64,000 nt of DNA from contig NZ_JARIDQ010000002.1 in the NCBI RefSeq assembly GCF_029256985.1, positions 13-64,012 on the forward strand, written 5' to 3'. The translations under genes and the position numbers were made by a program. Every line of letters begins with the position of its first letter. Position 1 is the first letter of the stretch. A model generated the notes under the pieces. That model was not told where the DNA came from and did not search any database. It saw only the letters and a program-made list of their open reading frames with translations. The DNA is from Otariodibacter sp. Lineage in GTDB: Bacteria; Pseudomonadota; Gammaproteobacteria; Enterobacterales; Pasteurellaceae. Below are positions 1 to 64,000 of the stretch, piece after piece.

Positions 1-990
1 AAAATTCCCTTGACCTTTATTGCTATGATACTAGGAGGATCTGTTGGACGTGAGGGACCATCTGTACAAGTCGGTGCAGCTACCATGCTAGCATGGGGAA
101 ATTTATGTAGAAAACAAGGCTTTGCTTTTACAGGATTAACAACGAATGAACTAATGGCAACAGGAGCCGCAGGTGGATTGGCTGCAGCATTTAACGCACC
201 TTTATCAGGTGTTATTTTTGCAATTGAAGAATTAGGGCGTGGAATATTACTGCGATGGGAAAGAAAAATATTACTCGGTGTACTCACTTCTGGTTTTATT
301 CTTGTTGCAATAGAAGGAAATAATCCATACTTTCCACAGTATCAAGGAGAAACGTCTGTTTCTTATATGTTTTTATGGGTTGCATTATGTGCTGTTATAT
401 GTGGCATCCTTGGAGGAATTTTTGCACGATTACTTGCAAAAGGTTTAGCTGGAATTTCTCCTGCATCGATTAGAGGATGGATACGACGCCATCCTGTTAT
501 GATTGCTTTATTTCTTGGACTTATTCTAGCTGCTATTGGTACTTATACAAAGGGACAAACCTATGGAACAGGTTATGATGTTGCATCTTCTGCTCTGACT
601 GGTTCAAATACCGATAGTAATTTAGGATTATTCAAACTTGTTTCAACAGTTGCTACATATTGGACTGGTATTGCCGGTGGGATTTTTACCCCTTCATTGA
701 CGACAGGTGCAGGAATTGGAGTACAAATTTGGTCATTAACCGATGGTTTGGTCGATCAGAGATTGCTAGTACTATTGTGTATGGCAGGATTTTTAGCGGG
801 AGCAACACAATCGCCAGTTACAGCAAGTGTGGTAGTAATGGAGATGACTGGTGCACAACCGGTGCTTTTCTGGTTGTTAATTTGTAGTTTAGTCTCTTCG
901 ATTATCTCTCGACAATTTAATCCAAGACCATTTTATCATCTAATGGCAAGTCGTTTTCGCCAACGTATTCAAGAAGAATACAAAGAATAA
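1..990 (+). CDS. ClC-family chloride channel / H+-Cl- antiporter, 5'-truncated by the window edge
   Basis: The frame stays open back to base 1 (KIPL precedes the TTG listed at 10), so the N-terminus lies upstream. ClC signature motifs GREGPSVQ and GIFTPS are present, with a multi-TM hydrophobic profile. Confidence 0.85.
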   Translation, partial: KIPLTFIAMILGGSVGREGPSVQVGAATMLAWGNLCRKQGFAFTGLTTNELMATGAAGGLAAAFNAPLSGVIFAIEELGRGILLRWERKILLGVLTSGFILVAIEGNNPYFPQYQGETSVSYMFLWVALCAVICGILGGIFARLLAKGLAGISPASIRGWIRRHPVMIALFLGLILAAIGTYTKGQTYGTGYDVASSALTGSNTDSNLGLFKLVSTVATYWTGIAGGIFTPSLTTGAGIGVQIWSLTDGLVDQRLLVLLCMAGFLAGATQSPVTASVVVMEMTGAQPVLFWLLICSLVSSIISRQFNPRPFYHLMASRFRQRIQEEYKE

Positions 991-1010
991 ACCGCTCATT
1001 ACAAGCGGTC
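991..1010. repeat. USS-containing hairpin (ACCGCT-N7-AGCGGT) with an exact ACAAGCGGT at 1001-1009
   Basis: The sequence accgctcattacaagcggtc lies between the convergent ClC and argE genes. The minus-strand reading is followed by a T-rich tract, so it may terminate argE. Confidence 0.6.
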
Positions 1011-1039
1011 AGTTACTCATTAAATTATGTAAAATTTAA

Positions 1040-2182
1040 CTAACAAAAATGATGGATCAATTTTGTTAGTAATTTAATTGTTGGTTCAATAAATTTAGTT
1101 TCTAAAAATTCATTAGGCTGGTGTGCTTGCTCAATAGAACCAGGTCCCAAAACTAAGGTCGGACAAATATTCTGAATGAAAGGAGCTTCCGTGCAATAAT
1201 TTACAGCATCACATTTTTCGCCCAACAACGCCTCAACCACCTGTACAATTTGTGCCGAATGACTACATTCATATCCCGGTATTCCACCATGAAGATGTTT
1301 GATTTGAATCTTATCACCAAACTCTTCAATTAAAGGTGCAAGATTTTGGTATAGCAAGCCTTGTAGGTCAGTGATAGACATATTGGGTAGGGGGCGGATT
1401 TCCAATTGTAATTCACAACAGGCACAAATTCGGTTAATTCCATCTCCACCATGAATATTACCTAAATTCATTGTAGGATAAGGTATTTTAAATAGTGAAT
1501 TGTGATAATTATTCTGTAAATCCGATTTTAACTCTAATAAATGCCCTATCGCTTTATGCATAATTTCAATGGCATTCACTCCTTGGCTAGGATCGCTCGC
1601 ATGGCCAGAACGTCCAATAACATTAATAGATTCACCGATATGACCTTTGTGGGCTCGAATAGGTTTTAATGAAGTTGGCTCACCAATAATGGCACAATCA
1701 GGTCTAATTGTTGCTTGTTGAGAAAATACTCTAGCCCCGAGCATTGTTGTTTCTTCATCAGCAGTTGCCAGAATACGAATTGGCTTATTTAATTTTTGAA
1801 GATCGATTTGACTAAGAGTATCAATAACAAAGGCAAAAAAGCCTTTCATATCTGCCGTACCTAGGCCATAGAATTTCCCTTCTTTTTCTGTTAAAGCAAA
1901 AGGATCAAAAATCCATCTTCCCTCATCAAAAGGTACCGTATCTGTATGCCCTGCAAACAATAAACCACCCTCGCCTTCACCGTAGGTCGCTAATAAATTG
2001 TATTTTCCTCGGCTGCCTTCAACGGGTAAAATTTCAATCTGAAAGCCGAAGTCTTCTAACCAAGTAGCTAACAGATCAATTAAAGGCTTATTAGTTAAAT
2101 CATACTCTGCTTGCAAACTACTAATCGTAGGAATTGCAATAATTTGTTGATATCTATGAATAAAATTGATTGATTTTTTCAT
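1040..2182 (-). CDS. argE: Acetylornithine deacetylase
   Basis: 380-aa M20 peptidase, colinear with E. coli ArgE as I recall it. Shared motifs are [37 protein letters not shown] and [11 protein letters not shown]. Confidence 0.93.
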
Positions 2183-2955
2183 TATCTAACATATCTCAAA
2201 ATAGCAAAACCAAGTGCCACATCCCAAATAACTACAAGATAAAAGCTAATACGTTCAAAAATTGCTAAATAATTTGTAAAACCAAACATCGTAATACCTA
2301 TGGCAATGATCCCTATCCCTCCAGCAATTAGACTAAATAGTTTGAATTTACGCAAAAATGGCTTATCGATACCAATTCCTGTCACTATCATCATAATATT
2401 ACCTAATAAAAAGGTAATACTTACTCCAAGATTTTGTAAACCACCTTCAGTATAATGACCGCCTTGAGCAGAATATATTAAAATCATACCCAATGAAAAA
2501 AAGATCGCTGCCATACTGCCGATCAGTCTAAATCCTTTTATCATCTGATTAACAGCTATAAGATAAATAAATAAAAATAGAGAACCATGTACCATAAATG
2601 TGGCTTTCATTACGAATGAAAGAGGAGAAAGTTGGCTTGTTTGAGAATCGACAATAGAGCCTATAGGTAAAAGTAACTCTAATATAGTATGATCATAGTA
2701 AGCTAAAAATCCTACATTACTAAATACAATTGTTATAAGTTCTGCTGCAAAATAATCAATACCAATGAATACAGCTAAAAAGGCCAACATCCTAACCAAT
2801 AATTTATTGGTAACTCTTACAAATGGTGACATCAATAGAGGGTAAAACTTCACACCAAATGAACCATTAGTAAAATATTGTTCTATTGACTGATATTTTT
2901 TTGATATGAATTGAATATATTTATTTATGCTGTATTTTCGTTTAGTCGATGTCAT
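2182..2955 (-). CDS. Integral membrane protein of unknown function (about 7 TM; possibly DUF998-like, uncertain)
   Basis: 257-aa hydrophobic ORF with no catalytic motif I recognise. Its TAA stop overlaps the argE ATG (TAATG on the minus strand at 2180-2184), which implies translational coupling. Confidence 0.7.
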
Positions 2956-3157
2956 ATAAGCCTTATCTTTATCTTCATAAAACGATAATAGGTTTTATCT
3001 AATAATTGTACTATCTTACTACCTTAAAATTCGGATTTAATTTAGGTCATTGTAATATTATTCTTAATAGAAAATATCATACCACGAATAAAAGAACAGA
3101 GGTAATCTATCAATATTCACAAAATAATTTGTGATTTTTTTATAAAAAAAGTATTAT

Positions 3158-3173
3158 AGACGTCTAGATGGCA
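3158..3173. promoter_or_regulatory. MetJ operator (tandem met boxes) upstream of metK
   Basis: AGACGTCT (perfect 8-bp met box, 3158-3165) is immediately followed by AGATGGCA (5/8). The site lies about 115 bp upstream of the metK ATG. metK is a classical MetJ target in Enterobacteria and Pasteurellaceae. Confidence 0.6.
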
Positions 3174-3286
3174 AAATCAACAGAATACAAATCAGTCGGT
3201 CTTTTAACACAGCATACTTTAAGTACTATGAGTACTATGACCGCATATTTACTACCCTTTTATTTATCAATTAAGGATTAAACTCA

Positions 3287-4435
3287 ATGACAATTAATTT
3301 ATTTACATCTGAATCTGTTTCAGAAGGACATCCAGATAAAATTGCAGATCAAATTTCAGATGCAGTACTTGATGAGATATTAAAGCAAGATCCTCAAGCT
3401 CGTGTAGCTTGTGAAACTTATGTCAAAACAGGCATGGCATTAGTTGGTGGTGAAATTACAACCTCTGCTTGGGTTGATATAGAAAACCTAACTCGTCAAG
3501 TTATTTGTGATATTGGTTATACTCATTCAGACATGGGATTTGATGCTCGTTCTTGTGCCGTATTAAATGCGATTGGTAAACAATCTCCAGATATTAATCA
3601 AGGGGTTGATCGTGAAGATCCATTAGCTCAAGGTGCGGGTGATCAAGGTATTATGTTTGGTTTTGCTACAAATGAAACAGATGTATTAATGCCAGCACCA
3701 ATTACTTATGCTCATCGCTTAATGGAACAACAAGCAAAAGTGCGTAAAAGTGGCAAGTTAAACTGGTTACGTCCAGATGCAAAAAGCCAATTAACTTTTA
3801 TTTATGAAGATAACAAAATTAAAGGTATTGATGCTGTTGTACTTTCAACACAACATGCTGATAGCGTATCACAAAAAGAAATCTATGAAGGCGTAATGGA
3901 AGAAATAATTAAACCAATTTTACCAACAGAATGGTTAAATAAAGATACCAAATATTTTATTAACCCAACAGGTCGCTTTGTAATTGGTGGACCGATGGGT
4001 GACTGTGGATTAACAGGCCGCAAAATTATTGTAGATACCTACGGCGGTGCCGCACGTCATGGTGGTGGAGCTTTCTCTGGAAAAGATCCTTCAAAAGTTG
4101 ACCGTTCGGCAGCTTATGCGGCTCGTTATGTTGCAAAAAATATTGTTGCTGCAGGTTTAGCTGATCGTTGTGAAATTCAATTATCTTATGCAATTGGTGT
4201 GGCAGATCCAACATCAATCATGGTAGAAACTTTTGGTACAGGAAAAGTGAATAACGAAATCTTAGTGGAATTAGTGAGAGAACACTTTGATTTACGCCCT
4301 TACGGATTAATTAAAATGTTAGATCTAATCCAACCGATTTACCGTGAAACAGCAGCATACGGACACTTTGGTCGTGAAAATTTTCCGTGGGAAAAAACAG
4401 ATAAAGCTGACTTACTCAAAGAGGCTGCTAAATAA
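3287..4435 (+). CDS. metK: S-adenosylmethionine synthetase
   Basis: 382 aa. The N-terminus is [21 protein letters not shown] and the [19 protein letters not shown] loop is present. Confidence 0.97.
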
Positions 4436-4469
4436 AATAATAGTTATATTTAAAAATTAGATACATAAT

Positions 4470-4503
4470 AAAAAAGCCCGAAGTCATAACTTCAGGCTTT
4501 TTA
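4470..4503. terminator. Bidirectional rho-independent terminator between metK and sstT
   Basis: The sequence is aaaaaaGCCCGAAGTcataACTTCAGGCttttt. It forms a 9-bp stem with one mismatch, with an A-run on one side and a T-run on the other. Confidence 0.75.
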
Positions 4504-4524
4504 CTTCTAATTATAAATTATCAA

Positions 4525-5736
4525 CTATTCATCATCAGAAGATAAGCTTACTGCTGCTGTAAATAATACATCAGTTGAAGAGTTTAAAGCAGTTTCTGCT
4601 GAATCTTGAATCACACCAATAATGAAACCAACACCAATAACTTGTGCTGCAATATCATTTGGAATACTGAATAAACTACACGCAAGTGGAATTAATAATA
4701 GTGAACCACCAGCAACACCCGATGCACCACAAGCACAAACTGAAGCAACAATACTTAATAATAATGCAGTCCAGAAATCAGGTACAATACCTTGTGTGTA
4801 AGCTGCAGCTAAAGTTAAAACAGTAATTGTGATCGCAGCTCCTGCCATATTGATCGTTGCACCAAGTGGAATTGATACAGAATAAATTTCTTCTTTTAAC
4901 CCTAAACGTTTTGCTAAATTCATATTCACTGGAATATTTGCTGCAGAACTACGAGTAAAGAACGCAGTCACACCACTTTCACGTATACAAGTTAGAGTAA
5001 GTGGGTAAGGGTTGCGACCCAATTTCCAATATACAAGTAAAGGGTTTAAGAGAAATGCAACAATTGACATAGCACCCAATAAAACAAATAGCAGACGAAT
5101 ATAACCAGCAAAAGCATCAACGCCGTTAGTTGCAATAGTTTCAGCTACTAATCCAAAAACCCCAATAGGAGCAAAGGTAATAACAACTTTAACAACAAAA
5201 GAAACTGCATCAGCCATATCGCTTAATAAAACTTTAGTGCTATCAGCTCCGTGACGTAATGCAATGCCTAAACCAATAGACCATGCAAGAATCCCAATAA
5301 AATTACCATCAGTTATCGCACCAAATGGATTATCAACTAAATTAAAAATGACTACTTTTAAAACTTCATCGACACGATCTGGTGGCGCCAATCCACCTGG
5401 GCTTTCAACCAGCTCTAATGTTGTTGGAAAAGCATAACTAAGCACTACAGCTGTTAATGCTGCAAGAAAAGTCCCCATAAGATAAAGAACAATAATTGGC
5501 TTCAAACGGCCATTGCTTCCAACTTTTTTATTTGCAATCGCAGATAAAACAATAGTGAATACTAAAATAGGCGCTATAGATCTAAGGGATTTGACAAAAA
5601 ATTGACCTAATACACCAAATTTTATCGCTATTTCTGGGAATATAAGAGCAAGAACTATACCAAGGATTAATCCAATGGCAATCCGTAGTACAAGATTCCC
5701 ACCAAAAAGTTTAGAAGAAAGAAAAGGGTTACTCAT
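4525..5736 (-). CDS. sstT: Serine/threonine:Na+ symporter
   Basis: 403-aa DAACS-family transporter. Its length and sequence are colinear with enterobacterial SstT as I recall it. Confidence 0.88.
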
Positions 5737-6003
5737 AAAGTTTCCTATAAAAATAAGAATAAATAAATTTCATGTTTTTTATTAAAATATGTATTGATAG
5801 TATCTAAAAAATATAAAAATGTGAATAGTTAATACCAATTAGAATTAAAAAAATTCACATTTCTAGAAATTTATAGAAAGATATCTGAATTAGATAAATT
5901 TATTGATTCTTTATTACAAAAAAATATAGAATGACTTACGTTATTTATCTAGTATTTTTCAGAAAGTTGTAATTCACATTTTCTTATTTTTATAAGGTAG
6001 TCA

Positions 6004-6366
6004 ATGAAACCCTCCAATAAAGCAAGTTTTCAAAGAGTGATTAATGCAACCAAATATTCATTAAAAGGGTTAAAAAGTGCGTATATTAATGAAGCTGCGC
6101 TTCGTCAAGAAATCTGGCTTTCTTGTATAACAATTCCTTTAGGTTTTTTTCTAGGACAAACACCCGTTGAAAAAATTTTATTGGTAGGAAGCATATTACT
6201 TATTCTTATTACTGAATTATTAAATAGTGCGATTGAATCTGTTGTTGACCGTATTGGATCAGAATTTCATGAATTGTCAGGTAGAGCTAAAGATATTGCC
6301 TCTGCAGCCGTTTTTATGAGTATACTTCTGGCTGGAATGACATGGTTACTTATTTGCTTTTTCTAA
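6004..6366 (+). CDS. dgkA: Diacylglycerol kinase
   Basis: 120 aa with 3 TM. The segment ELLNSAIESVVDRIGSEFHELSGRAKD matches the conserved prokaryotic DgkA core. Confidence 0.92.
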   Translation: MKPSNKASFQRVINATKYSLKGLKSAYINEAALRQEIWLSCITIPLGFFLGQTPVEKILLVGSILLILITELLNSAIESVVDRIGSEFHELSGRAKDIASAAVFMSILLAGMTWLLICFF

Positions 6367-6384
6367 ACTAATAAAAATTACGTA

Positions 6385-8949
6385 ATGGGCATTTTCAATC
6401 TAAAAGAACAATTTGATAAATTCAATACTGAGCAAAGCATAAAATTTAATTGTATTAATGTTGTAACACTGTTGTATCAACGTAGTAATTTTTATGATCA
6501 ATTACTCCAAACATTATGGGAACATTTTGAATTAGATAGATACTCTGATCTAGCACTTATTGCTGTTGGTGGGTACGGTCGTAGAGAAATGTTTCCTCTC
6601 TCTGATCTTGATATTCTAATTATCAGTGAAAATCCTATCAATGAAACAACACAAGATAAGATCACTCAATTATTTAATATTTTATGGGATTGCAATTTAC
6701 AGTTAGGCTCCGCAATTCGAACTATCCAACAATGTATTGATATTGGACTTAATGAACTATCCGTTGCAACAAATATGTTGGAAAGCCGGTTTTTAATAGG
6801 CAATAAATTTTTGTGGGAACAATTAATTTCTCATTTATATCAAGATAATTTTTGGCCAATTTCATCTTTTTTTCAAGCAAAAATAGAAGAAAAACAAACG
6901 CGCTACGAAAGATATCATAATACAAGCTATAACCTTGAACCTGATTTGAAGCATAGTCCAGGAGGATTACGTGATCTACATTTACTTTTATGGATTATGC
7001 TTAGACAATATGGCGTTCAATCTTTAGATTCACTTTATGCTAAAGGGATCCTTTTCAAAAAAGAGTATGAAGAACTAAAAGAGGCACAGAAAATCCTTTT
7101 TCAAATGCGGTTTGGATTACACCTTCAACTGAAACGCTATGACAATCGTTTACGCTTTGATCGCCAGCTAGCATTGAGTGAACAGTTAGGTTATCAAGGG
7201 GAAGGAAATCATCCCGTAGAAATGATGATGAAAGCCTACTTCCAAGCAACTCAATCTATTTCTCAACTAAGCCAACTAATTCTTGATAGCTTTAAACAAG
7301 ATGTACTAAATCCTTTGCAAAATAAAGGAACAAAGTTACCGCTTGATGAGTTATTTTTTTTACGAGATAACCAAATCAGTTGTTATAGTCCAAGAAATTT
7401 ATCCCAATCCCCTGAAAAAATATTAGATCTTTTCTTTTATTTAACTGAGTATCCTGAAGCAATAATCGCAATAACCACACTACGTCATCTTCGTTTGACG
7501 ATAAAAAATATTACGATACCTTTAAGTGAAAATCCAAATGCCCGAAAACGTTTTATTCAGCTTTTTTCACAACCTAATTGTATCCAACGAGCAATTCTGC
7601 CTATGCACCGTTTTGGAGTACTTTCAATCTATCTGCCACAATGGAAAAATATCCGAGGGTTAATGCAATTTGATATGTTTCACCTTTATACGGTTGATGA
7701 ACATATCGTGCGAGTGATGCAAAAATTAGAGAGTTTTCTCGACCAAACCAATAGTGAGAAACATCCCCTATGTTGTGAAATCTTTCCCATACTCGAAAAA
7801 CGTCCTCTACTCTATCTAGCTGCTCTATTTCATGATATAGCAAAAGGACGAAATGGCGATCATTCAAAATTGGGGGCAGAAGATATGCGTCAATTTGCCC
7901 ACCTACACGGATTTAGCGAAGAGGATAGCGATTATATGGCGTGGTTAGTCGAACAACATCTATCTATGTCTATTACTGCACAACGACGCGATATTCACGA
8001 TCCCTCTGTTGTAAAAAATTTTGCAAATGTCGTTAATAATCCGACCGCGTTATCTGCATTAACTTGCTTAACAGTAGCCGATATTTGTGCAACTAATGAA
8101 ACATTATGGAATGATTGGAAACGTTCCTTAATTCATAAACTCTATCAATTTACGCTTGAACAACTCAATTTAGGTAAGGAAGAATCTATCGATTACCACC
8201 AATTAGCACTTAATAATCGTGATGAAACCTTGCAACAACTCAATTTATCTGAAGTTCAACAACAAAAACTTTGTGAATTTTGGGATAGCTGTCCTGAAAG
8301 TTACTTTGTGCGTCATAATCCAACCCAGCTTATCTGGCATGCTTCATCATTTATTAAAAGCACGACCCTCCCCTTAGTACTAGTCAGTAGTCAATACGCA
8401 CGTAGTGCCACTGAAATTTTTATCTACACACAAGAACAACCGTATATTTTTGCTCGAGTTGCACAAATGATGAGCCAGAAAAAAGTGACAGTGCATGATG
8501 CCCAAATTCTGACAAGTGATAATGGATTTATCTTAGATAGCTTTATTGTTTCCGAACAAAATGGTAAAACACTCAATAAAGATCGACTTAAACAGATTCA
8601 ACTTGCATTGACTAAGACCTTACAAGATACTGAATCTAAACCTATAAAAATCGTCAAAAAACCAATAAAGCATAGATCATTTAAACGTAAAACTATGATT
8701 CGTTTTTTAGATGAATTAAATCTAGAACATACTGCTTTTGAATTATTCACATTAGATAGAGAAGGATTATTGACTCGAATAGGCTATATTTTTCAACAAT
8801 TACAATTAAACTTAATTAACGCCAAAATTACGACGATAGGTGAACAGGTAGAAGATTTTTTTGTGGTGACAACATCTCAAAATCAAGCACTATCAGAAGT
8901 ACAAAAAGAGAAACTGAAACAAACTATAATTACTGAATTAACAAATTAA
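6385..8949 (+). CDS. glnD: [Protein-PII] uridylyltransferase / uridylyl-removing enzyme
   Basis: 854 aa. It has the nucleotidyltransferase motif GGYGRREMFPLSDLD, an HD domain (LAALFHDIAKGR) and two C-terminal ACT-like segments. Confidence 0.93.
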   Translation: MGIFNLKEQFDKFNTEQSIKFNCINVVTLLYQRSNFYDQLLQTLWEHFELDRYSDLALIAVGGYGRREMFPLSDLDILIISENPINETTQDKITQLFNILWDCNLQLGSAIRTIQQCIDIGLNELSVATNMLESRFLIGNKFLWEQLISHLYQDNFWPISSFFQAKIEEKQTRYERYHNTSYNLEPDLKHSPGGLRDLHLLLWIMLRQYGVQSLDSLYAKGILFKKEYEELKEAQKILFQMRFGLHLQLKRYDNRLRFDRQLALSEQLGYQGEGNHPVEMMMKAYFQATQSISQLSQLILDSFKQDVLNPLQNKGTKLPLDELFFLRDNQISCYSPRNLSQSPEKILDLFFYLTEYPEAIIAITTLRHLRLTIKNITIPLSENPNARKRFIQLFSQPNCIQRAILPMHRFGVLSIYLPQWKNIRGLMQFDMFHLYTVDEHIVRVMQKLESFLDQTNSEKHPLCCEIFPILEKRPLLYLAALFHDIAKGRNGDHSKLGAEDMRQFAHLHGFSEEDSDYMAWLVEQHLSMSITAQRRDIHDPSVVKNFANVVNNPTALSALTCLTVADICATNETLWNDWKRSLIHKLYQFTLEQLNLGKEESIDYHQLALNNRDETLQQLNLSEVQQQKLCEFWDSCPESYFVRHNPTQLIWHASSFIKSTTLPLVLVSSQYARSATEIFIYTQEQPYIFARVAQMMSQKKVTVHDAQILTSDNGFILDSFIVSEQNGKTLNKDRLKQIQLALTKTLQDTESKPIKIVKKPIKHRSFKRKTMIRFLDELNLEHTAFELFTLDREGLLTRIGYIFQQLQLNLINAKITTIGEQVEDFFVVTTSQNQALSEVQKEKLKQTIITELTN

Positions 8950-8977
8950 TATTTTAAAACCTCAAAAAGGGATAATT

Positions 8978-9610
8978 ATGAAAACTATTTCAAAAATTTT
9001 ATCATTGACTGGATTACTAGCCTTAGTTGGCTGTAATTCTATTTATGATGCGCCTTCTAAAGTAGATAAATCAATAATAACGATTCCACATTCAGATCCC
9101 CAATGGCAACAACATCTAGCACAATTACAAAAAATTAGGTCTTACTCTGCAAGTGGTCAATTTGGTTATCTTTCACCTGAGGATCGATTTTCCTCACACT
9201 TTGATTGGCAATATCATTCTCCATATCAGTTTCATCTAGTGATGTCCTCAAATCTTTCAAGTAAATCACTCAAATTACAACGTACCCAACAAGGTATGAC
9301 GGTTTCTGACAGTGAAGGTAATTCACGTACCGAAACCAATATTACTAAGTTAATGCAAGAAATGATCGGAGTATCATTTCCTATCGACCATTTTGCTTAT
9401 TGGGTAAAAGGTCAACCTGAAGAAAATATGCCTTATACGGTTAATGAAAAACGCCAACTAGCTCAATTTAATTACCCTATTAATGGTGTAACGTGGAATG
9501 TGAATTTTGTTGAATATCATGAAGATCGTATTCCAAACTTACCCAAACTAATTTCACTAGATAATGGGACACAAACTTTAAAAATTCGTATTGATGAATG
9601 GACATATTGA
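8978..9610 (+). CDS. lolB: Outer-membrane lipoprotein LolB
   Basis: 210 aa with a signal peptide and lipobox LVGC. It sits immediately upstream of ispE-prs, as in E. coli. Confidence 0.85.
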
Positions 9611-9611
9611 T

Positions 9612-10460
9612 ATGAGCAATATTCTTACTTTTCCTAGCCCAGCTAAACTCAATTTATTCTTATATATTACAGGCAAGCGGTCAGATGGCTATCATGAATT
9701 GCAAACCTTGTTTCAGTTTTTAGACTTTGGGGATGATATCCATTTTGAAATTACTCAAGGATCGCAAATTGAACTACTCGATCAACTAGATTCTGTACCT
9801 GTTGAGCAAAATCTAATTTATAAAGCTGCAAAATTATTACAACAGCACACCGCTTGTTCCCTTGGTGCAAAAATTGGAATAACCAAAAGGCTCCCTATGG
9901 GAGGAGGCGTTGGAGGAGGGTCATCTAACGCAGCAACAACCCTCGTTGTACTTAATCAACTATGGAATACACAACTCTCTCTAGAAACTTTAGCAGAACT
10001 TGGATTAACATTAGGTGCTGATGTACCTATTTTTGTGAGAGGTCATGCAGCTTTTGCTGAAGGAGTGGGCGAAAAATTAACATTTTGCAATCCACCAGAA
10101 AAGTGGTTCGTAGTGCTTAAACCTAATGTGTCTATTTCAACTGCACTAATTTTTAATCAACCCTCACTACCTCGCAATACGCCCAAAAGAAAATTGCAAG
10201 AACTTTTATCTATAAATTGGAAAAACGATTGCGAAAAAGTTGTCCGAGATCAGTATTCAGAGGTTGAAGATCTTATCGCTTGGTTGGTACAATATGCACC
10301 GTTTCGGTTAACTGGTACAGGTGCTTGTATTTTTGCTGAGTTTGAAAGTGAAGCTAAAGCTCGTCAAGTTTTTGCTAACAAGCCGAATGATATACAAGGC
10401 TTTGTGGCAAAAGGACAAAATATTTCACCTTTACACCAAAAACTAAACTTATTTTCCTAA
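9612..10460 (+). CDS. ispE: 4-diphosphocytidyl-2-C-methyl-D-erythritol kinase
   Basis: GHMP-kinase motif [14 protein letters not shown] is present. I moved the start to ATG 9612 ([17 protein letters not shown]), 1 nt after the lolB stop; the listed start at 9591 would overlap lolB. Confidence 0.92.
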
Positions 10461-10481
10461 TTTAACCCAGAGGTTCCCCCA

Positions 10482-11432
10482 ATGCCTGATATTAAACTCT
10501 TCGCAGGAAATGCTACACCAGAATTAGCAAAACGAATTGCTGAACGTCTTTATACTAACCTCAGCGATGCAACAGTTGGTCGTTTTAGTGATGGTGAGGT
10601 TCAAGTACAAATTAATGAAAATGTACGTGGCGGAGATATTTTTATTGTGCAATCAACTTGTGCACCCACTAATGATAATCTAATGGAATTGATCGTAATG
10701 GTCGATGCGTTAAGACGTGCATCTGCAGGCCGTATTACCGCTGTTATTCCATATTTTGGCTACGCTCGACAAGACCGTCGTGTTCGCTCTGCCCGTGTTC
10801 CAATTACAGCAAAAGTTGTAGCTGATTTTCTTTCTAGTGTGGGAGTTGACCGTGTATTGACTTGTGATCTTCACGCAGAACAAATTCAAGGTTTCTTTGA
10901 TGTGCCAGTAGATAACGTATTTGGTTCTCCAATTTTACTTGATGATATCTTAAAGAAATCTGACTTAGTCAACCCAATCGTTGTATCTCCAGATATCGGT
11001 GGAGTGGTTCGTGCTCGTGCAGTAGCAAAACTACTTAATGACACAGAGATGGCAATTATCGATAAACGTCGCCCTAGAGCTAACGTTTCCCAAGTTATGC
11101 ACATCATTGGTGATGTAGCAGAACGTGATTGTATCTTAGTGGATGATATGATCGATACTGGTGGAACATTAGTAAAAGCTGCTGAAGCATTAAAAGAAAG
11201 AGGTGCTCGTCGAGTGTTTGCTTATGCAACACACCCTGTATTCTCCGGTACAGCAGCGAAAAACTTAGCTAATACAGCATTAGATGAAGTGGTGGTAACC
11301 GATTCTATCCCACTTTCAGCGGAAATTAAGGCATTAAATAAAGTCCGAGTCTTGACAGTTTCAGGAATGCTTGCAGAGGCTATTCGCCGAATTAGTAATG
11401 AAGAGTCAATCTCGGCGATGTTTAATCATTAA
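10482..11432 (+). CDS. prs: Ribose-phosphate pyrophosphokinase
   Basis: 316 aa. It carries [17 protein letters not shown] and the PRPP-binding loop [10 protein letters not shown]. Confidence 0.97.
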
Positions 11433-11437
11433 TAGTC

Positions 11438-11462
11438 AAAAGCCCATTATTGGGCTTTTTTA
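11438..11462 (+). terminator. prs terminator
   Basis: The sequence is AAGCCCAttatTGGGCTTttttatt, 6 nt after the prs stop. Confidence 0.8.
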
Positions 11463-11515
11463 TTGCTTCTTATCCAATATTTCATACAAGCAGTTAGATT
11501 CAGGAGTTTTCTTGC

Positions 11516-12529
11516 ATGACTTATTCTCTTATTCGAAAGGCACTATTCTCTCTCGAGCCAGAGCAAGCCCATCTATTTTCTATTCAAGTATTGAAGTATC
11601 TAGGCTATCTCCCTTCTTTCTATCCTCCCCCAGAGAACAAAGTCAATGTAATGGGATTAAATTTTCCAAATCCTATTGGTCTTGCTGCTGGCGCAGATAA
11701 AAATGGTGAAGCCATTGATGGGTTCGCAAAACTAGGATTTGGATTTATTGAAGTTGGGACAGTAACCCCTGTAGCACAAGATGGTAATCCTCGCCCTAGA
11801 CAATTTCGATTACTTGAATCTGAAGGGATTATTAATCGTAATGGATTTAATAATCTTGGTGTTGATGTTTTGATTGAGAATGTTAAGAAATCTAATTATC
11901 GTGGAATTTTAGGGATTAATATAGGTAAAAATGCCACAACCCCTATAGAAAAAAGTATTGATGATTATCAAATCTGCTTTCGTAAAGTCTACCAACATGC
12001 TAGTTATATTACTGTCAATATTTCATCTCCAAATACGAAAAACCTTAGAACATTACAATATGGTGAAGCATTAAATTCGTTATTGAAAACTCTAAAATCA
12101 GAACAAGCTGAATTAGCCAAAAGACAAGGACTTTATAAACCTTTAGTTTTGAAAGTTGCTCCTGATCTTACTTATTCTGAAATAGAATCTATTGCCGAAA
12201 GTCTACTTAGATATAAGGTTGATGGACTTATTGCAGGAAATACAACACTCTCTCGTGATACAGTCACAGGATTAAAACATGCAGATGAGCAAGGCGGATT
12301 AAGCGGAAAACCATTACATAAACTGAGTACCAATTTAATTTTACAATTTCAAAAAAACTTACGAGGACAGATTCCTATCATTGGTAGTGGTGGGATTCAT
12401 TCAGTATCATCAGGTCAAGAAAAAATTAATGCTGGAGCAGATCTTTTACAACTCTACTCTGCAATGATTTATCAAGGTCCTAAACTTATTAAAGAACTTG
12501 CTATACATATCCGCACAAATAAAGATTAA
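11516..12529 (+). CDS. pyrD: Dihydroorotate dehydrogenase (quinone), class 2
   Basis: 337 aa. Motifs GFIEVGTVTP, NISSPNT and IGSGGI are present, together with the N-terminal extension typical of the membrane-associated class. Confidence 0.94.
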   Translation: MTYSLIRKALFSLEPEQAHLFSIQVLKYLGYLPSFYPPPENKVNVMGLNFPNPIGLAAGADKNGEAIDGFAKLGFGFIEVGTVTPVAQDGNPRPRQFRLLESEGIINRNGFNNLGVDVLIENVKKSNYRGILGINIGKNATTPIEKSIDDYQICFRKVYQHASYITVNISSPNTKNLRTLQYGEALNSLLKTLKSEQAELAKRQGLYKPLVLKVAPDLTYSEIESIAESLLRYKVDGLIAGNTTLSRDTVTGLKHADEQGGLSGKPLHKLSTNLILQFQKNLRGQIPIIGSGGIHSVSSGQEKINAGADLLQLYSAMIYQGPKLIKELAIHIRTNKD

Positions 12530-12536
12530 AAAAACA

Positions 12537-12569
12537 ATGGATTGAATTTACCTTTAAAATTCAATCCAT
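12537..12569. terminator. Hairpin terminator between pyrD and dcd (T-run on the dcd side)
   Basis: Perfect 12-bp stem ATGGATTGAATT / AATTCAATCCAT. The minus-strand reading is followed by TTGTTTTTTT. Confidence 0.75.
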
Positions 12570-12600
12570 ATCTAATAAGTTACGCTCAGAATAATTCTAA

Positions 12601-13182
12601 TTAGTCTTGATTTATTCTACTAGATATAGCGCTTTGTTGATTTTTATATTTAGCATCTTTGCGAGTATTATAAGGTCTTTCAGAATTACCACTTAAAATT
12701 TCAAAACTTAATGCACCAATTGCCATATTAGGTCTTAATGCTAGTGGTAATTTCCCTGCATTGAAGAATTCTAATACAATTTTCCCTTCCCAACCCGGAT
12801 CTATTCGGTGTGCTGTAATATGAACCATTAATCCTAAACGAGCCAAAGAAGAACGTCCATCCAACCAACCGACTATATTTGCAGGCAACTTAACCGTTTC
12901 TAATGTTGTTGCTAAAGCTAATTCCCCTGGGTGTAAAAAAAATGCCTCCCCTTCACTAATAATAATTTCTTCACTCATTACACTTTCTAATTGAGCTGTC
13001 ATCTCTTCGCGAGTACCACTTAAATCGATATAAGGCGTTGCATGTTCTCGAAAAACACGAAAAGAATTACCTAAGCGAACATCTATTGTTGCTCCATTAA
13101 TTTTATCATTACTTGGCCGAGGGAATAGGCTAATTAACCCTTTATCTAAATAACGTTCAATATCCGTATCACAAAGACGCAT
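12601..13182 (-). CDS. dcd: dCTP deaminase
   Basis: 193 aa starting [12 protein letters not shown], colinear with enterobacterial Dcd. It lies downstream of udk, as in E. coli. Confidence 0.94.
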
Positions 13183-13189
13183 ATTTTTC

Positions 13190-13846
13190 CTACTTATTAT
13201 GTTTAAATAATTGTTTTATTTGTGCTTTTAAAATGTTAATTGCAATACGATTTTTTCCACCTTTAGGTACGATAATATCAGCATATTGTTTAGATGGTTC
13301 AACAAATTGCAAAAACATTGGGCGGACTGTTTTACTATACTGTGTCACAACTGATTCAAGTGTACGTCCACGCTCCTGCATATCTCGATTTAGCCGACGA
13401 ATAAAACAAATATCAAGTGGTGCATCAACAAAAATTGAGACATCAATTTCATTCCTAATATTTTCATCTGTTAGTAATAAGATTCCTTCCAAAATAATAA
13501 CTCTCCTAGGGGAAAAATGGATTACACTCTGTTTACGATTATGTTGCGTATAATCATATTCTGGAATGTTAACAGGCTCTCCTTTTTTTAGAGTTTTTAG
13601 ATGCGAGACAAGCAAAGCATGATCCATAGAGCTTGGATGGTCATAATTTGTCTTTACTCTTTCTTCCATAGCCAAATGGCTTTGATCTCTGTAGTAAGAA
13701 TCCTCCGAAATAATCCCTATCTCATCCTTTCCAAGTTCTTCTTTCAACTCTTTATAGATAGTTGAAGCAATCAAGCTTTTACCTGAAGCAGATGCTCCTG
13801 CAATAGCAATAACAATACAAGTTTCACTCTCACTTGAATGTAACAT
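13190..13846 (-). CDS. udk: Uridine/cytidine kinase
   Basis: 218 aa with Walker A GASASGKS and the Udk family pattern. Confidence 0.93.
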
Positions 13847-14196
13847 AAATAATTCCTTAGACAGACGAAATAAATTTTCTTAATTATACAATAAAATCTA
13901 CTTAAAACCGATTCAAAATTCAGTAGTATGCTTTCATTTATAAATCAAATTAGTATCAATTATCTAAAAATAAAATATCTCTTCTTAAAACTTCATAAAA
14001 ATGTTATAAAAATGTAAAAAATAAGACTTGTGTCACAGTTTTACTCGACAAGAATAGGCATAATATATTCACCATATGTGAAGTTAGGAAACTATTAAGA
14101 TTTATCCTAACGATTTATATTTTTTATTGTTCTTAAGCATATATAATGACAATAAAATTATTTGTAAATAAACTACTTAATAAGGTTAGGTCCTAT

Positions 14197-17004
14197 ATGC
14201 AACATAAAACTTTTGATGAATTACTTGCTTCCACGGCATTAGGAGGAGCGAATCAATCTTATGTTGAAGAAATCTACGAGCAATATCTTGAAGATCCAAA
14301 AAGTGTTGATAAAAGTTGGCAACAAATCTTTTCTCAATTACCGAATACTACTGTTCAAGAACAATCCCATTCTATCGTAAGAGATTACTTTCGTCGTTTA
14401 GCTAAAGAAAATCATTCTCAATCCGTTACTGTCATAGATCCGAAAGCTAGTGCAAAATTGGTTAAAATTTTACAATTTATTAATGCTTATCGCTTTCGTG
14501 GACATTTGGAGGCAAACTTAGACCCTTTAAATTACTATCGTTGGAAAACATCTCAAGTACCTGAGTTAGATTACCACTATCATGGTTTTACTGATACAGA
14601 TTTAGATGAAACTTTCAATATTGGTCGCTATGTCTACAATAAAGAAACAATAAAATTAAGAGAGTTAGCTGATGCTCTTAGGGAAACCTATTGTGGAAGC
14701 ATTGGACTTGAATTTATGCATGTTCAAGATATGGAGCAAAAAAATTGGCTTCAAGCTAAAATGGAAAGTGTATTAAATAAACCACTTTTTTCACATGAAG
14801 AAAAAATAACTTTATTAAAAGAACTCACCGCAGCTGATGGGCTTGAACGCTATTTAGGTGCTAAGTTCCCGGGTGCTAAGCGATTTTCTCTTGAGGGAAG
14901 TGATGCCTTCATTCCGATGATGAAAGAAATTGTTCGCCATGCAGGTAAACAAGGTATTACTGATGTTGTAATGGGAATGGCTCACCGTGGCCGTTTGAAC
15001 CTATTAGTCAATCTTTTAGGTAAAAAACCGATAGAATTATTTGATGAATTTGCAGGTAAACACGCGAATATAAATCGTACAGGTGACGTAAAATATCATC
15101 AAGGCTTCTCCTCTGATTTTGCTGTAGGTGATCAACTTGTACACTTAGCTTTATCATTTAATCCATCTCATTTGGAAATAGTTAACCCCGTTGTTATCGG
15201 TTCTGTTCGTGCTCGGCAAACAAGAAGCCTTGATAACAATCGTGATCATGTATTAGCAGTAACCGTTCATGGAGATTCTGCTGTTGCAGGGCAAGGGGTA
15301 GTACAAGAAACTTTAAATATGGCAAATACTCGTGGTTATACAGTTGGCGGAACAATCCGAATTGTCATCAACAACCAAATTGGCTTTACTACATCTAATC
15401 CTACTGATACTCGATCCACAGAGTACTGTACAGATATTGCTAAGATGATTCAAGCACCAATTATTCATGTAAATGGTGATGATCCCGAGGCTGTTGCATT
15501 TACTGCACGTATGGCAGTGGAATACCGCAATCTATTCAAGCGCGATATTTTTATTGATCTTATTTCTTATCGTCGTCATGGTCATAATGAAGCAGATGAA
15601 CCTTTAGCAACTCAACCCATGATGTATAGTATTATCAAAAAGCATCCAACACCACGTAGAGTCTATGCCGAACGTTTGATTACCGAAGGTGTTATTACCG
15701 CTGATGAAGAAACAGAAATGGTCAATCTTTATCGTGATGCTCTTGATAATGGAGATCGTGTTGTGCCTGAATGGCGAGAAATGAATACGGCTAAATTAGA
15801 TTGGTTAAAATACCTTAATTCAGATTGGACTGATCCTTATGAAAGCAAATTTCCACAAGACAGATTTCTAACATTAGCTAAGCGAGTTTGTGAATATCCT
15901 GAAGCTATTATTCCACACCCTAGAGTTAAAAAAATTTATAACGATAGACGAGAAATGATAGAAGGTAATAAATTACTTGACTGGGGTATGGCAGAAACAA
16001 TGGCTTATGCTACTCTACTTGATGATGGTGTCCATGTAAGAATTTCTGGTGAAGATGCAGGACGTGGAACATTTTTCCATCGTCATGCTGTTGTTCATAA
16101 TCAAACTGATGGTACAGGTTATGTTCCACTTACTCAATTACACCCTAATCAAGGTCGTTTTGAAGTATGGGATTCTGTTTTATCTGAAGAAGCTGTACTC
16201 GCATTTGAATATGGCTATGCAACTACAGATCCAAAAACACTTACTATTTGGGAAGCGCAATTTGGTGACTTCGCTAATGGTGCACAAATTGTTATTGATC
16301 AATTTATTAGTTCGGGCGAACAAAAATGGGGAAGAATGTGCGGACTAGTTATGTTACTTCCACATGGATACGAAGGACAAGGTCCTGAACACTCATCTGC
16401 ACGTTTAGAGCGTTATTTGCAACTTTGTGCCGAACAAAATATGCAGGTTTGTGTACCGTCTACACCAGCACAAGTTTATCATATGTTACGTCGCCAAGCT
16501 ATCCGTAAAGTCCGTCGACCACTTATTGCAATTTCACCTAAATCACTCTTACGTCATCCTCTTGCTGTTTCATCACTAGATGAATTAATTAATGGTCATT
16601 TCCAAAATGTGATTGGGGAACTAGATGGTTTAGACCCGAAAAAAGTAAAACGTGTTGTAATGTGTTCAGGAAAAGTCTACTACGATTTATTAGAACAACG
16701 TAGAGCCAATGAACAACAAGATGTAGCGATCATTCGTATTGAACAACTTTACCCTTATCCTCACGACGAGATAAAAGCTATTTTAGCAAACTATCAGCAT
16801 GTTACTGATTTTGTATGGTGCCAAGAAGAGCCTCAAAACCAAGGTGCATGGTATTGTAGTAAACATAATTTTGAAGCATCAATTCCTGAACATGCTAAAC
16901 TTAAATATGCAGGGAGAGAAGCCTCAGCATCACCCGCTGTTGGTTATATGTCACTACATACAAAACAGCAAAAACAACTAGTTGCAGATGCACTAACTCT
17001 ATAA
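14197..17004 (+). CDS. sucA: 2-oxoglutarate dehydrogenase E1 component
   Basis: I set the start at ATG 14197 because MQHKTFDELLASTALGGANQSYVEEIYEQYLEDP aligns with the E. coli SucA N-terminus. The listed start at 14146 adds 17 non-conserved residues. Confidence 0.95.
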   Translation: MQHKTFDELLASTALGGANQSYVEEIYEQYLEDPKSVDKSWQQIFSQLPNTTVQEQSHSIVRDYFRRLAKENHSQSVTVIDPKASAKLVKILQFINAYRFRGHLEANLDPLNYYRWKTSQVPELDYHYHGFTDTDLDETFNIGRYVYNKETIKLRELADALRETYCGSIGLEFMHVQDMEQKNWLQAKMESVLNKPLFSHEEKITLLKELTAADGLERYLGAKFPGAKRFSLEGSDAFIPMMKEIVRHAGKQGITDVVMGMAHRGRLNLLVNLLGKKPIELFDEFAGKHANINRTGDVKYHQGFSSDFAVGDQLVHLALSFNPSHLEIVNPVVIGSVRARQTRSLDNNRDHVLAVTVHGDSAVAGQGVVQETLNMANTRGYTVGGTIRIVINNQIGFTTSNPTDTRSTEYCTDIAKMIQAPIIHVNGDDPEAVAFTARMAVEYRNLFKRDIFIDLISYRRHGHNEADEPLATQPMMYSIIKKHPTPRRVYAERLITEGVITADEETEMVNLYRDALDNGDRVVPEWREMNTAKLDWLKYLNSDWTDPYESKFPQDRFLTLAKRVCEYPEAIIPHPRVKKIYNDRREMIEGNKLLDWGMAETMAYATLLDDGVHVRISGEDAGRGTFFHRHAVVHNQTDGTGYVPLTQLHPNQGRFEVWDSVLSEEAVLAFEYGYATTDPKTLTIWEAQFGDFANGAQIVIDQFISSGEQKWGRMCGLVMLLPHGYEGQGPEHSSARLERYLQLCAEQNMQVCVPSTPAQVYHMLRRQAIRKVRRPLIAISPKSLLRHPLAVSSLDELINGHFQNVIGELDGLDPKKVKRVVMCSGKVYYDLLEQRRANEQQDVAIIRIEQLYPYPHDEIKAILANYQHVTDFVWCQEEPQNQGAWYCSKHNFEASIPEHAKLKYAGREASASPAVGYMSLHTKQQKQLVADALTL

Positions 17005-17070
17005 TTACAAGCGGCCAGATTATTACTATTTTTTGTAAAATCTGACTGAAATTTAAGAAGGAAACAAAAA

Positions 17071-18291
17071 ATGACTATTGAAATTCTTGTCCCAGATCTT
17101 CCAGAATCTGTAGCCGATGCAACTGTTGCAACTTGGCACAAAAAAGTAGGTGATCCTATTAAACGAGACGATGTTATCGTTGAAATTGAAACAGATAAAG
17201 TAGTGCTAGAAGTGCCTGCAATGAGTGACGGTATACTTACAGAAATTCAACAAGAAACTGGAGCAACAGTAAAAAGTAAGCAAGTGTTAGGAATTCTATC
17301 TATTGCCCAAGCTGGAGATTTTAGTAAAGAGATATTAACTCCAGTAAATCAAGCAACACCAGCAGATCGTCAAACAGCATCTTTAGAGCCGGATAATAGT
17401 GCTGCAGATGCGGTTGGTCCAAGTGTGAGACGTTTACTTGCAGAACATGATCTTTCAGTAGATGAAGTTCAAGGCACTGGTGTAGGTGGTAGAGTTACTC
17501 GTGAAGATGTAGAACAAGCTATTACTAAACGTGCAAATAAACAAGTTGCAGAGAAAGCAGAAAATACAATTAGTACAGTTGCTTATTCAGCACGTAGTGA
17601 AAAACGCGTACCAATGACGAGATTACGTAAACGTGTTGCTGAACGCTTGCTCGAAGCTAAAAATACAACGGCTATGTTAACCACATTCAATGAAATCGAT
17701 ATGAAACCGATTATGACATTGCGTAAGCAATATGGTGAGAAATTTGAAAAACAACATAACGTACGTCTTGGGTTTATGTCTTTCTATATTAAAGCAGTAG
17801 TCGAAGCTTTAAAACGTTATCCAGAAGTCAATGCATCTATTGATGGTGAAGATATCATTTATCACAACTATTTTGATATTAGTATTGCTGTTTCTACACC
17901 AAGAGGACTTGTTACACCAGTATTAAGAGATTGTGACAAATTAAGCATGGCTGATATCGAAAAACAAATTAAAGCATTGGCTGAAAAAGGCCGTGATGGG
18001 AAATTAACTGTAGAAGATCTTACTGGCGGAAATTTCACTATCACTAATGGTGGTGTATTTGGATCATTGATGTCAACACCAATTATTAACCCTCCTCAAA
18101 GTGCAATTTTAGGTATGCATGCAATTAAGGATCGTCCAGTTGCTATTGATGATCAGGTAGTTATTCGTCCAATGATGTACTTAGCATTAAGCTACGATCA
18201 CAGATTAATTGATGGTCGTGAATCAGTTGGATTCCTTGTAACAATCAAAGAGTTACTTGAAGATCCAACACGATTATTACTAGAAATTTAA
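17071..18291 (+). CDS. sucB: Dihydrolipoyllysine-residue succinyltransferase (E2o)
   Basis: 406 aa. It has one lipoyl domain ([12 protein letters not shown]), a peripheral-subunit-binding segment and the catalytic SYDHRLIDG. Confidence 0.96.
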
Positions 18292-18386
18292 TTACAAAGG
18301 AGCTTGTAAGTTTACCTACTCTTAGCTCCTAATATAAAACTTATTAGATCTAACTAGCTGAATAATATACAAGAGGAATCTTATTT

Positions 18387-19553
18387 ATGAATTTACACGA
18401 ATATCAAGCTAAGCAAATTTTTGCTGAATATAATCTACCTGTAAGTAAGGGTTATACGTGTAAAAATGCTGATGAAGCGGCAGAAGCGATCAAAAAATTA
18501 GGTGGAAACCTTTGGGTAGCTAAATGCCAAGTTCATGCAGGAGGACGTGGCAAAGCTGGTGGCGTAAAACTCGTTCATAATGAAGATGAAGTTCGCAGTT
18601 TTACTGAACAGTGGTTAGGTAAACGTCTTGTAACTTTCCAAACGGATACTCAAGGGCAACCCGTTAATCAAATTTACATAGAGGAAGGTTTAAATATTGC
18701 TAAAGAACTTTATTTAGGTGCAGTGATTGATCGTACGTCTCAACGTGTTGTATTTATGGTATCAACGGAAGGCGGTGTTAATATTGAAGAAGTTGCAGAA
18801 AAAACGCCTGAATTATTACATAAAGTTGCCATTGATCCATCAGTGGGCGGAATGCCTTACCAAGCAAGAGAACTTGCTTTTAAACTTGGATTAAAAGGTA
18901 ATCAAATCAAACAATTTACCCATATTTTCACTCAAATGTCGAAAATGTTTGTAGATAAAGATCTTGCTCTACTAGAAGTAAATCCTCTTGTTATCACTAA
19001 AGAAGATGATTTACTTTGTTTAGATGCAAAAATAGTTATTGATAATAATGCTCTTTACCGCCACCCAGAATTAATAGCAATGCAAGATCCAAGTCAGGAA
19101 GATCCTCGTGAGGCTTTAGCTGAATCACACCAATTAAATTACGTAGCATTAGATGGCAATATTGGTTGTATGGTAAATGGTGCTGGTCTTGCAATGGGCA
19201 CAATGGATATAGTAAAACTACATGGTGGAATGCCGGCTAACTTCCTAGATGTTGGAGGTGGAGCAACAAAAGAACGTGTTGCCGAAGCATTTAAAATTAT
19301 CTTATCTGATAAAACTGTAAAATCTGTACTTGTAAATATCTTTGGAGGCATTGTTCGCTGTGATTTAATTGCGGATGGTGTTATTGCAGCCGTTAATGAA
19401 GTAGGGGTAAGCATTCCTGTTGTTGTAAGACTAGAAGGTAATAATGCAGAGTTAGGTAGAGAAATTCTAGCTAACAGTGGGCTAAATATTATTGCGGCGA
19501 AAACATTAACTGATGCAGCTATCCAAGCTGTAAAAGCAGCGGAGGAAAAATAA
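18387..19553 (+). CDS. sucC: Succinyl-CoA ligase beta subunit
   Basis: 388 aa starting [12 protein letters not shown], with an ATP-grasp fold pattern. Confidence 0.96.
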
Positions 19554-20422
19554 TGGCTATTTTAATTAACAAAGATACTAAAGTAATATGCCAAGGTTTC
19601 ACTGGTGGACAAGGCACCTTCCATTCACAACAAGCGATTGATTATGGCACACAATTAGTTGGTGGAGTTTCACCAGGTAAAGGTGGAACAACACATTTAG
19701 GATTACCTGTTTTCAATACAGTAAGAGAAGCTGTTGAATCAACGGGTGCAACAGCAACTGTTATTTATGTCCCCGCTCCTGGCTGTAAGGATGCTATTTT
19801 AGAAGCAATTGATGCAGGGATCCAATTAATTATTTGTATCACCGAAGGTATTCCAACTCTTGATATGCTTCAAGTTAAAGAGAAATTAAATACTACTGGA
19901 GTACGAATGATTGGACCTAACTGCCCGGGTGTGATTACCCCTGACGAATGTAAAATCGGTATTATGCCAGGTCACATTCACAGAAAAGGTAAGATTGGTA
20001 TTGTATCTCGTTCAGGTACACTAACTTATGAAGCTGTAAAACAAACAACAGATGAAGGATTTGGTCAGTCATCTTGCGTGGGTATTGGTGGCGATCCTAT
20101 TCCTGGATCAAGTTTCATTGATATTCTAAGATTATTCCAAGAAGATCCAGAAACAGAAGCAATTGTAATGATTGGTGAAATTGGTGGAAGTGCAGAAGAG
20201 GAAGCTGCAGCCTTTATCAAAAATAATGTGACTAAACCAGTTGTTAGTTATATTGCTGGAGTTACCGCGCCTAAAGGTAAACGTATGGGGCATGCTGGTG
20301 CAATTATTAGTGGTGGGAAAGGTACTGCTGATGAAAAATTTGCAGCACTTGAATCTGCTGGAGTTAAAACAGTTAGAAGTTTAGCCGATATTGGATCAGC
20401 TTTACGTGAACTTCTTTCATAG
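19553..20422 (+). CDS. sucD: Succinyl-CoA ligase alpha subunit
   Basis: 289 aa with SRSGTLTYE and the phosphohistidine loop MGHAGAII. Its ATG overlaps the sucC TAA (TAATG). Confidence 0.96.
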
Positions 20423-20527
20423 AGATGTATTAAAATAAAAAATTGTAAATAAAATCTAGTCAGATGAGTTGAAGTTAGGCTTTTGGAATCCAATTAAAAA
20501 TAACTAAGACCTATATTTTGTCTATTC

Positions 20528-20574
20528 GGCATAGAAAATAAAAATTTCCCTTCTTTTGTTTTCTATGCCTTTTG
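20528..20574 (+). terminator. suc operon terminator
   Basis: Perfect 11-bp stem GGCATAGAAAA / TTTTCTATGCC with a 20-nt loop, followed by TTTTG. Confidence 0.7.
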
Positions 20575-20653
20575 TCCATTATACCAATTAAACTCAAAAT
20601 ATATCTGGTAGATCCTCTACTTAAAAGTAAGATATCAAATTGAGTTAAATCTT

Positions 20654-21346
20654 TTATACTTTATGTGGTAACTTTTTCCAAGTAACCTCATTTCTCAAAT
20701 AGATCGGTTCAATTTCTAATGCCGATTTAACCGAGCCTTTTTCTAGCGCTTGCTCAGCTAAACTCAGCATAAATTGTGCAGAAGGTAAAGTAATATCTGT
20801 AATCACAAGTGGCAGGTTTTCTGCTTTAAATTGCGAATATGCAGCCCATCCAGTACCAACAACTACGGCATTGCGGTCTAATTGCATTTTTTCGATCGCT
20901 TTCTCTGGCGAACAAACTTGTTCGGCAACTAATTCACTCCACTCTCCCTCATCATTACGGCTAAATTGGGCAAAGTAGACTTCATTCATTCTGGCATCGA
21001 TTAATGCAATCACTTCAGTTTTATTTAGTCGCTGATAAGCTTCTTCTGCCATCATCAACAAATTAGAAACGGGAATAACAGGTAGTTCTGCTCCTAAAGC
21101 AAGTCCTTGAGTAACTCCCACTCCAACTCGGACACCAGTAAAACTTCCTGGTCCTCGCCCAAAAGCCAAAGCTTCGATCTCCTTCAATGAAATTTCTGCT
21201 TGTTGCAATAATTCATCTACCATAGGTAGAATACGTTGAGTATGTGTTCTTGGACTTAACTCATTTAATACTATTTGACGATTATTATAGTTGAGAGCAA
21301 CCGAACAAGCTTCTGTTGCCGTATCTATAGCTAAAATTGTTTTCAT
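20654..21346 (-). CDS. tsaB: tRNA N6-threonylcarbamoyladenosine biosynthesis protein TsaB (YeaZ)
   Basis: 230 aa with ILAIDTATEACSVAL and GRGPGSFTGVRVG motifs. Confidence 0.9.
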   Translation of the reverse strand: MKTILAIDTATEACSVALNYNNRQIVLNELSPRTHTQRILPMVDELLQQAEISLKEIEALAFGRGPGSFTGVRVGVGVTQGLALGAELPVIPVSNLLMMAEEAYQRLNKTEVIALIDARMNEVYFAQFSRNDEGEWSELVAEQVCSPEKAIEKMQLDRNAVVVGTGWAAYSQFKAENLPLVITDITLPSAQFMLSLAEQALEKGSVKSALEIEPIYLRNEVTWKKLPHKV

Positions 21347-21360
21347 ATTTTATTATCTAA

Positions 21361-22428
21361 TTATTTAAATTTACGACGTTGCTCTACTGCATCAGCTAAT
21401 TTGAATAAGACTTCTTCACTATCTTGCCAACTAATACAAGCATCAGTAATACTTTGCCCATACGTTAAAGCCTTTCCATCCACTAAATCTTGGCGACCTT
21501 CAATTAAGTGGCTTTCAATCATTACCCCTGAAATAGAAAAAGATCCCGATGAAATTTGTTCACAAACTGAATCATTCACTAGTAATTGGCGTTTATACTG
21601 TTTTTGACTATTGGCATGACTATAATCAACCATTACATGCGGACGACGACCTGATTTTTCGATTGCTAAGCATGCCTTTTTCACTGACTCTGCATCATAA
21701 TTTGTTCCATTCTCGCCACCTCGAAGAATAATGTGACAATCTGGATTACCATCAGTCGAAACAATAGCAGAATGTCCAAATTTGGTTACAGATAAGAAGT
21801 GATGAGGAGCTTCAGCAGCACCAATAGCATCAATAGCTATTTTTACACTACCATTTGTTGCATTTTTAAATCCAACTGGGCAAGATAAACCAGAAGCAAG
21901 TTCTCTATGAACCTGTGATTCAGTCGTTCTCGCACCTATTGCGCCCCAACTCATAAAATCAGCAACATATTGTGGAGTAATCATATCTAGAAACTCACCA
22001 GCTGCTGGTACAGTAAGATTATTAATATCAGATAATAATTTTCGTGCAATCTTTAATCCATCATTTAATGAAAAAGTTTCATTCAAGTATGGATCATTAA
22101 TTAATCCTTTCCAACCGACTGTCGTTCTTGGTTTTTCAAAATAAACTCTCATAACAACTTCTAAATTTTTCCTAATTTTTGGGTTGTTACGTACCATTCT
22201 AATTTTTTTAGCATATTCAATCGCAATCTCTGAATCGTGAATTGAGCAAGGACCAATAATGACTAATAATCTATCATCTTCCCCATGTAAAATTTTTTGT
22301 ATCGATCTCCGAGTGTTAGCAACTGTTTCTACAGCAATATCACTTGCGGGGAAAAGTTCTAATAGTGCAACTGGAGGTAATAATTCCTCAATATTATTAA
22401 TTCTTATATCATCATTTTTATATATCAT
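21361..22428 (-). CDS. aroG: 3-deoxy-7-phosphoheptulonate (DAHP) synthase, class I, AroG-like
   Basis: MIYKNDDIRINNIEELLPPVALLELFPAS aligns with the E. coli AroG N-terminus (MNYQNDDLRIKEIKELLPPVALLEKFPAT) and not with AroF or AroH. I chose the third codon (ATG 22428) of the listed ORF as the start. Feedback specificity is not provable from sequence. Confidence 0.88.
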   Translation of the reverse strand: MIYKNDDIRINNIEELLPPVALLELFPASDIAVETVANTRRSIQKILHGEDDRLLVIIGPCSIHDSEIAIEYAKKIRMVRNNPKIRKNLEVVMRVYFEKPRTTVGWKGLINDPYLNETFSLNDGLKIARKLLSDINNLTVPAAGEFLDMITPQYVADFMSWGAIGARTTESQVHRELASGLSCPVGFKNATNGSVKIAIDAIGAAEAPHHFLSVTKFGHSAIVSTDGNPDCHIILRGGENGTNYDAESVKKACLAIEKSGRRPHVMVDYSHANSQKQYKRQLLVNDSVCEQISSGSFSISGVMIESHLIEGRQDLVDGKALTYGQSITDACISWQDSEEVLFKLADAVEQRRKFK

Positions 22429-22485
22429 GCACATTCCTTAAAAATTTTATTTCCTTAAATACTGGTAATTTACCAAATTATCTAT

Positions 22486-23325
22486 TCAAATTTGACAAAC
22501 ATTAGGATCACCAGCTTGTAAACCTTTTTGAAACCATTCCAATCGTTGTTTTGATGTACCATGAGTAAAACTATCAGGAATAACTCTGCCTTGGTTCTGT
22601 TGTTGCAATCGATCATCACCTACAGCCTCTGCAGCTAAAAAGGCTTCTTCAACATCTCCTGACTCAAGTTTCCCTTCTTGTTGAATTTGATGTCCCCAAA
22701 CACCAGCAAAGCAATCAGCTTGTAATTCAACACTAACAGAAATTTTATTTGCATCAATTTTATTTCTTGCAGAATGCTGTGCTACCTGAGTTTTTTGTGT
22801 AATACCTAACTGTTGCTGTACATGATGCCCTACTTCATGAGCAATAACGTACGCAAAAGCAAAATCCCCAGAAGCTTTTAATTGATATTTCATATCCTCA
22901 TAAAAGGAAAGATCTAAATATATCTTTTGATCGATTGGGCAATAGAAAGGCCCCATTACTGATTGTCCTACTCCACAAGCAGTTTGAGTCGCACCTTGAT
23001 AAAGCACCAGCGTAGGTTCATGATAAATCATACCATTTTCTTGAAAAAAACGTCCCCAAATTCGTTCAGTTGTGTAAAGCACTTTACGAGCTAGCATATC
23101 TAGAGATTGTTCCTCTTCTGAAGATCTCTCATTTATTGATTTACTTTGATAATTTGATTGAAGATCTGTTCCAACAATACCAGATAAATCTACTCCATAA
23201 TAAGCGCCAATCAATAAAATGATAAAGCCTATTACACTGATTTTTCTCTTACTCGCTCCACCTCTGTACCGTTGCCCTCTTCTGTCTTCAATATTTTGGC
23301 TTTCTTTATCATTATCTAATCGCAT
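22486..23325 (-). CDS. ypfJ: YpfJ-family putative neutral zinc metallopeptidase
   Basis: 279 aa. It has an N-terminal NIEDRRG motif, one TM segment and the HEVGHHVQ zinc-binding motif. Confidence 0.82.
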   Translation of the reverse strand: MRLDNDKESQNIEDRRGQRYRGGASKRKISVIGFIILLIGAYYGVDLSGIVGTDLQSNYQSKSINERSSEEEQSLDMLARKVLYTTERIWGRFFQENGMIYHEPTLVLYQGATQTACGVGQSVMGPFYCPIDQKIYLDLSFYEDMKYQLKASGDFAFAYVIAHEVGHHVQQQLGITQKTQVAQHSARNKIDANKISVSVELQADCFAGVWGHQIQQEGKLESGDVEEAFLAAEAVGDDRLQQQNQGRVIPDSFTHGTSKQRLEWFQKGLQAGDPNVCQI

Positions 23326-23372
23326 AGTTATCTCTATTTTGTAAAATATTCAATCAAACAGACCGCTTATGG

Positions 23373-26063
23373 CTATCTCGCCAAGATCTCACGTTTTCCT
23401 TTATTATCTGGTTCAGATAAAATACCTTGAGCAGTTAGTTGATCCACGATTCTAGCTGCGCGATTAAACCCAACCGAAAAGCGTCGTTGAATGTTACTAA
23501 TTGATGTAATTTCTGTATCAATAACATATTGAACCACTTCATCAAATAAAGGATCTAAATCACCTGTCATACCTTCTCCCGTTGCACTATTTTCATCATT
23601 TGATTCAACAATGCTTTCAATATAATGAGGTTTACCCCTTGCACGCCAATCGTCTGCCACTCGTTGCACATCCGCATCCGTCATAAAGGCACCATGTACA
23701 CGTACAATATCAGGGCTTCCAGCAGCAGAATAAAGCATATCGCCTCGTCCCAATAAAGACTCTGCTCCGCCTTTATCTAAAATAGTACGTGAATCGATTT
23801 GGCTTGCCACTGTAAAGGCGATTCGACTTGGAATATTTGCTTTGATCACCCCTGTAATTACATCAGTTGATGGTCGTTGTGTAGCTAAAATAAGGTGAAT
23901 CCCCACTGCTCTTGCCTTTTGAGCAATGCGCATAATATGATCTTCAACTTGCTTACCTGCAGACATCATCAAATCAGCAAATTCATCAACAATAAGTACG
24001 ATATAGCTCAGCTTTTCTAGTGGAGGAGGTAACTCATCCATTGTGTCACCCGGTTTCCATAATGGGTTAGGGATAGGCAATTGCATTTCATCTGCTTGTC
24101 TAATTTTATCATTATAGCCCTCAATGTTACGTACACTTAGACTACTTACCAGTAAATACCGCCGCTCCATTTCTTCCACAGCCCAACGTAACGCATTTTC
24201 TGCTTTTTTCATATCCGTTACAACAGGTGTAAGCAAATGAGGGATATCTTCATATACTGAAAGCTCAACCACTTTAGGGTCAATCATAATAAAGCGAACT
24301 TGCTCTGGCGTAAGTTTATACAGCAAGCTCAAAATCATAGTATTAATCCCTACTGATTTTCCGCCTCCTGTTTGACCAGCTACTAATAAATGAGGCATTT
24401 TTGCCATATCAACAACAATAGATTTACCACTAATATCTTTACCTAATGCCATCGGTAAAATTGCCTTAGTTTGAGTAAATTCATCACTAGCCAACACGTC
24501 TTTGAGCCATACGGTATCCCTATGACGATTTGGGGTTTCAATACCCATATAAGGCTTACCAGGTACAACTTCAGTAATACGAATCGCATCAAATATTAAT
24601 GCTCTAGCAAGATCGCTCCCCAAGTTCATAATCTTTGATGCTTTAACCCCGGCAGCAGGCTTAATTTCATACCGAGTAACAACAGGTCCAATAAGCACAT
24701 CTTCTACTGTCGCTTTTACCCCAAAATTTGCTAATTCTTGAGTAATTCTACTTGAAGTATCCAAGATTTCTCTCTCTGTAATCGGAGGGGCATCACTTGA
24801 TTGAGTTGTCAGTAAATCAATCGTTGGCATTGGCGTAGTCGGCTTAGCTAGATGTTTCTTTTTCTCTAGTAATGGATGAATTAAACTTTTACCATACCCT
24901 TTAGGGTATGTTGTTTTTTTTGTTATATCTTGGATATTATCTACTTCTTGCTCTGCTTGTTCTACAATAGGCTCAACAAATTCAGCAGAAACATGTGGAG
25001 GCATCATTTTCTGCATAAATGAAGGAGAATCATTTGCGGTTAAATGCGGTTTGGATTCTATATTAGCAATCTTTTGTTTAACATCTGTATCGCTATTCTG
25101 TTCAATCTCCAAATTAGGTTCTAATCTTACTTTAGGAATAGAGGTTTGAGAAATATATACCTCTTCCTCATTTTTATAATTATATTCTTCTGCTTCGATT
25201 GGTAGAGACTGCTGTCTTGGGTTATTAGATTCAGGCATACTTACTCTAGGTAATGAAATTTCAAATTCAGGTTTATCAAATATGATGTCATTCCTCTCTT
25301 GCTCATCCTTAAAAACCTTTCGCTCAGCTGTTAAACCTGTAATATTAGGACGTGCAAAAGTTGATACATCTGTAAATTTAAACTTATCCTGAATAGCTTC
25401 TTGTACTTGCTTCTCTTGGTTACATACAGTCTCAGTAGTATTTCGATTAACTTGTTCTTTTTCTTTTTTATTTTTATCAAATACAGGATGATATTTATCT
25501 TTATTACCTTGCATAACCCAATCATAAAGCTGAATGGCAAGATCAATTAATACTTTACCTGAACAAAAATAAAAACCAATAGCAGTAAAAATAGCAGAAA
25601 AGAGTAATACTCCAAAGATCCCTAGTACATTATCAAATAAATGAGTGAGCATACCTCCAACAAACCCACCTGAAAGATAGTAAGCAGTATCAGAAAACAA
25701 TACACTAAACAATCCAGATAACCCTAAAAGTAAAAAGAAAAAACTAATACTCCATAAAAAGATACCTTTGCATGATATAGATTCACTTTCACGAGTCACT
25801 AATAAATAAATGGGTACAAAGGTTAATCCAAAAGGTACGAGAAAGGCTATCTGTCCAAACATAGAAAAGAGGATATCAATCTCCCATGCACCTAACGTAC
25901 CTGCTTTATTTAATGTTTTATCAGTAAGGCTACTTGCGACTGACCAGCCATTATCCAAAGGGCTATAACTCGCCCATGCCACAATTAAATAAATACCAAA
26001 AGCGATAACTAATAGTAAGAAAAATTTAATTAAATTTTCTCTACCTTTTAAACGTTTGATCAC
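23373..26063 (-). CDS. ftsK: DNA translocase FtsK
   Basis: 896 aa. It has N-terminal TM helices, a low-complexity linker, a motor domain with Walker A GQTGGGKS and a C-terminal winged-helix (gamma) segment. It directly follows lrp, as in E. coli. Confidence 0.96.
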   Translation of the reverse strand: MIKRLKGRENLIKFFLLLVIAFGIYLIVAWASYSPLDNGWSVASSLTDKTLNKAGTLGAWEIDILFSMFGQIAFLVPFGLTFVPIYLLVTRESESISCKGIFLWSISFFFLLLGLSGLFSVLFSDTAYYLSGGFVGGMLTHLFDNVLGIFGVLLFSAIFTAIGFYFCSGKVLIDLAIQLYDWVMQGNKDKYHPVFDKNKKEKEQVNRNTTETVCNQEKQVQEAIQDKFKFTDVSTFARPNITGLTAERKVFKDEQERNDIIFDKPEFEISLPRVSMPESNNPRQQSLPIEAEEYNYKNEEEVYISQTSIPKVRLEPNLEIEQNSDTDVKQKIANIESKPHLTANDSPSFMQKMMPPHVSAEFVEPIVEQAEQEVDNIQDITKKTTYPKGYGKSLIHPLLEKKKHLAKPTTPMPTIDLLTTQSSDAPPITEREILDTSSRITQELANFGVKATVEDVLIGPVVTRYEIKPAAGVKASKIMNLGSDLARALIFDAIRITEVVPGKPYMGIETPNRHRDTVWLKDVLASDEFTQTKAILPMALGKDISGKSIVVDMAKMPHLLVAGQTGGGKSVGINTMILSLLYKLTPEQVRFIMIDPKVVELSVYEDIPHLLTPVVTDMKKAENALRWAVEEMERRYLLVSSLSVRNIEGYNDKIRQADEMQLPIPNPLWKPGDTMDELPPPLEKLSYIVLIVDEFADLMMSAGKQVEDHIMRIAQKARAVGIHLILATQRPSTDVITGVIKANIPSRIAFTVASQIDSRTILDKGGAESLLGRGDMLYSAAGSPDIVRVHGAFMTDADVQRVADDWRARGKPHYIESIVESNDENSATGEGMTGDLDPLFDEVVQYVIDTEITSISNIQRRFSVGFNRAARIVDQLTAQGILSEPDNKGKREILAR

Positions 26064-26072
26064 ATTCTTCCC

Positions 26073-26555
26073 TTATTTTAACTGCAAATAATTAGTCTGT
26101 TTAACTTCTTCCATTACAACATAAGTTCTTGTGTCATTTACACCAGGTAAACGCAATAATGTTGTGCCAAGTAATTGCCGATAAGCTGCCATATCCGCAA
26201 CACGCGTTTTTAGCAGATAATCAAAATCTCCCGATACTAAATGGCATTCTTGGATTTCATCTAATTGCTGAACAGCCTCATTAAATTTTTCAAAAACATC
26301 GGGTTTACCTCTAACAAGAGTAATTTCAACAATTACTAATAAAGGAGCAGACAATAAATCAGGATTAAGTAATGCCCTATACCCCATTATTACATTTTGT
26401 TTTTCTAAACGTTTAACACGTTCTAAACATGGTGTAGGTGATAATCCTACTCTTTTAGATAATTCAATATTAGAGATCTTTCCATTTCGCTGTAACTCAT
26501 TAAGAATTTTAAAATCAATAGTATCTAGTGCTTTAGATAGTTTTTTATTTTCCAT
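26073..26555 (-). CDS. lrp: Leucine-responsive regulatory protein
   Basis: 160 aa. It is nearly colinear with E. coli Lrp, sharing LSPTPCLERV and ECHLVSGDFDYLLKTRV..GVNDTRTYVVMEEVKQ. Confidence 0.95.
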   Translation of the reverse strand: MENKKLSKALDTIDFKILNELQRNGKISNIELSKRVGLSPTPCLERVKRLEKQNVIMGYRALLNPDLLSAPLLVIVEITLVRGKPDVFEKFNEAVQQLDEIQECHLVSGDFDYLLKTRVADMAAYRQLLGTTLLRLPGVNDTRTYVVMEEVKQTNYLQLK

Positions 26556-26649
26556 TTACATACCTTTTTAGCGGATTGTTCTAATTCCTTATTCTACAAC
26601 CTAATATTTATTAGGTCTAAAATTATTTGCAAAAAAAAAGTAAAATCTA

Positions 26650-26658
26650 ACCGCTTGT
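26650..26658 (-). repeat. Uptake signal sequence (Apl-type), exact ACCGCTTGT
   Basis: Exact 9-mer reverse complement of ACAAGCGGT in the lrp upstream spacer, preceded by TTTGCAAAAAAA. Confidence 0.8.
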
Positions 26659-27395
26659 AACATAATGAATTAGTAAGATTACAATAAAATATAAACACTT
26701 TTCATTTGATCTTTTAATTATGATCTTCCTCAATCAAAAATAGTAATAACTCGCTATAACGCTTCAAAATTATAGAAATTATTCCTTTATAAAGCTGCCT
26801 TCCTTTACATTTCTTATATTAGGTTATTGTAATAATATTTTTGCTGAATAACCAAAAAAATTAGTATTTCAAGCAGTAGATAAAAATTCAAATATACACA
26901 TGAATACTTCTATGAATTAACACAAAGATAGCAAAAGTTAAACAATATAAAATCATACTAACAGATAACATATATTGAAATGATATATTTTCATCAATGG
27001 TTTGTCTAAGATATGATCATGAGACAGTAGAATCTCAATCTTTCAAAACTAGTTGTTCTTGTACCTCTACATTTAAAAACAGATCAAGTAAATCCATCAA
27101 AGGAAACTGTCCTTATTAACAGAAATAGTTTTATTAGCTTAGAAAGATAAGTTAATGAAGATTATCTTATATATTTGATATTTTTAACCTAAAAATATCA
27201 TATTACATGCAAGCATATACAATCTATTTAATAAGAAAATATCATACTTGAGATACATTAAAAGATATAAATTATCGTAGCGCAATAAATTCTGTTGATA
27301 CTAACAATGAAAACCAACATCTTGAACGCTTCTATGCTCCCAGCAGAAACTGTAGCCTATCTGCTGAAATTCGTTTCTAATAGCTAGCAGATAAA

Positions 27396-27430
27396 GAAAA
27401 ATGAGTGATCCTATAAACCACTCATTTTTA
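27396..27430 (-). terminator. rib operon terminator
   Basis: The minus-strand reading is AATGAGTGgtttataggatCACTCATTTTTCTTT, 25 nt after the ribH stop. Confidence 0.7.
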
Positions 27431-27453
27431 TTCATATAAAAAAATAATAAATC

Positions 27454-27915
27454 TTAAAGTGCTTTCAATACATTAACCATTTCAATTGCGCCTAATGCAC
27501 ATTCTGCACCTTTGTTACCTGCTTTTGTGCCTGCACGCTCAATTGCTTGCTCGATACTTTCTGTTGTTAATACACCAAACATCACTGGTACGCCAGTTTG
27601 TAGAGAAACTGCACCAATACCTTTTGCAGCTTCGTTACAAACATAATCATAATGGGTTGTTGAGCCACGAATAACTGTACCTAAACAAATTACTGCATCA
27701 TATTTTTTACTTTCTGCCATTTTCTTAGCTACAAGAGGAATCTCAAATGCACCGGGAACCCAAGCTGTATCAATATCTGCTTCTGATGCACCGTGACGCA
27801 ATAAAGTATCGATTGCTCCGCCCAATAACTTATCGTTAATAAAATCGTTGAAACGTGCTGTAACGATACCAAATTTTAATCCTGTTGCGACTAAGTTACC
27901 TGTAATTTTTGCCAT
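27454..27915 (-). CDS. ribH: 6,7-dimethyl-8-ribityllumazine synthase
   Basis: 153 aa with [12 protein letters not shown] and the lumazine synthase pattern. Confidence 0.96.
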
Positions 27916-28020
27916 TTTTGACTCCTTGAATAATTGATTAATACTGTTTTTAAACTGCTGAAATTGATTTATAGATAAACTCTCTATAGTTTAATACCTA
28001 AATTTACTGCCCACCCTAAA

Positions 28021-29220
28021 CTACAGATTAAGCATATGCCCCATTTTGATCTGTTTTACTCTTAGATAATTAATATCGTTTTTATTTGGTTCTACGATAA
28101 TAGGTTCACGAGCAACAATATTCATACCTTGGTGTTTCAAACTATCAATTTTTTTTGGGTTATTCGTGAGTAAACGAATAGATTTGACGCCTAATGCTTG
28201 GAACATCTGAGCTCCAATGTAATATTCTCTTTCGTCTTCTTTAAAACCTAAAGCGACGTTCGCTTCCACAGTATCTAAGCCTTTATCTTGTAATTCATAA
28301 GCACGTAACTTATTAATTAATCCAATACCACGACCTTCTTGACGCAAATAAAGCACCATTCCTCTGCCTTCTTTTTCAATTTGTGTCATCGCTGCTGCAA
28401 ATTGTTGACCACAATCACATCGTTGTGAACCGAACGCATCGCCAGTTAAACATTCAGAATGGATACGGGCTAACACATTTTCACCATCACCAATATCGCC
28501 TTTAACTAATGCAACGTGTTCCTTACCTGAAATCACTTCAACAAAACTATGCGCCATAAATTCGCCATATTTAGTTGGCATTTTTACCACTGACACTGGT
28601 TTTACTAAGCTATCATACTTACGACGATACTCTTGTAACTGTGCAATCGTAATAAATGGCATATTGTGCTTAGTAGCGAACTCTTGTAATTTCGGCATAG
28701 TCATCATCGTGCCATCCTCTGCCATAATTTCACAACATAAGCCTGCTGGTTTTAAACCCGCCAAACGAGCTAGATCTACTGTTGCTTCCGTATGTCCATT
28801 ACGAACTAATACTCCACCTTCTTTTGCAACAAGTGGAAACATATGTCCTGGACGACGAAAATCACTTGGTTTAGCATTGTCATCCACCATCTTTAATGCT
28901 GTATGGGAACGATCAAATGCTGAAATACCAGTGCTTGTGTCAATATGATCAATCGCAACAGTAAATGCTGTTTCATGATTATCTGTATTTTTCGATACCA
29001 TTGGATGAAGCTCTAATTTATCCGCCAAATCTTGTGAAATCGGAGTACAAATTAATCCTTTTCCATAAGTAGCCATAAAGTTAATATTTTCTGGTGTAGC
29101 AAACTCTGCTGCGCAAATAAAATCGCCTTCATTCTCACGATCTTCATCATCAGACACTAAAATAATTTTGCCTTCTGCAATTGCTTTTAATGCTTCTTCT
29201 ACTGTTGAAAATTGAAACAT
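28021..29220 (-). CDS. ribBA: Bifunctional 3,4-dihydroxy-2-butanone-4-phosphate synthase / GTP cyclohydrolase II
   Basis: 399 aa. The N-terminal DHBP synthase half carries [10 protein letters not shown]. The C-terminal GCH-II half carries a zinc Cys cluster ([12 protein letters not shown]). Confidence 0.96.
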
Positions 29221-29283
29221 ATCTTCTCTTCCTTTAAATTAAATACGTAAATAATGGTCTGTACGCCATAATTACTTTATTGA

Positions 29284-29931
29284 TTAAAACCCAACTTTTT
29301 CTAAGAAAGCTTGAGTAATTTCTGTTTTAGGTTCTTCTGGAGCTTTTTTCATTAAAAACTGCTCAATGTATTTGCCGACAATATCATTTTCTAAATTCAC
29401 GATACTGCCTACCTTTTTAGACCCTAAATTGGTTTCTTTAATCGTGTGGGGAATAATGGAAACACGAAAACTTTCAGCATCTGTATCCACCACCGTCAAG
29501 CTAATTCCGTCAATAGTAATCGACCCTTTTTCAATGATGTAACGCATTAATTTTGATGAAGTTTTAATGCGATACCATATAGAGTGATTAGCAGGTGTGA
29601 TCTCAACCACTTGTCCTGTACCATCAATATGCCCAGAGACAATATGCCCACCAAAACGTCCATTAGCTGCCATTGCACGTTCTAAATTTACGGGACTATC
29701 AATTTGAAGATCACCTAACGAAGTACGCTTAAGTGTTTCTGACATCACATCAGCGGTAAATTGATTTCCACTAAAAGAAGTTACCGTTAAACAAACACCA
29801 TTGACGGCAATACTGTCGCCTAAATGCGCATCCTCTAACACTTTTGAAGCTTTAATTGTGATAACAGCAAATTCGCCTGATTTCTTAATCTGAGCGATTT
29901 TACCCACTTCTTCAATAATACCTGTGAACAT
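29284..29931 (-). CDS. ribE: Riboflavin synthase (alpha chain)
   Basis: 215 aa starting MFTGIIEEVG, with the internally duplicated lumazine-binding fold pattern. Confidence 0.95.
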   Translation of the reverse strand: MFTGIIEEVGKIAQIKKSGEFAVITIKASKVLEDAHLGDSIAVNGVCLTVTSFSGNQFTADVMSETLKRTSLGDLQIDSPVNLERAMAANGRFGGHIVSGHIDGTGQVVEITPANHSIWYRIKTSSKLMRYIIEKGSITIDGISLTVVDTDAESFRVSIIPHTIKETNLGSKKVGSIVNLENDIVGKYIEQFLMKKAPEEPKTEITQAFLEKVGF

Positions 29932-29985
29932 AACTTTTTCCTCACATTCCTTTCTAATAAAGAAACAATTTATAAAATCAATAAG

Positions 29986-31071
29986 TTATAAAACTTCGAA
30001 ATCTAATAAAATATCTTCACCGATTAATTCGGTAGATTTCAGCGTTAATCTTACCGCTTGTGAAATATCACCAATCCCTTCACCACCAATTGGCGTCTTC
30101 GCTGTTTTGCCACCAAATAATTTAGGTGCGATATAACAATGTACTCGATTAACAATGCCACTCTCTAACGCACTAAAATTAAGTTGAGAGCCACCTTCAA
30201 TCAATAAACTATCGATCTGTATTGCGCCCAATTTTTGCAAAAGATCGGGCAAATCTACCCGCTTGTTTTGTGCATTACATTGCAATACTTGCACACCAAA
30301 ACTTTGGAATTGCTCAATTTTCTTAATATCAGTAGAGATAGTCGCAATCACTGTTGGAAATTGTTGTGCCGTTTGTACTAACTGACTATCGAGTGGTGTT
30401 CTTAGCTGAGAATCACATACAATACGTACTGGTTGTTTTGCATTTGACATTCGGCTATTCAATAATGGATTGTCTGCTAATACGGTTTCCACCCCAACCA
30501 TAATGGCACTGTATTGATGCCGTGTTTTCTGTACATTTTGACGAGCAGATTCTCCTGTAATCCATTTAGATTCACCTGTTACTGTGGCGATTTTGCCATC
30601 TGCTGTCATTGCATATTTAAGTAACACGTAAGGGCATTTTGTTTGGATATAGTGAAAAAAGATTGGATTAAGCTGATCACACTCTTCTTGCATAAAATCT
30701 TCAATCACTTCAATGCCTGCTTGGCGCAATTGATTAGCACCTTTACCTGAAACTAGAGGGTTAGGATCACGTGAACCAATAAAAACTTTTTTAATGCCAC
30801 GCTCAATTAATAAATCAGAGCAAGGTGGTGTACGTCCATGATGACAACAAGGTTCAAGAGTAACGTAAGCTGTAGCTCCCGTAATATCTTCTTCACAACG
30901 AAGAATGGCATTGCGTTCTGCGTGCCATTCGCCTACTCGTTCGTGATAACCTTCCGCAATAATCTTGCCGTTTTTTACGATCACACAGCCCACTAAAGGA
31001 TTTGGGTTTGTCCATCCTCTTCCTTGTTCTGCAAGTTCAATGGCTCGTGCCATATAATCAAAATCTGTCAT
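29986..31071 (-). CDS. ribD: Bifunctional diaminohydroxyphosphoribosylaminopyrimidine deaminase / 5-amino-6-(5-phosphoribosylamino)uracil reductase
   Basis: Deaminase zinc motifs HAE and PCxxC (TLEPCCHHGRTPPC) are present, plus a C-terminal reductase domain. I chose the start at ATG 31071 (MTDFDYMARAIELAEQG). The listed 31125 start adds 18 hydrophobic non-conserved residues; neither start has a strong SD. Confidence 0.9.
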   Translation of the reverse strand: MTDFDYMARAIELAEQGRGWTNPNPLVGCVIVKNGKIIAEGYHERVGEWHAERNAILRCEEDITGATAYVTLEPCCHHGRTPPCSDLLIERGIKKVFIGSRDPNPLVSGKGANQLRQAGIEVIEDFMQEECDQLNPIFFHYIQTKCPYVLLKYAMTADGKIATVTGESKWITGESARQNVQKTRHQYSAIMVGVETVLADNPLLNSRMSNAKQPVRIVCDSQLRTPLDSQLVQTAQQFPTVIATISTDIKKIEQFQSFGVQVLQCNAQNKRVDLPDLLQKLGAIQIDSLLIEGGSQLNFSALESGIVNRVHCYIAPKLFGGKTAKTPIGGEGIGDISQAVRLTLKSTELIGEDILLDFEVL

Positions 31072-31170
31072 AGGTATCAAAAAATTAAGCGGGCAGGCAA
31101 AAAATGCCATAAATGGAATGGTCATAAATAGTCGAATCTACACCCAATAAGGGTGTAAATTGATTTATGA

Positions 31171-31204
31171 AAAAAGCCTTGAAATCGTAAGATCCCAAGG
31201 CTTT
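31171..31204 (-). terminator. Intrinsic terminator forming the expression platform of the FMN riboswitch
   Basis: The minus-strand reading is AAGCCTTGggatcttacgatttCAAGGCTTTTTT, located between the aptamer and ribD. Confidence 0.8.
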
Positions 31205-31392
31205 TGCAAAAAGATGAACGGAAACCACCGCTTATACACGGTGATTTCGTTTGCTATTCTCTTCTTCCATCCAGACTATACTGTCGGTACTGGAATTTCA
31301 CCAGTTCCTGCTCAATTGTACTCTTACAAAGTACCATTTCGCTCGCGGACTTTACCGCCGATCGGGAATTTCACCCTGCCCTGAAGATTAAA
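31205..31392 (-). promoter_or_regulatory. FMN riboswitch (RFN element)
   Basis: The minus-strand reading contains the hallmark RFN blocks: CTTCAGGGCAGGGTGAAATTCCCGATCGGCGGTAAAGTCCGCGAGC, then CTGGTGAAATTCCAGTACCGACAGTATAGTCTGGATGGAAGAAGAG. It lies immediately 5' of the rib operon. Confidence 0.93.
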
Positions 31393-31481
31393 TTAATATT
31401 AAAAAATTGTTAATGATTTTGCTCGCATTCAAATTGAAAGTCAAGCAACAAAAACACTCCACATGATTAAACTTCAATCAT

Positions 31482-34058
31482 TTAGTTATTTTCTGCAATG
31501 AATTTTCCATCTCGATAATCCACTACCACAGGTTTATTTGGTAATAAGCTACCAGATAAAATTTGTTGTGCTAATGGATTTTCAAGGGATTGCTGAATTG
31601 CACGTTTAAGTGGTCTTGCACCAAATAATGGGTCAAAACCAGCTTCACCAATATGATCAAGTGCTGCATCTGTTACTGTCACACTATAACCATGCTCAGC
31701 CATACGTTTAATTAAGCGATCCAATTGAATACTTGCAATGGCACGAATATTCGCTTTATCAAGTGGGTGGAATACCACTGTTTCATCAATACGGTTGATA
31801 AATTCTGGACGGAAATGTTGTCCAACCACAGACATTACAACTTTTTTCATTTCAGTATAGTTCATATCTTGTGCAGTTTCCTGAATCAATTGTGAACCTA
31901 AATTTGAAGTCATAATAACCACTGTATTTCTGAAATCGACTGTTCTTCCTTGTCCGTCAGTTAAACGTCCATCATCCAATACTTGTAATAAAATATTGAA
32001 TACATCAGGATGCGCTTTTTCCACTTCATCTAATAAAATGACAGAATATGGGCGACGACGAACTGCTTCGGTTAAATAACCACCTTCTTCATAACCAACA
32101 TAACCCGGAGGCGCACCAACAAGACGAGATACACTGTGTTTTTCCATAAACTCAGACATATCAATACGTACCATCGCATCTTCACTATCAAACAAGAAAT
32201 TTGCTAATGTTTTACTCAATTCAGTTTTACCTACCCCTGTTGGTCCTAAGAATAAGAACGAACCAATTGGGCGATTCGGATCAGATAATCCAGCACGACT
32301 ACGACGAATAGCATTTGCTACAGCATCAACCGCTTCACTTTGTCCAATCACACGTTTATGTAAAACTTCTTCCATTTTGAGTAGTTTTTCTTTCTCGCCT
32401 TCCATCATTTTTGCCACAGGAATACCTGTTGCACGAGAAAGCACTTCAGCAATTTCTTCATCTGTTACACGAGTACGCAATAACTGCATTCCAGTATCTT
32501 CACTTTCGTGTTTTTCAGCTTCCGATAATTGTTTTTCTAAACTTGGAATTACGCCATATTGTAACTCTGACATTTTTTCAAAATTACTTTCACGGCGAGC
32601 TTGTTCCATTTTCAAACGAGCATCTTCAAGTGCTTCCTTGATATGTTGTGTACCAAGCAATGTTGATTTTTCTGCTTTCCAAACTTCTTCAAGTTCAGCA
32701 TATTCACGCTCACGAGCTGCGAGATCTTCATTTAATTTTGCAAGTCTTTGACGGCTTGCTTCATCATCTTCTTTTTGTAACGCTTGTTGTTCCAATTTTA
32801 ATTGGATGATACGGCGTTCCAAACGATCTAAAGGCTCTGGTTTAGAATCAATTTCCATTCTGACACTTGATGCCGCTTCATCAATCAAGTCAATCGCTTT
32901 ATCTGGTAATTGACGATCACTAATATAACGATGTGAAAGCGTTGCTGCTGCCACAATTGCTGGGTCAGTAATTTGTACGTGATGGTGAATTTCATAACGT
33001 TCTTTCAAACCACGTAAAATCGCAATGGTATCTTCAACTGTCGGTTCATCTACAAACACTTTTTGAAAACGACGTTCTAGCGCCGCATCTTTTTCGATAT
33101 ATTGACGATATTCATCAAGAGTGGTTGCACCCACACAGTGTAATTCACCACGAGCCAAAGATGGTTTTAATAAGTTACCTGCATCCATTGCTCCATCTGT
33201 TTTGCCTGCACCAACCATAGTATGAATTTCATCAATAAAGAGAATAACCTGTCCTTCTTCTTTAGCTAATTCATTCAATACGGCTTTTAAACGTTCTTCA
33301 AACTCACCACGGTATTTTGCTCCCGCAATTAATGCTCCCATATCAAGAGAAAGAACACGTTTATTTTTTAAACCTTCCGGAACTTCATTATTTACAATAC
33401 GTTGTGCTAACCCTTCCACAATTGCTGTTTTACCGACACCCGGTTCACCAATTAACACTGGGTTATTTTTGGTACGACGTTGTAAGACTTGTACTGTACG
33501 ACGGATCTCTTCATCTCGACCAATAACTGGATCTAACTTACCGCTTCTTGCTCTTTCGGTTAGATCAATTGTATATTTTTGAAGTGCTTGTCGAGTTTCT
33601 TCTGCATTTTGACTATTCACGCTCTCCCCTCCTCTAATTTGCAGGATCGCATTACTAACTTTCTCTTTTGTTAGTCCCAAATTCTTTAATAATTTACCTA
33701 AATCGCCATTATCATCTAATGCGGCTAACACAAATAATTCAGATGAAATAAAGCTATCACCAAATTGTTGTGCTAACTTATCACATTGATTTAACAAGCG
33801 AATAAGTTGTTGTGATGGTTGAACATCTGTCCCTTGCACCTGTGGTAAGCGGTTAAGCATACTTTCTAATTCATGTACTAATTTTTCTGGTTGTACATTC
33901 AACGTGGTAAATAACGGTGAGATCGAACCATCATTTTGCTTTAACAAGGAAAATAATAGATGCACAGGTTCAATGTAAGCATGATCTTTTCCAATTGCTA
34001 ATGATTGTGCTTCAGCAATCGCTGTTTGAAATTTACTGGTAAATCTATCAATATTCAT
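31482..34058 (-). CDS. clpB: Chaperone disaggregase ClpB
   Basis: 858 aa. It has two AAA+ modules ([16 protein letters not shown]) separated by a coiled-coil middle domain. Confidence 0.97.
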
Positions 34059-34121
34059 AATTACCTCGATATTTGATTCGGTTATATCCTAATCATCATA
34101 TAGGATTCGTTTACGTTGATA

Positions 34122-34152
34122 TAAATTGGGGAATTGAGATGGATTTCAAGGG
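34122..34152 (-). promoter_or_regulatory. Sigma-32 (heat-shock) promoter of clpB
   Basis: The minus-strand reading is CCCTTGAAA-tccatctcaatt-CCCCAATTTA. This matches the sigma-32 consensus CTTGAAA / CCCCATNT with about 12-13 nt spacing, about 65 nt upstream of the clpB ATG. Confidence 0.7.
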
Positions 34153-34289
34153 ATAAAACGAAATAATTTATTAAAATTTTAATTTATTATTTTTATTTAA
34201 TAAATAATAAGCAAGACAAAAAGGATGCAAATAAAAAGCTCCACAATTCGTTCAATTATGGTACTTATATAAGTTCAATTCGGTAAATA

Positions 34290-35114
34290 TCAAGAGAATT
34301 TGTGCAAACTTTTTTGTGTAAAAATTTGCTGATCTTCCCATCGTAGTATTGTTAAATAATTACCCCAAACACAGCCTGTGTCTAATGCGTAAATATTTTT
34401 AGGTGTTTGATAACCAATTAAACTAGCCCAATGCCCAAATATAATCTTTTCAGATTGATACAAGGGATTATCCAATTCAAACCAAGGTTTTAATTCACTT
34501 GGGGCTTGTTCAACTGGTAATTTGCACTCAAAATCTAACCGCTTATCTGTATAACAAAAACGCATTCTCGTGAGAGAATTAATGGTGTACCGCCAACGTT
34601 CAATCCCCTTTAAATCTAGCGACCAACGATCAGGTTGAGCATCATACATTTGTTCGAGCAAACATTTAAACTTATCACCTTGCAAAATAGCTTCAACTTC
34701 TTTGGCACATTCAAAAATAGTCGAAACATCTTGCCATTCAGGGCTAATCCCTGCGTGGGCGAGCAAAAATTTATGCTCAGGATGCTGAGCTACAAGCGGT
34801 TGGTTGCGTAACCAATTTTGCAATTCTTCACGATCATCTGCATTAAAAATCGCATCTAAATTATCTCTAGGCTTAACCCTTTTAAGACCTTGCAAAGTAG
34901 ATAACAAATGCAAATCATGGTTACCTAATACCATTGTAGCTCGTGACCCCAGCTCTTTGACAAAACGTAGGCACGATAATGAATCCTTTCCTCGTGCAAT
35001 AATATCACCCGTTAGCCATAATTCATCAACTTGAGGATCAAACTGTACTTTATCAAGCAATCGTTGAAATTCCTCAAAACAGCCGTGTAAATCACCAATA
35101 ATATAGGTCGCCAT
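34290..35114 (-). CDS. apaH: Bis(5'-nucleosyl)-tetraphosphatase, symmetrical
   Basis: 274 aa starting [12 protein letters not shown], with GDIIARG and GNHD metallophosphoesterase motifs. Confidence 0.93.
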
Positions 35115-35173
35115 GATTTTCTCTCATTATTTGCAAAATACTAAACGGAACTCACCGCTTAGTTACACTAACT

Positions 35174-37153
35174 TTACACCAATAATTCGCCAATAATTGA
35201 ACGAGTTTCTATTCTAACTTCTTTCAATTTAGCTCGAATTGCTTGCCCAATTTGATAGGTTTTCTCGCCCTTAATGTATAGCGCCATATCTTCAACATTA
35301 AATTGCATTTCATCTTTATTATTATGTAAAGAAGAGAATGGAATAAATATAGATGCCCCATTTTCTAATGCTTTAACTCTTAACCCGCCACGAGAAACAT
35401 CTTGAATTTCACAATCAAACTCAACATTTTTTTCCACCAGTGGAGCAAGGTAAAGGGAGTATAACCAATCGGCGATATCACGTTCGACCATACGATTTTG
35501 CTTACGGGCTTCTTGTAAACGAGTCAAGATAGAGTCTTCTACTGAACTCACCTCTTTATTCGCTAAAATTTGTTTAATTAAACGATGATTCACCATATCA
35601 CCATATTTACGGATTGGTGACGTCCAAGTCGCATAATATTCAATCCCTAAGCCTAAATGCGGTGCAGATTGTGCTTTAAACTCAGCAAAAGTGAGATAAC
35701 GACGTAAACGCATATCGAGGAAGCTTTCTGGGAATTTATCAATATCACGACGCATTGCACAGTAACCTTCCAAGGTTGCTAAACGCTCAACTGAATAACG
35801 TTCTGCTAATTCATCACGATTTTCATCAGTTGCTAAAGTATCGAGTAGGAATTTTTTAACCGATTCTAAGTTTTTAGGATCAAAGCCCGCATGGGTATTA
35901 AAAATACCTTTGTGTGCATATTTATCCAAATATTGTGCAGCACAGATATTCGCAAGGATCATTGACTCTTCAATCATTTGATTGGCAATACGACGGAATT
36001 CAACATGAATATCACGCACTGAACCATCTTCATTTAATTCAAAAGAATAATCGCCTTGCTCTTTAAAAATAACGGCATTTTTCGCACGCCAGTTCATGCG
36101 AGCTTGAGTAAATTGATGTAACCATTCAATTTGTTGTTTTGTTTCTTCATTTTCCGGTACCCAATGATTTTCATTACCTTCAATAAAATCAGAAACATCG
36201 TTATAAGCCAATTTAGCCTTAGATTCTACCCAAGCAGAGGTAAATTTCGGTTCAGAAACCACTTCGCCAGACAGATCTGTTTCAATATAAGCCACTAATG
36301 CAGGACGCTTTTCATTTGGAACTAACGAACAAAGCTCATCTGATAGTTCTCTAGGTAACATTGGAATATTGAAGCCCGGTAAGTAGTTAGTAAAGCAACG
36401 TTGGCGAGCTGCTTTTTCAATATTTGAATTTTCTGGGATATAGGCAGTTGGATCCGCAATCGCAACCACTAAACGCCAGCCTGATTGTTCTTCACCTTGC
36501 TTAATTGGTTCGATATAGAGTGCATCGTCCATATCTTGTGTACTTGGCGAGTCAATAGTCGTAAAGTATAAATTTGTTAAGTCTTCACGTTCTAACTCAT
36601 CATGTAGATGATATTCTGCTTCGCCTTTTACTGCTTCTCTTGGTTGCTCATGTTTAGCAAGGGTTACCCACCAAGGTGCAAAGTTATCATCGCCTTTACA
36701 AATAAATTGCGTAACTTGTGCGAAGAAAAAGCGATCATCCCTTAATGGATGATTTTTTAATTGTGCAACAACCCAATCATTCTCTGCCAATTTTTCAGTG
36801 ATTTTTTTGTTTGTATTGGCTGGAATTAATAATTTAATGTTGGGATGATCAACTGAAAGCTGTAATTTCCCCTCTTTATTAAATTTAACCTGAGCAATAA
36901 AGCGATTTAGCATAGGTTCAATTAACGAATCAACTTCGACCTGAGCTTTATCTCCATCACGTTTTACGGAAGCACGAATTTTATCCCCGTGCATAATTTT
37001 TTTCATTTCTGGAGGCGGAATAAAGAAAGTCTCTTTATCACATTCAAGAAAACCATAACTTTTATCAGATGCTTTTACGGTACCTTCTACATATTCTTTG
37101 CTAGCTTCGATTTGTTGCTTAAGTTGTGCTAATAGGGGGTTATTTTGAAACAT
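35174..37153 (-). CDS. rnb: Exoribonuclease II
   Basis: 659 aa starting MFQNNPLLAQLKQQ. It has cold-shock/RNB/S1 architecture and the RNB motif TIDSPSTQDMDDAL. Confidence 0.93.
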   Translation of the reverse strand: MFQNNPLLAQLKQQIEASKEYVEGTVKASDKSYGFLECDKETFFIPPPEMKKIMHGDKIRASVKRDGDKAQVEVDSLIEPMLNRFIAQVKFNKEGKLQLSVDHPNIKLLIPANTNKKITEKLAENDWVVAQLKNHPLRDDRFFFAQVTQFICKGDDNFAPWWVTLAKHEQPREAVKGEAEYHLHDELEREDLTNLYFTTIDSPSTQDMDDALYIEPIKQGEEQSGWRLVVAIADPTAYIPENSNIEKAARQRCFTNYLPGFNIPMLPRELSDELCSLVPNEKRPALVAYIETDLSGEVVSEPKFTSAWVESKAKLAYNDVSDFIEGNENHWVPENEETKQQIEWLHQFTQARMNWRAKNAVIFKEQGDYSFELNEDGSVRDIHVEFRRIANQMIEESMILANICAAQYLDKYAHKGIFNTHAGFDPKNLESVKKFLLDTLATDENRDELAERYSVERLATLEGYCAMRRDIDKFPESFLDMRLRRYLTFAEFKAQSAPHLGLGIEYYATWTSPIRKYGDMVNHRLIKQILANKEVSSVEDSILTRLQEARKQNRMVERDIADWLYSLYLAPLVEKNVEFDCEIQDVSRGGLRVKALENGASIFIPFSSLHNNKDEMQFNVEDMALYIKGEKTYQIGQAIRAKLKEVRIETRSIIGELLV

Positions 37154-37236
37154 TATTTTTACTCAAAAGTGACCACGGAAAACTAACAATTTTTTAGATA
37201 CGATAAAAGAAAATTGCATTTTAACAAAATGATCTT

Positions 37237-37245
37237 ACCGCTTGT
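37237..37245 (-). repeat. Uptake signal sequence (Apl-type), exact ACCGCTTGT
   Basis: Exact 9-mer in the rnb-fabI spacer. Confidence 0.8.
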
Positions 37246-37288
37246 TTCTTTAAAAATCATCAATTTTCCGTAGTTAAGGGAAAGGAAA

Positions 37289-38077
37289 TTATTCGTCGCC
37301 TAATTCAGGCATAGCAACGATATTAAAGCCACCATCTACATGCACAACTTCACCAGAAATACCTGAGGCAAGGTTAGAACATAAGAAAGCCGCGGCATTA
37401 CCAACATCATCAATGGTTACAGTACGTCTAATTGGTGTTACTGCTTCGCAAGCTGCCAACATTTTCTTGAAGTTTTTGATACCAGATGCTGCTAATGTAC
37501 GAATTGGGCCTGCTGAAATTGCATTAACACGTACACCATCTTTACCTAAAGATTGTGCCATAAAGCGAGTATTCGCTTCTAATGAAGCTTTTGCTACGCC
37601 CATAGTGTTGTAGTTAGGGATTGCACGCTCAGCACCTAAATAAGTTAAAGTTACTAATGCAGATCCTTTATTTAGCATTGGACGTGCTTCTTTTGCCATT
37701 GCAACAAAGCTATATGAGCTAATATCATGGGCAATACGAAAACCTTCACGATTTACCGCATCAACATAATCACCATCTAACTGGTCTGCTGGGGCATAAG
37801 CGATTGAGTGGACAAAACCATCAAATTTATCCCAATGAGTTGCTAATTGTTTAAAACATTCAACAATACTTTCATCAGTACCCACATCACATGGAATAAC
37901 GATGTTTGAACCAAACTCTGCGGCAAATTCTTCAACACGTGCTTTTAATTTGTCATTTTGATAAGTAAATGCAAGTTCTGCGCCTTCACGATACATTGCT
38001 TTTGCAATACCATAAGCAATAGAACGGCTACTTGCAACACCTGCAATTAAAATACGCTTATTAGCTAAAAAGCCCAT
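37289..38077 (-). CDS. fabI: Enoyl-[acyl-carrier-protein] reductase (NADH)
   Basis: 262 aa starting [24 protein letters not shown], with the SDR-type FabI pattern including Y..M..AK. Confidence 0.96.
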
Positions 38078-38293
38078 AAATTACTCCTTATAAGAAATTC
38101 TGAAATATGCTTTCACAAGCAAAACGGGTTGATTATAGCGAAAATTTGGGCTAACGGGAAATATAAGCGGTAGGATTAGTATAGTTTTTGTAAAAAATAT
38201 AATTACATTAATAGGATAAATTTTTAAGTTTTCTCTTGAAATAAAGTATTTCAGTCTTATTATAATCTACTAAGTAAATATCAAAGGAATCAC

Positions 38294-38923
38294 ATGGGTA
38301 AAAAACGGAGTGCAAGTTCATCTCGGTGGCTTGCAGAACATTTTAAAGATCAGTTCGTCCAAAAAGCACATAAACAAAAATTACGTTCTCGTGCTTATTT
38401 CAAATTAGATGAAATTCAAAAAAGTGACCGTTTATTTAAACAAGGCATGACTGTTGTCGATTTAGGCGCAGCTCCAGGTGGTTGGTCACAATATGTTGTC
38501 ACTCAAATTGGTGGAAAAGGGCGTGTTATCGCTTGTGATATTTTAGATATGGATCCCATCGCTGGTGTCGATTTCCTACAAGGTGATTTTCGTGAAGAAA
38601 GTGTTTTAAATGCCTTATTGGAACGAGTAGGAGAAGCAAAAGTTGATGTTATTATGTCAGATATGGCACCTAATTTTAGTGGAATGCCTTCGGTTGATAT
38701 CCCTAGAGCGATGTATCTAGTCGAATTAGCATTAGATATGTGCAAACAAGTTCTTGCAACTAAAGGAAGTTTTGTTGTCAAAGTTTTCCAAGGTGAAGGA
38801 TTTGATGAATACTTAAGAGAGATTCGCTCACTTTTCAATGTAGTAAAGGTTCGTAAGCCAGAAGCTTCTAGAGGACGTTCTCGAGAAGTTTATATTGTTG
38901 CAACGGGTTACAAAGGTCAATAG
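38294..38923 (+). CDS. rlmE: 23S rRNA (uridine2552-2'-O)-methyltransferase
   Basis: 209 aa with [12 protein letters not shown] and the SAM motif [13 protein letters not shown]. It lies upstream of ftsH, as in E. coli. Confidence 0.95.
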
Positions 38924-39002
38924 ATAAATAAAGGATAGTTGGCATATCTTTTGAATTTATAGTAACCTTGATAAGATTTTTTTAGTAAAAAGAGGGATAA
39001 CC

Positions 39003-40949
39003 TTGAACGATATGTTAAAAAATATTTTGCTTTGGGCTGTAATTGCTATCACACTAATGACAGCATTCCAAGGTTTTAATTCTAGTTTCGGTAGTAATGA
39101 TACTGTTGAATACTCAACCTTTATCAATGACTTAAAAGAAAATCGCTTAAAATCGGTTGATTTTAAAGCTAATGATGAAACAATAACCGTAACGAAATCC
39201 AATGGTTCAGAGTATCAAACTGTCATGCCTATGTATGATAAAGATTTACTTAATGACTTATTGAATAAAAATGTCACAGTAATTGGTGAGCCAGCTGAAC
39301 GCCGAGGCTTACTTGCTCAGATTTTAATTTCATGGTTCCCCATGTTACTTCTTATTGGTTTCTGGGTATTCTACATGCGTCAAATGCAAGGTGGTGGTAA
39401 AGGTGGAGCAATGAGCTTTGGTAAAAGTAAGGCTAAAATGCTAGCACCTGATCAAATTAAAACGACATTTTCTGATGTAGCAGGTTGTGATGAAGCAAAA
39501 GAAGAAGTTGCAGAAGTCGTCGATTTTTTACGTGATCCATCTAAATTCCAAAAATTAGGCGGTAAAATTCCTAAAGGTATTTTAATGGTAGGTCCACCAG
39601 GAACAGGTAAAACACTTTTAGCTAAAGCAATTGCAGGTGAAGCAAAAGTACCTTTCTTTACCATGGCAGGTTCCGATTTTGTAGAAATGTTCGTTGGTGT
39701 CGGTGCTTCACGTGTACGTGATCTCTTTGAACAAGCAAAGAAAAATGCGCCTTGTATCATCTTTATTGATGAAATTGATGCAGTGGGCCGTAAACGTGGT
39801 GGTGCAGGATTTAGTGGTGGTCACGATGAACGTGAACAAACGCTTAACCAAATGCTTGTAGAAATGGATGGTTTTGAAGGTTCTGAAGGTGTGATTGTTA
39901 TCGCTGCAACAAACCGTTCAGATGTACTTGATAATGCTTTAACTCGTCCAGGTCGTTTTGACCGTCAAGTTATGGTTGGATTACCAGATGTTAAAGGTCG
40001 TGAGCAAATTCTAAAAGTACATATGCGTAAAGTACCTATTGCACCCGATGTCGATCCAATGATTATCGCCCGTGGTACACCAGGTTACTCTGGAGCAGAA
40101 CTTGCAAACTTAGTTAATGAAGCAGCATTATTCTCTGCTCGTGCTAACCAACGTGTCGTTACCATGAATGATTTTGAAAAAGCAAAAGATAAAATCAATA
40201 TGGGTCCAGAACGTCGTTCAATGATCATGACTGATGAGCAAAAAATATCAACAGCATATCATGAAGCAGGACACGCTATTGTTGGATATTTAATGCCAGA
40301 ACATGACCCTGTACACAAAGTAACCATTGTACCTCGTGGTCGAGCGTTAGGTGTAACCTTCTTCCTACCAGAAGGCGATCAAATCAGTATTAGCCATAAA
40401 CAATTAGAAGGTAAACTTGCAAGTACCTATGGTGGTCGTTTAGCGGAAGAGCTTATTTATGGTAAAGAAAATATCTCAACAGGTGCATCAAGCGATATCC
40501 AAGTTGCCTCAAGCATTGCTCGTCGAATGGTTACAGAATGGGGATTCTCTGAACATCTAGGCCCAATTCTTTATAAAGAAGAAGAAGGTTTTGGTGCACC
40601 GAAAGTTGTATCTGAAGCAACAGCTCAACTGATTGATGAAGAAGTTCGTAAAATCATTGATCGTAACTATGAGCGAGCAAGACAAGTTTTAGTGGATAAT
40701 ATGGATATTTTACATGCAATGAAAGATGCATTGATAAAATATGAAACCATTGATAAACCACAAATTCAAAACCTGATGGAACGTAAACCTGTTGGTGATC
40801 CAGCTGGATGGAATAATAACAATGATAGTACAAATACTCCTCCATCTTCAGCTTCTTCTGAAGAGAATAAAAAATCAGAATCTCCGGAACAAAAAACAGA
40901 TTCTGGTTTAGGAGAATCTGTTGCTGATACAGAAGCTGATGCGAAGTAG
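39003..40949 (+). CDS. ftsH: ATP-dependent zinc metalloprotease FtsH
   Basis: Walker A GPPGTGKT, the SRH region and the zinc motif HEAGHA are present. TTG 39003 lies 5 nt after AGAGGGA. The alternative ATG 39012 gives MLKNILLW, which matches the E. coli MAKNLILW. Confidence 0.95.
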
Positions 40950-40972
40950 CTTTTGCTTTTTATATAAAAAAA

Positions 40973-40999
40973 AAGGATTGCTGTTGCAATCCTTTTTTA
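40973..40999 (+). terminator. ftsH terminator
   Basis: The sequence is AAGGATTGCtgttGCAATCCTTTTTTATT. Confidence 0.85.
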
Positions 41000-41129
41000 T
41001 TGCTCATAATTAAATAAATATTGAGTAGTTAGTAAAGAGACTAAGATATTGTATTATTTTAGAGAGAGGATTATGCTAACTATATAAAAAATAACTATTA
41101 GCTATTTAGTAAAATAACAGGAGAAAGCG

Positions 41130-41816
41130 ATGAAATACAATAAAATTACTTATGGTCAAGACAAAGATCAATTCTATAAACTTTATTTACAAACAGAAAC
41201 TCCAAATAAATTAATAATACTCGTACATGGTGGGTATTGGCGTAATGCAGTAAATCTTACTTCTTTACAAGAATTAGAAACTTATTTTGTTGAAAAGGGT
41301 TATAGTTTAGCAAGTATTGAATATAGAAGAGGAAGTGAAAACCAATGGCCTATTCCTCGTGAGGATGTAGCAGCTGCAATTAAAGATATTAAGAATCGGT
41401 ATAGCAATGCTGAACTTATCACAATAGGACATTCAGTCGGAGGACAATTAGCTCTCTTTACCTCCAATCTTGTAGATAAAACTATAGCACTTGCTCCCGT
41501 CACTGATGTTAATTTCACATATCAACACAAATTAGGTGATAATGCTGTAGAAGAATATTATACAGCACCTATTACTGAACAGTTATTAGCGGAAGCTTCT
41601 CCAATAAATTATGAATTGAATGGGGTGAAGAAAGTTTTAGTCATTCAAGGAAAAGATGATAATCGAGTTTTAGTTGAAACTTCAGATAACTACATTAAAA
41701 AGCAAAATAATAGCGAAATCCCTATCGATTACTTGAGATTATCCTCTATGCCTCACACTGAAATTATTCTTCCAAGTAAACCTTTCTGGAATTATGTAAT
41801 TACCTGGATTGAATAA
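41130..41816 (+). CDS. Alpha/beta-fold hydrolase (esterase / arylformamidase-like)
   Basis: 228 aa. It has the oxyanion-hole motif HGGYW, the nucleophile elbow GHSVGG, a later acidic GKDDN segment and a C-terminal MPHTE, giving Ser-Asp-His order. The substrate is unknown. Confidence 0.75.
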   Translation: MKYNKITYGQDKDQFYKLYLQTETPNKLIILVHGGYWRNAVNLTSLQELETYFVEKGYSLASIEYRRGSENQWPIPREDVAAAIKDIKNRYSNAELITIGHSVGGQLALFTSNLVDKTIALAPVTDVNFTYQHKLGDNAVEEYYTAPITEQLLAEASPINYELNGVKKVLVIQGKDDNRVLVETSDNYIKKQNNSEIPIDYLRLSSMPHTEIILPSKPFWNYVITWIE

Positions 41817-41831
41817 TATTACAGGCCATAA

Positions 41832-41866
41832 AAAAACGGATAATCGAAATAATTATCCGTTTTTTA
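41832..41866. terminator. Bidirectional terminator between the hydrolase gene and lpdA
   Basis: The sequence is aaaaaACGGATAATcgaaataATTATCCGTttttt. Confidence 0.85.
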
Positions 41867-41889
41867 TGCTTAGTCTAAACTAATAAAGA

Positions 41890-43314
41890 TTATTTTTTCT
41901 TCGCTTTTGCATTTGGAAGGTCTGTAATTGATCCTTCAAATACTTCTGCTGCTAATCCAACTGATTCGTGTAATGTTGGGTGAGCATGAATTGTTAATGC
42001 AATATCTTCAGCATCACATCCCATTTCAATTGCAAGACCAATTTCACCAAGCAATTCACCACCATTACTACCGACAATAGCACCACCAAGTAAACGATGA
42101 GTATCTTTATCAAAGATTAATTTAGTCATACCTTCTGAACATTCAGAAGCAATTGCACGACCTGAAGCAGCCCAAGGGAATTTCGCTACTTCGTAGTTTA
42201 ATCCTTCTTGTTTACATTCTTTCTCTGTTTTACCTACCCAAGCAACTTCTGGCTCAGTATATGCAATAGACGGAATAATTTTAGGATCAAAATAATGTTT
42301 TTGTCCTGCGATAACTTCTGCAGCAACATGCCCTTCATGAACACCTTTATGTGCTAGCATTGGTTGTCCAACGATGTCGCCGATTGCAAAAATGTGAGGA
42401 ACGTTAGTACGCATTTGTTTATCTACACGGATAAAGCCTCGATCATCAACTTCTACACCCGCTTTTCCAGCATCAAGTAATTTACCGTTTGGTGTACGAC
42501 CAATAGCAACTAATACTGCATCATAACGTTTAGTATCATTGCATGCTTTACCTTCCATAGAAACGTAAATACCATCATCTTTTGCTTCTACAGCAGTTAC
42601 TTTAGTTTCAAGCATCAATTTGAATTTTTTCTCGATCTGTTTGGTGTAAATACCGACAACATCTTTATCTGCTGCAGGAATGACTTGATCAAACATTTCA
42701 ACTACTTCAACTTCTGACCCTAATGCTTTATATACAGTTCCCATTTCTAACCCGATGATACCACCACCCATGATAAGTAGTTTTTTAGGTACTTCTTTTA
42801 ATTTTAATGCATCAGTTGAGTCCCAAACACGTGGATCATCGTGTGGAATAAATGGTAATTGAATTGGACGAGAACCTGCTGCAATAATTGCATTATCAAA
42901 TTTAATTGTTGTTGGATTGCCATCACGATCACGTGCAACTAAAGTGTTAGGATCTGCAAAAGTTGCTAATCCTTCAACAACTGTTACTTTACGTGCCTTA
43001 GCCATACCAGCTAACCCACCTGTTAATTTACTTACTACAGCTTCTTTACCTTCACGAACTCGATTAAGATCGATTTCAGGTTCACCAAAGACAATACCAT
43101 TTTTTTCTGCATGTTTTGCTTCTTCAATTACTTTAGCAACATGTAATAATGCTTTAGATGGAATACATCCCACATTTAGACACACACCACCTAATGTTGA
43201 ATAACGTTCAACAATTACTGTTTCTAAGCCTAAATCTGCACAACGGAAAGCTGCTGAATATCCTGCTGGACCTGCACCAAGTACAACAACTTGGGTTTTA
43301 ATTTCTTTGCTCAT
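41890..43314 (-). CDS. lpdA: Dihydrolipoyl dehydrogenase (E3)
   Basis: 474 aa with FAD motif GAGPAGY, redox-active CLNVGCIPSK and C-terminal HAHPTL.E. Confidence 0.97.
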   Translation of the reverse strand: MSKEIKTQVVVLGAGPAGYSAAFRCADLGLETVIVERYSTLGGVCLNVGCIPSKALLHVAKVIEEAKHAEKNGIVFGEPEIDLNRVREGKEAVVSKLTGGLAGMAKARKVTVVEGLATFADPNTLVARDRDGNPTTIKFDNAIIAAGSRPIQLPFIPHDDPRVWDSTDALKLKEVPKKLLIMGGGIIGLEMGTVYKALGSEVEVVEMFDQVIPAADKDVVGIYTKQIEKKFKLMLETKVTAVEAKDDGIYVSMEGKACNDTKRYDAVLVAIGRTPNGKLLDAGKAGVEVDDRGFIRVDKQMRTNVPHIFAIGDIVGQPMLAHKGVHEGHVAAEVIAGQKHYFDPKIIPSIAYTEPEVAWVGKTEKECKQEGLNYEVAKFPWAASGRAIASECSEGMTKLIFDKDTHRLLGGAIVGSNGGELLGEIGLAIEMGCDAEDIALTIHAHPTLHESVGLAAEVFEGSITDLPNAKAKKK

Positions 43315-43422
43315 TTTTACCTCTGATATGATTTGCGAGTCACTAAACTGATAAATAATCTCACTATAAGTGTAACTAATTTTAACAATTTTGTAACGAG
43401 AGCAAGATCACAGAATCAAAAA

Positions 43423-43478
43423 TAAGCGGTCAGTTCATCATAAATTTTTACAAATTTTATTTACGATCTAACCGCTTA
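43423..43478. repeat. Inverted USS-core pair (AAGCGGT-N39-ACCGCTT) with central TTTTTACAAATTTTA
   Basis: The element aagcggtcagttcatcataaatttttacaaattttatttacgatctaaccgctta lies in the aceF-lpdA spacer. It has the same architecture as 49120-49175. Confidence 0.7.
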
Positions 43479-43484
43479 CATTCA

Positions 43485-45398
43485 CTACATAACTAAACGA
43501 CGGATATCTGATAATACGCCATTTAAGTAAGTGATAAATCTTGCGCCATCAGCACCATCAATTACACGGTGATCGTATGATAATGATAATGGTAACATTA
43601 GACGTGGTGTAAATTCTTTACCGTTCCATACTGGTGTCATTTCTGATTTAGACACACCAAGAATAGCAACTTCAGGCGCATTTACGATTGGAGTAAATTG
43701 TGTACCACCAATACCACCTAAGCTTGAAATAGTGAAACATCCACCTTGCATATCAGATGAAGTTAATTTACCTGCACGTGCTTTTTTCGAGATTTCTGAC
43801 AATTCACGAGAAAGTTCAATAATGCCTTTCTTATTCACATTTCTGAACACTGGTACAACTAAACCATTTGGCGTATCTACTGCAACACCGATATTGATAT
43901 ATTTCTTAAGTGTTAAACGTTGTCCATCTTCTGAAAGTGAACTATTAAAGCGAGGGAATTCTTCCAATGCTTTAGCAACAGCTTTCATGATAAATACTAA
44001 TGGAGTTACTTTAACATCTTGTTTAGTCTTCTCTAAGAATGCATTTTGTTCTTTACGGAACTGTTCTAATGTAGTGATATCTGCTTTATCCCATTGTGTT
44101 ACATGAGGGATCATCACCCAGTTACGGTGTAAGTTCGCACCAGAAATCTTTTGGATACGACCTAATTCAACTTCTTCAGTTTCACCAAATTTGCTGAAAT
44201 CAACTTTTGGCCATGGTAATAAGCCTAAACCAGCACCATTCGCCACACCATTGCCTGATGCTTGAGCTGTTGAACCTGATTCAAATGCTTTAACCGCAGT
44301 TTTTACATAAGCTTGAATATCTTCTTTTACGATACGACCTTTACGACCAGTACCTTTAACTTTATCAAGATTTACACCAAATTCACGTGCTAAACGACGA
44401 ATAACAGGTGTAGCATGGGCATAGCCATTGCTTGCTACTACTTGCTCTTGACTTAAACCAGCCACATTGCCACTAGCTTGTGCTGGAGCCGCAGCTTGAG
44501 GTGCCGCAGGTGCTGCTTGCTGAGGAGCTTGTGCTGCTGGAGCAGCTGCCGGTGCTGCACCTGCAACTTCAAATTTCATAATTAATGAGCCAGTAGAAAC
44601 TTTATCACCGACTTTAATTAAGATTTCTTTGACAGTACCGGCTAATGGAGCTGGTACTTCCATTGATGCTTTATCACCTTCTACATTGATGATTGATTGA
44701 TCTACTTCAACAACATCACCAACTTTAACCATGATTTCAGTTACATTAACTTCATCACCACCAATGTCTGGCACATTTACATCTTGAATTGATGCAACTG
44801 TTGCTGTTTGAGGTGCTGGAGCTGATTCTTGGGCTGGTGCGCTAGCTACTGGTGCTGTACCTGCAACTTCAAACTTCATGATCAATGAACCTGTAGAAAC
44901 TTTATCACCAACATTGATTAAAATTTCTTTAACTGTACCAGCTACTGGTGCAGGAACTTCCATTGATGCTTTATCACCTTCTACATTAATGATTGATTGA
45001 TCAAGTTCTACAACATCACCAACTTTAACCATGATTTCAGTTACATTAACTTCATCACCACCAATATCTGGTACATTTACATCTACTACTGTATTTGTTG
45101 TCGCAGCTGGAGTTGCTGGAACCGCTTCAGTAGCTGGCGCAGGTTGTGCTGTTGGAGCAGATGCTTCTGCTGAATCTAAAACTAGCATAGGTGAACCAGT
45201 AGAAACTTTATCACCCACTTTAACTAAAACTTCTTTTACTACACCAGCTTCTGGAGCTGGTACTTCCATTGATGCTTTATCACCTTCTACATTGATCACA
45301 CTTTGATCAACAGCGATAGTATCACCAACATTTACCATCACTTCAGTTACAGTAACTTCATCACCACCAATATCTGGCACTTGAATTTGTTTCGACAT
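43485..45398 (-). CDS. aceF: Pyruvate dehydrogenase E2 (dihydrolipoyllysine-residue acetyltransferase), three lipoyl domains
   Basis: 637 aa. It has three [13 protein letters not shown] lipoyl domains, Ala/Pro linkers, a PSBD segment and the catalytic [10 protein letters not shown]. Confidence 0.97.
44560..45083. repeat. Two near-identical 224-bp copies at an exact 300-bp period (lipoyl domains 2 and 3 of aceF)
   Basis: Copies at 44560-44783 and 44860-45083 both start CCTGCAACTTCAAA and end CATTTACATC. Between them lie long identical runs, for example CATGATTTCAGTTACATTAACTTCATCACCACCAAT. Confidence 0.9.
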
Positions 45399-45547
45399 TT
45401 TTATTTTTCCTCGTAATTTCTTTTTCTATCATCTATCAGAAAAAGTTAGGGAAGATTTTAAATGTATGAATTTTACAAAAAAATAGAGAAAACCCACCGC
45501 CTGTAAAACCTTCCTATACTTCCCCTCTTTAGAGGGGAAGCATGATT

Positions 45548-48214
45548 TTATGCGTGAAGTGGATTCACTTTATCTGCATTGATTCCAAATTTTTCGATTG
45601 CTTCAGCAACAACACTTGGTTTGATTGAGCCTTCTTCTGCTAATTCAGATAATGCTGCAACAACAACGTGGTGTGCATCAACTTCAAAATGTGAGCGTAA
45701 GTTTTCACGGCTGTCTGAACGACCGAAACCATCAGTACCTAATACAGCATAAGTCTTAGCTGGTACGTATGCAGCAACTTGTTCTGCAAATAATTTCACA
45801 TAATCTGTTGCAGCAACTGCTGGTCTATCATTCATCACTGTAGCGATATATGGAACACGTTTTTCTGCTGTTGGGTGTAATAAGTTATAACGTTCTACAT
45901 CAGCACCTTCACGAGCAACTTCAGTGAATGAAGGTACGCTATAAACGTCTGAAGATACACCATAGTCATTCGCTAGAATTTGTGCAGCTTCACGTACGTG
46001 ACGGAAAATAGAACCACAACCCATTAACTGTACAGATGCTTTTTCTTTCTTAGCTTTAACAGTTTCAAATTTGTAGATACCTTTACGGATACCTTCCTCA
46101 ACACCTTCTGGCATTGCTGGTTGGTCGTAAGTTTCATTTAATGTTGTGATGTAGTAATACACATCTTCTTGAGCTTCACCATACATGCGACGCATACCGT
46201 CTTGGATAATTACCGCCACTTCATAAACATATGCAGGATCATAAGCGATACAGCTAGGGATGATTGCAGCTTGAATATGGCTATGACCATCTTCATGTTG
46301 TAAGCCTTCTCCATTTAAGGTTGTACGACCTGATGTACCACCGATCATGAAACCTCGTGCACGTTGATCTCCTGCTAACCACATTAAATCTCCAACACGT
46401 TGGAAACCAAACATTGAGTAATAAATATAAAATGGAATCATAGGAAGATCATTTGTTGAGTATGAAGTTGCAGCTGCAATCCAAGATGCTGTAGCACCAT
46501 GCTCATTAATCCCTTCTTGTAAAATTTGGCCATTAATTGCTTCACGATAATACGCAACTTGCTCACGATCTTGTGGAGTATAGTTTTGGCCATGAGGACT
46601 ATAAATACCAATTTGGCGGAATAAACCTTCCATACCAAAGGTACGTGCTTCATCCGCAAGAATTGGCACAATGTGTTTACCTAATTCTTTGTTTTTCAGC
46701 AATACATTTAATGAACGTACAAACGCCATTGTAGTTGAGATAGGACGAGCTTGTGCTTCGAATAATTGAGAAAACTCTTCTAACGCAGGTATTTCTAATT
46801 TTTGAGTGAATTTAGGTAGGCGAGTTGGTAAATAACCATTTAATGCCTTACGCTGTTGATGTAAGTAATTATACTCTTCAGATCCTTCCTTGAAAGTAAT
46901 ATAAGGTAAATGTTCAATATCTTCATCTGATACAGGTACTTGGAAATGATCACGGAAGTGTTTAATAGAATTCATATCCATTTTTTTCACTTGGTGAGCA
47001 ATATTTTTACCTTCTGCAGCATCACCCATACCATAACCTTTGATAGTGTGGATTAACAATGCAACTGGTTTATCCTTAACTTGTTTTGCTTTACTATATG
47101 CTGTGAATACTTTGATTGGATCATGTCCACCACGAGTTAATTGCCAAATTTCATCATCTGTCATATCAGCAACTAATGCAGCTGTCTCAGGATAGCGTCC
47201 GAAAAAGTTTTCACGAACATATTTACCATCTTTCGATTTAAATGTTTGATAATCCCCATCAACCACTTCCATCATAAGTTGCATTAATTTACCTGAAGTA
47301 TCTTTTTGAAGTAAATGATCCCAGTTTGATCCCCAAAGTACTTTAATTACTTCCCAACCCGATCCGATAAATTGACTTTCAAGTTCTTGAACAATTTTAC
47401 CATTACCTGTTACTGGTCCATCAAGACGTTGTAAGTTACAGTTAACAATAAAAATCAAATTATCTAAATGTTCACGAGCAGCAAATGCAAGCGCACCACG
47501 AGATTCTGCTTCGTCCATTTCACCATCGCCTAAGAAGGCATACACTGTTTGATCAGTAGTATCTTTTAAGCCACGATTATGAAGATATTTTAAGAAGCGA
47601 GCTTGATAAATTGCATTCAATGGTCCTAATCCCATTGACACAGTTGGGAATTGCCAAAATTCAGGCAATAATCTTGGGTGAGGGTAAGAAGAAAGTCCTT
47701 TACCATGTACTTCTTGACGGAAATTATTTAATTGTTCTTCTGTTAAACGACCTTCTAAAAATGCTCTAGCATAAATCCCTGGAGAAATATGGCCTTGGAA
47801 GAAAACTAAATCTCCCCCATTTTGCTCCGTACGAGCTTTGAAGAAATGGTTAAATCCAACTTCATACAATGTTGCAGCAGACTGGTATGAAGCCATATGT
47901 CCACCTAACTCTAAATCTTTCTTAGATGCTCTCAACACCATCATGATTGAGTTCCAACGTACTGCTGTACGAATACGACGTTCTAAATCCAAATTACCTG
48001 GATAAGGAAGATCTTCTGACGCAGGAATTGTATTAACATAATCGGTACTGATACCACTTTGTAGAGGAACACCTTGACTACGAGCTTGTTGAAGTACTTG
48101 CTCAACAATAAATTGTGCTCTTTCTACACCTTCTTCACGAATTAATGAGTTAATTGCAAGTAACCAATCATTAGTTTCGATTGGATCTACGTCATTACCT
48201 AAAATTTCTGACAT
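45548..48214 (-). CDS. aceE: Pyruvate dehydrogenase E1 component
   Basis: I set the start at ATG 48214 (MSEILGNDVDPIETNDWL, the conserved AceE N-terminus) with AAGGAAAG upstream. The listed 48250 start adds 12 residues. Confidence 0.96.
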   Translation of the reverse strand: MSEILGNDVDPIETNDWLLAINSLIREEGVERAQFIVEQVLQQARSQGVPLQSGISTDYVNTIPASEDLPYPGNLDLERRIRTAVRWNSIMMVLRASKKDLELGGHMASYQSAATLYEVGFNHFFKARTEQNGGDLVFFQGHISPGIYARAFLEGRLTEEQLNNFRQEVHGKGLSSYPHPRLLPEFWQFPTVSMGLGPLNAIYQARFLKYLHNRGLKDTTDQTVYAFLGDGEMDEAESRGALAFAAREHLDNLIFIVNCNLQRLDGPVTGNGKIVQELESQFIGSGWEVIKVLWGSNWDHLLQKDTSGKLMQLMMEVVDGDYQTFKSKDGKYVRENFFGRYPETAALVADMTDDEIWQLTRGGHDPIKVFTAYSKAKQVKDKPVALLIHTIKGYGMGDAAEGKNIAHQVKKMDMNSIKHFRDHFQVPVSDEDIEHLPYITFKEGSEEYNYLHQQRKALNGYLPTRLPKFTQKLEIPALEEFSQLFEAQARPISTTMAFVRSLNVLLKNKELGKHIVPILADEARTFGMEGLFRQIGIYSPHGQNYTPQDREQVAYYREAINGQILQEGINEHGATASWIAAATSYSTNDLPMIPFYIYYSMFGFQRVGDLMWLAGDQRARGFMIGGTSGRTTLNGEGLQHEDGHSHIQAAIIPSCIAYDPAYVYEVAVIIQDGMRRMYGEAQEDVYYYITTLNETYDQPAMPEGVEEGIRKGIYKFETVKAKKEKASVQLMGCGSIFRHVREAAQILANDYGVSSDVYSVPSFTEVAREGADVERYNLLHPTAEKRVPYIATVMNDRPAVAATDYVKLFAEQVAAYVPAKTYAVLGTDGFGRSDSRENLRSHFEVDAHHVVVAALSELAEEGSIKPSVVAEAIEKFGINADKVNPLHA

Positions 48215-48598
48215 AGCTTTTCTTTCCTTTTTTATAAGTGAATAATACAAGTAAACAGGACTGCTTACCCTCTGTTGTGAAATATGACTGACATGGTCTT
48301 ATTTAGCCATGGCCAAATCAAAATCAGATTGAATGCAAAAATATTAAGATTAAATTGAATTATCTTTACAAACACAATAATACTAACCACTTGATTTTTA
48401 ACAATATCTATTTTTTGTTAAAAAAACGTAAGCGAATATTTATATAAGAATAACAAAATTGGGCTAATTTGTCCATTTTTCCCCAAAATTTAAAGTGGCA
48501 AACATGCTTAACACCCTCCTTATTTTTAAGAAATAATCAACGATTTATGCTATTCTATGCGAATCTTTTATCAATCGTTTGAATAGGTTATGTAGATA

Positions 48599-49090
48599 AT
48601 GAAAAATCCAAAAATTGCCATCGTTATGGGTTCTAAAAGTGATTGGCCCACAATGTCTGAAGCTGCACAAATTCTTGACCAATTTGACATTTCTTATCAT
48701 GTTGAAATAGTTTCTGCTCATCGGACACCAGATAAATTATTTAGTTTTGCTGAAAAAGCAGAAAAAAATGGGTATAAAGTTATTATTGCTGGTGCAGGTG
48801 GAGCGGCCCATCTCCCCGGAATGATTGCCGCTAAAACGATTGTTCCAGTACTTGGCGTTCCGGTAAAAAGTTCGATGCTAAGTGGTGTAGATAGTCTATA
48901 CTCTATTGTTCAAATGCCGAAAGGTATTCCAGTCGGTACACTAGCAATTGGACCTGCTGGTGCTGCTAATGCAGGTTTACTTGCAGCACAGATATTAGCA
49001 GTCTTTGATAGCGGATTAACAAAAAAATTACATGAATTTCGTCAATCTCAAACAAAAGTAGTTCTTGACAATCCTGATCCTCGTGATTAG
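48599..49090 (+). CDS. purE: N5-carboxyaminoimidazole ribonucleotide mutase
   Basis: 163 aa with MGSKSDW and SAHRTP motifs. It is class I, since purK follows. Confidence 0.96.
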
Positions 49091-49119
49091 TCAAGTTTGT
49101 TTTAACTTTTCATCAATCG

Positions 49120-49175
49120 AAGCGGTTAGTTTTAGAGAAAATTTTACAAATTTTAAGTCAAATCCTACCGCTTGT
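49120..49175. repeat. Inverted USS pair (AAGCGGT-N40-ACCGCTTGT) with central AAATTTTACAAATTTTA
   Basis: The element aagcggttagttttagagaaaattttacaaattttaagtcaaatcctaccgcttgt lies inside the purE-purK spacer. An exact USS 9-mer sits at 49167-49175. Confidence 0.75.
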
Positions 49176-49202
49176 TACAACTAGTTTATTCGAGAATATT
49201 TC

Positions 49203-50300
49203 ATGCAACAAAGTACACTCTATCCTCCCATTTATGTATTAGGCAATGGCCAACTTGGCAGAATGTTACGTTATGCGGGGGCGCCATTGGATATCACAGT
49301 TAAGCCCCTTGCGTTTGATGCCGATGTTTTTGATATAGAATCTGATAGCTTAATTACAGCTGAAATTGAGAGATGGGAAACAACGCCTCTCACAAAAATT
49401 TTAAGTACTCATCCTAATTTTGTAAATTTACCTGTTTTTGGACAATTAGCGGATCGCTTCACTCAAAAATCACTACTTGATCAACTAAATATTCCAACAT
49501 CCCCTTGGCAATTAGTCGAATCACCAAATCAATGGGAAGATATTTTTGCTAATGTGGGTGAAAAAGTTGTCGTAAAACGTCGTACAGGTGGCTACGATGG
49601 TCGAGGACAATGGATTGTGACTAAAAATTCAATCATTCAAATTGTCCCTGAATTATTTGGAGAAGTCATCGCCGAAAAATTTATTCCCTTCGATGGTGAA
49701 ATATCCCTTGTCGGGGCAAGATTTAGAAATGGCAAACATCGTTTCTACCCTATTACCCATAATCTACAACAAAATGGGATTTTACGTTATAGCGTGACTA
49801 ACCTTAATCTTCCTCATCAACAATTATTTCAAGCTCAAGCAGAAAAAATGCTCTCGGCTATCATGGACGAATTAAATTATGTTGGCGTAATGGCAATGGA
49901 ATGCTTTGTGGTTGGAGAAACATTATTAATTAATGAACTCGCACCTAGGGTTCATAATAGTGGGCATTGGACACAATTGGGTTGTTCAATAAGCCAATTT
50001 GAATTACATCTGCGTGCCTTACTTGATTTACCTACACCACAATTAACCACTAGCGGTACAAATGTTATGGTCAATTTAATTGGGATCGAACATCATAAAG
50101 AATGGCTCAGTATTCCTCATTCACAACTTCATTGGTATGGAAAAGAAGTTAGAGAAGGTCGAAAACTTGGGCATTTGAATTTATATCATTTGGACAAGCA
50201 AGAAATTATATCTAGCTTAGAAAAAGTTAAACCTGCTTTAACTGAAGATTTTTATTCTGGGTTGGAATGGGTAAAAGATCTTTTGTCCAACATCTCATAG
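49203..50300 (+). CDS. purK: N5-carboxyaminoimidazole ribonucleotide synthase
   Basis: 365-aa ATP-grasp protein with LINELAPRVHNSGHWT, located downstream of purE. Confidence 0.94.
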   Translation: MQQSTLYPPIYVLGNGQLGRMLRYAGAPLDITVKPLAFDADVFDIESDSLITAEIERWETTPLTKILSTHPNFVNLPVFGQLADRFTQKSLLDQLNIPTSPWQLVESPNQWEDIFANVGEKVVVKRRTGGYDGRGQWIVTKNSIIQIVPELFGEVIAEKFIPFDGEISLVGARFRNGKHRFYPITHNLQQNGILRYSVTNLNLPHQQLFQAQAEKMLSAIMDELNYVGVMAMECFVVGETLLINELAPRVHNSGHWTQLGCSISQFELHLRALLDLPTPQLTTSGTNVMVNLIGIEHHKEWLSIPHSQLHWYGKEVREGRKLGHLNLYHLDKQEIISSLEKVKPALTEDFYSGLEWVKDLLSNIS

Positions 50301-50349
50301 TCTAAAAGTATAATCATCGCAATTATACTAACAAGATATAAGATTAAAC

Positions 50350-50386
50350 AAAAAGAGTTGGTTATCAGTTATAACCAACTCTTTTT
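50350..50386. terminator. Bidirectional terminator between purK and nanM
   Basis: The sequence is aaaaAGAGTTGGTTATcagttATAACCAACTCTtttt. Confidence 0.85.
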
Positions 50387-50428
50387 AATACATGTCAAAA
50401 TATATTATTCTTGAGAATCTAAATAATA

Positions 50429-51547
50429 TTATTCAACAACAACTTTACCATTATTAAAGCTCATTGATTTAACTTCTGTAAGCGCCTTGCCACCATCAGT
50501 TTCGCCACCAATCATAAGCACTTTATCGCCATAATTTACAGCAACACCATAAGCGATATTTATTGGGTATTCACCAACAACATTCCATTTGCCATTACTA
50601 AATTCATAAATATCATTGTGATAAGTTTTTGTTAAACCTTTATGAGCCCAATTCATACCATCTTTAAATTGTTTAACAGAACCAGGGAAGTTTGCACCAC
50701 CAGTTACAATATAATGACCATTTGAATAGCCTCCCATTGCACCAGCTAAACCATCTTGAGCTTGATTTTTCACACCTGGTAGATCTGGAAGTTGTTTCCA
50801 TTCAACGCCATTTTTGCCAAATTTACCTTGATAAGTTGTCGCTGTGCGAAGCCCCGGTTTTATTTCACCATTAACAACCATTAACTTATCGCCATCAATG
50901 CTAAACATTGCACCAGCTCTGGGATAACCCGGGCCTTCATTAGTCCATTTATTTGATGACGGCTGATAGCTTAAAAGCTCTGTTGTAAAGAAATAATCTG
51001 CTGGAGCTTGATCATAATAAGCTTCTAAAATTGCATCTTGTTTTGCTTTATCATCCCCCGCAGTTGCCAAATCATCAAAAATACCATCAAAAATGTTGAT
51101 GTTTGAACCACCTAAAATATAGATTTTATCACCATGAGAAGCACCTGCTGCACCGACCAATCCACGAGGAGAACGAGTCGGTAATTTAGTCCATGTATTT
51201 GTTACAGGATCATAACTATAAGCATCATTAACCAAATTTAATGCGCCTTTAGCATTTTTTTGGTAACCACCAAAAATATATAATTTTCCATCTACTACAC
51301 CAGATACTGGCTGATTACGATCACCACCTGGAAATTTCGCAATTTCTTTCCATGCTTTTGGATCTTTTAAATCAAGTGAATAGAATTTTATTGTACCTGT
51401 ACCACCTAATCCAACATAAACAGTATCACCAATTACTGCTCCTGTACCACTTTTGATACCTTCAGGCAGATCTGGATACTGAGCAGCTCGTGCTACAAAC
51501 GCCGTCATTGCTAATACTGAAAATAATACTGTTTTTGTAAATTTCAT
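50429..51547 (-). CDS. nanM: N-acetylneuraminate epimerase (sialic acid mutarotase), Kelch-repeat periplasmic protein
   Basis: 372 aa with a signal peptide and repeated G..Y..GG Kelch blades. It lies downstream of siaP-siaQM, as with H. influenzae HI0148 and E. coli YjhT. Confidence 0.88.
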
Positions 51548-51615
51548 TTTATTACCCCATTTTAACTAGTAAGAATGAATATCTATTCAGATACAATGTT
51601 GAATAGTGATTTTTT

Positions 51616-51639
51616 AAGTTAGCCGAATACGGCTAACTT
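51616..51639. other. Intercistronic hairpin between siaQM and nanM
   Basis: AAGTTAGCCGaataCGGCTAACTT is a perfect 10-bp stem. There is no T-run on the minus (transcribed) side, so it is more likely an mRNA-stability or processing element than a terminator. Confidence 0.5.
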
Positions 51640-51657
51640 AGTTCTAATGTTTATATG

Positions 51658-53505
51658 CTAAGGCATAATAAGATTTGGAATAAATGTAATAATTTGTGGA
51701 AAAATTGTAATTAATATCAATGTGATAAAAATCGGAACAAGGAATGGTAAAACGCCTTTTGCAACTGTACTTACAGGCATGTTACCTACACGAGCAACGA
51801 CAAATAATGCCATTCCCATTGGTGGTGTAAGAATACCAATCATCATATTTAATGTCGTCATCACCCCAAAGAAAATCAAATCTATACCAAAATGTTGTGC
51901 AATTGGAATCAACATCGGTAATACCAAAAACTGTAAGGCTAAGGCATCAATAAACATACCTAAGAATAACAATAATAAGTTAATCATAACTAATACAGTG
52001 ATTGGCGAATTAGCCACAGCCATAAACATGTCTGCTATTCTCATTGCAACTTGCTCACGAGCAATCATATCCCCAAAAAAAGTCACTGTCATAACCATTA
52101 AAGCTGTTACACCTGTAATTGCCACTGCTTCTACACAACTATTAAATAGTATCTTAATATTTAATTCTCTATATACAAACATACCGATGATTGTAGAGTA
52201 AAGCGCTGCAATAACAGCAGCCTCTGTCGGAGTAAAGAAACCAGAGAAGATACCACCAATAATTAAAATTGGTGTAAATACTGCCCAAACTGCTTTTTTA
52301 AATGCTTGACAACGTTGTTGTAAAGTTGCTTTGGGTGTTCTTGGATAACCACGTTTTTTAGCAATGTAATAATTCATTGACATTAATGCAGCAGTAACTA
52401 GCACACCTGGTATAAATCCAGCAACGAATAATTTTGCAATAGATTGGTTTGCAATAACTCCATAGATAATCATAGAGATACTAGGAGGCACAAGAGGGCC
52501 GATAATACATGATGCTGCAGTAATTCCACCACACATATCATCATCGTAACCAGCATCACGCATTGCTTTAATTTCAAGTTGCCCCAATCCACCAGCATCT
52601 GCTAAAGCAGAACCAGACATACCTGAAAAAATTAGACTAGCACCAATATTTACATGCCCCATACCGCCACGATAATGGCCTAATACAGCACTTGCAAAAT
52701 TAAAGATACGTTCTGTAATTCCTCCTGTATTCATTAAAATACCAGTTAAGATAAAGAAAGGAACACTAAGAAGAGAAAAACTATTTAAGCTATCTACAAG
52801 TTTATTTGATGCTGAATTTACAATATTCCATCTAGTCATCAAGAAATAAAGTATAGTAGCAATAAATAATGACCAACCAACTGGTGTTCCTAAGAACATA
52901 ATAATAAGCCAAACAACTAATACAACATAAACAGCTGAATCTCCTAATTTGACATAATTTGAAATACGAAGGGTTCTGTACCAATTGGGTTCAATAAATA
53001 CAATAGCAAAAATAATAATAGTAAAAATTACGTATGCTGTAACTGGAATATAAGTTAATCCATTATTTATATTGCTTTGCTGAGCTTGTAAGAATCGAAA
53101 AAGCATTAAAAGGGAAATAAATGGTAACGCTGCATATAACCACTTTTCAGATATACCTAAAGAAACAATCTCAAAACTAGAGTCTAACCAAACCTTAAAC
53201 CCTAAATAGATAAAAAGAACAATAGAAATAAAAATTAGAATTTGAACAAATGAATTGGCAACTTTTTTTACTTTTTCAGGTAAATAGTTAGTAATGAAAT
53301 CAATATATACGTGTTGTTGACTTCTAATTGCCATGCTTATACCGAGTAATGCGACATAAATAAAAAGTAATCTAGCTAACTCTTCACTCCAAATAAATGG
53401 TGAGTCGAATACTTGGCGAGCCAAAATCTGAGCAATAAGAATGATAAAGATGGCGATAAACATCACACCGCCTATCCACTCCTCTAATTTGTTTATTATT
53501 TTCAT
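51658..53505 (-). CDS. siaQM: Sialic acid TRAP transporter, fused small/large permease
   Basis: 615 aa with fused DctQ-like and DctM-like halves (about 16-17 TM). It lies immediately downstream of a DctP-type binding protein, as in the H. influenzae SiaPQM system. Confidence 0.85.
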
Positions 53506-53535
53506 AAATACCTCAAATAATCCAATAAAAACAAC

Positions 53536-53561
53536 CCTTACCCTTGAAGTAAAAGGGTAAG
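53536..53561. other. Intercistronic hairpin between siaP and siaQM
   Basis: CCTTACCCTTgaagtaAAGGGTAAGG is a 10-bp stem. Such hairpins are typical of binding-protein/permease operons with differential expression. Confidence 0.55.
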
Positions 53562-53572
53562 GTAATACGATA

Positions 53573-54586
<1,014 letters not shown>

Positions 54587-54682
54587 CTAATAGTAGATTA
54601 TTTAACCACAAGTTTAAACTTGGTTTTATTTTAAAGTGAAAATTTCATTTTTGATATATAAAATGAAGTTTTATTTCAAAAA

Positions 54683-54698
54683 TGATAAGTAGGTCACA
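54683..54698. promoter_or_regulatory. CRP-like site upstream of siaP
   Basis: TGATA-agtagg-TCACA has one perfect and one 3/5 half-site relative to TGTGA-N6-TCACA. It lies about 130-145 nt upstream of the siaP ATG. Confidence 0.35.
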
Positions 54699-54722
54699 AA
54701 ATTGAAAAGGTGGTATTTAAAT

Positions 54723-55181
54723 TTAAGGTTGATATCCTGAATCAACAAAAGTTGGAGAGCTAGCTCCAGCTTTGGCAAGCTTGTCACATATTTCATTTTC
54801 TGTATGGCCTGAATGTCCTTTTATCCACAACCACTCGATAATATGAGATTGAATAGCAATGTCTAGTTTTTCCCATAAATCTTGATTTTTCACCGGTTGT
54901 TTACTACTTGTTTTCCAATTATTGGCTTTCCAGTTGCTCATCCACTTTTCAATGCCATTTTTCATATATTGGCTATCGCTAGATAATAAAATATGACAAG
55001 GTTCTTTTAATGTTGATAAAGCTTCAATAACTGCTAATAACTCCATTCTGTTATTTGTTGTCAAATAGAATCCTTTGCTAATTTCTTTTGTATGATGTTT
55101 ATAGCGTAAAAAGCAACCAATACCACCTGGCCCAGGATTACCTAAACAAGATCCATCTGTAAAAATTTCAATTTTTTTCAT
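54723..55181 (-). CDS. rnhA: Ribonuclease HI
   Basis: 152 aa with [22 protein letters not shown] and KGHSGH..NE.CD catalytic motifs. Confidence 0.95.
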
Positions 55182-55229
55182 TTATTCTTCCCATCATTAA
55201 ATTTCTCAAAGTAACCCTGTTGCATTAAA

Positions 55230-56066
55230 TTACATAACTATAGTTTTATTTTTATAAACAAAAACACGATCTGATAAAACTAGATCTAAAGCTCTGCTTA
55301 ATACTGTTTTTTCTACATCTCGACCGGCTCGCATCATTGCATCAGCTGTATAAGTATGATCTATATTTATCACATTTTGCATAATAATTGGACCTTGATC
55401 CAATTCATTATTAATGAAATGAGCAGTTGCACCTATAATTTTTACACCTCGATCATAGGCTTGTTGATATGGCTTTGCACCAATAAAAGCAGGTAAAAAT
55501 GAATGATGAATATTGATCACTCTATTCGGATAACGCTCAACAAACTCTGGATTTAGTACCCTCATATATTTAGCCAATACAATATAATCTGGAGTATATT
55601 TATCTATTTGTTCACTAAGTAACTTATCATGCTTAACTCTACTCAATCCTTCATGACTTACTAATTGAAAAGGAACATTAAATTTTTCAGTCAATTCTCG
55701 TAAATTATCATGATTTCCAATTACAGCAGCAATATCAACATCTAAGCCTCCATAATAATTTTTCATCAAAATATCACCTAGACAATGAGCCTCTTTTGTC
55801 ACAAGAATCACTATTCTTTTACGTTGTTTGGAGACTAACTTATAAGTAGCACCTTCTGGCAACATAAATTTCAAATCAGCAAGAAACGTTTCATCATTAA
55901 AAATACCTTTTAATTCTGTTCTCATAAAAAATCTATGAGTATCATTATCAACAAATTCTGTATTATTAATGATATTTAATTGATGTTTATAACAAATATT
56001 AGTAATTTTAGCGACTAACCCTTTATAATCTGGCGACTCTGTTAATAAAATTTTATCTTCAATCAT
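55230..56066 (-). CDS. purU: Formyltetrahydrofolate deformylase
   Basis: 278 aa with an N-terminal ACT domain and a formyltransferase core (NIHHSFLPAF). Confidence 0.93.
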   Translation of the reverse strand: MIEDKILLTESPDYKGLVAKITNICYKHQLNIINNTEFVDNDTHRFFMRTELKGIFNDETFLADLKFMLPEGATYKLVSKQRKRIVILVTKEAHCLGDILMKNYYGGLDVDIAAVIGNHDNLRELTEKFNVPFQLVSHEGLSRVKHDKLLSEQIDKYTPDYIVLAKYMRVLNPEFVERYPNRVINIHHSFLPAFIGAKPYQQAYDRGVKIIGATAHFINNELDQGPIIMQNVINIDHTYTADAMMRAGRDVEKTVLSRALDLVLSDRVFVYKNKTIVM

Positions 56067-56091
56067 CTCTATTTCCTTAATTTTAAAATAA

Positions 56092-56121
56092 AAAAAGAAC
56101 CCACTACTAATGGATTCTTTT
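56092..56121 (-). terminator. hns terminator
   Basis: The minus-strand reading is AAGAATCCAttagtagTGGGTTCTTTTTTTATTTT (one mismatch in the stem). Confidence 0.7.
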
Positions 56122-56151
56122 CAAAAAATAACTCTATAACGAAGTAAGTAC

Positions 56152-56556
56152 CTAAATTTCGAAATCTTCCAAAGACTTACCAGCATCTAGTGCTTTTTGT
56201 AATGCCTTCGGTGTTCTTCCTTGACCTGTCCATGTTTTTTCAATCCCATTATCCATAAATTTATATTTAGGAGGGCGAGGAGAACGAGATTCACGCTTTT
56301 TACCTGATAAAGAACCTCCCAATAATAATACGAGTTCTTCAGCAGAAATACCATCTTGTGCTAATAATTCTTTATATTTATTTAAGCTCTCCTGACGTTT
56401 TGCTTCTTCTGCTTCTAATACTCTAATTTCTTCGCGCTTCTCCTCTACAACAGTATTTACCTTTTCGAGCAATAATTCTAACTGTTCCAATGAAGACTCT
56501 CTTGCAAGTGCTCTCAAGCTACGAATATTTGATAATGTTTTGATTAAATCTGACAT
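56152..56556 (-). CDS. hns: H-NS family nucleoid-associated protein
   Basis: 134 aa with an N-terminal coiled coil and the C-terminal DNA-binding motif TWTGQGRTPKA. Confidence 0.92.
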   Translation of the reverse strand: MSDLIKTLSNIRSLRALARESSLEQLELLLEKVNTVVEEKREEIRVLEAEEAKRQESLNKYKELLAQDGISAEELVLLLGGSLSGKKRESRSPRPPKYKFMDNGIEKTWTGQGRTPKALQKALDAGKSLEDFEI

Positions 56557-56794
56557 TAATACACTCCTAGAAATTTAATTTTTAAATATTTTATATATTA
56601 TATATTTTATATTAACTCAATATTTTTTTTTGGTAAATATAATCTTTAAAATCTCTGCAATTTTTATTATAACAAATAGGATATATTTGTATTTGAAATT
56701 GAACGTATTCTATCTTACTTTTATTTTAAATAAAATTTCACCATTTTTCACTTGGCAAGTATGATTTATTAATGTAATCTACTTCTGTCCTACA

Positions 56795-56970
56795 AATTGT
56801 AGAGGTGCAAATATTATAAGTATTTTTTCTGAGTGGAAAACGTTGAAGAAAAAAGAAAGGAATATTTGCCGAAGTTAGTTAAGCGTCATCTTAATTAGCT
56901 GGGGTCGTTATCGAAAGGTGCGACACTGTCACAAGGTAATCATTTTATTACCTTGTGGAGCGCTACTGTT
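56795..56970 (+). promoter_or_regulatory. Lysine riboswitch (L-box)
   Basis: Conserved L-box blocks appear in order: GTAGAGGTGC, GAGTGGAAAA, GAAAGG, TGCCGAAG, CTGGGGTC, GAAAGGTGCGACACTGTCAC, then the P1-closing TGGAGCGCTAC. It lies about 110 nt upstream of the NhaC-family gene. Confidence 0.88.
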
Positions 56971-57080
56971 TAGGCTAGGATTTTTACATTTATCCTTTCC
57001 TTATCTTTATACAGATTTTCAGTAGATCTCTTTCTTTGTTTGACTGTTATTTTATTATCAAAAACAATCCTAGAGGTTTT

Positions 57081-58622
57081 ATGAATTTAATTGATTATTC
57101 AACATCTGCTTGGTCAGTGCTTCCACCACTACTTGCACTACTACTTGCAATATTCACACGAAGAGTAATTATATCTTTAAGTATCGGTATTATAGCTGGA
57201 GCATTAATGCTTAATAATGCTAATGTCACTAATTCTATAATCTACTTAAAAAATACTATATTATCTTTAGTCTATAGTGAAAATAGATTAAATTCGAATA
57301 ACATTAATATTATTCTATTTTTAATATTGTTGGGGATACTCACTGCTTTATTTAGTATCTCTGGTAGTAATCAGGCATTTGCGTCTTGGGTTAAAAATCA
57401 TATCAAAGGAAAGCGAGAAGCAAAATTAATGGCTGCATCATTAGTTTTCTTTACTTTTATTGATGATTATTTCCATAGTCTTGCAGTAGGTGCAATAGCT
57501 CGTCCAGTGACCGACAAATTTAAAGTATCCAGAGCTAAATTAGCCTATATATTAGATTCGACGGCTGCTCCAATGTGTGTATTAATGCCAATTTCTAGTT
57601 GGGGAGCTTATATTATTACTTTAGTTGCAGGATTATTAGCTACATATGGTATAACAGGATACTCTCCTTTAGGTGCCTTTATGACAATGAGTGCAATGAA
57701 TTTGTATGCAATTTTCTCAATTATTATGGTATTTTTAGTTGCGTATTATTCTTTAGATTTTGGCCCAATGCGGCGTTTTGAACAACAAGCTTTGCTAATG
57801 ACTGAGAGTATTAATTTAAATATCGATCAAAATACAGAAGGAAAAGTTCGCAATCTTATTTTGCCCATCGTAGTACTCATTATAGGAACTGTAACTATGA
57901 TGATGATTACAGGTAATCAAGCACTTGCAGAAAATAAAAAAACTTTTGATATTTTAGGTGCATTTGAAAATACAACTGTTGGTATTTCTCTTGTTGTCGG
58001 TGGGATAAGCTCATTAATTACTGCTTCAGTACTTATTATGATTGATAAAAAGATAAATATTAAAGAATATGCATCAATTTATATTATTGGTGCAAAATCA
58101 ATGAGCGGTGCAATTCTTATTTTATTTTTTGCTTGGACAATCAATGGAATTGTAGCAGACATACAAACAGGGAAGTACTTATCTTCTCTCGTTGCAGATA
58201 CGATTAATCCAATATTTCTACCTGTTATTTTATTTATATTAGGCAGTTTTATGGCATTTTCTACAGGAACAAGTTGGGGAACTTTTGGAATTATGCTACC
58301 TATTGCAGCTGCAATGGCAACTAATACAGATCCAAGTTTACTCCTACCTTCACTATCAGCAGTAATGGCTGGAGCAGTATGTGGTGACCATTGTTCACCA
58401 ATTTCAGACACAACTATTCTCTCCTCTACTGGTGCACAATGTAATCACATGGTTCATGTTACATCTCAGTTACCTTATGCTTTAGTTGTTGCAACTACAA
58501 CAGCGATTGGATATTTAATCTTAGGACTCACTAAATCAGCTTTATTAAGCTTCATTACAACAGGCTCACTACTTGCTATATTCATTATCATAGTTAAATC
58601 TAAACAAAATAAAAACAGCTAG
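57081..58622 (+). CDS. NhaC-family Na+/H+ antiporter-type transporter; riboswitch context predicts a lysine transporter (the lysW class proposed from comparative genomics)
   Basis: About 12 TM, NhaC superfamily. I set the start at ATG 57081 (MNLIDYS) with TAGAGG 5 nt upstream. The listed TTG 57036 start adds 15 residues and would begin inside the riboswitch expression platform. Confidence 0.85.
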   Translation: MNLIDYSTSAWSVLPPLLALLLAIFTRRVIISLSIGIIAGALMLNNANVTNSIIYLKNTILSLVYSENRLNSNNINIILFLILLGILTALFSISGSNQAFASWVKNHIKGKREAKLMAASLVFFTFIDDYFHSLAVGAIARPVTDKFKVSRAKLAYILDSTAAPMCVLMPISSWGAYIITLVAGLLATYGITGYSPLGAFMTMSAMNLYAIFSIIMVFLVAYYSLDFGPMRRFEQQALLMTESINLNIDQNTEGKVRNLILPIVVLIIGTVTMMMITGNQALAENKKTFDILGAFENTTVGISLVVGGISSLITASVLIMIDKKINIKEYASIYIIGAKSMSGAILILFFAWTINGIVADIQTGKYLSSLVADTINPIFLPVILFILGSFMAFSTGTSWGTFGIMLPIAAAMATNTDPSLLLPSLSAVMAGAVCGDHCSPISDTTILSSTGAQCNHMVHVTSQLPYALVVATTTAIGYLILGLTKSALLSFITTGSLLAIFIIIVKSKQNKNS

Positions 58623-59299
58623 CTTAAAATAAGCAATAAATTAATTTGCAAAATTGATCTGCTCCCTAAAAGGTAAGATTCAAGCCAACTACTTGAGGGG
58701 CAGATTTTCTATGAAAAAATATATCCAATATTTTAAAAAGTATACCGTAAATCTTTATTTAGATAATCAACAATATATTCCTTTAACCTATTGTTACTTT
58801 AATCTTCTAGAGAAAGCTTTATAGATAATTAACTAAACATCAATATTTTGGAACGAGTAAACTCACCATATAAATACCCTCTAAAATAGTACAATCATTT
58901 GTATAATTTCTTATAAAATATTCACAAAAGGAGTAGTTTTCTGATTTATCACTTTCAATCCACACAAATACAGATAGTATATAGATTTAACAGGTGCTAC
59001 AGTCTGAATTTCGTCCATTACACCAATAATTAAAATTAATTTAGCTTAGTTGTTTAAGATAGCCCCTTAAAATAAAGAGGCTGAGTAAATACAATATCAA
59101 ATATGATCCCTAAAATAACAATCTAATATTTTATATGGTGGATTATTTGACCAATTTTTTCTTATTCTAAAATCTATTGTATTTCAATTAAATACATTGT
59201 TATACAAAATTTATATAAGACATCTTTATACATTTATAAGTTAGTATATAGGCTTGGCTTATAAATAATAGATTAAATGCTATTTTAGTAAACTGTGAA

Positions 59300-60508
59300 T
59301 TAACTAATCACAGATGGAAGTAATCCACTTTGAATTAAGAATGGCACACACATAATAAGTATACCTAAAACTAGAGCTAAGACTAAAGCAACATTTCCAC
59401 CTAAAACACGATATTCTAAATCTGAGTACTTTTTGCGTAACATCCATGCCATACCAACAGGTAATACAAGCCCATAGAATGTAAACATTTGTCCTGCATA
59501 ACTTAAAACACCGAGAAAATCACGGTAGAATAATGCAAATATTAAAACAGGTACGAAAGTCAGTAAGCTTAGAGAAATACGATTCGCTTTAATATTAACA
59601 CGCTTAAGTAAATCATCTAAACAATCAACAAGTGCTAAAGCAACACCTAAATAGGATGTAATTAATGCTAAAGAAGAAAATATACGCACAGATTCACTGA
59701 TAAAACTACTTCCTGTCGCTTGTAATGTTGCCTCAATTAAGCCATTTAATGTCGGATCTTTACTAATAATTTCTACAAATTGTAGTTGTGAAAATACCCC
59801 ATGTGTAGCCATTTGCCATAAGATGTAAGCAATAAGAGGGATTGCGGTACCGCCAATAATAGCAATACGTAAGCGGCGAATATCCCCATCTAAGTAGTTA
59901 TTAATACTAGGGATAACCACATGGAAGCCAAATGATGTAAAGAATACAGGGCTTGCAGAAATGATCACTAAGTATTTTAACGGCATTGCACCTAGATTTT
60001 CTACTGTTGCTAAAGGCAACATCATGTAAAGAACAAAAAAGAATGCAACTAACTTTATTATAAAAAGAACTCGAGTAAAAGCATCAACAGCTTGAGTACC
60101 AATTGTTACGGCAATTGCAAAAAATACAATAAATACTGTAATAGAAACAGTCTCTGCGTTAGCACCTACAAATTCTAGGAATGGAGCAAGTAGATTACCA
60201 CCGCCCAACGCATATACAGTTAAAATTGCATACATAAATATAACAAGTGATAAGGTAGCAAGTACTCGTCCTGCCATCCCAAAATGCTGTTCAGCAAGGG
60301 TCGCAATTCCAGCATCTTTACGTTCTGCTTTTTGATAAACCTCAACAAATAATAAAGCACTATATGAAAGAAGTAACCATAATATAAAGAGTAAGAGCAT
60401 TGTATAACTAAAGCCCATTTCTGCAGAAGTAAGTGGCATAGCTAACATTCCAGCACCAATTGTTGTCCCAGCTACAATTAAAGCACTTCCTAAGGTTTTA
60501 TTTTTCAT
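59300..60508 (-). CDS. tyrP: Aromatic amino acid (tyrosine-specific type) transporter, HAAAP family
   Basis: [26 protein letters not shown] aligns with the E. coli TyrP N-terminus ([26 protein letters not shown]). I set the start at ATG 60508, and tandem TyrR boxes lie upstream. Substrate (Tyr versus Trp) is inferred, not proven. Confidence 0.85.
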   Translation of the reverse strand: [402 protein letters not shown]

Positions 60509-60564
60509 ATGATTACCAAACAAAATAAAAAGATAGAATTATTCTAGCAAACAATAAATTATTT

Positions 60565-60601
60565 TGTAAACATTTTATTACATAGTAATTTGTTTTTTAC
60601 A
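60565..60601. promoter_or_regulatory. Two adjacent TyrR boxes upstream of tyrP
   Basis: Box 1 is TGTAAA-catttt-ATTACA (60565-60582, 11/12 to TGTAAA-N6-TTTACA). Box 2 is AGTAAT-ttgttt-TTTACA (60584-60601, 10/12). They are separated by 1 bp and lie 57-93 bp upstream of the tyrP ATG. Confidence 0.7.
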
Positions 60602-60741
60602 TTTAAATATAAATATAAATGTAATACCTTTGTGTGAAAATTGATATAAATTTGGGATATTAAATAGGCTTTTTATTTAAATTTTGGTAAAGTGGATATA
60701 TCAAAAATATATAGTTAGACTGATTATAGTGAGAAAATGAA

Positions 60742-62130
60742 ATGTACTCATCAAATTTTAATAACCTACTTCTAAATGTCGATAGTTATAAAGCATCCCA
60801 TTGGTTACAATATCCCCCTAATACAGAATATATTTCTTACTATATTGAAGCACGAAAAAGTAGTTTCGATCTCGTTATGTTTGGCTTACAAGCCTTTATC
60901 AAAGAGTATTTACTTACTCCTATTACTCAAGCAGATATTGAACAAGCAGAAATTACACTTACAGCACATGGATTGCCTTTTCATAAAGAAGGTTGGCAAC
61001 GATTACTTAAAAAATATAATGGTTTATTGCCAATTAAAATAGATGCAGTTCCTGAAGGTACAGTATTACCTGTGGGGAATGTTGTATGTCAAATTGTAAA
61101 TACGGATCCTGAATTTTATTGGCTTTCTGGTTATTTAGAAACAGCTCTACTGCGTGCAGTTTGGTATCCTTCGACTGTGGCAAGTATTTCTTATTTCTGT
61201 AAACAAAAAATTAAACAAGCTTTATTAAAGTCTTCAGATACGCTTGATGGTTTAGATTTTCAACTTCATGATTTTGGTGCAAGAGGGGCATCTAGCTTAG
61301 AAACAGTTGCATTAGGTGGTTTGGCTCATTTAGTCAATTTTAGAGGAACGGATAGTGTGTCAGCATTATTGGCTGCTAAACGTTGGTATAACGTGACTAA
61401 AATGCCAGCGTTTTCTATCCCTGCGGCAGAACATAGTACTATCACAGCTTGGGGAAAAGATAATGAGGCCATGGCTTACGATAATATGATTACACAATTT
61501 GCTGGCAAAGATAAAATCTATGCGGTTGTATCAGATAGCTATAATTTATGGAATGCATTGGAAAATATTTGGGGAGAACAACTTCATCAAAAAATTAAAG
61601 AAAAAGGTGGTAGATTAGTTATTCGCCCTGACAGTGGTGATCCGATTGAAATTGTATGTAAAACCCTTGAGATCTTAGCAGAAAAATTTGGGACTACTAT
61701 AAACAGTAAAGGTTATAAGGTCTTGCCTGATTACATTCGTATTATTCAAGGTGATGGAATCAATATGACTTCTCTCGATCCTATTTTAGATGCAATTATG
61801 CAAAAAGGGTTTAGTGCCGAAAATGTCAATTTTGGTATGGGTGGAGGTCTATTACAACAAGTGAATCGAGATACAATGAGCTGGGCAATGAAAGCTAGTG
61901 CAATTTGTATCAATGGCGAATGGAAAGATATTTTCAAAGCTCCTATCACCAGCCAAATGAAACGTTCTAAAAAAGGTATTCAAGCCTTAATTCACGAAAA
62001 TAACCAATGGCAAACCATTCGACAAGATGAACTTGCTGATCGTGAAAATCAATTAAAAACAGTTTTCCTAAATGGTGAGTTATTAGTGGATGAGCATTTA
62101 GATAGTATTCGTAAAAAGACGTTAGGCTAA
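60742..62130 (+). CDS. nadV: Nicotinamide phosphoribosyltransferase
   Basis: 462-aa type II PRTase. It starts NLLLNVDSYKASHW and carries HDFGARG, FSIPAAEHST and IRPDSGDP motifs typical of NadV/NAMPT. Confidence 0.92.
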   Translation: MYSSNFNNLLLNVDSYKASHWLQYPPNTEYISYYIEARKSSFDLVMFGLQAFIKEYLLTPITQADIEQAEITLTAHGLPFHKEGWQRLLKKYNGLLPIKIDAVPEGTVLPVGNVVCQIVNTDPEFYWLSGYLETALLRAVWYPSTVASISYFCKQKIKQALLKSSDTLDGLDFQLHDFGARGASSLETVALGGLAHLVNFRGTDSVSALLAAKRWYNVTKMPAFSIPAAEHSTITAWGKDNEAMAYDNMITQFAGKDKIYAVVSDSYNLWNALENIWGEQLHQKIKEKGGRLVIRPDSGDPIEIVCKTLEILAEKFGTTINSKGYKVLPDYIRIIQGDGINMTSLDPILDAIMQKGFSAENVNFGMGGGLLQQVNRDTMSWAMKASAICINGEWKDIFKAPITSQMKRSKKGIQALIHENNQWQTIRQDELADRENQLKTVFLNGELLVDEHLDSIRKKTLG

Positions 62131-62151
62131 ACTTGATATTTGGAGAGTTAT

Positions 62152-64000
62152 ATGAATAAAAATCAATTGAATAAATTGTTCAAAGAAGGAAAAAAATTAT
62201 TTGATGATGGGAAGTATGATGATTCAATTGAAAAATTAAATCTGTTTTTAAAGCAATTCAATGAGATTGATTCTGAGGAAATAGCAAGTAAAGCAAGTTT
62301 TATTCAACAAAAAATCAATGCGCAATTTTGGTTAGGACGTTGTTATTTAGAGAAAGGGAATAAAGAACCAGATAGTCAGAAAGCACAGAGCCACTATGAT
62401 ACTTCAATAACCCATCATAAACAGCAATTAGTTTTAGCAAAAGTCTTAATCGATTATAAGGAAGAAAAAGGACTGGAAGAGCAAATCTATGCAGAATCTT
62501 GGTTAGGTGGTTGTTATTTAGAGAAAGGAAATAAAGAACCAGATAACCAGAAAGCACAGAGCTACTATGATACTTCAATAACGCATAATAAACAGCGATT
62601 AGATTTAGCAAAAAACTTAACTAGGTATAATGAAGAAAAAGGACTAGAAAAGCAACTTAATGCAAAATCTTTGTTAGGACACTGTTATTTAGAGAAAGGG
62701 AATAAAGAGCCAGATAATCAAAAAGCACAAAGCTACTATGATATATCAATAATTCATTATGAACAACAATTGGCTTTGGCAAAAACATTGACCAATTATG
62801 GTGAAGAGAACGCTTTGAAAGAGAAAGCTTTGAAAAAGCAACTCAATGCACAATTTAGGTTAGGACATTGTTATTTAGCAAAAGGAGAAAATCAAAAAAA
62901 CAGCAATAATTTTGATAAGTCAATAAAATATTTTAATTTTACTTTAAAATTAATTAAAGAAGTTGGAGGGGATTATTTAAAAAAATATAATTATGTGAAA
63001 TATTTTCAACTACAGAGTTATTGGAGGAAATTATCCCTAATAAACAATAGATTATTACTAGCTAAATTTTATATAAAAAAAACACAGCTAGTCTTTTCAA
63101 TGATTGATGGTATCAATAATATAAATTTAAAAAAATCCATATCAAGAATTCAATCTCTTTTATTAATATCTCCTATTGAAATAGATAATATAGCTTTTTC
63201 TCATTATACGACTCCTAGTGTTTGTGAACTATTACTAGGTATAAAACGGGTTTCGAAAGATATAGGTTCAACAGCGATGAGAATGAATAGCTCAAGCTAT
63301 ATGAATGATCCTTTAGAGGGTAAAAGTTTATTAGAATTTTTAAATCAACAAGAATTACAGATTGAAAATAAAATAGATGTAAAAGCACATAATGCATTTT
63401 TTACTTGTTTTTCTAATCGAGTTAATGATCTTAATCAGTTTAGATTATATGGAAAAGTTGATAATGTTGAAGCTTCAGGATGTTGTTTAGTCTTCTCTAA
63501 AGATAAATTAGTTAAATATGAGTATACTAATCCTATAAAGTTAGAAATTAATCAAGATAATACTATAAAGCAGGATAATCAGGATAATATAGATAAAAAA
63601 TCTAATAAGTTACCTCTATATCAAGTAGCTTATATCTTTTATAAAGATGAATATATTAAGAGGGATGAATATGATATTTTCAAAGATAAAAATAAAAAGT
63701 TTGGTATTTACTTAAAACCTGTTAGCAGTAATACTATTTGGGAAGAGTTTAGAAGAGAAAATCTAGCAACAGAATTAGATAACCTACGAAAAATATTAGA
63801 TGAAGAAAATCTATCTGAAGGAGAAAAGTTAAATGCATTAGAATATATTCGGTACTTGTTTAAAGATTATGCATTTAGAGATGAGGAAGAATTTCGCTTA
63901 TTAAGAATTGAGCCAATAGATTCAGAGGATGTCAAATATTGTTTAGATACTAATTCACTCTATTTAGAATATGGTTTTATAGGTGATATGGTTGATGAAG
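62152..64000 (+). CDS. Sel1/TPR-like repeat protein with a C-terminal DUF2971-like domain; 3' end lies beyond the window
   Basis: This ORF is not in the supplied track because it has no stop before base 64000. ATG 62152 lies 7 nt after GGAGAG and 21 nt after the nadV stop. My translation is open for 616 codons. Residues 55-260 hold four 57-aa repeats with core (W/L)LG.CYLEKGNKEPD.QKAQSYYD.SI. Residues 330-616 carry FSHYTT, YMNDPLEG, FFTCFS, DLNQFRLYG, GCCLVFS and FRDEEEFRLL. Confidence 0.8.
   Translation, partial: MNKNQLNKLFKEGKKLFDDGKYDDSIEKLNLFLKQFNEIDSEEIASKASFIQQKINAQFWLGRCYLEKGNKEPDSQKAQSHYDTSITHHKQQLVLAKVLIDYKEEKGLEEQIYAESWLGGCYLEKGNKEPDNQKAQSYYDTSITHNKQRLDLAKNLTRYNEEKGLEKQLNAKSLLGHCYLEKGNKEPDNQKAQSYYDISIIHYEQQLALAKTLTNYGEENALKEKALKKQLNAQFRLGHCYLAKGENQKNSNNFDKSIKYFNFTLKLIKEVGGDYLKKYNYVKYFQLQSYWRKLSLINNRLLLAKFYIKKTQLVFSMIDGINNINLKKSISRIQSLLLISPIEIDNIAFSHYTTPSVCELLLGIKRVSKDIGSTAMRMNSSSYMNDPLEGKSLLEFLNQQELQIENKIDVKAHNAFFTCFSNRVNDLNQFRLYGKVDNVEASGCCLVFSKDKLVKYEYTNPIKLEINQDNTIKQDNQDNIDKKSNKLPLYQVAYIFYKDEYIKRDEYDIFKDKNKKFGIYLKPVSSNTIWEEFRRENLATELDNLRKILDEENLSEGEKLNALEYIRYLFKDYAFRDEEEFRLLRIEPIDSEDVKYCLDTNSLYLEYGFIGDMVDE
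62329..62900 (+). repeat. Coding tandem repeat, 171-bp unit (3 full units plus a partial fourth)
   Basis: Units start at 62329, 62500 and 62671, and at 62857 after a 15-bp in-frame microduplication (GCTTTGAAAGAGAAA / GCTTTGAAAAAGCAA). The first roughly 90 bp of each unit are nearly identical by eye. Confidence 0.9.

What the first reader, a model, noticed from the sequence alone, without database searches (positions are those of the whole stretch)
62152..64000. Orphan AT-rich ORF fusing a Sel1/TPR-like repeat array to a DUF2971-like domain, tightly linked to nadV (best candidate for an undescribed system)
Seen in sequence: this ORF of more than 616 codons was missed by the supplied track because it runs off the window. 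It has a good SD and starts 21 nt after the nadV stop, so it is probably co-transcribed with nadV. It is visibly more AT-rich than its neighbours. The N-terminal half consists of four 57-aa repeats with a Sel1/TPR-like core (LG.CYLEKGNKEPD.QKAQSYYD), the sort of module used for protein-protein sensing. The C-terminal half carries, in order, HYT, NDP.EG, CFS, (F/W)R.YG, G.CLVF and E.E.R motifs. This is the signature I recall for Pfam DUF2971 (accession PF11185 from memory; verify), a family with no experimentally established function.

Inference: a repeat sensor fused to an uncharacterised, probably enzymatic domain is the architecture of many single-protein immunity or abortive-infection modules and of some host-interaction effectors. 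The link to an NAD-salvage gene is intriguing because NAD depletion and replenishment are central to phage-host conflict, but that link is speculative. The 3' end and any downstream partner genes are outside the window.
Basis: partly seen in the sequence, partly recalled or inferred. Interest (0 to 1): 0.75.

Follow-up and report, generated by a model that had tools for sequence, protein, structure and literature searches.

The report
Repeat-sensor protein with DUF2971 (ART-like) domain
The open reading frame after nadV is a real, intact gene for a cytoplasmic protein that joins a variable helical-repeat array to a divergent DUF2971 domain (a family now predicted to be ADP-ribosyltransferases, with one proven anti-phage member); it belongs to a large, horizontally spread, uncharacterised family, and its position next to nadV is not conserved.

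Summary
An ATG at 62152, 21 nt after the nadV stop and behind a GGAG Shine-Dalgarno, opens a frame with no stop for 616 codons. The full protein is 658 aa (Otariodibacter sp.). It has four 57-62-aa Sel1/TPR-like repeats and a 333-aa C-terminal domain carrying the listed motifs.

Direct Pfam scoring for DUF2971 is below threshold (15.5 vs 22 bits). Homology is nevertheless secure: profile-profile probability 99.7% (E 6e-26) against DUF2971-annotated proteins.

The gene is not an orphan. Close homologues (about 50% identity) occur in Neisseria, Pasteurellaceae, Eikenella, Ottowia, Capnocytophaga and Bergeyella. TPR/Sel1+DUF2971 fusions are widespread.

DUF2971 is no longer function-less. It is predicted to be an HYE-type ADP-ribosyltransferase, and the single-gene system Aristaios is a DUF2971 protein. 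A confident AlphaFold model (pLDDT 84) gave no significant Foldseek hit, so the ART fold is unconfirmed here.

nadV is absent from all 70 related loci, though one Weissella locus has pncB-nadE upstream. The gene is solitary, with no conserved partner.

Best reading: a stand-alone sensor-effector conflict protein. This is a new variant of a known kind, of moderate interest.

The parts
60742..62130 (+). nadV (nicotinamide phosphoribosyltransferase), the immediately upstream co-oriented gene; context, probably the same transcript
   Evidence: NCBIfam NF006629 E 3.5e-198; Pfam NAPRTase + NAMPT_N. No terminator-like site between it and the ORF.
62141..62146 (+). Shine-Dalgarno (TGGAGA) 5 nt upstream of the ATG
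   Evidence: Sequence read directly.
62152..64000 (+). ORF for the repeat + DUF2971-like protein, codons 1-616 of 658 (runs off the window)
   Evidence: No stop in 616 codons, P about 4e-28 by chance. 100% identical to P0001 residues 1-616.
62152..62295 (+). N-terminal capping TPR-like helices (aa 1-48)
   Evidence: TPR_16 and YbgF-like weak hits over aa 8-92. Homologues give TPR_1/TPR_2 hits at aa 4-31.
62296..62994 (+). Four tandem Sel1/TPR-like repeats: R1 62296-62466, R2 62467-62637, R3 62638-62808, R4 62809-62994 (R4 divergent, with a 15-bp internal duplication at 62804-62835)
   Evidence: TRF period 171 bp, 2.8 copies, 84%. Cores at aa 61/118/175/237. Family-wide period is 53-57 aa with about 3 to 10 or more copies.
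62995..63126 (+). Linker (aa 282-325) between the repeat array and the C-terminal domain
   Evidence: Lies outside both the repeat register and the conserved domain alignment.
63127..64000 (+). C-terminal DUF2971-superfamily (ART-like) domain, aa 326-616 of 326-658
   Evidence: hhalign vs DUF2971-annotated clade 99.7%, E 6.3e-26, 269 columns. AlphaFold pLDDT 84.3 / pTM 0.85. tblastn to Streptococcus plasmid 'DUF2971 domain-containing protein' E 1e-5.
63202..63210 (+). H351-Y-T353, candidate ART motif I (HxT) on the first beta strand; H invariant
   Evidence: Invariant in the 27- and 63-sequence alignments down to 17% identity. Strand 24-28 of the model.
63304..63321 (+). N385-D-P-L-E389-G390, invariant NDPxEG loop
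   Evidence: Invariant columns N60 D61 P62 E64 G65.
63436..63453 (+). QFRLY433-G434 (equivalent to W..YG of classic DUF2971), candidate motif II tyrosine; start of the PF11185 model match
   Evidence: Y108/G109 invariant. The PF11185 match begins here.
63883..63897 (+). E578-E-E580-F-R582, candidate catalytic ExE motif at the start of a beta strand
   Evidence: E253, E255, R257 invariant. Strand 255-263 of the model follows a long helical insert, as described for DUF2971 in PMC12522546.

Best explanation
The gene encodes a cytoplasmic, stand-alone two-module protein.

Module 1 is an N-terminal solenoid of Sel1/TPR-like repeats. The number of 53-57-aa units varies between homologues. I infer that it acts as the ligand or protein sensor and keeps the enzyme inactive.

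Module 2 is a C-terminal domain that is a divergent member of the DUF2971 superfamily. It retains an invariant H...Y...ExE set. Following the published assignment of DUF2971, I infer that it uses NAD+ to ADP-ribosylate a macromolecule, either nucleic acid (as DarT does) or an essential protein.

The most likely biological role is a single-gene conflict or abortive-infection-type module. On this reading, the repeats recognise an invader-derived cue, the transferase is released, and replication or transcription is shut down.

The gene is an accessory, horizontally exchanged element that lands next to housekeeping operons. Here it landed after nadV, with which it is probably co-transcribed. That adjacency is incidental rather than a conserved functional coupling.

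Shown: the gene is intact; the repeat architecture; DUF2971 homology; the invariant residues; solitary and variable genomic context; patchy cross-phylum distribution.

Inferred: the ART chemistry, the sensor role of the repeats, and the defence function.
For: - The gene is real and intact.
- There is no signal peptide or TM segment: maximum 19-aa hydropathy is 0.93.
- Homology to DUF2971 rests on four results. hhalign A1 vs A5 gives 99.7%, E 6e-26. Of the relatives found by the domain profile, 57 of 80 hit PF11185. Of domain-only sequences, 26 of 27 hit PF11185, best 5.6e-10. tblastn reaches annotated DUF2971 proteins on Streptococcus plasmids.
- Eighteen residues are invariant over 63 sequences down to 17% identity. 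They include H351, Y433, E578, E580 and R582.
- In a confident model (pLDDT 84.3), H lies on the first strand and ExE at the start of a strand after a large helical insert. This matches the layout described for DUF2971 as an HYE-clade ART related to DarT and AbiGi (PMC12522546).
- Aristaios is a 316-aa DUF2971 protein. It is a single-gene Abi-like anti-phage system that blocks phage transcription (PMC11381338, PMC13064643).
- The sister clade carries genuine TPRs, including the conflict-system 'TPR-S' sensor family PF20308 in 16 of 80 members.
- The repeat array varies from about 3 to 10 or more units.
- The gene is solitary, sits at different chromosomal sites in each lineage, and is sometimes multi-copy.
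- HGT footprints: a Neisseria-type polA fragment carried into Ottowia, and the ORF's low GC.
- Some distant members lie beside a prophage lysis cassette, an IS element, or MGE regulators.
Against: - Foldseek found no significant structural match: 0 hits at E<=1e-3 in PDB or BFVD. ART-fold proteins (Tpt1, pertussis toxin S1, DarTG, ART-PolyVal) appear only among non-significant hits.
- Profile searches against PDB sequences gave only coiled-coil noise.
- hhalign against E. coli KptA gave nothing.
- PADLOC gives no hit for the protein.
- Neighbours in the close family are housekeeping genes, not defence islands.
- Among 85 flanking genes of distant members, only about 3-4 are credible defence components.
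- The family is almost absent from phage and viral collections, so there is no arms-race signature from that side.
- No experiment exists for any repeat-fused member.
Confidence: 0.45

Rival explanations
1. The DUF2971 domain is not an ADP-ribosyltransferase. It may perform different chemistry (for example a hydrolase or nuclease-like activity), or act as a non-catalytic binding module. In either case the protein would still be a repeat-guided effector of unknown activity.
Against: Two independent groups reached the ART assignment (PMC12522546, PMC11381338). The invariant HxT, Y and ExE residues sit at the secondary-structure positions expected for ART motifs I-III. ART-fold proteins are over-represented among the weak Foldseek hits: Tpt1 at rank 1, pertussis toxin three times, and DarTG.
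Confidence: 0.2
2. It is an endogenous NAD-linked regulator. On this view, an ART modifies a host protein or nucleic acid in response to metabolic or stress cues sensed by the repeats, and is functionally coupled to NAD salvage. That would explain its placement after nadV here and after pncB-nadE in Weissella.
For: In the window, a 21-nt gap with no terminator lies after nadV. A second, independent locus has pncB-nadE followed by a TPR-DUF2971 gene, co-oriented and about 80 nt downstream. A rough chance expectation for two or more such cases is about 0.01-0.05 (my estimate). ARTs consume NAD+ and release nicotinamide, which is the NadV substrate (established biochemistry). Many copies sit at the ends of housekeeping operons such as polA, rpoBC, glnS and suf.
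Against: nadV, pncB and nadE are absent within +/-10 kb in the other 69 loci and in six further contexts. The patchy, multi-copy, cross-phylum distribution at variable insertion sites is not what a core regulator shows.
Confidence: 0.12
3. It is a host- or competitor-directed toxin or effector. Sel1-repeat proteins and ART toxins are common virulence and host-interaction factors, and the close family is confined to bacteria living on animal oral or respiratory mucosa.
For: The close family is found only in Neisseria, Eikenella, Conchiformibius, Ottowia, Pelistega, Pasteurellaceae, Capnocytophaga and Bergeyella. The neighbouring clade is found in oral Streptococcus and Granulicatella. About 18% of DUF2971 proteins are predicted to be effectors (PMC12522546).
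Against: There is no signal peptide or TM segment. No secretion-system or immunity gene is linked, and no neighbour is conserved at all. Wider family members occur in free-living soil and marine bacteria. The shared niche is equally well explained by HGT within one community.
Confidence: 0.1
4. It is a decaying or selfish remnant with no current function in this strain.
For: The ORF has atypical low GC. Split or frameshifted copies exist in Capnocytophaga cynodegmi and Conchiformibius.
Against: The frame is intact over 658 aa. All 18 family-invariant residues are retained. It has a good SD and operon-like placement. Conservation of the domain across genera is strong, at about 50% identity.
Confidence: 0.03

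Closest known systems
Aristaios (Lactococcus plasmid pUCCL641_199; single-gene Abi-like anti-phage system; PMC11381338, PMC13064643)
   Same: It has a DUF2971-superfamily domain as the presumed effector. It is a single gene with no partner, and it is mobile and accessory. Its predicted fold is ART.
   Different: Aristaios is 316 aa, essentially the domain alone, and passes PF11185. The window protein is 658 aa, has a four-unit Sel1/TPR-like array, and has a divergent domain that fails the PF11185 threshold. tblastn of the window domain against the plasmid collection returned no Lactococcus plasmid. Anti-phage activity of the window protein is untested.
Pfam DUF2971 (PF11185), including Legionella lpg1268, predicted HYE-clade ART related to DarT, AbiGi and Tox-ART-HYD1 (PMC12522546)
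   Same: The motif series matches: HxT, NDPxEG, [SC]F[ST], W/F..YG, G.C.v.F, K..F..ExExR. The inserts fall at the same places. The profile-profile match is 99.7%.
   Different: The window clade replaces lPMW.QYG with LNQFRLYG and has an extra insert of about 90 aa. As a result the 89-position Pfam model scores only 15.5 bits.
TPR+DUF2971 'tetratricopeptide repeat proteins' of Pasteurella multocida, Moraxella, Acinetobacter, Cardiobacterium and Neisseria arctica (uncharacterised sister clade)
   Same: The two-module architecture and C-terminal placement are the same. The domains are 24-29% identical with all invariant residues kept. These genes are likewise solitary, next to housekeeping genes.
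   Different: The sister clade uses canonical 34-aa TPRs (TPR_1/2/12, TPR-S) rather than 53-57-aa Sel1-like units. Several of its members pass PF11185.
DarT of DarTG toxin-antitoxin / anti-phage systems
   Same: The proposed chemistry (NAD+-dependent ADP-ribosylation, possibly of DNA) and the proposed outcome (growth arrest on infection) are the same.
   Different: No DarG-like macrodomain antitoxin or any conserved neighbour is present. There is no Pfam DarT hit. Foldseek to DarTG 7omu gives only E 7.6, TM 0.19. Control is presumably by the fused repeats rather than by an antitoxin.
Sel1-repeat (SLR) proteins such as Legionella LpnE/EnhC and Helicobacter Hcp
   Same: The repeat core (LG.CY..G......A...Y) resembles the Sel1 consensus. 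NCBI names the homologues 'sel1 repeat family protein'.
   Different: Those proteins are secreted or periplasmic and consist of repeats only. This protein has no signal peptide, its unit is 53-57 aa rather than about 36-44 aa, its Sel1 score is sub-threshold (26.1 vs 30.7 bits), and it carries an enzymatic-looking domain.

Membership tests
Pfam DUF2971 (PF11185) | Score at or above the Pfam gathering threshold (22 bits) | tested here: not met
   No hit on the whole protein at E<=1. The C-terminal part scores 15.3-15.5 bits, E 0.045-0.053. Nine of 12 close homologues give the same weak hit.
Pfam DUF2971 (PF11185) | Demonstrable homology to bona fide members over the whole domain | tested here: met
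   hhalign A1 vs A5 gives 99.7%, E 6.3e-26, 269 columns. Intermediate clades hit PF11185 (57 of 80, best 3.9e-7; 26 of 27, best 5.6e-10). tblastn reaches annotated DUF2971 proteins at E 1e-5.
Pfam DUF2971 (PF11185) | Conserved motif series (HxT, NDPxEG, W/F..YG, G.C..F, K...F..ExExR) | tested here: met
   Eighteen invariant columns across 63 sequences, all present in the window protein.
ADP-ribosyltransferase superfamily (HYE clade) | ART split beta-sheet fold with an NAD+ cleft | tested here: inconclusive
ADP-ribosyltransferase superfamily (HYE clade) | Catalytic motifs I-III ([H/R]x[T/D]; Y or STS; [Q/E]xE) on strands beta1, beta2 and beta5 | tested here: inconclusive
   H351-Y-T353 lies on the first strand, Y433 is invariant, and E578-x-E580 lies at the start of a strand after a helical insert. 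This is consistent with PMC12522546. The mapping is by analogy, not by superposition.
ADP-ribosyltransferase superfamily (HYE clade) | NAD+-dependent ADP-ribosyl transfer activity | not testable with these tools
   This needs biochemistry.
Aristaios-type single-gene Abi system | Confers phage resistance as a single gene | not testable with these tools
   Only the genomic correlate could be tested. The gene is solitary with no conserved partner. PADLOC 2023 has no model for it and gives no hit.
Aristaios-type single-gene Abi system | Domain-only architecture (about 316 aa, no repeats) | tested here: not met
   The window protein is 658 aa with four N-terminal repeats.
DarTG toxin-antitoxin | Adjacent DarG (macrodomain) antitoxin and a DarT (PF14487) domain | tested here: not met
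   No conserved neighbour in 45 close loci. No DarT hit at E<=10.
Sel1 repeat (PF08238) / TPR | Repeat score at or above the Pfam gathering threshold | tested here: not met
   For the window protein: Sel1 26.1 vs 30.7 bits, and TPR families 14-16 bits vs 25-33. Homologues with more repeats pass TPR_6, ANAPC3 and WSLR, so the repeat type is Sel1/TPR-like by family context.
Conserved nadV-linked operon | nadV (or another NAD-salvage gene) adjacent in related genomes | tested here: not met
   tblastn with nadV gave 0 hits in 70 loci. pncB-nadE are adjacent only in L063. No NAD genes in six further contexts.

The most novel reading that the evidence does not exclude
The two independent placements directly downstream of NAD-salvage genes (nadV here, pncB-nadE in Weissella) are not chance. 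On this reading, some repeat-DUF2971 proteins are wired to the cell's NAD supply. One possibility is that expression from the salvage operon guarantees substrate for an NAD-consuming immune effector. Another is that the protein senses or regulates NAD homeostasis during phage attack. Either would be a new link between NAD salvage and ART-based immunity.
Probability: 0.07. Interest if true: 0.7.

Novelty: new variant of a known kind. Interest (0 to 1): 0.4.

Why it matters
If the proposed mechanism holds, this would be a single-polypeptide immune sensor-effector. A variable-number helical-repeat array would gate an ADP-ribosyltransferase without any antitoxin. That arrangement differs from both DarTG and domain-only Aristaios.

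The family is common in human and animal oral and respiratory commensals and in relatives of pathogens (Neisseria, Haemophilus, Aggregatibacter, Pasteurella). It has crossed phylum boundaries, so it could influence phage susceptibility and gene flow in those communities.

It also gives a practical annotation lesson. The clade is missed by PF11185 and is currently labelled only 'sel1/TPR repeat protein'.

Tried and rejected
- AlphaFold with the shallow 12-sequence alignment gave pLDDT 40.5 and was discarded.
- Profile searches of the domain against PDB sequences returned nothing (A1) or coiled-coil noise from the helical insert (A6).
- Foldseek against PDB and BFVD gave no significant hit.
- hhalign of the domain profile against E. 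coli KptA gave probability 0.1%.
- PADLOC on the protein gave 0 hits.
- I tried to recover the sequence beyond 64000. The look-up of encoding contigs with P0001 and with the window's nadV both returned 'not on record'. The source genome was not among the genome-contig hits. The downstream neighbours in Otariodibacter therefore remain unknown.
- nadV co-occurrence was rejected as a conserved feature.
- Guilt by association with defence genes was inconclusive, because most PADLOC hits among the 85 neighbours were generic HTH regulators.
- Phage carriage was rejected: there was no hit in 50,697 phage genomes, and only 2-3 distant relatives in IMG/VR.
- Secretion was considered and rejected on the absence of a signal peptide or TM segment.
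- A TA-type partner was considered and rejected for lack of any conserved neighbour.
Full report
**1. The observation**

Reading 60000-64000 and translating 62152-64000 shows an ATG at 62152. It is preceded by TGGAGA (62141-62146) and lies exactly 21 nt after the TAA of the upstream gene. The first in-frame upstream stop is at 62134. The frame has no stop for 616 codons. Given the region's own base composition, that has a probability of about 4e-28.

The upstream gene (60742-62130) is nadV: NCBIfam NF006629 at E 3.5e-198, with Pfam NAPRTase and NAMPT_N. No terminator-like hairpin and no strong promoter match lie at the junction, so co-transcription is likely though not shown.

The ORF has 27.3% GC. 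The window as a whole has 35.0% (SD 3.5% in 900-bp windows) and nadV has 35.1%.

The protein is 100% identical over 616 residues to a 658-aa NCBI protein from Otariodibacter sp., a member of the Pasteurellaceae. Only 42 residues are missing from the window.

Repeat cores lie at residues 61, 118, 175 and 237. That makes three 57-aa units and a fourth, divergent unit of 62 aa, which contains a 15-bp tandem duplication. At the DNA level TRF reports a 171-bp period, 2.8 copies and 84% matches.

The sequence-level observation is therefore confirmed.

**2. What the two halves are**

*N-terminal half.* Pfam gives only sub-threshold repeat hits: Sel1 at 26.1 bits against a cutoff of 30.7, and TPR families at 14-16 bits. 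Homologues with more repeat units pass TPR_6, ANAPC3 and WSLR, and NCBI names them 'sel1 repeat family protein'.

Across 120 homologues the unit is 53-57 aa. The number of recognisable cores ranges from 3 to 10. Repeats are 71-88% identical at the DNA level. This is a variable-number helical-repeat array.

There is no signal peptide or transmembrane segment. The maximum 19-aa Kyte-Doolittle value is 0.93, and the N-terminus is strongly hydrophilic.

*C-terminal half.* Direct hmmscan does not place it in DUF2971. The whole protein gives no hit at E<=1. The isolated domain scores 15.3-15.5 bits against a gathering threshold of 22.

Homology is nevertheless secure, on several lines of evidence:
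- A profile of 12 close homologues (A1) recovered 1105 representative clusters at E<=1e-3 from 1.84 billion proteins. The domain is almost always C-terminal.
- Of 80 of these relatives (E about 1e-22 to 1e-35), 57 hit PF11185 (best 3.9e-7) and about 58 carry genuine N-terminal TPRs. Sixteen of them carry the 'TPR-S' sensor family PF20308.
- A third, more distant clade is annotated by NCBI as 'DUF2971 domain-containing protein' (Granulicatella, Streptococcus). It includes Sel1+PF11185 and TPR+PF11185 proteins.
- hhalign between the window's clade and that clade gives 99.7% probability, E 6.3e-26, over 269 columns spanning the whole domain.
- Of 27 domain-only sequences from the three clades, 26 hit PF11185, and no other family recurs.
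- tblastn of the window domain finds annotated DUF2971 proteins on Streptococcus megaplasmids at E 1e-5.

In alignments of 27 and 63 sequences, down to 17% identity, 18 positions are invariant. They are H351, R377, N385, D386, P387, E389, G390, L427, Y433, G434, G443, Y494, L569, K571, E578, E580, R582 and S651.

The window protein, however, belongs to a divergent clade that the Pfam model misses. In this clade LNQFRLYG replaces lPMWxQYG, and there is an additional insert of about 90 aa.

**3. What DUF2971 is thought to do**

The statement that the family has no established function is out of date.

A 2025 survey classifies DUF2971 as a novel HYE-clade ADP-ribosyltransferase family, similar to DarT, AbiGi and Tox-ART-HYD1. 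It describes a conserved tyrosine, an ExE motif, and large helical inserts between strands 1-2 and 4-5 (PMC12522546).

**4. Testing the ART fold here**

The first AlphaFold run, with 12 similar sequences, was unusable at pLDDT 40.5. I therefore spent the two remaining homologue searches collecting diverse sequences that the structure tool would accept. With these I built a 63-sequence alignment (A7). The second model is confident: pLDDT 84.3 and pTM 0.85.

Its secondary-structure order is as follows:
- H351 lies on the first strand.
- The NDPxEG motif lies in a loop.
- CFS lies on a central strand.
- QFRLY433 lies in a short helix before the GCCLVF strand.
- A long helical hairpin follows.
- E578-x-E580-x-R582 lies at the start of the next strand.

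This agrees with the published description of DUF2971.

Foldseek, however, found nothing significant: 0 hits at E<=1e-3 in PDB or BFVD. The best PDB hit is the ART-fold enzyme Tpt1 (7yw4) at E 0.72. Pertussis toxin S1 appears three times at E 4-7, DarTG (7omu) at E 7.6, and a phage ART-PolyVal protein at E 7. The recurrence of ART-fold proteins among the weak hits is suggestive, but it is not a test passed.

Profile searches against PDB sequences and hhalign against E. coli KptA gave nothing. I therefore treat ART chemistry as an inference from the literature plus the motif layout, at roughly 60% confidence.

**5. Distribution and context**

The gene is not an orphan. The first search returned more than 120 full-length homologues (37-42% identity overall, 45-54% in the domain) out of 2038 hits.

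In one-genome-per-species reference contigs, 45 loci carry close relatives. The hosts are:
- many Neisseria, including two or three copies in single genomes;
- Eikenella, Conchiformibius, Ottowia and Pelistega;
- the Pasteurellaceae Glaesserella australis, Haemophilus, Aggregatibacter and Volucribacter;
- the Bacteroidota Capnocytophaga cynodegmi and Bergeyella zoohelcum.

All are animal oral or respiratory commensals. This points to horizontal exchange within that niche.

There is a direct footprint of such exchange. In Neisseria and Eikenella the gene begins 46 nt after polA. In Ottowia massiliensis a 128-aa Neisseria-type polA 3' fragment lies immediately upstream of the gene.

Clustering of all flanking ORFs shows no conserved partner. 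The largest neighbour cluster, a DNA ligase, is present in only 15 of 45 loci and reflects one Neisseria insertion site. Each lineage has its own site, between housekeeping genes: glnS/maeB, an amino-acid ABC transporter, fbp, pmbA/argD, polA, and ligase/hpt/PTS.

In the window the upstream 12 kb is likewise housekeeping: purK, nanM, a TRAP transporter, rnhA, a formyltransferase, H-NS, an Na+/H+ antiporter, a Trp/Tyr permease and nadV.

Sister-clade contexts vary:
- P. multocida: housekeeping genes.
- Acinetobacter: the gene starts 93 nt after rpoC.
- Granulicatella: about 1.2 kb after a prophage holin-amidase cassette.
- Streptococcus: next to an IS transposase.
- Pyrinomonadaceae: in an MGE-like region with an ImmA/IrrE-type regulator and a P4 cII-like gene.
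- One unnamed metagenomic (JGI) contig: between suf genes and a two-component system.

A PADLOC scan of 85 genes flanking the distant members gave mostly generic HTH matches and about 3-4 credible defence components: mad3, mad8, AriA and an OLD-type ATPase. That is not decisive.

The family is essentially absent from phage genomes and from IMG/VR, where only 2-3 distant relatives were found.

**6. The nadV link**

tblastn with the window's NadV found no copy in any of the 70 loci within +/-10 kb. None of the six further contexts has an NAD gene. The adjacency is therefore not a conserved feature.

One exception is worth recording. In Weissella viridescens (L063), pncB and nadE are followed, co-oriented and about 80 nt downstream, by an 809-aa TPR+DUF2971-like gene. 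Two such cases in about 77 contexts is somewhat more than I would expect by chance. My rough estimate is P about 0.01-0.05, but this is a post-hoc count.

The common pattern may simply be insertion at the 3' ends of conserved operons, as also seen after polA, rpoC, glnS and suf. I keep functional coupling to NAD supply as a low-probability but interesting reading.

**7. Most likely mechanism**

Shown:
- The gene is intact and the protein is cytoplasmic.
- It has two modules: a repeat array and a DUF2971-superfamily domain.
- The domain has a strictly conserved polar constellation.
- The gene is solitary, mobile and patchily distributed.

Inferred:
- The domain is an NAD+-dependent ADP-ribosyltransferase.
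- The repeat array is the sensor or autoinhibitory module. A Sel1/TPR solenoid would bind a protein or peptide cue, and variation in copy number would tune specificity.
- Activation leads to ADP-ribosylation of nucleic acid or of an essential protein, and then to growth arrest. This would be an Aristaios-like abortive response with a built-in sensor instead of an antitoxin.

I put this at about 0.45. The rivals are:
- a non-ART activity of the domain (0.2);
- an endogenous NAD-linked regulatory role (0.12);
- a host- or competitor-directed effector (0.1);
- a functionless remnant (0.03).

**8. Novelty and verdict**

The kind of protein is known. It is DUF2971, a predicted ART, with one experimentally validated single-gene anti-phage member. 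Repeat+DUF2971 fusions are already visible in public annotation.

Three things are new here:
- a divergent clade that Pfam misses and that is annotated only as 'sel1/TPR repeat protein';
- an unusual 53-57-aa variable repeat unit;
- a striking spread across phyla among oral and respiratory commensals.

No member with a fused repeat array has been studied. I rate this as a new variant of a known kind, with interest 0.4.

Noticed in passing
L032 8499-8885 (Ottowia massiliensis), upstream of the homologue at 8930-11083: A 128-aa ORF that is a 3' fragment of a Neisseria-type polA lies directly upstream of the gene. In Neisseria and Eikenella the gene follows a full-length polA by 46 nt. This is a direct footprint of inter-genus transfer with a hitch-hiking polA piece.
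   Followed up: partly
L063 6001-10930 (Weissella viridescens): pncB (6001-7584), then nadE (7602-8426), then an 809-aa TPR+DUF2971-like ORF (8504-10930), all co-oriented. This is a second, independent case of an NAD-salvage gene immediately upstream of a family member.
   Followed up: partly
L072/L073 2423-6317 (Granulicatella adiacens): A DUF2971 gene lies about 1.2 kb downstream of a prophage holin + amidase lysis cassette. This is the typical position of prophage 'moron' or defence cargo.
   Followed up: no
L074 715-7004 (Acinetobacter): A TPR+DUF2971-like gene starts 93 nt after rpoC. Together with the polA, glnS, suf, nadV and nadE cases, this suggests preferential insertion at the 3' ends of conserved operons.
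   Followed up: no
L007 8652-10287 (Capnocytophaga cynodegmi); L038 4698-6619 (Conchiformibius): The homologue is split into two overlapping or adjacent ORFs (135+433 aa and 204+354 aa). These are frameshifted pseudogenes or assembly errors within the repeat region.
   Followed up: no
L039 11037-13066 (Pelistega suis), minus strand: The homologue is inserted in a rhamnose/LPS biosynthesis cluster, next to three unannotated ORFs that include a P-loop ATPase. This may be a small variable or defence islet.
   Followed up: no
window 62804-62835: A 15-bp tandem duplication (2.1 copies, 94%) adds EKALK to the fourth repeat. This explains its 62-aa rather than 57-aa spacing.
   Followed up: yes
window 56152-56556 (-): An H-NS family gene lies 6 kb upstream. 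The 27% GC ORF would be a plausible target of H-NS xenogeneic silencing (speculative).
   Followed up: no
window 62315-62611 (-): A 98-aa TTG-initiated ORF on the opposite strand lies inside the repeat array. It is almost certainly a by-product of the repetitive sequence, not a gene.
   Followed up: no
window 60524-60741: A very AT-rich (about 26% GC) 218-bp intergenic region lies between the divergently transcribed Trp/Tyr permease and nadV. It presumably holds both promoters. The only strong sigma-70-like match on the + strand nearby lies inside nadV (60993-61020).
   Followed up: no
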